This document shows positions 1-32,000 of a DNA stretch of 32,000 nucleotides, one piece after another. A program made the position numbers and the translations under genes. The notes under the pieces are model-generated. The model was not told where the DNA came from, made no database searches, and was given only the letters and a program-made list of their open reading frames with translations. Source of the stretch: Nitrospirota bacterium (GTDB lineage: Bacteria > Nitrospirota > Thermodesulfovibrionia > Thermodesulfovibrionales > JdFR-88); contig JAKAKS010000033.1 of NCBI GenBank assembly GCA_021813405.1, positions 12,995-44,994 on the forward strand. The letters run 5' to 3'. How positions within the stretch are numbered: the first letter of the stretch is position 1; every line of letters starts with the position of its first letter.

Positions 1-961
1 TAACTATCAGCCTGAACACGTGGGACTTCCTGGCGCCCATCGCCTTAAGAAGCCCAAGTTCCCTCTGCCTTTCGTTTACTATCATATAGAAGGCAAACCC
101 TATCATCAGCAGCGCCATTACCCACAGCACTGCGCTTATTGCAAATATTCCTTTCAACAGGCCGCTAAGCTGGGCACGAACGGTTGTTATCACCTTGTCC
201 GAGGAGATGGCCTTCACTCCCTGGCCGTCTGTCGCGTAATTTATTTTCAGCGCTACCCTTTCAGGGCTGTACCCCTGCTTTACTTTCACAAGAACGGCCG
301 AGATCTGGCCCTTATCAAGCTTCAGGGGACGTATTGCTTTTTGAGCGGAATCCGCTGCCATCTTGTATGCGGAATCCATCGTCATGAAAACTGTATTATC
401 AAAGTAGTTCATGCCCGTGCGCGCCATGGTGCCTGCCACTGTAAAGGGGCTGCCGTAAAAGGGGAGGGTGTCTCCTGTAATGACCGGCACATCCCGGCCA
501 GTCAGAATCTGCCCCGTCTTCATCGAGCCGGCCAGTCCTTTTGCCAGCCATGGCGTAATGGTGAAATCCGTAGCAGGGTCGAACGCGACCAGGAATACGG
601 GCACACTGTAGCAGCAACTGAAGGTGGTTGGTTTAATGAATATCTGCGGAGAAGCCGTAAGTACGCCCTCTGTCTTTCTGACTGCATTCAGCACGGAGCT
701 GTTCATGAAGAAGCTTTCAGGCTGCCCGGAAATCAGGGCGGATTTGGCCTCCTGCACGCTGTTTTTGGGCACCACTATTACGTCTGCCCCAAGCCTGTAT
801 GTGCCTACCCGCAATGCGTTATGCATGCTTGAGATGAATAACGTGGCCGAAAAAAGAGTGCCGGTTACGACTGTAATAGCCAAAAGCAAAAGAACGCTCC
901 GGACGGGTTTTCTTCTTAAATTCCGTTCCGCCAGCGAAATGATTCTCAATCTGGTTGACAT
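1..961 (-). CDS. ABC transporter permease, FtsX/MacB-like (3' part beyond the window edge)
   Basis: Reverse-strand translation from the ATG at 961: MSTRLRIISLAERNLRRKPVRSVLLLLAITVVTGTLFSATLFISSMHNALRVGTYRLGADVIVVPKNS... This is a typical N-terminal TM segment plus periplasmic MacB/FtsX domain. The frame is open to position 1 and is absent from the ORF track, probably because it has no stop in the window. Confidence 0.8.
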   Translation of the reverse strand, partial: MSTRLRIISLAERNLRRKPVRSVLLLLAITVVTGTLFSATLFISSMHNALRVGTYRLGADVIVVPKNSVQEAKSALISGQPESFFMNSSVLNAVRKTEGVLTASPQIFIKPTTFSCCYSVPVFLVAFDPATDFTITPWLAKGLAGSMKTGQILTGRDVPVITGDTLPFYGSPFTVAGTMARTGMNYFDNTVFMTMDSAYKMAADSAQKAIRPLKLDKGQISAVLVKVKQGYSPERVALKINYATDGQGVKAISSDKVITTVRAQLSGLLKGIFAISAVLWVMALLMIGFAFYMIVNERQRELGLLKAMGARKSHVFRLIV

Positions 962-1058
962 ATGCCGCCTTTCAAGCTTCCTGGAGTATTTGCGCAGCCG
1001 GAAGAGGGCGCTTTCGCGCCCCCTTATTCAAGTGGCGGTTTGCCTTAATGCAGCGGCT

Positions 1059-2141
1059 TTATCCGCCTATCGGTTTGTGCTTCATACCCCAGCCAACGGT
1101 AATGCCGCAAAGATTCGGATGGCCCTCGGCCATTTTCACCACTATACCGTTTGCCTGATGGCAGCTTCCGCATGCCGAGATGTCCGCCACTACCTTGTGC
1201 GAATCGGCATTCATCACCATGAGGCGGCTGTCGTCCTGGTACGTCCTGGCCGGAATAAGTACCCATTTGCCGTCCTGGGTGAACGCTACGTCGTGCGGGT
1301 AGCGATGCTCAGGAAGCACGATGTGTTCTACCACCTTATTGGAATCGGTGTCTATGACCACAAGCTGGGATTTGTGGGTGGGCGGCTTGAGCCCCGGGTC
1401 GTACTCGTTTGGGGCTGATACCCACAGCTGGTTAGTGTGCGGTCTCAAATGGATCTGGTGGATGAACGTCATCTGAGGGTCGGTTATCTTTTTTACTACC
1501 TTTTTCGTTGTCCAGTCAAGCACGTAGATTGTGCCCGTGGGCATATCGGCCACATAGGCCACCTTGTTGTTATGGACCCATTGTATGCCGCATACGGCAG
1601 CGCCAACGGGGATATCGTCTACCAGCTTGGCTTTTTTGTAATTCCACTGGTAAATGTGCCCGTCTGCCATGTCCTCCAGGTACAGGCTGTTGTCTGGGCC
1701 TTTCATAACATCGCAGATCTTCTGGCCTATCTGCACCGGCTCGGAGTTCATGCCGGTCTTCAGGTTATGCACAACCATCCTGCCGTCCAATAACCCAACA
1801 TACAGTTTATCCCCTACTATCGCAGAGGCGTGGATGCCGCCGCCCCTCTTGATCTTCTCAAATGACATGCCGGCGATCTTGCCTTCCATCTCGCTGCCGG
1901 AATTTGTTATTGTGATCCTGTCGTTCTGGATGCTCACCGGCGATTTCATAGTGGCAAGGTTGATCATGGCTATGTGCCCGCCTTCACCGGCCACAAAGGC
2001 TATGCCGGTCAGCTTGGGCATATCGGCGGTTACATAGTGGTAGTCTATCCCGGTGTTGGCGGTGTTATCATCGGCGCTTGCCGTATAATAAACAGCCGTC
2101 GTCAACGCCAGCGCGATCACGGCGAGTAAAACCTTCTTCAT
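1059..2141 (-). CDS. YncE/cytochrome D1-like beta-propeller protein with signal peptide and C-terminal CxxCH motif
   Basis: 360 aa. Signal peptide MKKVLLAVIALALTTAVYYTASA; repeated blades (NKVAYVADMPTGTIYVLDWTTKKVVKKI, KSQLVVIDTDSNKVVEHIVLPEHRYPHDVAFTQDGKWVLIPART); C-terminal ACGSCHQANG. Confidence 0.75.
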   Translation of the reverse strand: MKKVLLAVIALALTTAVYYTASADDNTANTGIDYHYVTADMPKLTGIAFVAGEGGHIAMINLATMKSPVSIQNDRITITNSGSEMEGKIAGMSFEKIKRGGGIHASAIVGDKLYVGLLDGRMVVHNLKTGMNSEPVQIGQKICDVMKGPDNSLYLEDMADGHIYQWNYKKAKLVDDIPVGAAVCGIQWVHNNKVAYVADMPTGTIYVLDWTTKKVVKKITDPQMTFIHQIHLRPHTNQLWVSAPNEYDPGLKPPTHKSQLVVIDTDSNKVVEHIVLPEHRYPHDVAFTQDGKWVLIPARTYQDDSRLMVMNADSHKVVADISACGSCHQANGIVVKMAEGHPNLCGITVGWGMKHKPIGG

Positions 2142-2345
2142 GTGCTTCCTCCCTTCAATTTTTTACGCCCCCTGTAAGCCCACTTAAGAATAAAACGGGT
2201 TCCCCCCTCCCATTTTTCCTCCCACCTCCTTCCAATTCCCACTAATTAAGCTCAATATAATGGAAGCAACCCACGGTTTGCAACGTGAAGTTATGATTAT
2301 TAACAGGCTTTTTAATTGGAAGATGAAAGCAGATTAAAGGCATAA

Positions 2346-2373
2346 AAAGAGGGGGCGGAAGCCCCCTCTTTCG
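2346..2373 (-). terminator. Intrinsic terminator downstream of the YeeE/YedE gene
   Basis: On the - strand: AAAGAGGGGGC-TTCC-GCCCCCTCTTTTT. GC-rich perfect stem followed by a T tract, just after the TGA at 2388-2390. Confidence 0.9.
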
Positions 2374-2387
2374 ATTGCGGAAGGTTT

Positions 2388-3473
2388 TCAGTCCCTCATA
2401 GGTTTTATAAACCTGAAATAGACCATCGTCCAGTTGCCAAGCACAATGAAGATAGTGGAGACGATGCTTGATACAGCCAAGGTCGACACACCGGTCAACC
2501 CATGCCCGATGTTTCAGCCGCCTGCTACGGAGGCGCCAAACCCCATGAGGAGGCCGCCTCCGAATACTATTGCCAGGTCCTTTGCCGGCGGGGCGTTCAG
2601 CTTGAATTCCTTGAGGCCTTTCGAGCTGATGTATGCGCCTATCGGGACTGCCAGGATGTATATCGCGCTCCAGGTTGCAGTTATGTTGCCGAACGAGAAC
2701 ATCGGCCATGACGAATGGCTGCTGCCATTTAGCACCGCGTTGGCGAACTCGCCAAGCGGACCGGTAAATGAAATCCCCCTGGGATAACCGCCGAACACGC
2801 CGGAAGCCCACCATCCCGCGGTTGCAACTATGCCTATCAAGACACCGGCTATGGACCATTTATATCCCTTTGCCGGGCCTTTCCGGAAGGGTTTTCCCTT
2901 AAGAACGTAGATGCCCGCAATGACGGCAATTACCCCGATTAATATCCACTTGGTGGTGTCGCCTCCCCCGAAAAGGCCGTATAAGGTCAGCGCATTGCCG
3001 CTTGCGTCGTTCACCGTGTAGTGTTTCATGGCCAGATAGACCGGTTTCAATACCCCGCTGGTTGTCATGATTATCCCCATGGCGAACGCCAGTGTGGCAA
3101 GCAGGGCCGATATCAGCCCTTCGCCCACTCGGTACAGTATGCCGCTGCCGCAGCCGCTGGCAAGGACCATGCCCAGGCCGAATATATATCCGCCCACTAT
3201 GTTTGCCACGGGCGCAAAAGACTGCCTTGCAAGGGTGAAAGGACCATACTGGTCCGACCCGAGCCAGTGCATATCTTCCAGGAAATTTGCCCCTACCATG
3301 GTTATGACCAGCGCAATCAGATAGGCCCTGAAAAGGGTGACATCGTTAATGAAGATGATGTCCCTGAACGCCGTGTTCATGCAAAACCTTCCACGTTGCA
3401 ACGCAAAGCCGATTGCCAGCCCTATCACAATGGCCGAAACAGCTACTGTCCATGTGCCAGGCGAAATGCCCAT
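2388..3473 (-). CDS. YeeE/YedE family (TsuA-like thiosulfate/sulfur or selenium-type) transporter, candidate selenoprotein with in-frame TGA (Sec) at 2514-2516
   Basis: The ORF track gives 319 aa (2514-3473) ending ...GGGLLMGFGASVAGG. Reading through TGA at 2514-2516 continues U-NIGHGLTGVSTLAVSSIVSTIFIVLGNWTMVYFRFIKPMRD* to the stop at 2388. Family motifs LQRGRFCMNTAFRD and ASGCGSG carry the first two conserved Cys; the third (GGCNIGHG) is at the TGA. Confidence 0.8.
2481..2500 (-). promoter_or_regulatory. Candidate bacterial SECIS element (hairpin just 3' of the UGA)
   Basis: mRNA: UGA-AACAUCGGGCAUG-GGUUGAC-CGGUGU-GUCGACC. A 7-bp stem (one U-G pair) and 6-nt loop containing GGU, starting 14 nt after the UGA. 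Similar placement and loop to the well-known E. coli fdhF SECIS. Confidence 0.65.
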
Positions 3474-3567
3474 CGCTGCCTCCTCTTTTTAGTATCCCGT
3501 ATGCGTGGGGACCGAAGTGTTTCAATAATAAATTCATAAGGCCTTAAATATCAATGGGGGTTGTCCG

Positions 3568-4362
3568 TCATTCTCCTATCTTGGGGATTATACCCCGGTC
3601 TATAACAATCCGGTACATGCGTCTGAAGAAAAGGAGTGAAAGCGCAAGGTAAACGGCATTAAGCGCCGTGGCATCCAGAAGCTCACGGGCGGGGAAACTG
3701 GCCCCGTTTATCACTGCCCGCATCCCTTCAAACGCATGTGATGCCGGGATAAACGCGGCAACCGCGCGGAGAAACCCCGGCAGGACAGAGACGGGATAAA
3801 ACACGGCTGAGAATGGCAGAAATACAAACCCGAGCGCCCAGGCCAGGATCTCGGCCTCAAGGCCGTATCTTAGAATAAGGGCGGTCGTAAATATCCCGAT
3901 AGCCCATCCCATTGCGGTGAGATTCAAAACCAGCGGCAGCAGGGAGGCCCCAAGTTTCAGGATGCTGAAGGAATAGAGAGCCCAGCCCAGCACGGACAGC
4001 AGGGCAAACGCTGCGGCCACCTTTATAAAACTCATCACGATCAGGCCAAGGACATATTCGGCCATGGTCACCGGCGTTACGAACACGTTAATCAGGTTCC
4101 TGGACCACATGTCTTCAAGAAAAGAAACCGAGATCCCCTGTTCGGCCCTGAACAGGACATCCCACAATATGAGCGCGCCTATGAAATAGGATACGAACTT
4201 CGGCATGTTCTGGCCGGATGTCCTGCGAAGGTAAACCGTCAGGAACCCCCATAAAAGCAGGTCCATGGTGGGCCAGTATACAACTTCCATAAGCCGTGCC
4301 ATGCTTCTTTTGTAAAGATAAAGCTGTCTGAGCGCAACGGCCGCAACGTGGCTTGCTTTCAT
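3568..4362 (-). CDS. ABC-2 type transporter permease
   Basis: Probable start MKASHVAAVALRQLYLYKRSM at 4362, which overlaps the stop of the ATPase gene (ATGA); the track ORF extends upstream to 4506. Multiple TM segments and ABC-2 permease pattern (LLWGFLTVYLRR...; FPLSAVFYPVSVLPGFLRAV-like segment). Confidence 0.8.
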   Translation of the reverse strand: MKASHVAAVALRQLYLYKRSMARLMEVVYWPTMDLLLWGFLTVYLRRTSGQNMPKFVSYFIGALILWDVLFRAEQGISVSFLEDMWSRNLINVFVTPVTMAEYVLGLIVMSFIKVAAAFALLSVLGWALYSFSILKLGASLLPLVLNLTAMGWAIGIFTTALILRYGLEAEILAWALGFVFLPFSAVFYPVSVLPGFLRAVAAFIPASHAFEGMRAVINGASFPARELLDATALNAVYLALSLLFFRRMYRIVIDRGIIPKIGE

Positions 4363-5105
4363 TCGCCTTCTCCTAGCGCCTTGAAGAAAAGCTCTTCCAG
4401 GTTTTTTGCGCCGTAGCTGCCCAGAAGGTCTGCCGAGCGGCCCTGCATCAGCACCTTTCCCTCCTTCATGAAAAGCACCCTGTCCGATACCTCCTGCATC
4501 TCCCAAAGGTTATGGGACGTATAGATGACGGACATGCCTCTTTCGGAGCAGAGCGATTTCAGCATATGCCGCGTCTTCCTGGCAATCTCCGGGTCCAGCC
4601 CGGCGGTGGGCTCATCCAGAAGCAATATCTCCGGGCTGTTTATCATGGCCTTGGCCAGCGCCAGCCTCATCATCTGGCCCGATGAAAGCGTCCTTGATGG
4701 TTTGTTCTTAAGTTTTTCGAGCCCGAACATGCCAAGCGTCTCATCGCATCTTGCGGCCCTGTCCTTGATCCCGTACATCAGTGCATAGACCATCATGTTT
4801 TCACGCGGCGTAAGTGTTAGTGGCAGCGAGACATAGCTGGAGGCGAAATTCATGCGCCTTAAAATACTTGCCCTTGTTTGCGCGGAAAGCCTTGTGCCGA
4901 ATGCCTCCACCCAGCCTGAAGACGGGGAGATAAGCCCAAGAATAGTGTGGATTAAAGTAGTCTTGCCGGCGCCGTTTGGCCCAAGCACGCCAAGTATCTC
5001 TCCTTTTTCAAGCGCAAGGCTTACGTCTGAAAGGGCGTAAACCCCAGGTTCAAACGATTTCGATATCCCTGTAACCTTTAAAATCTTCATAAAGCAATCT
5101 ATCAC
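4359..5105 (-). CDS. ABC transporter ATP-binding protein
   Basis: Walker A GPNGAGKTT, signature LSSGQMMRLALAKAM, Walker B EILLLDEPTAGLD. Start may be at MIDCFM or the internal MKILKVTG. Confidence 0.92.
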   Translation of the reverse strand: MIDCFMKILKVTGISKSFEPGVYALSDVSLALEKGEILGVLGPNGAGKTTLIHTILGLISPSSGWVEAFGTRLSAQTRASILRRMNFASSYVSLPLTLTPRENMMVYALMYGIKDRAARCDETLGMFGLEKLKNKPSRTLSSGQMMRLALAKAMINSPEILLLDEPTAGLDPEIARKTRHMLKSLCSERGMSVIYTSHNLWEMQEVSDRVLFMKEGKVLMQGRSADLLGSYGAKNLEELFFKALGEGE

Positions 5106-5222
5106 TGCAAACCGGGTGCGGTCAATGGAACTTATTGAAAATTGCCTGCTGCAAACCCGCTTGCGCCCATTTTCATGCTAGAATTTTTCTAATCTGAATG
5201 AACAGCAGGATAAGGAGGCCAC

Positions 5223-6437
5223 ATGCCCTGGAAAAGCCCTGTCTGCCTGCGCAAACTCAGAGCGGCTTTTATCATGAGCATTCTGGTCTATTTCCTGATT
5301 GCGGGCGAGATAGTCATAATGATTAGCCCGTTTGCGGCTTATTTTTTTTCAGTATATGCGCCTGTACTGGAATTGCTGGCCAAAAGCCGCCGTCTTGCAT
5401 GGGCCGCCGACTTTTTTCTGCCGCATCTTGTTTTTACCGGGGACTGGCTGGTCAGGTCAGTCTCCTTCCTCCAGATTTTTTTCTTGATTGGTCTGGTCCT
5501 CTTTCTGCTGGCTGCCCTGCCGCTTTATTATTTAAAAATCTTTAAAAAGAGGATGGCGCAGCGCGGGCCGTACGCGATGGTCAGGCACCCGCAGTACCTG
5601 GCGCTTGCAATCTCGGGTTTCGGGCTTCTTATATACTGGCCAAGATTCATTATTCTCGTTCTGTACGTAACGATGCTTTTTGTATATTACGCCCTTGCTA
5701 GGAATGAGGAATGGCGCTGCATGCGCAAATATGGTGCCTCGTATGAAGAGTATCTGAAGAAGACGCCCATGTTTATACCAGGCGCGCCTGGCGGCAGGTT
5801 CTTCATGGCGGCCTTTGGATGGATTCGCCCGCGATGGGCCGGAATGGCCGCGCTTTATCTTGTTGTGCTTGTGGGCAGCGGGCTGGCCGCAGCCGCGCTC
5901 AGGGCCCATTCTGAAAAGGTGATCACAAAATTTCTTTATACGGACAAGACTGGAAATTCCATCATGGCCGTACCGGTTTACCCTGGCAAGGCAAAAGATA
6001 TTCTTGGCATTACCGGAGCGGCTGTTGATGCTGCCGGAAGCAGGCAGGTAAATCTCCATGGTGTCAACCTGGCATATGTGATGCCAGCCGATTTCTTTTT
6101 GATGGCTGTTGCCACCGGAGAGCCGCGTTTCAATGACAGTGCCGGGCACGATAATCAGGCCCATACCGGTTTGGCTGATTTCTTCGGCATATTTTTCAAC
6201 TATATGGCAGGGCTTGCAGGCAGTGTATATTCCGCCTCGGATGTTGAGAGGGTGATATTTGTGCAGGCGGCCGGCCCGGGGGGGGCGCCTGTTGCGGCAG
6301 AGGACTGCCTGAGGGCTGGACTCATCAGGATGCCGCGTGCGATGGCCGACATGGACCTTGTAACCGGAAAGGTAATCGCGGTTAAAAAATTGGGCGGCGG
6401 CAACAAGTGGGGCCGGGCCCCCATGCCCGCGTTTTAA
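5223..6437 (+). CDS. Membrane protein with isoprenylcysteine carboxyl methyltransferase (ICMT/PEMT)-like domain and an uncharacterised C-terminal region
   Basis: AGGAGG RBS 4-5 nt before the ATG; several TM helices; motif RGPYAMVRHPQYLALAISG...NEEWRCMRKYGASYEEYLKKTPMFIPG. Confidence 0.7.
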   Translation: MPWKSPVCLRKLRAAFIMSILVYFLIAGEIVIMISPFAAYFFSVYAPVLELLAKSRRLAWAADFFLPHLVFTGDWLVRSVSFLQIFFLIGLVLFLLAALPLYYLKIFKKRMAQRGPYAMVRHPQYLALAISGFGLLIYWPRFIILVLYVTMLFVYYALARNEEWRCMRKYGASYEEYLKKTPMFIPGAPGGRFFMAAFGWIRPRWAGMAALYLVVLVGSGLAAAALRAHSEKVITKFLYTDKTGNSIMAVPVYPGKAKDILGITGAAVDAAGSRQVNLHGVNLAYVMPADFFLMAVATGEPRFNDSAGHDNQAHTGLADFFGIFFNYMAGLAGSVYSASDVERVIFVQAAGPGGAPVAAEDCLRAGLIRMPRAMADMDLVTGKVIAVKKLGGGNKWGRAPMPAF

Positions 6438-6445
6438 TCAGGCGT

Positions 6446-7156
6446 TTATTTATCCGTGTGGCAATTTCTGCAGATTATGCTCTCGAACAGGGGATTTTTA
6501 TTGCCCGAATTCCTTAGAAATTGAACCCCGCTGCCATAATTGTTTCCGTTGTGCGGGTTGTGGCAAGTGGCGCACTGCAATGTGCCACTGAAAAGGGGAT
6601 AAGTATCTGTGTTGTAGAGTGCGCCTATGAAAAAATTTGCCAAACCGTTGAAGCCGGGTCCGTTGCCAATGTACACCCGATCTCCCGCAGGATCATTACC
6701 GATGGGTATCAGGCTCCTGAACGGCGTGACAATTCCAAGGTTTACAACCTGTCCTACTGAAAAATTAAACGGGTGTTCGTTAAAGTGGCTGGTGATATTA
6801 GGGCCGGTGTCTCCGTCATGGCAGCCCAGGCAATACATTGAGCCCATGGCCGGGTTGGGTGGGTCGTCCGCGGCTTTCTGGCCGGTTGGAATGCCTATGT
6901 TGTTGGCGGGCATGGAATCATAAGAGTAAGAAATATTATAAGTGTAGTTGGATATGCCGTCATCCCAAAGCATATGCTGATTAATTAGGTTGGAGCTGGC
7001 TATGTGCGGGTGATGGCAAAAAACGCACAACTGCCGCGTTTCGGGCAGTTTGCTTATGGAGTTCATATCGTGCTTTGATTGCATCAGGCCCATTGCAAGC
7101 GCATGGTGCACGGCTGCGGCTGCAAGGGCCAGAAACAGGATGAGAATTTTCTTCAT
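6446..7156 (-). CDS. Four-heme c-type cytochrome (CxxCH family protein)
   Basis: Signal peptide from MKKILILFLALAAAAVHHALA. Four heme motifs: CVFCH, CLGCH, CATCH, CRNCH. The track ORF starts 13 codons upstream (7195). Confidence 0.85.
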   Translation of the reverse strand: MKKILILFLALAAAAVHHALAMGLMQSKHDMNSISKLPETRQLCVFCHHPHIASSNLINQHMLWDDGISNYTYNISYSYDSMPANNIGIPTGQKAADDPPNPAMGSMYCLGCHDGDTGPNITSHFNEHPFNFSVGQVVNLGIVTPFRSLIPIGNDPAGDRVYIGNGPGFNGLANFFIGALYNTDTYPLFSGTLQCATCHNPHNGNNYGSGVQFLRNSGNKNPLFESIICRNCHTDK

Positions 7157-7453
7157 CGGTTTCCCCTGTTTTTGAGGGTCTGAATGCCGTGGCATTTTTA
7201 ACCGTTGTCTTAAGACGGGGAATGGTGCTTGCCTGATTCCAGTATAGGATGTAAATTCCGGGTTTCAATAAGTAGTTTTGCGGTTCAATTTTAAAAATTG
7301 CTCATCTGTTTCTTTTTTGGCATTTAAGCATTTGCGGGGGCATGTTTTTTAATATGCGCACCATGAATATTATTTGTTTGTGGAGGAAGGTGGCAGCGCT
7401 TGTTTCCGATACGGTTATAAAAGGATTGCGCCAGTTGCAGGCTTATAGTTTTT

Positions 7454-10400
7454 TCACTTTCCCTTTACCCTGAATGTATAAAAAATCACAGGCAGTACGA
7501 ACAGCACCAGCGGAAACTGGACCACCAGCCCGGAGATTATGGCTATTGCCAGGGGTTTCAGCATCGCGGCCCCCTGGCCGATGCCGGTTGCAAGCGGCAT
7601 TAAGGCCAGGATGGCGGCAAAAGTAGTCATGGCGATGGGCCGCATCCTGTTTTTCCCCGCGGTTATGAAGGCCTCTTTTCTGTTCATCCCTGCGGGCATT
7701 TCGTAATATTCAGACACGTAAAATATGGCTACCTCGGTTGCTATGCCGATAATCATCGTCATCCCCATCATGGCGGAGATATTTAATTCCGTGCCTGTGA
7801 TAAAAAGGCCCGCAAACACTCCCATGACGGCCAGAAGGCTGGTGATAAGTATTGCCCCGGCAACCAGAAAGCTCTCGTACAGATAAAGAAGCAGCAGGAA
7901 GATTAGCGCAACGGCGGCGGCAAACACGGCCATGAGCCCGGCAAAGGCTATCTTCTGCTGTTTGTAGAGCCCGCCAAGGCTGTAGTAAACCCCGGCAGGG
8001 AAAAGCCCCGGCCGCGCAAGCGCCTTCTTTACGTCACGGATAACAGAGCCCATGTCCCTGCCGGTTATGCGTCCGGTAACGGCGGCCATTCTTTTTAGGT
8101 TGTCCCGTGTAATCTCGGGCTGCCCGCTTATGGCAGTTAATGTGGCAATCCTGCCAAGCGGGAACAGGTGGCCGTCAGGGGCGCGCAACTGCAACTGGGC
8201 AAGCTGCCCGACGGTTGCCCTGTATTTTCCTGGAATCCAGACTCTTACGCCAACCATCTTGGGTTCCTTCTCAACCTGCGTGGTGACAATGCCGCTTAAC
8301 ATCGCGTCCAGGTCCTTTGTGACGGAATCCGGGTCCACCCCTTCCAGGGCGGCTTTCACCCTGTCCACCTTTATATCCAGGGCATCACCGGCAAGTACTA
8401 TGCCGGGGTCCACATCCACCACGCCGGGTATCTTGCTTATCATGTCCGCTATTTTAGGGGCAAGAGTATCCAGCACCTTCCCGTTATCCGAATAGATTTT
8501 TATCTCGATTGGCTGGGGGACGCCGGTAAAATCCCCTATCATGTCTTCAAGGAGCTGGGCCATTTCAATATGCAGGCCCGGTACGGATTTTTCCACGCGC
8601 TTGCGGATGTCATTCATAACCTCGCCAATTGGCTTTCTGGGGAAGGGCTTCAGGCGTATGAAGAAATCGCCCTGGTATGCCTCCGTAACACCGCCGCCAA
8701 GCTGAAGCCCGGTGCGCCTGGAATAGGTCTGCACTTCAGGTGTTGTACGGAGGATGTCTTCCACTTGTCTTAGCAGGCGGTCCGTCTCGGCCAGTGATGT
8801 GCCCGGCTCCGCCAGATAGTCCAGGATGAATCCCCCTTCGTCCATCCTGGGCATGAACCCGGAGCCAAGGTGCTTGTAGCACAGCCATCCACCGATAAGA
8901 AGTGCGGCCACAGGTATCAATACCAGCATGGGGCGGCCAAGCAGGCGGGACATGGTATTTTCGTATTTTTTGTGCGCCTTTTCCGTTACAAAACCGCCTT
9001 CCTTCTGGTCCGCATCCTTTTCACTTAGCAGATGGTCCGCAAGCAGCGGGACGGCAAGCCATGCTACAAAATATGAGATAAAAAGGCTGGCCGCCATTGT
9101 CAGGGAAAGCGCCTTGAAAAAAGCGCCGGTAACGCCGGAGAGGAAAGCCAGCGGCGTGAATATTACTATTGTGGACGCGGAGGACCCCATCAGAGGCCTT
9201 GTAAACTCCCTTGCCGCAAACATGATTTTTTCATGGTGTTCGCCGGGCGCCATACTGCCGCCGCCGCGGAGCCGCCGCACGATGTGTTCCAGCATAACGA
9301 TAGTGTCATCAATTATCAGGCCCACGGCTGCGGCCATGCCGCCAAGCGTCATCATGTTGAAGCTCTGGTGCATTATGTACAAAAGCAGCACCGAGGCCGC
9401 AAGCACCCCCGGCACAGTGATAATGGCTATAAGTGTTATCTTTACGTTCTTAAGGAAGATAAAAAGTATAACGGCCGCAAGCGCAACGCCTATCAGTATG
9501 GCGTCCCTTACACTGCCGGCCGAGGCGTTTATCAGCTGGCTCTGGTCGTACCAGTTTGCTATCTTTACCCCCGCTGGTATCTGGTTTTTAAACCCGGCCA
9601 GTTTCGCTTTCAGGTCTTTTGCTATGCGCACGGTATTTCCGCCGCGCTGCTGGTAAACATTCAGCAGCACGGCGTCGTGGCCGTCCGCTGTTACCCTTGT
9701 CCATTGCGGCACCGTTGCGCGGCTTACGGCGGCCACGTCTTCCAGCAGTACCGGCCCGTTTGCCCCGGAGCGCAAAACCGTGCTGCGGATTTCATCAAGT
9801 CCGGTAAAGCTGGTGTCGGACATTACAAGATAAAGCTTGTAATGGTCCTCCAGGCGGCCCACCGCGGTTATGACGTTTGCTGCAGAGAGGGATTTGGCCA
9901 CGTCCGAAAGCGTAAGTCCGTAAGAGGCAAGTTTTGCCGGGTCCACCGTCACCCGGTATTCCTCGGTGGTGCCGCCCTGTACCTGCACCCTTGCCACGCC
10001 GTTTACCGTGGAAAGAAGCGGGCGGAGCTGATAGAAGGCGAAATCGTGCAACGCGGTAAGGGAAAGATTGTCCGATGTCAGGCTGTAGGCCAGCACCGGG
10101 TCGATTGTGGGGTCCATGCGTTTTACCGAAAAGGTGGTACTCGAAGGCATGGATGGCATCACCTGGTTTATCGCCGATTCCACCTGAAGCAGCGATTCCG
10201 CCATATTCCGGCCCCATCCGAAATCCACCCTCACTTCCGCGCTGCCGCGGCTTGTGGTGGAACGGACGCTTACAACCCCTGGAACAGCCCTTACCGCCTG
10301 CTCCACGGGCAATGTGACCTCGATTGCCATCCGGGTGGCGGGGCGGTCCCCGGCATCCAGCTCGACGGCAATCCTTGGGAAGCTAACGTTTGGAAGCAGG

Positions 10401-10504
10401 GCAACCGGCAGCTTCACACTGCTTGCGATGCCTCCAAGCATCAGCACGGCCAGCAAAAAGAGTATTGAACGGCGGTGGTACTGAACCCATCCGGTGAAAG
10501 TCAT
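7454..10504 (-). CDS. Efflux RND transporter permease subunit (AcrB/CusA-like)
   Basis: 1016 aa, RND architecture: N-terminal TM, LPVALLPNVSFPRIAVE, central GGMAAAVGLIIDDTIVMLEHIVRRLR, C-terminal GMTMIIGIATEVAIFYVSEYYE. Confidence 0.93.
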   Translation of the reverse strand: MTFTGWVQYHRRSILFLLAVLMLGGIASSVKLPVALLPNVSFPRIAVELDAGDRPATRMAIEVTLPVEQAVRAVPGVVSVRSTTSRGSAEVRVDFGWGRNMAESLLQVESAINQVMPSMPSSTTFSVKRMDPTIDPVLAYSLTSDNLSLTALHDFAFYQLRPLLSTVNGVARVQVQGGTTEEYRVTVDPAKLASYGLTLSDVAKSLSAANVITAVGRLEDHYKLYLVMSDTSFTGLDEIRSTVLRSGANGPVLLEDVAAVSRATVPQWTRVTADGHDAVLLNVYQQRGGNTVRIAKDLKAKLAGFKNQIPAGVKIANWYDQSQLINASAGSVRDAILIGVALAAVILFIFLKNVKITLIAIITVPGVLAASVLLLYIMHQSFNMMTLGGMAAAVGLIIDDTIVMLEHIVRRLRGGGSMAPGEHHEKIMFAAREFTRPLMGSSASTIVIFTPLAFLSGVTGAFFKALSLTMAASLFISYFVAWLAVPLLADHLLSEKDADQKEGGFVTEKAHKKYENTMSRLLGRPMLVLIPVAALLIGGWLCYKHLGSGFMPRMDEGGFILDYLAEPGTSLAETDRLLRQVEDILRTTPEVQTYSRRTGLQLGGGVTEAYQGDFFIRLKPFPRKPIGEVMNDIRKRVEKSVPGLHIEMAQLLEDMIGDFTGVPQPIEIKIYSDNGKVLDTLAPKIADMISKIPGVVDVDPGIVLAGDALDIKVDRVKAALEGVDPDSVTKDLDAMLSGIVTTQVEKEPKMVGVRVWIPGKYRATVGQLAQLQLRAPDGHLFPLGRIATLTAISGQPEITRDNLKRMAAVTGRITGRDMGSVIRDVKKALARPGLFPAGVYYSLGGLYKQQKIAFAGLMAVFAAAVALIFLLLLYLYESFLVAGAILITSLLAVMGVFAGLFITGTELNISAMMGMTMIIGIATEVAIFYVSEYYEMPAGMNRKEAFITAGKNRMRPIAMTTFAAILALMPLATGIGQGAAMLKPLAIAIISGLVVQFPLVLFVLPVIFYTFRVKGK

Positions 10505-11604
10505 TTTGTATGCGGCACCTTTACGGCCATCCCGTCTTTAAGTTCGTAGTTGCCAACTACCACAACCTCATCACCCGGTTTCAGGCCCCCGCCGGATACC
10601 AGCGCCAGATTGCCGCTTTCAATGCCTCTTTGAACTATGTGCTTGACAGCTTTTCCATCGCTTACTGTATAAAGCACGTATTTCCCGCCCTCCGGCAGCA
10701 CTGCGCTCCTGGGCACAACCATCCCGTAAGAGGAGGCCATCTGTATCTTGCCCATGACATATTCGCCAAGAAGAAACCCTGCGGATTGCCCGGCCCCTGC
10801 GGAAGGCAACGCAACAAAAACATCCACAAGGCGCGTGGCGGAGTTCACCGCGCGGGAAATCTTCCTTACCCGGCCTGTTATTCCGGTTGGCAGCTGCTGG
10901 TTTACCGGCGAAAGCAGTACGGGCTGCCCTTGAACCAGCCGTCCGGCGGCGTTAGGCTCCATCCCAAGGCGTACCTCCAGGCGGTTTTGAGCTATTGTGC
11001 CAACCAGCGGCTTGCCGTCGGCAACTATAGCGCCGTCCTGAACGTTTACATAGCTTACCAGGCCGCCGGCATCTGCCCGTATTACCCGCATGCCGTCCAC
11101 GCCCATCTTTTGGAAGTTTTTCAGTTGCAATGATGCCTTCCTGAAGTCCTCCTGCGCCTTAAGCATCTGGGTGTTGGTTGCAAGCTTAAGATCGAACAGC
11201 TGCTTTACATGCGCCAGGTTCTGTTTTGAAATATCATAGGAGTTTTCCGCCTGGCCCAGTTGAAGAAGAGTATCGGGGCTGGGTTCCACCTGAATAAGCG
11301 GCTCGCCCCTGGCCACCTTCTGCCCGGCGCTCACCATTACCTGCCCCACCCTTATCTCATATGGCACGGAGGCAACCTGCACCGCGTCCGGCGCGGGGAC
11401 AACTTCGCCAAATGCCGTACCGGCGGCTGAAATCCTCTGCGTTTTTACCGGGGCAACTTCAACGCTTGCCACCGGGCCGCCCGCCTCCGGCGCCGGGCTG
11501 TCCGCGCTTGCCTTTTGCCCCCTGCCTTCAATAAGCTTGTAGCCGCCAAAAGCAAGGCAAACGGCAAAAACCGTAATAAGGACGCCCCTCCAGGGGAATT
11601 TCAT
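10501..11604 (-). CDS. RND efflux periplasmic adaptor (HlyD/MFP family)
   Basis: Likely start MKFPWRGVLITVF; barrel-sandwich and coiled-coil pattern (VRVGQVMVSAGQKVARGEPLIQVE...). 4-nt overlap with the RND gene. The track ORF extends to 11658. Confidence 0.85.
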   Translation of the reverse strand: MKFPWRGVLITVFAVCLAFGGYKLIEGRGQKASADSPAPEAGGPVASVEVAPVKTQRISAAGTAFGEVVPAPDAVQVASVPYEIRVGQVMVSAGQKVARGEPLIQVEPSPDTLLQLGQAENSYDISKQNLAHVKQLFDLKLATNTQMLKAQEDFRKASLQLKNFQKMGVDGMRVIRADAGGLVSYVNVQDGAIVADGKPLVGTIAQNRLEVRLGMEPNAAGRLVQGQPVLLSPVNQQLPTGITGRVRKISRAVNSATRLVDVFVALPSAGAGQSAGFLLGEYVMGKIQMASSYGMVVPRSAVLPEGGKYVLYTVSDGKAVKHIVQRGIESGNLALVSGGGLKPGDEVVVVGNYELKDGMAVKVPHTK

Positions 11605-11617
11605 CAGCGCATACCTC

Positions 11618-12985
11618 CTATTGCAAATACTCTCCGGCGCTGATCTCCAGCGCCACATGCAGTTCCGCCAGCGTCAGCCTGAGCTTCAGCGCGTCCAGCC
11701 TCCTGGTGGCCAGCCTGTTTACCTCGTTGTAATAACTGAGAGCGTCTATGTTGCCCTCAAGAAAACCGTTATACGACACGGATACAAGCTTCCCCAGCGC
11801 CGCCACGGACTTGCCGGCCGCGCTTATCTGGGCCTTAACCGCTTTAATGTTTGCCAGTATGGCCGCTGCATCCGCCCGCGCCTGGAATATCCTGTTCATA
11901 TATTCGTCATACAGCATTTGCCTTGTGGCTTTCTCTATGGCTATATGGCCCTGGTTACGATCGAAAAAAGGCAGTTTAATGGACAAGGAAAAGCCCGTTG
12001 ATATAACGTTGGTATTGTCCCTGGCATGGGAGAACCCGATGCCTATGCTTGGGAACTGTGCGCGCACGGCCTCCCTTAACGCTGCATCCTGGCTCTGGTA
12101 ACCCTGTTTCAAGGCAAGCAGGTCCAGCCTCCTGTTTTCAATCCCTTTCATTATGCCGTTCAGCGAAGGAAGGGTTTTCAAGGCCGGAAACGCCATGTTC
12201 TTTTTCAGCGGGATATAACTTTTGGGGGGAAACCCAAGCACAAGGTTAAGCCTTAGCCGTTCCTGTTCCAGTTTCTGGCTGGTGCTGAGGGCTGTGGAAT
12301 GCGCGCTTCTAAGCGTTGATTCCACCGCATCCAGATCAACAATCGTCATATTGCCTTCGTCAACTGCTTTTTTTATGGCTTGCAGGTTCTGAAGCAGAGT
12401 GTTCTCCTCATTTTTCGCAATCTTCAGCTGCTGCTCCAGCATCATTACCCGATAAACTTCCAGCCTTGCGGACTGGGCCACCTGCCATTCCTGCCAGACT
12501 ATATCAAGGCTGACGGATTCCTTATTGGCCTGCGCCGCGTCAATTTTTGGCCCGCGTGTAAGCAGGGATTTTATGATGCTCCAGTCCAGCCCCAGCCCGT
12601 AGGCGTTCACTGTGCCCTGGTCGCTGCCGCCGCTAGGCACATCCAGGCTGTAACTGAATGCCGGGTTGGGAAGGATGCCAGCCTGCAAAAGCTGGGCATT
12701 GGCAATACCAAGCCGGTCCCTTTCGGCGCGAAGCTGCGGATTTGCGATAACGGCTATAATTGCCGCGTCCTGGGCGGAGATGCCTTTTGCAAAATCTATA
12801 TTTCGCGGCTTGAGGACGGGATGCTTTATCTGCCTGGCCTTTATCCGCAATGATTGAATATCAGGGGCCGCAAGCCTGCCGGAGATGGCCTGCCGGTTAA
12901 TGGGCTTCGGCTGATATATTGCGCAGCCGCAAAGCATGGCAAGCGGCACTATGCATAACAGCTTTTTTATCATGGGAGATCGCAT
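11618..12985 (-). CDS. TolC-like outer membrane efflux lipoprotein
   Basis: Lipobox MIKKLLCIVPLAMLCGC; OEP-type helical repeats (ARLEVYRVMMLEQQLKIAKNEENTLLQNLQAIKKAVDEGNMTIVDLDAVES). The start may be at the internal MIKKLL. Confidence 0.88.
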   Translation of the reverse strand: MRSPMIKKLLCIVPLAMLCGCAIYQPKPINRQAISGRLAAPDIQSLRIKARQIKHPVLKPRNIDFAKGISAQDAAIIAVIANPQLRAERDRLGIANAQLLQAGILPNPAFSYSLDVPSGGSDQGTVNAYGLGLDWSIIKSLLTRGPKIDAAQANKESVSLDIVWQEWQVAQSARLEVYRVMMLEQQLKIAKNEENTLLQNLQAIKKAVDEGNMTIVDLDAVESTLRSAHSTALSTSQKLEQERLRLNLVLGFPPKSYIPLKKNMAFPALKTLPSLNGIMKGIENRRLDLLALKQGYQSQDAALREAVRAQFPSIGIGFSHARDNTNVISTGFSLSIKLPFFDRNQGHIAIEKATRQMLYDEYMNRIFQARADAAAILANIKAVKAQISAAGKSVAALGKLVSVSYNGFLEGNIDALSYYNEVNRLATRRLDALKLRLTLAELHVALEISAGEYLQ

Positions 12986-13095
12986 TTAAAAAATCTTAAA
13001 CAATGGGCATCTTGTTGTCCATGCCTGCCCGCCTCAAATTTTATTGCAATTTTTTTAATATAAGTTCCGGGAATTGCATGGACATTGCGCAAACA

Positions 13096-14526
13096 TTACA
13101 AATCTGCAATGTTGTCCGTTTTGGGATTGGCCGGAATGTAGACAGTAAAAACGGAACCTTCGCCCGGCGCGCTGGAGACCTCCACGCGTCCTTTGTGCGC
13201 CAGAATGATTGCCTTTACAAGGCTCAGGCCAAGCCCAAGCCCCCTTTGTGAGCGGCTTTTGTCCCCGCGGTACAGCCGGTCCCATATTTTCGGGAGTTCC
13301 TGCTGCTGAATGCCGGCGCCTGTATCTGTTATTTGGATAACGGCGCTTTGATTTTCCCTGGATGTTTGGATTTCCACGGACCCTCCGCAATCCGTGTACT
13401 TGACTGCATTGTCCAGCAGGTTAGCGATGGCCTGCTGAATCCTGTTTTTATCCGCAAGCACTTGCATATTTCCCGTGAATGAGGCGCGGATGGCCACATT
13501 CTTTTCTTCCGCCACATAGCTGTAAAGGTCTGTCACCTCATTTATCAGGGCCGACAAGTCCACATCCTGCAAATTAAGCAGCATTGCGCCTGTTTCAGCC
13601 TCCGAGATGTCCATCACAGTGTTAAGCATTGTCAGTATGCGGTCCGCCTCCTCTATGCTGTCGGCCAGCGCGCTTTTCAGCGTGTCCGGGCTGGCTTCAG
13701 AGCGAAGCGCCATCTCAGCGCCGGCGCGAATTCTTGTGATTGGGGTGCGCAGGTCATGGGCCACATTGTCCAGGCCCTCCCTCATACCTTTTATAAGCTT
13801 TTCGATTTTTTCCAGCATGGTGTTAAAAAGCCTGCTTAGTTCCTGAAGCTCATCCTTGCTATCTCCCACAGGCACCCTGGCGTTTATCTCCCCAGTGCCG
13901 ATTATCTGGCGCGTTGCGTTTATCAGGTAGCGTATGGGCCTGAGGGCCCGGAACGTAAGCAGCATCCCCCCGGCAAAACCGGTTATGAATACAGGAATCA
14001 GTATTTTCAGGAATATCGCGCGGAACCGTGCGATCAACTCCTGGCTGTTAACAGTAAGTTTGCCAACCTGCAGGATTAAACCCGGTGTGATGGGTTTTGA
14101 CAATATCTCATACGTGTTCTTCACGCCATTTGAAGAAATAGAAGACCATGGCCCCTTGTTTTCCGTTTGGCCGGTGTCCAGCCGCTCTAAATCCGGCGCC
14201 GGCCATTGCCGGGGGATGGACAGAAAAACCGTCCCCTTTTTCGCATCCGTGAGGCGGACAAAAAAAAGGTCCTGGCCGGTCGAGTCCTTGAACCTTATTT
14301 CGGACAGGGCGCGCTCCAGCCTGCTGCTTCCTCCCATGCGGAAATCGGCTACGTAATCTTCCATTTCGGACTGGATGAGCTTGCGGTCGTTCTGCCTGAA
14401 GGAGAATTTAAGGGAAAAGAATGTAACAAAGAACAAAATCAGGGAACTGGCAATAAATATGGCCGAGTACCAGAAGGCCAGCTGAAAGCCTATTGTTCTG
14501 CTGGATGCCCTAAGCCCTGAAAGCAT
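13096..14526 (-). CDS. Two-component sensor histidine kinase (HAMP + HisKA + HATPase)
   Basis: H-box NVAHDLRTPITRIRAGAEMAL, N-box NRIQQAIANLLDNAVKYT, G-boxes DTGAGI and RGLGLGLSLVKAI. Confidence 0.95.
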   Translation of the reverse strand: MLSGLRASSRTIGFQLAFWYSAIFIASSLILFFVTFFSLKFSFRQNDRKLIQSEMEDYVADFRMGGSSRLERALSEIRFKDSTGQDLFFVRLTDAKKGTVFLSIPRQWPAPDLERLDTGQTENKGPWSSISSNGVKNTYEILSKPITPGLILQVGKLTVNSQELIARFRAIFLKILIPVFITGFAGGMLLTFRALRPIRYLINATRQIIGTGEINARVPVGDSKDELQELSRLFNTMLEKIEKLIKGMREGLDNVAHDLRTPITRIRAGAEMALRSEASPDTLKSALADSIEEADRILTMLNTVMDISEAETGAMLLNLQDVDLSALINEVTDLYSYVAEEKNVAIRASFTGNMQVLADKNRIQQAIANLLDNAVKYTDCGGSVEIQTSRENQSAVIQITDTGAGIQQQELPKIWDRLYRGDKSRSQRGLGLGLSLVKAIILAHKGRVEVSSAPGEGSVFTVYIPANPKTDNIADL

Positions 14527-15181
14527 AACCGATCCCCCTCATCGTCTGGATCAGCTTCTGGTCAAAATCCTTTTCGATCTTGTTTCTCAGCCGGCAAACC
14601 AGCACGTCCACCACATTGGTCTGCGGATCAAAATTATATCCCCATATATGCTCAAGTATCATGGCCTTTGAAACCACCTTGCCCGCATTGCGTAAAAAGT
14701 ATTCAAGGAGGGCAAATTCCCGATACTGCAAATCGATTTTTTTGCCGCCCCTGAATACCTCGCGCGTGAGGAGGTCTATCGAAATGTCCTGGGCGGCCAG
14801 GCGGGTGGTTTCGGCCATGCCTGATGATCTTCGGATCAGCGCCTGCAAACGCGCCAGGAGTTCGGAGAAGGAGAACGGTTTTGTAAGGTAATCGTCGCCG
14901 CCTGCGCGCAGCCCGCGCACCCTGTCGTCCACGGAATGCCTTGCGCTGAGGATTATCACCGGGGTGTTGATCTTCTGGCGGCGAATCTCTTCGATCACAG
15001 CCAGCCCGTCCAGCCGCGGCAGCATGATATCAACTATGGCTGAATCATAAACCCCCGTCTGCAATGCGCGCAGGCCGTCCTCTCCGTTGTCCTCACAATC
15101 CACCGCAAAGCCGGCCTGCTTCATTCCGCTGGATATGAAAGAGGCTATTTTTTTGTCATCCTCTATGATCAGAATGCGCAT
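14510..15181 (-). CDS. OmpR/PhoB-family response regulator
   Basis: Receiver MRILIIEDDKKIASFI...VDIMLPRLDGLAVIEEIR; winged helix C-terminus with WGYNFDPQTNVVDVLVCRLRNKI. Confidence 0.95.
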   Translation of the reverse strand: MRILIIEDDKKIASFISSGMKQAGFAVDCEDNGEDGLRALQTGVYDSAIVDIMLPRLDGLAVIEEIRRQKINTPVIILSARHSVDDRVRGLRAGGDDYLTKPFSFSELLARLQALIRRSSGMAETTRLAAQDISIDLLTREVFRGGKKIDLQYREFALLEYFLRNAGKVVSKAMILEHIWGYNFDPQTNVVDVLVCRLRNKIEKDFDQKLIQTMRGIGYAFRA

Positions 15182-15304
15182 TTCTTCCGGTTCCGCTACT
15201 ATTTATTATAAAAAATGGCGGCTGTTTGTTGCCGGAGTGCCCTGAAAGTGCTATCCTCTAGAATATGCGTGTGCGTCTACATCCCAGGCGTGCAGGAGGA
15301 AAAG

Positions 15305-15619
15305 ATGAATAGCGGATTGAAAGCTGCCATATGCGGTGTTGTTGCCGCAGCGTTTATCGCAACCGGTACCAGCGCCGGCGCATTTACAGGGCAGAAGTAT
15401 TCCAAAGAGGCCAGGATCAGCCTTGCCAAAGCCAGGCATATAGCCCTGAAGGTATATCCGGGCAAGATTGTCTCGGAGGAACTGGAGCATGAAAAAGGCG
15501 GCAGCGGACTCCGCTATTCATTCGATATTACTAACCACGGCAAAACGCATGAAGTGGGAGTGGACGCGGTGACCGGGAAGGTGCTGGAAAATTCAGTGGA
15601 AGGCCCTAATCCGGACTGA
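15305..15619 (+). CDS. Secreted PepSY-domain protein
   Basis: Start MNSGLKAAICGVVAAAFIATG (signal peptide); PepSY pattern ISLAKARHIALKVYPGKIVSEELEHEKGGSGLRYSFDITNHGKTHEVGVDAVTGKVLEN. Divergent from the response regulator. Confidence 0.8.
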   Translation: MNSGLKAAICGVVAAAFIATGTSAGAFTGQKYSKEARISLAKARHIALKVYPGKIVSEELEHEKGGSGLRYSFDITNHGKTHEVGVDAVTGKVLENSVEGPNPD

Positions 15620-16004
15620 TTCTGGTTAACTGCGCGGCCCTGTATTATTAACTGCTAGTTTATTTACAGTTGCACTCTCTTCCGGCCTGACCCTGCTCAG
15701 GACTGGGCTGACCTATCGTCCTTTTTTCCGATGAGCATTGCTGTGCCTGGACATATTTTAGCGCGCTGAACTCCTGAATGGATAACGCCTGCCGCCCTGT
15801 TTATTATCATGCCCATCCAATATGGTTGCTTTGTGATTTCGTGATTCGAGAGGCCAAATGCTTGAAATTTAATGCGGAATACTGGTACAACTATAAAGCT
15901 TTTATCGAAATGTTTTTTTGGATGTTTTTTCACGTGCGGAGCTTTTAACGCCGCAGATATGAAGTAACTCAAGGCCGCAATTTCCACGTCATCGGGAAAC
16001 ATGA

Positions 16005-17099
16005 ATGAATAAAATTGATGCAAGAGATTACAGGCTGGACCTCCTGAAGGCGATTGCGATTAGCCTTGTGTTGTTTTGGCACCTGAAGCCCCTGGGTTTA
16101 ACGGCATCCTCCGCACCAGCCGCCGGACTTGGCAGTATTTTGAATCTAGTCCCTATTGCACTGGGCATATTCTATTATCAGGTTACGCTGATCGGCGTGC
16201 CTGTATTCATTATAGTTTCCCTGTATTTGTTTTACGGGAAAATAGATAAGGACAATTATTTCCGGAATCGGATTTTACGGATAACGCAAATTTTCATATT
16301 CTGGACGGCCATTCAGTTTGGCATTTACTTTCTATTGAAATTTCTCGTATCCGCCGGAGACATCAAAGATCCACATAACTTGTTCCCACAAATCAATTTT
16401 GATGCAATAATCATGGGTGGCCCCGATTTGCCGGTTGTTGGCGGTTCCGTTTTGTATTTTCTTTTCGATTTGATTTTTCTGTACATCCTGGCTTATGGTT
16501 ACCATCGCCTGAACGCCAGAATAAGGAAGCCGCTGGGATGGGTGGTAATAGTTCTTTCCGCGATGTATTTCCAGTTCTGTATTTTTGGTGGGACCTCTGT
16601 GGCATTCTGGAATATAGAAAATTTCCTAGTATATATTCCCATCGCGCATTTTTTAAGATTTTCGGGCCGGTTTTCAAAATTAAAAAAGTTCTATTTGCTT
16701 GGATTCATAATATTCGGGATTGAAGAAAGTAAAATTGCCCTTAAAATGGGTTCCCTGGGTAATGCGCCATACGACCGGATTTCGATAGTTTTTGGCGCAA
16801 TCGCGCTTGTATCATTTGTTTTTGAATCTTCAAGGCTGGCCACCCAGAGGAAAAAGCACGCTGTTATCAGCCTTGTATCCATGTACAGTCTTGGGATTTA
16901 TGCCACTCATAAATACTGGTTTTTATTGCTGAGGCTGTTTGCCGGTTTGTATTACAAGGTTTTTCCCCGGCAGGATGTGCTATTGTTCAATCTTGATTTG
17001 CATATGGCGCGGCTGATAATAGCAACGGCGGCGGTGCTCCTTACATTGCTCTCAGCATACCTGCTTGGCAAAACCCCGTTAAAAAGATTTGTTTCCTGA
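16005..17099 (+). CDS. Acyltransferase 3 family membrane protein
   Basis: DYRLDLLKAIAISLVLFWHL N-terminal motif and about 10 TM helices. Confidence 0.8.
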   Translation: MNKIDARDYRLDLLKAIAISLVLFWHLKPLGLTASSAPAAGLGSILNLVPIALGIFYYQVTLIGVPVFIIVSLYLFYGKIDKDNYFRNRILRITQIFIFWTAIQFGIYFLLKFLVSAGDIKDPHNLFPQINFDAIIMGGPDLPVVGGSVLYFLFDLIFLYILAYGYHRLNARIRKPLGWVVIVLSAMYFQFCIFGGTSVAFWNIENFLVYIPIAHFLRFSGRFSKLKKFYLLGFIIFGIEESKIALKMGSLGNAPYDRISIVFGAIALVSFVFESSRLATQRKKHAVISLVSMYSLGIYATHKYWFLLLRLFAGLYYKVFPRQDVLLFNLDLHMARLIIATAAVLLTLLSAYLLGKTPLKRFVS

Positions 17100-17163
17100 A
17101 AAGCCGTGAAGAAAAGCTTGATTGGCCTTACTAATTCCGGAACGTTTTAATTGCTATTCTCCT

Positions 17164-19083
17164 TCATTGTTGCTGGGCCTGCTCTTGCACGTTGCCGCTC
17201 TCGTTTTTCTTGCCCTTTGCTTCCTCGATAATCTTTCCAATCTGGTCGCGGTCGAGGACCTCTTCCTTTATCAGGTTGGCGGCCAGTTTGTCGAGGATTG
17301 GGCGGTTTGCCTTCAGGATATTTTCGGCGGTTTCGGCTGCGCCGTTTATAAGGCTTTGTATCTCCTTGTCCATAAGCCAGGCCATCTCCTCGCTGTAACG
17401 TTTGGGTGTGGCAAGCTCGCGGCCTAAAAACGGATGCTCCTCGCCGCGGCCCAGATTCACCGGGCCTATCTTCTCGCTCATCCCCCATTGTGCCACCATC
17501 TTCTCGGCAAGTGAAGTGGCTTCCTTCAGGTCGTTTGATGCCCCGGTGCTGATGTCCCCGAACACCAGCTTTTCAGCGGCCCGGCCTGCAAGCATTACGG
17601 CCAGCCGGTGCATAAGGTAACCCATGGGATAGAAATGCCTGTCCTCTTCCGGTATGGTCTGCGTAACGCCCATGGCCATTCCCCTTGGCAGGATGCTTAC
17701 TTTATGGATGGGGTCCATGTCCGGCAGTTCCCAGGCCGTAAGGGCGTGCCCGGATTCGTGATAGGCGGTTATGCGCTTTTCCTGCTCACTGACCGTGTCT
17801 TCCCGGACGGCCCCCATCAGCACCTTGTCCCTGGCCTCCTCGAAGTCGGACATGTCCACCGTGCTCTTGTTTTTTCTCACGGCCACAAGGGCGGCCTCAT
17901 TTGCCATGTTCTCCAGGTCCGCCCCGGTAAGCCCGGGCGTGCCCTTGGCCAGCCTCTCCAGGTCCACCCCTGGCGCAAGTGGCTTTGAGCGCGTATGAAT
18001 TTCCAGGATGGCCTTGCGTTCCTTCCAGCCTGGCCGGTCCACAACTATCTCGCGGTCAAACCTGCCGGGGCGCAGAAGGGCGGGGTCCAGCACGTCGGGC
18101 CTGTTGGTGGCCGCTATAACAATAACTTCCTCATGGGCCTCAAACCCGTCCATCTCGCTTAGAAGCTGGTTCAGCGTTTGCTCTCTCTCGTCATGCCCGC
18201 CGCCAAGCCCGGCGCCGCGCGTGCGCCCGACAGCGTCTATCTCGTCTATAAAGATTATGCTTGGCTGTGACTCCCTGGCCTTTTTAAACATATCGCGCAC
18301 CCTGGACGCACCCACGCCAACAAACATCTCTATGAATTCCGAGCCGCTTATACTGTAAAACGGCACGCTGGCCTCCCCGGCAGTGGCCCTTGCAAGCAGG
18401 GTTTTCCCCGTGCCGGGCGGGCCCACAAGCAATATGCCTTTGGGCACCTTGGCCCCGATTGCATTGAACTTGGTCGGGTCCTTCAGAAATTCTATGGTTT
18501 CGTTGAGGTCCCGTTTCACGTTTTCCATGCCTGCCACGTCGCGGTAGGTTACCTTTGGCTTTTTCACGTCATATAGCCTGGCCTTGCTGGCCCCGAATGC
18601 AAAAAGCCCTCCTGCGCCGCCCTGTATCTGCTGGGCCCTCCGGAACATATAAACCCAGAAACCTATCAGCAGTATCCATGGCAAAAACCCTATCAGGATG
18701 GTAGTAAACTGCGAGCCCTGAGAAGGCTTTACGTTCACCTGCACACCCCTGGCCTGGAGATCATTCATGATCCCGCCGCCCTGAAATGAAGGCAGGGTTG
18801 TCTGGAAGGTGGTTACTTGTTTAGCGGCGGTTTCGCCGGGGGGTTGAAGGCTTGTCTCTTTTTTCAGTTCGCCTGTCACCTGCAGGTCCTTTATGGTAAC
18901 GGAGTTTATGTTGCCGGCCTGCAGCTGCTGCATGAACTGGGAATAGCTGATAGTGGCTGGCCCCGTTTCGCCCTTGTTCACCTGCCCCCACAGGTATATA
19001 ACCAGTACCGCAAGGAGCAGGAAGAGGACTACCCCCCAAGAGGAGCTTTTGGTTTGCTGCGGCGGTTTCTCCTGTGTGGCCAT
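17164..19083 (-). CDS. ftsH: ATP-dependent zinc metalloprotease FtsH
   Basis: Two N-terminal TMs, Walker [12 protein letters not shown] region, HESGH zinc site (AYHESGHAL). Probable start MATQEKP; the track ORF extends to 19101. Confidence 0.97.
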
Positions 19084-19173
19084 AATTAATAATAAACTCA
19101 AAAGGTTTCAATTACAATTCACGTTAAATTGGTATCACATACGGTTAATATCCTTGATAAGTTAAACTAAAAT

Positions 19174-20250
19174 ATGGATTACTCTTTGACGACCGCCAGG
19201 CACTTCACCAGGGGCCGGATAACCGGCGTTAAACCGTTTGGCAGCGGCAATATAAACAGCACCTTTCTGGTTGAATCTGAAGACGGGGGGAAATTTGTCC
19301 TCCAGCGCATCAATACCCGTGTTTTCCATAGGCCTGAGGATGTTATGCGCAACATGCGCGTGTGCACGGAACATATGATAGGAAAAAACAATTCCACGTC
19401 CAGCCGCCTTGAGGTGCCGGGCGTTGTCCTGGCCACGGACGGGCTGGATTATTGGGTTGACGATGAGGGCGGGTTCTGGCGCGCCCTCACCATGATCGAG
19501 GGTGCACAATCTTTCAACATAGTCCAGAACGAAACCCATGCAAGGCAGGCCGGTTATGCGCTTGGCCTTTTCCACCAGCTTTTAAGCGATCTGCCCCCCG
19601 GCAAACTTGCCGATACGCTGCCAGGCTTTCATATCACGCCAGGATATCTGGCGCATTACGGTGGGGCGCTGGCAATTTATAAAGGGGCCGTGCCGCCTGA
19701 GGCGGCCTGGTGCATGGATTTTATAGCGGCACGCAAAGGGCTGGCATACATGCTTGAAAACGCAAAAGGGCAGGGCAGGCTGCCAGTGCGCGTGATGCAT
19801 GGCGATCCAAAGATAAATAATATCCTTGTAAACCCGCAGACGTTCAGGGCCGTAAGCGTTATAGACCTGGACACGGTAAAGCCCGGTCTTGTCCATTACG
19901 ACATAGGCGATTGCCTGCGCTCCGGGTGCAACCCGCTTGGCGAGGAGACCGCAGATGTGGATTCCGTTTATTTTCATACCGGGTATTGCCGCGCCATACT
20001 TGAAGGCTATCTTGAGGCGGGCAGGGAATTTCTCACCGCCGGCGATTTTGAATTCATATATCCCTGTGTCCGCCTGATAGCGTTTGAGCTTGGGTTGCGG
20101 TTTTTCACGGATTACCTGGAGGGTAATGTCTATTTTAGGGCTAATTCACCCGGGCACAATTTAAAAAGGGCCCTTGTGCAGTTCAGGCTTACTGAGAGCA
20201 TTGAGCATCAGGAGGCGGACATAAGGCAGATAGTGCGGGAGGGCGCGTGA
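19174..20250 (+). CDS. APH/choline-kinase-like phosphotransferase (sugar kinase-type)
   Basis: GSGNINSTFLVESEDGGKFVLQRIN; catalytic RVMHGDPKINNILVN; VIDLDTVKPGLVHYDIGD. Confidence 0.85.
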   Translation: MDYSLTTARHFTRGRITGVKPFGSGNINSTFLVESEDGGKFVLQRINTRVFHRPEDVMRNMRVCTEHMIGKNNSTSSRLEVPGVVLATDGLDYWVDDEGGFWRALTMIEGAQSFNIVQNETHARQAGYALGLFHQLLSDLPPGKLADTLPGFHITPGYLAHYGGALAIYKGAVPPEAAWCMDFIAARKGLAYMLENAKGQGRLPVRVMHGDPKINNILVNPQTFRAVSVIDLDTVKPGLVHYDIGDCLRSGCNPLGEETADVDSVYFHTGYCRAILEGYLEAGREFLTAGDFEFIYPCVRLIAFELGLRFFTDYLEGNVYFRANSPGHNLKRALVQFRLTESIEHQEADIRQIVREGA

Positions 20251-20783
20251 CTTCCGTAGAGTTTGCCCTGCTGCCTTTTCCCGGTGAAATTTTTCCGGAA
20301 ATAAAGATTTCCGGGAGCGCTGGGAGGGAAGGCAACGTGTTCTCAATCCATTACAACATTACCGGTGATCTGCCGCGGATAGTGCTGCCAGCGGCGGGGA
20401 CGGCGCCGGAGCGTGTGGACGGACTTTGGGAAGCAACCTGCATGGAGTTTTTTCTTTCTCCGCGCGGCCGCGTGGATTACTGGGAGTTCAATCTCTCGCC
20501 ATCGGGGGACTGGAACGTTTACAGGCTGGACTCTTACAGGGAGGGGTTCCGGCGGGAACCGTCAATAGAGCGGCTCCCGTTTAAGTTTCATCGCGGGCCG
20601 GACGCGCTTGGGTTATCGCTGGAATGCGACCTGGCCCGGGTAATTAATCCGGATATCAAAATCGAGGCCGCAATAACCGCCGTAATAAAAACCGCGGACG
20701 GAAAATTGAGCTACTGGGCTTTAAAGCATCCAGCAGGCAAACCCGACTTCCATCACAGGGAAAGTTTTGTGATCGAACTTTGA
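20247..20783 (+). CDS. DOMON-like domain-containing protein
   Basis: 4-nt overlap with the upstream kinase gene. Pattern RVDGLWEATCMEFFLSPRGRVDYWEFNLSPSGDWNVYRLDSYREGFR. Confidence 0.65.
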   Translation: MTSVEFALLPFPGEIFPEIKISGSAGREGNVFSIHYNITGDLPRIVLPAAGTAPERVDGLWEATCMEFFLSPRGRVDYWEFNLSPSGDWNVYRLDSYREGFRREPSIERLPFKFHRGPDALGLSLECDLARVINPDIKIEAAITAVIKTADGKLSYWALKHPAGKPDFHHRESFVIEL

Positions 20784-20795
20784 CCTGGCCTGTTT

Positions 20796-21113
20796 TCAGT
20801 CCAGAAACGAGCAGCAGTAATCCGTAACGGACTTTACCTTCACGATGAATGAGGAATTGGCCGGCACTTCAAACGACTCCCCTCCTTTCACGGGCTTCCA
20901 CTGCTGTGAGCCGGGCAGGCGCACATCCAGGTCGCCGGATGTTATCTCCATCAGTTCCGCTTTCCCTGTATTGAATTCGTACTGGCCGGGCTGCATTATT
21001 CCCAATGTTTTTTTGGAGCCGTCTTCAAACAGCACCGTGCGGCTTGCCACCCCGCCGTCAAAATAGATGTTTGCCTTCGTCAGTACCTTTACGTGCTCGA
21101 AAAATTCCGGCAT
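20796..21113 (-). CDS. ppnP: Pyrimidine/purine nucleoside phosphorylase (PpnP/YaiE family)
   Basis: MPEFFEHVKVLTKANIYFDGGVASRTVLFEDGSKKTLGIMQPGQYEFNTGKAELMEITSGDLDVRLPG...FEVPANSSFIVKV. Confidence 0.9.
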   Translation of the reverse strand: MPEFFEHVKVLTKANIYFDGGVASRTVLFEDGSKKTLGIMQPGQYEFNTGKAELMEITSGDLDVRLPGSQQWKPVKGGESFEVPANSSFIVKVKSVTDYCCSFLD

Positions 21114-21391
21114 CGCACGCCTCCCTTTAAAAAGTTATTTGGTTTGAAGCACGATTATATCAGAAATCAGGCCACATTCGGAGCGTTTAGCTGCGCATGC
21201 ACTGGTTCGCCTTAAAAAATAGATGGAAGCGTTCGCGGAGGTTTTACTTTCACGTTAGGATTACGTCAATTTTTTTTAGAAATTGCCCCGGGCAACAGCG
21301 GCAGAGCCGTGAGTTCGAAACCTCCATCGCTCATTTTTCTGCTCTAATATCCTACAGATGGACGCGGCACACGTTCTGGAAACTTTTTGTT

Positions 21392-22189
21392 CTATTCGGG
21401 ATTTGTTTTATCTGGCAAACAAAAGCCCAGTATCTTAGCCGCAAGCTCGCTCCTTCGTTTTACATCGAGCTTTCCAAATATGTTTTTCAGGTGGTCCTTC
21501 ACGGTCATTTCAGTGATAAAAAGCCGCTCTGCAATCTGCCGGTTGGATAACCCTCTTACAGCCAACGCGGTAATCTCATGCTCTCTCCGTGTTAAATTAA
21601 AGCCGGAGAGCTTTGTCCGGATGTCATCCCGCTGCAAGGCCATTTGCTCCAGTAAAGCAGTGTGGTCCATAGCCCGCGAAAGATGAGGAAGAAGGATGTC
21701 CATGACCGCGATATCCTGCGCTGTGAAATCCTTGTCGCTTTTTTTCCTGTGAAGGGCAAAACCTGCGGATGGAGCCCCGCGTGAGCCGAGGTTCGCGCTC
21801 AACTCATAAAAGATCGGGACCTTCGGCTGGAAATCCCTGCCCCACGCGGTATCATGCAGACTTGAAGCCGGAATAAAATCTGTAAGCCGGAGTGATTTGT
21901 TCAAGGGCATCATGTGCATTTTTTTTTGTACAAGAGGATGCAAAGGGGCGTAGTAACTGAAAAAACTTAATAAAGGTCCATCTTCAATATTAAAACTTAC
22001 GGCCCCATTCTTTTTAAAAATTCCCGTTTTGATGTCCAGGGGGAGAAAGACCCCGCTGCTGATGCCTATCCATTTTTCAAGTTTCTCAAATATGGCTAGC
22101 AATGTGGCTGTACGATCGAAGCTGGAATAGGCCATGTCAATAATATCAAGGATGGCCCTGTAATCTTTTGAAGAAATACGGGAGGCCAT
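21392..22189 (-). CDS. LuxR-family transcriptional regulator (copy B)
   Basis: C-terminal HTH LTRREHEITALAVRGLSNRQIAERLFITEMTVKDHLKNIFGKLDVKRRSEL. Likely start MASRISSKDYRA at 22189. Confidence 0.85.
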   Translation of the reverse strand: MASRISSKDYRAILDIIDMAYSSFDRTATLLAIFEKLEKWIGISSGVFLPLDIKTGIFKKNGAVSFNIEDGPLLSFFSYYAPLHPLVQKKMHMMPLNKSLRLTDFIPASSLHDTAWGRDFQPKVPIFYELSANLGSRGAPSAGFALHRKKSDKDFTAQDIAVMDILLPHLSRAMDHTALLEQMALQRDDIRTKLSGFNLTRREHEITALAVRGLSNRQIAERLFITEMTVKDHLKNIFGKLDVKRRSELAAKILGFCLPDKTNPE

Positions 22190-22190
22190 T

Positions 22191-23234
22191 TTACGTTCCA
22201 GCGGAAGCGGGCGGTTTCTCCATGCTCCCGGTTTTGCTTTCATAGGGTCGCATTACAAGCGCCTTGGCCGCAAGCTCGCTCCTGCGTTTTACATCGAGCT
22301 TTCCGAATATGTTTTTCATGTGGTCCTTCACGGTCATTTCAGTGATAAAAAGCCGCTCTGCAATCTGCCGGTTGGAAAGGCCCTGAATGGCCAGCCCCGC
22401 AACCTCTTTTTCCCGTATTGTAAGGTCAAATCCATCCAGCTTCAAGGCAAGCTTATCCTTTGCCGGCTGAGGCTCCAGGATAGTGAATTTCCCCTTTCTC
22501 TTTCTGTCTATTGGCACTGTGCGGACGCGGAACGTGCGGCCTTTTTTGAAGAAGACCGGGGCACAACCAAGGCCAGGGTCCGGAATTGCATCAGGCGAGG
22601 ACCCGTTAAGCGCCCTTTCGGCCTCTTTGTTCATGAAAAAGGGCTTGCCGCTCTCATCGGTCATAATAACGCCGCAATCCTCTTTGTCGAGCCCTACGGA
22701 ACTCGTCAATTCCCGAATGTGGATGGCCCTGGCGATATGAGGAAGGAGGATATTTACAACCTCTTTGTCCCTCCGGCTGAAATTGCCTTCATGCTTTTGC
22801 CGGTGAATTCCAAGCATGCCTACTATATCGCCCTGCACGCCCAATGTGGAGGCGATAACATAAAATACGGAGGCCATGGGCATAAGGAAATCGGTCGCGA
22901 ACTCGGTCTTTATCAACTCTGGCATAAGGTCGGTATTCCGTGCGGCCTCGTTCGGGTGGCCTTTAAACCAGCCGCATGAAGTAAAAGGGTCTTGGGGGGC
23001 ATAGTGGGACAGATATGCGAGCATGGCCCCTTCCCAGTTGTTGAATATCTGGTAACCGCTGAAAAGAAATTCTCCGGTTTTAAGATTGGCCGGGACAAAA
23101 ATTGCGCTGTAGATGCCTATGAATTTCCGTAATTTCTCACAAAGGGCATGGAACATTGCGCCTGTGTCCGGGACGGAATAGATGACATCGATACTCTCCA
23201 GAACACTTCTGTAATCTCTCGCGGAAAGAGCCAC
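22191..23234 (-). CDS. LuxR-family transcriptional regulator (copy A)
   Basis: C-terminal HTH LTIREKEVAGLAIQGLSNRQIAERLFITEMTVKDHMKNIFGKLDVKRRSEL. N-terminus homologous to copy B (ARDYRSVLESIDVIYS vs SKDYRAILDIIDMAYS). Confidence 0.87.
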   Translation of the reverse strand: MALSARDYRSVLESIDVIYSVPDTGAMFHALCEKLRKFIGIYSAIFVPANLKTGEFLFSGYQIFNNWEGAMLAYLSHYAPQDPFTSCGWFKGHPNEAARNTDLMPELIKTEFATDFLMPMASVFYVIASTLGVQGDIVGMLGIHRQKHEGNFSRRDKEVVNILLPHIARAIHIRELTSSVGLDKEDCGVIMTDESGKPFFMNKEAERALNGSSPDAIPDPGLGCAPVFFKKGRTFRVRTVPIDRKRKGKFTILEPQPAKDKLALKLDGFDLTIREKEVAGLAIQGLSNRQIAERLFITEMTVKDHMKNIFGKLDVKRRSELAAKALVMRPYESKTGSMEKPPASAGT

Positions 23235-23349
23235 GGCGCAACCCTCACATAAAGACGCCTTTTTTTCTTTTAAAAATCTTTATTTACCACTTTTTGCCAA
23301 GTAGACCAAATATAACACAAAATACTTTAAAAATCCCTCTTTCGAGGGA

Positions 23350-23378
23350 TTTATCTGAAAAGCTATTTCCCTTATAAT
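23350..23378 (+). promoter_or_regulatory. Possible sigma70 promoter
   Basis: TTTATC (23350-23355), 17-nt spacer, perfect TATAAT (23373-23378). Confidence 0.4.
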
Positions 23379-23409
23379 GAGGCAGACAGATAAAAAGGGC
23401 GAACTTATG

Positions 23410-23580
23410 GCCGATGCGGAAGAACAGAAGCTCATGGAGATATTAAAGCCGCTTGAGGAGATAAAACGAGGATTACTGGAACTGCTTAAAATAGGAGCCT
23501 GTCTTCAGGCGGCAAGGACAAAGGCTGCGTCCGGAGGAAACCGGAGAGCAGCCTTTTTTATTTTCTGCGGCCGCCTGTGA
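23410..23580 (+). CDS. Possible small protein or leader ORF
   Basis: MADAEEQKLMEILKPLEEIKRGLLELLKIGACLQAARTKAASGGNRRAAFFIFCGRL (in the track as 23377-23580). The helical N-terminal half is plausible; the C-terminal half runs into an RNA hairpin. Confidence 0.3.
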   Translation, partial: ADAEEQKLMEILKPLEEIKRGLLELLKIGACLQAARTKAASGGNRRAAFFIFCGRL

Positions 23581-23590
23581 GGACAGGCTC
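23495..23590 (+). repeat. Long inverted repeat enclosing a nested terminator-like hairpin
   Basis: GAGCCTGTC-TT-CAGGCGGC (23495-23513... arm) vs GCCGCCTG-TGAG-GACAGGCTC (23570-23590). Inside it: AAGGCTGC-G-TCCGG-AGGAAA-CCGGA-GA-GCAGCCTTTTTTATTTT (23521-23564). Confidence 0.75.
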
Positions 23591-23696
23591 TATCAAGCAA
23601 GGACTGCGGCATTACCTCTTTGAAATATATGGCAGTGGGACGTTGCACACCCGTTTTTGAGGCGTAGTGGAAATTTTGAAAAATGGAGGTCTGAAA

Positions 23697-25787
23697 ATGA
23701 AAGGAAAGCTTGGGAGGTTTTTTGCAGCCGGGGCGTTGTGTGTATTTGCAGTGTTATTTTTTGGGGGCTGCGGAGGGGGAGGCAGCAGTTCGCCATCCGG
23801 CTCGTCTGGCGCCCCTGTAAGCGGGTTTGTAGCCGATGGCGCTGTGGCAAACGCAACGGTAACGGCATATACCGACTCTGGGCTTACAAACCAGATTGGC
23901 TCCGGCTCCTCGGATTCAACCGGAAAATTTTCTTTTAGCCTTACTGTAACTCCGGTGCCTTCGCCTTTTTACCTGAAGTCCACCGGCGGCATAGATTTGA
24001 GCACGGGCCTGCCCGCGCCGACGATGGTGTTTGCAGGCATTACAAACGGGGCCGGCATCAATATCACCCCGCTTACGGACACGGTTTACCAGTTAAGCCT
24101 CTCCGTTGGGCTTGCTAATGCGATAACAAGCGTTGAGGGCCAGCTTGGGGTAACAAACGCTGATATTTACAGCGGAATTTCCAATTCAGCCACTGCCGCT
24201 GCTGTAAACAAGGTGGCGGATTCCGGCTCGATGGCGGCCACGCTTCCGGACGGGGCATATTATATGACCTTAATCCATGCAGGGAGCAACGAAATCCAGA
24301 ATCCAAAACACACCTTCGGCAGCATAGCGGATATCCTTACCAACAGCACGGAAGCGCTCAACATAACAGTTTCCAGCGGAGCGGTAAGCGGCACAATGTC
24401 TGATGCAAGCAATGGTACGTGTACCGTTTCAGGAAGGGTAAGCGGCGATGCAGTGGTCCTTCAAACGGCACCATGCAGCATCACTGGCAAGACCATGAGC
24501 GCAGGCGGGACCATAGGCCGGCTTGGCGGCATCACCGGCACATTTTTAGTTAATGCGCCGGGTTCAGGCCATCCCCTCAGGGCGGGCGTATTCGCCGCGT
24601 CGGCTATTCCTCAGAACGTAAACGCATCCACCTTCGCAAATGCTGTAGGCGCATCGTATACTGGACCGTTTAATTTCCTGGCCAGGGGCCTCTTTGGAGC
24701 CGGGCACAATCTGATCTGGGGCCAGGAGCCGCAGCAGCCCATACCCAGCACCATGGGCGGTACGTTTACCCCAAGTAACATCTCGGTAGCCATGGACAAC
24801 GGCTCCGGCATCAACCCAACCACAGACACCCTAGCATCCGCATCCGGGTTCGGCAGTATGGTTTCCAGCAAAGGATTGCCTACCGCGCTGGCGGTAATGC
24901 AATATACCGACATAAGCGGAGAAAACATTTTCATAGTACAGGCCGCGGGAAGCAGGGGCGGCATCTGGGTGACAGCCAATCCTGCCAACTCCAATGAGGC
25001 GGACGGAATAGGCGACTTATCCGTTACAAAGCCTGGCAGCGTAGATTCTCTTTCAGACAGCTCATATAACATCTATGTTGCATCAGTTGACCCCGGTGAA
25101 CTTGGGCAATCAAGGAGCTCCGTATTAGGCGGCATGCCGGTTTCCCCGGGAACCGCTGACTTCAGCGTTTGCAGCGGCAACACCGGGTTATGCACAAGTC
25201 TTTCCGGCTTTGGTGTAGGCAACAGCCCCGAACTGGGTGTATTTGCCGGTGACGTACTTGGGATGAAGAAGGACGACGATGACGTATGGGATGGCGCCGA
25301 GCAGGACGGATCGAACGAACATATAAGGCTGGTGCATTTCTTCGGCAGTGGCGCGTTCTCTGGCGGGGAGGAGCAGCCGGTAAACGTACCCATGATGAAT
25401 GGCGGCGGTAGCGGCATTGGGAATTTCCCGTCAGCCTTCGTGGGAATGGCCGTGCCCACATCCGGCAGCGCGCCCTCTTTCAGCGGCACGCTGAGCTTCC
25501 TGGCCAGGAATCTCTATACCACTGACGGCAACTACAATTTCAATTGGGGCTCCATAACCATCTCCGGAACCAGCGGCTCAATTACTTATGCGGGCTCCGA
25601 TGGAGGAAGCGGCACCGCCTCATTGTCAGTCTTGAATACAAACGGCGTTTACCATCTGTCCTTCCCGAGTAGCGGTGGCGGCTACATAGATGTTTTCTGG
25701 CCCGTCGGCGGCCGGAAGGCCATTTACTTCTCGTCAGACAGTAATGGAAGCATAAATGAAATAGGCGAGGCGTATATGACCCAGTAG
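23697..25787 (+). CDS. Large Gly/Ser/Thr-rich secreted lipoprotein of unknown function
   Basis: Start MKGKLGRFFAAGALCVFAVLFFGGCGGGGSSS (lipobox FGGC), preceded by GGAGG. Internally repeated beta-rich module (see findings). Confidence 0.8.
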   Translation: MKGKLGRFFAAGALCVFAVLFFGGCGGGGSSSPSGSSGAPVSGFVADGAVANATVTAYTDSGLTNQIGSGSSDSTGKFSFSLTVTPVPSPFYLKSTGGIDLSTGLPAPTMVFAGITNGAGINITPLTDTVYQLSLSVGLANAITSVEGQLGVTNADIYSGISNSATAAAVNKVADSGSMAATLPDGAYYMTLIHAGSNEIQNPKHTFGSIADILTNSTEALNITVSSGAVSGTMSDASNGTCTVSGRVSGDAVVLQTAPCSITGKTMSAGGTIGRLGGITGTFLVNAPGSGHPLRAGVFAASAIPQNVNASTFANAVGASYTGPFNFLARGLFGAGHNLIWGQEPQQPIPSTMGGTFTPSNISVAMDNGSGINPTTDTLASASGFGSMVSSKGLPTALAVMQYTDISGENIFIVQAAGSRGGIWVTANPANSNEADGIGDLSVTKPGSVDSLSDSSYNIYVASVDPGELGQSRSSVLGGMPVSPGTADFSVCSGNTGLCTSLSGFGVGNSPELGVFAGDVLGMKKDDDDVWDGAEQDGSNEHIRLVHFFGSGAFSGGEEQPVNVPMMNGGGSGIGNFPSAFVGMAVPTSGSAPSFSGTLSFLARNLYTTDGNYNFNWGSITISGTSGSITYAGSDGGSGTASLSVLNTNGVYHLSFPSSGGGYIDVFWPVGGRKAIYFSSDSNGSINEIGEAYMTQ

Positions 25788-25806
25788 GGCCGTTTTGCCA
25801 ATGGCT

Positions 25807-25838
25807 AAGGGGCACGCTGCAGCGTGCCCCCTTTTTTT
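25807..25838 (+). terminator. Intrinsic terminator downstream of the lipoprotein gene
   Basis: AAGGGGCACGCTGCAGCGTGCCCCCTTTTTTT, a perfect palindrome followed by a T tract. Confidence 0.9.
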
Positions 25839-25932
25839 ATCCGCGGGTCGCTAAAAAAAATTTTAAGCCGCAAAAGAGCAGGTTTTCAGGTGCACCAGAC
25901 GCCAGTGCGCCGCCCCGAATCCCACAAAAACC

Positions 25933-25974
25933 ATGACATAAACTTAATGACATATGTCATATGGACAATGTCAT
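25933..25974. promoter_or_regulatory. Symmetric operator made of four ATGACAT/ATGTCAT half-sites
   Basis: ATGACAT-AAACTTA-ATGACAT-ATGTCAT-ATGGACA-ATGTCAT. Inner 14-bp perfect palindrome 25947-25960; outer half-sites are equidistant from the same centre. Confidence 0.65.
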
Positions 25975-26152
25975 ATATTGCCGGGGTATGATGGGCATGC
26001 GCCAGGCACTCAGGGCGCTGATGGCCACGTTCTTTGAAAAGATAGGGATTGAACGGCTTTGAACAGCGGAATTCAAAAAAATATTTTAAATCAGCAAGTT
26101 GAGAGTTTTGGGTTGAACACTAAAAAAGGGGGCAGGGTGCGGCAGAAAGAAC

Positions 26153-27703
26153 CTAAATCGGGTTTCCGCCAGTGCGGGGGCGGGCTGCCGACAGTTTATT
26201 CAGCGCGTTTACGTAGGCCTTTGCGGATGCTGTTATGATGTCCGTGTCCGCGCCGTGTCCGCGGACCACTCGCCCGTCTTCCTCCAGGATAACGGTAACC
26301 TCGCCCAGGGCGTCGGTGCCGCCGGTAATGCCCTTTACCTCGTATCTGTTAAGCGTGCTTTTGGTGCCGGTGATATGGACAATGGCGCGATAGGCCGCGT
26401 CCACGGGGCCATCGCCGGTAGCGGTCTCTTCCACCTCTTTGTTTTCCATGCGCAGCCTTACCGTGGCGGAAGGCTTTTGCCCCATGCCGCTTGATATGGA
26501 AAGGCCGGCAAGCCCATATATCTCGGGCGCCTTTGAAAGCCCCTCGGACACAAGCATCTCTAAATCTTCCTCATAGATGTCTTTCTTCTGGTCGGCCAGG
26601 CGCTTGAAATTCTCAAATGCCTGTTCCAGCTCGCCTTCTGCAAGCTCGAAGCCAAGATCCGCCAGTCTGGATTTAAAAGCGTGCCTGCCGGAATGCTTGC
26701 CAAGCACAAGCTTTGTGCTGTGCAGCCCGATGGATTCCGGCCGGATGATCTCGTACGTGGACTTTTCCTTAAGCAATCCATCCTGGTGGATGCCGGACTC
26801 ATGCGCGAATGCGTTTGCGCCAACTATCGCCTTGTTTGGCTGCACGGATATGCCGGTTATCTTGGTCACCAGCCTGCTTGTGCGCGTAATCTCCTCTGTG
26901 CGGATGTTTGTGTCCGCCCCGAAGAGGTCCTTGCGCGTACGCAGGGCCATTACCACTTCCTCCAGCGAACAGTTTCCGGCCCGCTCCCCTATGCCGTTGA
27001 TGGTGCATTCAATCTGTCCCGCCCCGGCCAGCACGGCTGCAAGGCTGTTGGCAACGGCAAGCCCAAGATCGTTATGGCAATGCACTGATATAACCGTCCT
27101 TTTGATGTTCGGGACGTTGTCAACAAGAAACCTGATCAGTTTTTCGAACTCCGCGGGGATTGTGTACCCCACAGTGTCCGGTATGTTCACCGTTCCAGCG
27201 CCCGCCTCTATTACCGCCTCCACAACCTCGGCCAGGTAGGCCGGTTCCGTGCGGGTGGCGTCCATGGGGGAGAACTCCACGTCGTCAACAAGGCTTTTTG
27301 CAAGTTTAACCATCTCCACGGAGCGCCTGAGCGCCTCTTTCCGGTCTACGCGGAACTGGTATTTAAGATGTATGTCCGATGTGGAATGAAACGTATGGAT
27401 GCGCTTTTTGGGGATGTCCCGCAAGGCTTCCCATGCCCTTTTAATGTCCGGCTCCTTGGCGCGGGCAAGGCTTGCTATTATCGGCCCATCAACTTCCGCG
27501 CCAACCCGTCTTATGGCGTCGAAATCCCCCTGGCTGCTTATGGCGAAGCCGGCCTCTATAACATCAACGCCAAGCCGGGCAAGCTGTTTTGCTAGCTTTA
27601 CCTTCTCGTCCACGTTCATGGATGCCCCGGGGGACTGCTCACCGTCCCTCAGGGTGGTATCGAATATCCTTATATGCCTTAAATTGCTTCCTTTTTCGCT
27701 CAT
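26153..27703 (-). CDS. leuA: 2-isopropylmalate synthase
   Basis: IRIFDTTLRDGEQSPGASMN, SVHCHNDLGLAVANSLAA, C-terminal regulatory domain; 516 aa. Confidence 0.96.
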   Translation of the reverse strand: MSEKGSNLRHIRIFDTTLRDGEQSPGASMNVDEKVKLAKQLARLGVDVIEAGFAISSQGDFDAIRRVGAEVDGPIIASLARAKEPDIKRAWEALRDIPKKRIHTFHSTSDIHLKYQFRVDRKEALRRSVEMVKLAKSLVDDVEFSPMDATRTEPAYLAEVVEAVIEAGAGTVNIPDTVGYTIPAEFEKLIRFLVDNVPNIKRTVISVHCHNDLGLAVANSLAAVLAGAGQIECTINGIGERAGNCSLEEVVMALRTRKDLFGADTNIRTEEITRTSRLVTKITGISVQPNKAIVGANAFAHESGIHQDGLLKEKSTYEIIRPESIGLHSTKLVLGKHSGRHAFKSRLADLGFELAEGELEQAFENFKRLADQKKDIYEEDLEMLVSEGLSKAPEIYGLAGLSISSGMGQKPSATVRLRMENKEVEETATGDGPVDAAYRAIVHITGTKSTLNRYEVKGITGGTDALGEVTVILEEDGRVVRGHGADTDIITASAKAYVNALNKLSAARPRTGGNPI

Positions 27704-28428
27704 TTTAAATTTGCCTCTTGCCGGTGCGCGCCTTTTTTATGCGCCAACAGGATCAGATTTTCCACAATGCCAACCATAAGGTAAAGCATGGCGAAGCAGA
27801 ACAGGGCAATCTCCGGATACACTGCTACTACAACAATAACAACCACAATGGCCACCAGCAGCCAGAACGGTTTTCTTCCTTTGATATTAAGTTCCTTAAG
27901 CCCGTGGAACCTCAGCGTGCTTACCATGAAGCCGGCCAGCACGTACGTCAGCACAAGCACCAGCTTGTTATCGTACAGGTTAAGCTGAAGCTTGTCCGCG
28001 AACAGGACCAGCGTGGATAATATAACTGCCGCGCCCGGTATGGGCAGGCCCATAAAGGATTTTCTCTCCGTCGTCACCATCTGCACGTTGTACCTGGCAA
28101 GCCTGAGCGCCCCGCATGCCGCATAGGCAAAAGCAGCAAGCCAGCCCAGCCTGCCAAACGCCTTTATCGATATTTCGAAGATCATGATGGCCGGGGCCAC
28201 GCCGAATGCAACCAGATCGGACAGCGAATCCAGTTCTATTCCGAAACGTGTGGCGCTCCCGGTCAGCCGGGCAACAAATCCGTCCACGCCGTCAAACACC
28301 ATGGCAACCATCACCGCCCAGGCAGCTACGGAGAAGGTGCCGTTTATGGCGTAAATAATAGCCAGGAAACCGCTGAACATCCCCATCAGGGTAAAGGCGT
28401 TTGGAAGTATGTAGATGCCTTTTTTCAT
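27700..28428 (-). CDS. pssA: CDP-diacylglycerol-serine O-phosphatidyltransferase
   Basis: CDP-alcohol phosphotransferase motif DGVDGFVARLTGSATRFGIELDSLSDLVAFGVAPA. Confidence 0.95.
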   Translation of the reverse strand: MKKGIYILPNAFTLMGMFSGFLAIIYAINGTFSVAAWAVMVAMVFDGVDGFVARLTGSATRFGIELDSLSDLVAFGVAPAIMIFEISIKAFGRLGWLAAFAYAACGALRLARYNVQMVTTERKSFMGLPIPGAAVILSTLVLFADKLQLNLYDNKLVLVLTYVLAGFMVSTLRFHGLKELNIKGRKPFWLLVAIVVVIVVVAVYPEIALFCFAMLYLMVGIVENLILLAHKKGAHRQEANLK

Positions 28429-29066
28429 CTCCGCTTCCTGGCCAGCACCGTTTCCCCGGCCCGCACCACAGTGCCTATCTCAACCGCAAGCTCCACATCT
28501 GTTGGCAGGTACACATCCACCCTGGAGCTGAATTTAATTATTCCGAAGCGCTCCCCGCGGCTCAGCGTGTCACCGGGTTTTTTCCTGCAAACCGCCTTCT
28601 GCGCTATCGAGCCGGCCACCTGCCTTACAAGCAGTTTTTTCCTGTCCGGCCCTGTTTCCTCCATTACTGTGGAGATATGCTCATTTTTGTGAAACGCCTC
28701 CGCGGAGAAGGCCTTTTTGAAAGACCCCTTCTTATATTTTACCTGCTTTACTTCCACGTCGCAGGGCGCCCTGTTTACATGCACGTTAAGTGGGGACATG
28801 AATATGCTTACCAGCAGCGCGCGGCTTTCAAGATATTCCCCTTCGTATATCTCCTCGGTCAGGATTATCCTGCCGTCGGCCGGGGAGACGTAAATCCCTT
28901 CTTCCTGCGGCACTGTGCGCTCCGGGTCCCTGAAAAAGTAGAACATGAAGCCCAGCAGCAGGACAGGCAGAACCGTCAATATGCCGCCGCCCAGCAGCAG
29001 CGTGAGGCCGGATATTCCCGCAAAAAGGGCGAAGTATGGATAGCCTTCAGGGGCAAAAAAACGCAT
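28425..29066 (-). CDS. psd: Phosphatidylserine decarboxylase proenzyme (short family)
   Basis: YVSPADGRI, IFMSPLNVHVNRAP, QVAGSIAQKAVCR, GERFGIIKFSSRVDVYLP; 213 aa. Confidence 0.93.
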   Translation of the reverse strand: MRFFAPEGYPYFALFAGISGLTLLLGGGILTVLPVLLLGFMFYFFRDPERTVPQEEGIYVSPADGRIILTEEIYEGEYLESRALLVSIFMSPLNVHVNRAPCDVEVKQVKYKKGSFKKAFSAEAFHKNEHISTVMEETGPDRKKLLVRQVAGSIAQKAVCRKKPGDTLSRGERFGIIKFSSRVDVYLPTDVELAVEIGTVVRAGETVLARKRR

Positions 29067-29076
29067 CGATCAGCCT

Positions 29077-30153
<1,077 letters not shown>

Positions 30154-30215
30154 TTATTATAACAGAAACAGCCTGAATAACTTGATTTTTCATTCAATTT
30201 AGCCATTATAGAAAG

Positions 30216-31469
30216 ATGTCTGCGCAAAAGGACAAACTGAAGGCGAAAGGGTTATTGGCGGAATTTCTGCGCTATGCCGGGCCGCTGGGGCTTACGGCAT
30301 CATGCTGGATGGTGGGCGGCACTGTAAGGGACATGCTGCTGGGGATAAAAAAACCCGCCGACATAGACCTGGCCTGCAACTGCGATGTTATTAAGCTGGC
30401 CAGGGGATTTGCCCGTAAATGTGATGGCACGTTTGTAATGCTGGATGAGGCCCTGGGGATGGTTAGAGTGGTGAAGGGGCAGGAGCATCTGGATTTATCC
30501 AGGCTGCGCGGCGAGGGTATCGAAGACGATCTCCGGGAGCGGGACATCACCATAAACGCGATGGCGCTTGCTCTTGCCCCTTACGGAGGGAAACTTATAG
30601 ATCCGCTTGGCGGCCAGAAGGACCTGATGCGCGGACGCATAAGGATGGTAGCCGAAAAAAACCTGCGGGACGACCCCTTGCGGGTGCTGAGGTGTTACCG
30701 GTTCATGACAATGCCGGGACTCCGGATAGAAAGAAAGACTGCGCGTATTTTAAAAAAGCTCGCTCCTCTGCTGGCCGCCCCGGCCAGGGAGAGGATAACG
30801 GAAGAGTTGAAATGCATACTTCTTTCCGGCTCTGCCGCGCTGATAACGGACAGGATGCGCCGCGACGGCGTGCTGCGGTACGTTATGCCGGGCGCAGGCG
30901 CCAGGGGCATTAGCGCGGTAAAGGAACTGGACAGGCTGCTGGCGGATTTCCCTTTTGCACAACAATTCGGGCAGGTTGCCCGGCGCGAGGCCATCCCCAT
31001 GAAACTGGCCGCTCTGGCATGGGCAGACGGCAGACCGCTTGTGAGGCTGGCGCTTTCGTCCGCGCAGGTGAGATCAGCGGCGGCAATCCCGGTGTTTGCA
31101 AGGCGCTTTTTAAGGTTATATCAGGGCAAAGCAGGCCGGGAAGCGCTTGTGAGGGCGATGAGGGATTCGGGGGACCTTGTTTATGTTTATCTTATTTGCG
31201 CATGCGCCAGGCGCAGCGGCAAGAGAAGCAAAGGCGGATTTTTTCATTTTGCGGAGTCCGTGCTGGAAGATTACATTAAAACCATAAGGCCCAGGCTTGG
31301 CAGGAAACTTGTTACCGGCGATGATTTGATCACCGGGTTTGGCCTTAAACCCTCGCCGCTTATAGGCAAGATTCTGGACAGGGTGGAAATGCTTTGGCTG
31401 ACGGGGAAGATAACGAACAGGCGGGGGGCGTTGGAGGCAGCGGGGCGGTTTTTGAGGGCTGTTAATTAA
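30216..31469 (+). CDS. tRNA nucleotidyltransferase / poly(A) polymerase family protein
   Basis: WMVGGTVRDMLLGIKKPADIDLA, DDLRERDITINAMAL, RDDPLRVLRCYRF. Confidence 0.9.
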   Translation: MSAQKDKLKAKGLLAEFLRYAGPLGLTASCWMVGGTVRDMLLGIKKPADIDLACNCDVIKLARGFARKCDGTFVMLDEALGMVRVVKGQEHLDLSRLRGEGIEDDLRERDITINAMALALAPYGGKLIDPLGGQKDLMRGRIRMVAEKNLRDDPLRVLRCYRFMTMPGLRIERKTARILKKLAPLLAAPARERITEELKCILLSGSAALITDRMRRDGVLRYVMPGAGARGISAVKELDRLLADFPFAQQFGQVARREAIPMKLAALAWADGRPLVRLALSSAQVRSAAAIPVFARRFLRLYQGKAGREALVRAMRDSGDLVYVYLICACARRSGKRSKGGFFHFAESVLEDYIKTIRPRLGRKLVTGDDLITGFGLKPSPLIGKILDRVEMLWLTGKITNRRGALEAAGRFLRAVN

Positions 31470-31493
31470 AGGGCGCGGATTTCCGCGCCCTTT
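31468..31493. terminator. Bidirectional intrinsic terminator
   Basis: AAAGGGCGCGGA-TT-TCCGCGCCCTTT between convergent genes. Confidence 0.85.
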
Positions 31494-31511
31494 AATTCTG
31501 TTTTTGCCTTG

Positions 31512-32000
31512 CTACTGTGCGCCGGCCCGTTTCAGTATGCGGACGATCTTATCGTAAGTGTTTCTTTCCTGCTGGCTGAGGGGCGTATAAATCGGGTTAA
31601 AATTGGAATCGAGGTTGGTTATATTCCCTTTTTCGATCTTTTCATAAGCCCATCCCAGCGCGGTTTTTCCAGCGTAGTCCTTCATGTTTACGTCCGCGCC
31701 GTGTTTAATCAGTAGCTCTACAAAGTCCGCATCCGCATGGTCAACCGCCTGCATCAGGGCGGTATATGAGCTGCAGATTGCATTCACATCCGCTCCGTGC
31801 TTTATGAGGACCAGGGCGGTATCCGGATGATCGTTAAGGGCCGCCCAGAGCAGCGCAGTTACTTTTGAGGTTGGAATACTGGCGTTTACATCCGCGCCCC
31901 TGGCTATCAGCAGTTCCACAACTGCCGTCTGCCCTTTGCTTGCCGCTTCCATCAGCACCGTTGCATTAAGGTCATTATCTCTTGAATTCACATCCACGCC
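31512..32000 (-). CDS. Ankyrin-repeat protein (5' end probably beyond the window)
   Basis: Ankyrin consensus repeats: NATVLMEAASKGQTAVVELLIARGADVNASIPTSKVTALLWAALNDHPDTALVLIKHGADVNA... Confidence 0.85.
   Translation of the reverse strand, partial: GVDVNSRDNDLNATVLMEAASKGQTAVVELLIARGADVNASIPTSKVTALLWAALNDHPDTALVLIKHGADVNAICSSYTALMQAVDHADADFVELLIKHGADVNMKDYAGKTALGWAYEKIEKGNITNLDSNFNPIYTPLSQQERNTYDKIVRILKRAGAQ

Follow-up and report, generated by a model that had tools for sequence, protein, structure and literature searches.

A full-length YeeE/TsuA-type transporter gene of a Nitrospirota bacterium with a candidate selenocysteine codon at the substrate-contacting cysteine

In a 32-kb stretch of Nitrospirota DNA (32,000 nucleotides, called the window below), a minus-strand gene of the YeeE/TsuA transporter family, referred to as yeeE, almost certainly encodes selenocysteine (Sec), and not a stop, at the outward-facing cysteine that contacts the substrate, as judged by comparison with related genes. 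The public annotation cuts the product of this gene short. When all observations are taken together, the best explanation, which we regard as very probable, is a 361-residue inner-membrane transporter of nine helices, in which UGA would be read as Sec with the help of a SECIS element and the Sec residue may have a role in substrate capture.

Gene, reading frame and conserved column

The features that are needed for the description of the gene are given below, with positions counted from the first letter of the window.

2388-3473, minus strand: coding sequence of the predicted Sec-containing YeeE/TsuA-type transporter (translation; PF04143 1-310/310; 6LEO residues 5-330, E=3e-42)
3479-3485, minus strand: ribosome-binding site GAGGAGG (read from the sequence), which ends 5 nt before the ATG
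2514-2516, minus strand: in-frame UGA, proposed Sec codon (codon 320), equivalent to C293 of Spirochaeta thermophila YeeE (StYeeE) and to C302 of E. coli TsuA
3381-3383, minus strand: codon of Cys1 (C31, motif RGRFCMN), which corresponds to the cytoplasmic-side C22 of StYeeE
3150-3152, minus strand: codon of Cys2, TGC (C108, motif ASGCGSG), which corresponds to C91 of StYeeE in the pathway centre
2478-2504, minus strand: bSECIS-type hairpin inside the coding sequence (comparative pairing and energy)
2341-2372, minus strand: terminator-like, G+C-rich hairpin AGAGGGGGC-TTCC-GCCCCCTCT followed by a T-run (stem 2366-2350), about 15 nt past the true stop
3525-3554, minus strand: sigma-70-like promoter match TTGATA-18-TATTAT (10/12, a consensus match only), in the 94-nt gap after the ABC-2 permease gene

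The start codon of yeeE is the ATG at 3473 on the minus strand. In the open reading frame track, the gene is halted at TGA 2516-2514 and a product of 319 residues is called. Beyond this codon the frame stays open for 41 codons, which give NIGHGLTGVSTLAVSSIVSTIFIVLGNWTMVYFRFIKPMRD, up to a second stop (TGA 2390-2388); the translated read-through product is 361 residues long and has U as residue 320. This is the single in-frame TGA inside the gene (3473..2388). The read-through protein spans the whole Pfam domain PF04143 (Sulf_transp, 1-310 of 310, E=8e-67, 226.3 bits vs a cut-off of 27). The domain is completed by read-through only, and the 319-residue product would miss its last part.

Several of these points had been made in the first-pass annotation of this DNA, and all of its factual statements prove right. 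The stop at codon 320 (TGA, 2514-2516), the frame open to the stop at 2388 and the length of 361 residues agree with the coordinates and the translation. The TGA had been placed on the third conserved cysteine of the family, and it indeed aligns to C293 of 6LEO and is replaced by Cys in the non-TGA homologues; the other two conserved cysteines, said to be encoded normally, have ordinary Cys codons in RGRFCMN and ASGCGSG. The terminator announced after the second stop was found as the G+C-rich hairpin with its T-run.

In order to compare the column of the third cysteine among relatives, species-representative genomes (GTDB) were scanned, which gave 80 loci. Of some 77 relatives, 12 have TGA at this column (L001, L002, L003, L004, L006, L012, L041, L049, L063, L071, L072 and L073), the rest have TGC or TGT, and none has TAA or TAG. 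With the window gene included, 13 TGA genes were set against about 67 Cys genes, and the Cys/Sec pairs for which the first-pass annotation had proposed to look among homologues were found at one invariant column. The Cys1 codon was always TGC or TGT among the loci examined, and no TGA stood at Cys1 or Cys2 of a YeeE gene in the scan of the 80 loci; two minus-strand matches that came up in this Cys1/Cys2 scan were spurious.

The 34 residues past the column are kept in every case, TGA or Cys. In the TGA genes, the frame after the TGA runs for 37-42 codons, always to the usual C-terminus of the family and free of frameshifts, and pairwise dN/dS over these codons is 0.05-0.16 vs the window gene, which indicates strong purifying selection. 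The earlier statement that the sequence past the TGA shows no decay is thus borne out in the relatives. The terminal stops of the TGA genes vary (TGA, TAA or TAG), the column itself being TGA only. Furthermore, searching with the protein brought up at least 12 clusters, with 57-98% identity, all of which terminate precisely at ...GFGAxxxGG; after this end point, full-length relatives read on into C-NIGHGLTG.

The Sec forms come from several lineages of Nitrospirota/Thermodesulfovibrionales as well as from Desulfobacterales/deltaproteobacterial MAGs. A neighbour-joining tree distributes the Sec genes over four distinct clades, with Cys forms surrounding each of them; L063 is absent from the tree and was counted as a fifth clade owing to its divergent sequence. 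The Sec forms would then belong to at least five separate clades, and the exchange of Cys and Sec at the column appears to be recurrent. L041 and L049 stem from different contigs of a single MAG, and that genome thus holds two Sec paralogues. Synteny with the window is lacking in L005, the nearest of the Cys forms, and an in-place switch from Cys to Sec is therefore not traceable. That TGA recurs in another 12 genomes, at a column where the other homologues examined have Cys, is far more than chance would be expected to produce.

The downstream hairpin and the alternative readings of the TGA

The hairpin found inside the coding sequence is made of lower C-G/A-U pairs, a one-base bulge and an upper stem of 7-8 bp (GGGUUGAC/GUCGACCU). 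Its apical loop, C-GGUG-U at 2493-2488, starts 20 nt past the UGA. The energy is -10.5 kcal/mol in the window gene and lies between -8.0 and -11.4 kcal/mol over the 13 TGA genes. The bSECIS model sets limits of 3-9 nt for the loop and 4-16 bp for the stem (PMC13188914 Fig. 2A). It further asks for a G at loop position 1-2 with G or U after it, a UGA-to-loop distance of 16-37 nt and an MFE no higher than -7.5 kcal/mol (PMC13188914). The hairpin falls within all these limits in 13/13 TGA genes, with a loop of 4-6 nt in which a G is followed by a G.

The comparison of Sec and Cys genes was particularly informative. Seven of the eight designated pairs are kept in each Sec gene, whereas the 67 Cys genes keep 3.3 of the eight on average and six at most (Mann-Whitney p=8e-9, a value in which the kinship of the genes is ignored). 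Three Cys genes with the identical peptide NIGHGLTGVSTL (L005, L060 and L068) have just 2, 2 and 5 of the pairs; thus, synonymous codon choice maintains the hairpin in genes with TGA only. In the alignment of the 13 TGA genes, 88% of the cells pair, vs 20-47% when the 3' partners are slid. A compensatory change, U-A to C-G, was seen at one pair only (in L012 and L063). Covariation is thin because most hairpin columns are invariant, as a conserved peptide is encoded there too.

The fold energy of the whole segment, calculated on the single sequence, was not significant (z=0.38). Energy alone cannot set apart this G+C-rich coding sequence, and the comparison of Sec with Cys genes is therefore needed. 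An Rfam scan of positions 2300-2650 gave sub-threshold sRNA noise over the terminator only; it reported no match to a SECIS model and is thus uninformative. In L001-L006 and L071-L073, an alternative hairpin, CGGUCA-CGGGU-UGACCG, forms from 7 nt past the UGA onward; it was rejected as the conserved element, being weakened in the window and missing from L012, L041, L049 and L063.

The TGA could be explained in other ways than by Sec insertion. If the gene were a pseudogene or truly truncated, the TGA would be a nonsense mutation, and any 319-residue product would be inactive. Every public gene call does end at the TGA, and Sec machinery was not seen in the window. However, TGA and never TAA or TAG occupies the same invariant column in 13 species-level genomes belonging to at least five clades, and the tail, with its low dN/dS (0.05-0.16) and no frameshifts, ends after 37-42 codons at the usual C-terminus; a dead gene is thus very improbable. 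The absence of Sec machinery must also be read with the length of the sequences: selA, selB, selD and tRNA-Sec were found neither in the 32-kb window nor in the 12 related Sec loci, and ARAGORN detected no tRNA-Sec in either set, which is expected for stretches this short. In two Thermodesulfovibrio species (phylum Nitrospirae), 3-4 selenoproteins were counted (Peng et al. 2016, PMC5029168 supplement). Sec users do exist in the phylum of the window genome.

UGA is the leakiest of the stop codons. This property, together with the lack of visible Sec machinery in the window and in the 12 Sec loci, would also suit a read-through that is independent of selenium, either by near-cognate suppression with tRNA-Trp or tRNA-Cys or by a recoding unrelated to SelB. 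We consider it unlikely on several grounds. The hairpin fits a SelB-type bSECIS by its position, loop and energy, and is kept in the TGA genes only. The corresponding Cys of E. coli TsuA tolerates not even Ser, so that a Trp would be non-functional, and leakiness would yield only a few percent of full-length product. In addition, Sec is already accepted at the homologous position of short-form members of the family.

One base separates TGA from a Cys codon, and an error of sequencing or assembly could in principle have turned TGC or TGT into TGA. The identical truncated product is however called on 13 contigs from at least four independent assemblies, including three ENA assemblies and GCA_027414885.1, which argues against such an error, and TGA is found at the column in 12 other genomes from different assembling groups; the probability of an error is accordingly negligible. 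An alternative genetic code that gives TGA a sense meaning (code 4 or 25), for which the in-frame TGA itself is the whole argument, can be set aside with the same assurance. Indeed, 13 of 26 well-supported window genes stop at TGA, with full-length Pfam coverage, and codon 320 of yeeE is the sole in-frame TGA among 9515 window codons, as compared to 94 TGG; TGA being an ordinary stop elsewhere in the window, an alternative code is excluded. Thus, neither an assembly artefact nor a deviant code undermines the first-pass proposal of a candidate selenoprotein. The Cys/Sec column, the selection past it, the SECIS-type hairpin, the standard code and the recurrence all support this proposal.

Relation to known families

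A selenoprotein named 'YeeE/YedE family' has already been catalogued, with PF04143, the motif GUxSG, one Sec and WP_012471001.1 as representative (PMC13188914, PMC9312934). It also appears in the supplements of PMC5029168 (five occurrences, Peng et al.) and PMC12013277; in the main texts of PMC2398784 and PMC5029168 the family is not mentioned, the supplements only having it. This selenoprotein belongs to the same Pfam family as the window gene, and the Cys homologues share the same conserved Cys. In the alignment, Sec stands at the same column in both proteins (ADG-U-PSGHGLSG in WP_012471001.1, AGG-U-NIGHGLTG in the window), and since the U of WP_012471001.1 aligns with residue 320, the two Sec positions are homologous. 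The motif GUxSG was first equated with the second Cys (ASG-C-GSG), which made the Sec position look new; it was the alignment of WP_012471001.1 that pointed out the third Cys.

The two proteins are nevertheless different. WP_012471001.1 has 172 residues and covers positions 175-310 only of the Pfam domain, as a PmpA-type half-transporter, whereas the window protein has 361 residues and carries all three Cys positions; over the shared half they are 27% identical. Two further catalogued sequences that were examined are also short (177 and 180 residues). The window motif, GUNIG, does not fit GUxSG, and the window lineage is Nitrospirota, the catalogued selenoprotein being from Geobacter or Desulfobacterota. 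A published full-length Sec form was not found in a comparison that covered three catalogued sequences, and not all five genomes of PMC5029168. This kind of selenoprotein is thus already known, with Sec at a homologous position, and what the window gene adds, to judge from its predicted product, is a full-length, three-Cys, TsuA-type form.

Among the characterized proteins, TsuA/YeeE (S. thermophila YeeE, 6LEO/6LEP/8J4C; E. coli TsuA) aligns over the full length, and the loop GGCNIGH(x)LTG is common to both. In the window protein, the residue corresponding to C293 is the proposed Sec, all three pathway positions being otherwise conserved. The scores against the NCBIfam TsuA equivalogs nevertheless remain below the cut-offs (229.6 vs 400 for NF052577; 144.2 vs 645 for NF041049). 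The putative selenium transporter YedE/FdhT, for which a link to selenium metabolism has been proposed (PMC5322559), belongs to the same superfamily. Here the matches are partial and again below the cut-offs (68.1 vs 350 bits for NF033796; 37.8 vs 200 bits for TIGR04112), and, unlike YedE/FdhT, the window yeeE has no YedF or selD neighbour. By these profile scores and neighbours, the window protein is neither a YedE/FdhT orthologue nor an NCBIfam TsuA equivalog. For SoxT of sulfur oxidisers, uptake of sulfur from a periplasmic carrier with a Cys in its C-terminal region has been proposed (PMC11582611). When compared by its features, SoxT resembles the window protein as a full-length YeeE-like protein with three conserved Cys; it differs in context, the window being without sox, sHdr or regulator genes.

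Position in the solved structure, proposed mechanism and genomic context

A phmmer search against the PDB matched residues 14-357 of the read-through protein to residues 5-330 of 6LEO, the YeeE of Spirochaeta thermophila (E=3e-42). In this alignment, ...ASVAGG-[TGA]-NIGHGLTGV faces ...AVTAGG-C293-NIGHFLTGV, and C31, C108 and U320 correspond to StYeeE C22, C91 and C293. C293 is located at the floor of the indentation on the periplasmic side, where it is in contact with the thiosulfate bound at position I; its replacement by Ala (C293A) abolishes complementation, and the equivalent C302 of E. coli is essential, Ser being no substitute (PMC7449682). In the YeeE-YeeD paper, C293 is named the 'first cysteine' of the line C293-C91-C22-YeeD C17 (PMC11073785). 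The first-pass annotation had stated that the conserved cysteines act in thiosulfate handling and had placed a putative Sec in the transport path, and both points agree with the position of the column on this essential, thiosulfate-contacting residue. The model drawn from the YeeE crystal structure involves guidance by hydrogen bonds and no covalent chemistry (PMC7449682).

From the codon, its conservation, the hairpin, the selection downstream and the structural position, we infer Sec insertion, a substrate and a covalent chemistry in the following manner. The UGA at 2516-2514 would be decoded as Sec, aided by the hairpin located 13-39 nt downstream in the coding sequence, and Sec320 would stand in for the 'first' cysteine of the pathway. 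Its selenol(ate) could be the outward-facing residue that captures thiosulfate, sulfane sulfur or a selenium compound, and the captured substrate would be passed inward from Sec320 to Cys108 and then to Cys31. With a stronger nucleophile at the entry, covalent capture of the selenosulfide or persulfide type may be favoured over hydrogen bonding alone. Natural Cys/Sec pairs usually flag nucleophilic or redox-active cysteines, which makes covalent Se-S chemistry plausible here. In the event that Sec is not inserted, translation would end at codon 320 and the product would be devoid of the essential residue and of the last transmembrane helix, so that a functional transporter should be made only with selenium and the Sec machinery. 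This dependence of translation on the availability of Sec at codon 320 suggests that selenium controls the output of a sulfur/selenium importer.

These results bear on the records as well as on the mechanism. The gene and at least a dozen related clusters are filed as truncated 'YeeE/YedE family proteins' of 319-331 residues (one of 349), the real product being presumably of about 360 residues, with Sec. As Sec-YeeE genes are recorded in truncated form, selenoproteome counts for Nitrospirota and Thermodesulfovibrionia are too low. The Cys/Sec pair falls on the one substrate-touching entry residue of a structurally solved transporter, and the position of the Sec leads to a testable prediction on the handling of thiosulfate or sulfane sulfur, and possibly of selenium, by YeeE/TsuA. 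The value of the observation therefore lies in a corrected annotation and in a mechanistic hypothesis for a solved transporter.

In the window and in its closest relatives (L001-L004 and L006), YeeE(Sec) comes after the genes for an ABC ATPase and an ABC-2 permease and before those for a beta-propeller protein and an FtsX/MacB-type permease, all on one strand. No TusA/YeeD partner or gene of sulfur or selenium metabolism adjoins yeeE in the window, and a TusA-like ORF with CPxP was found neither in the window nor beside any Sec form. A TusA/YeeD-like gene (GRVCPYP; TsuB/YeeD is TusA-like) is confined to a separate clade made up of Cys forms alone, where it precedes yeeE by about 330 nt. In other clades, Cys as well as Sec, a small protein with a signal peptide, ending in ...Gly-Cys-COOH, is encoded 12-141 nt after yeeE. 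This small Gly-Cys protein matches NCBIfam NF040942, 'selenite/tellurite reduction operon protein ExtJ' (72 and 66 bits vs a cut-off of 52.5). In Geobacter, no function of ExtJ is known (PMC5877670). The window clade is without an ExtJ-like neighbour.

A more speculative extension, to which we give rather little credence, may be formulated from the recurrence of the exchange in at least five clades, which suggests a redox-active nucleophile. The relay from Sec320 to Cys108 and to Cys31 might be covalent and import a chalcogen, in place of guidance by hydrogen bonds. In several lineages, the adjacent, periplasmic ExtJ-like protein could conceivably be the donor, with its conserved C-terminal Gly-Cys supplying sulfur or selenium, which would link the transporter to the ext selenite/tellurite reduction.

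Finally, a blind scan was made for further ORFs that read through an in-frame TGA, both in the window and in the Sec loci. It gave mostly noise, the sole convincing extra candidate being an HdrA-like ORF in L073. This contig, which has Sec-YeeE, carries the HdrA-like read-through ORF of 1103 codons with its in-frame TGA in VCH-U-GINIGG, an indirect sign of Sec use. In L073, multihaem cytochromes come after the ExtJ-like gene.

Gene neighbourhoods of yeeE

In the window clade (the window and its closest Sec relatives), the yeeE gene with the in-frame TGA, yeeE(Sec), lies within a conserved same-strand set composed of an ABC ATPase, an ABC-2 permease, yeeE(Sec) itself, a beta-propeller protein, an FtsX-type permease, a TPR protein and a further ABC ATPase. 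No obvious selenium or sulfur gene was found in this set.

Conserved neighbours of yeeE(Sec), window clade
Window 3568-5105 and 1059-2141, minus strand
L081:12585-15036

A TusA/YeeD-like gene (motif LDTLGRVCPYP) was found about 330 nt 5' of yeeE in only one clade, all of whose members carry Cys (L011, L019, L032, L033, L042-L047, L050, L051, L055, L062, L068, L070 and L074). This order corresponds to the canonical TsuB-TsuA arrangement, and none of the Sec forms of yeeE has such a neighbour.

Elsewhere in the window (6446-7195 and 7454-12985, both minus strand), a c-type cytochrome in which the CXXCH motif is paired adjoins a two-component system and a complete RND efflux set (AcrB-like protein, membrane-fusion protein and outer-membrane factor). 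These genes appear unrelated to the yeeE(Sec) finding.

A small protein with a C-terminal cysteine

In several clades, the 3' neighbour of yeeE, 12-141 nt away, encodes a small protein that has a signal peptide and terminates in Gly-Cys-COOH; it accompanies Cys and Sec forms alike and is absent beside yeeE in the window clade. Scores of 72 and 66 bits were obtained against NCBIfam NF040942 ("selenite/tellurite reduction operon protein ExtJ"; cut-off 52.5 bits). Since the conserved terminal Cys is borne by a periplasmic protein adjoining the YeeE importer, a role as a carrier of sulfur or selenium is suggested.

ExtJ-like proteins ending in Gly-Cys-COOH, 3' of yeeE, all plus strand
L012:8215-8538
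L063:3010-3309
L072:1587-1838
L073:10978-11214
L007:11209-11514
L019:5417-5713
L027:1497-1754
L079:1313-1636

Probable additional Sec-containing proteins

The contig of one Sec locus probably encodes a second selenoprotein besides Sec-YeeE.

L073, TGA at position 1928, minus strand: read-through ORF of 1103 codons

The TGA (U) lies in the context GVFVCH-U-GINIGG, with 554 residues before it and 547 after, and the ORF is HdrA-like, given its 2Fe-2S, 4Fe-4S and pyridine-nucleotide-disulfide oxidoreductase domains.

Two Sec-containing YeeE paralogues (L041 and L049) were present in a single genome, MAG DBS2-1.bin112; on the 5' side of each lie a sigma-54-type activator and three or four genes for universal stress proteins.
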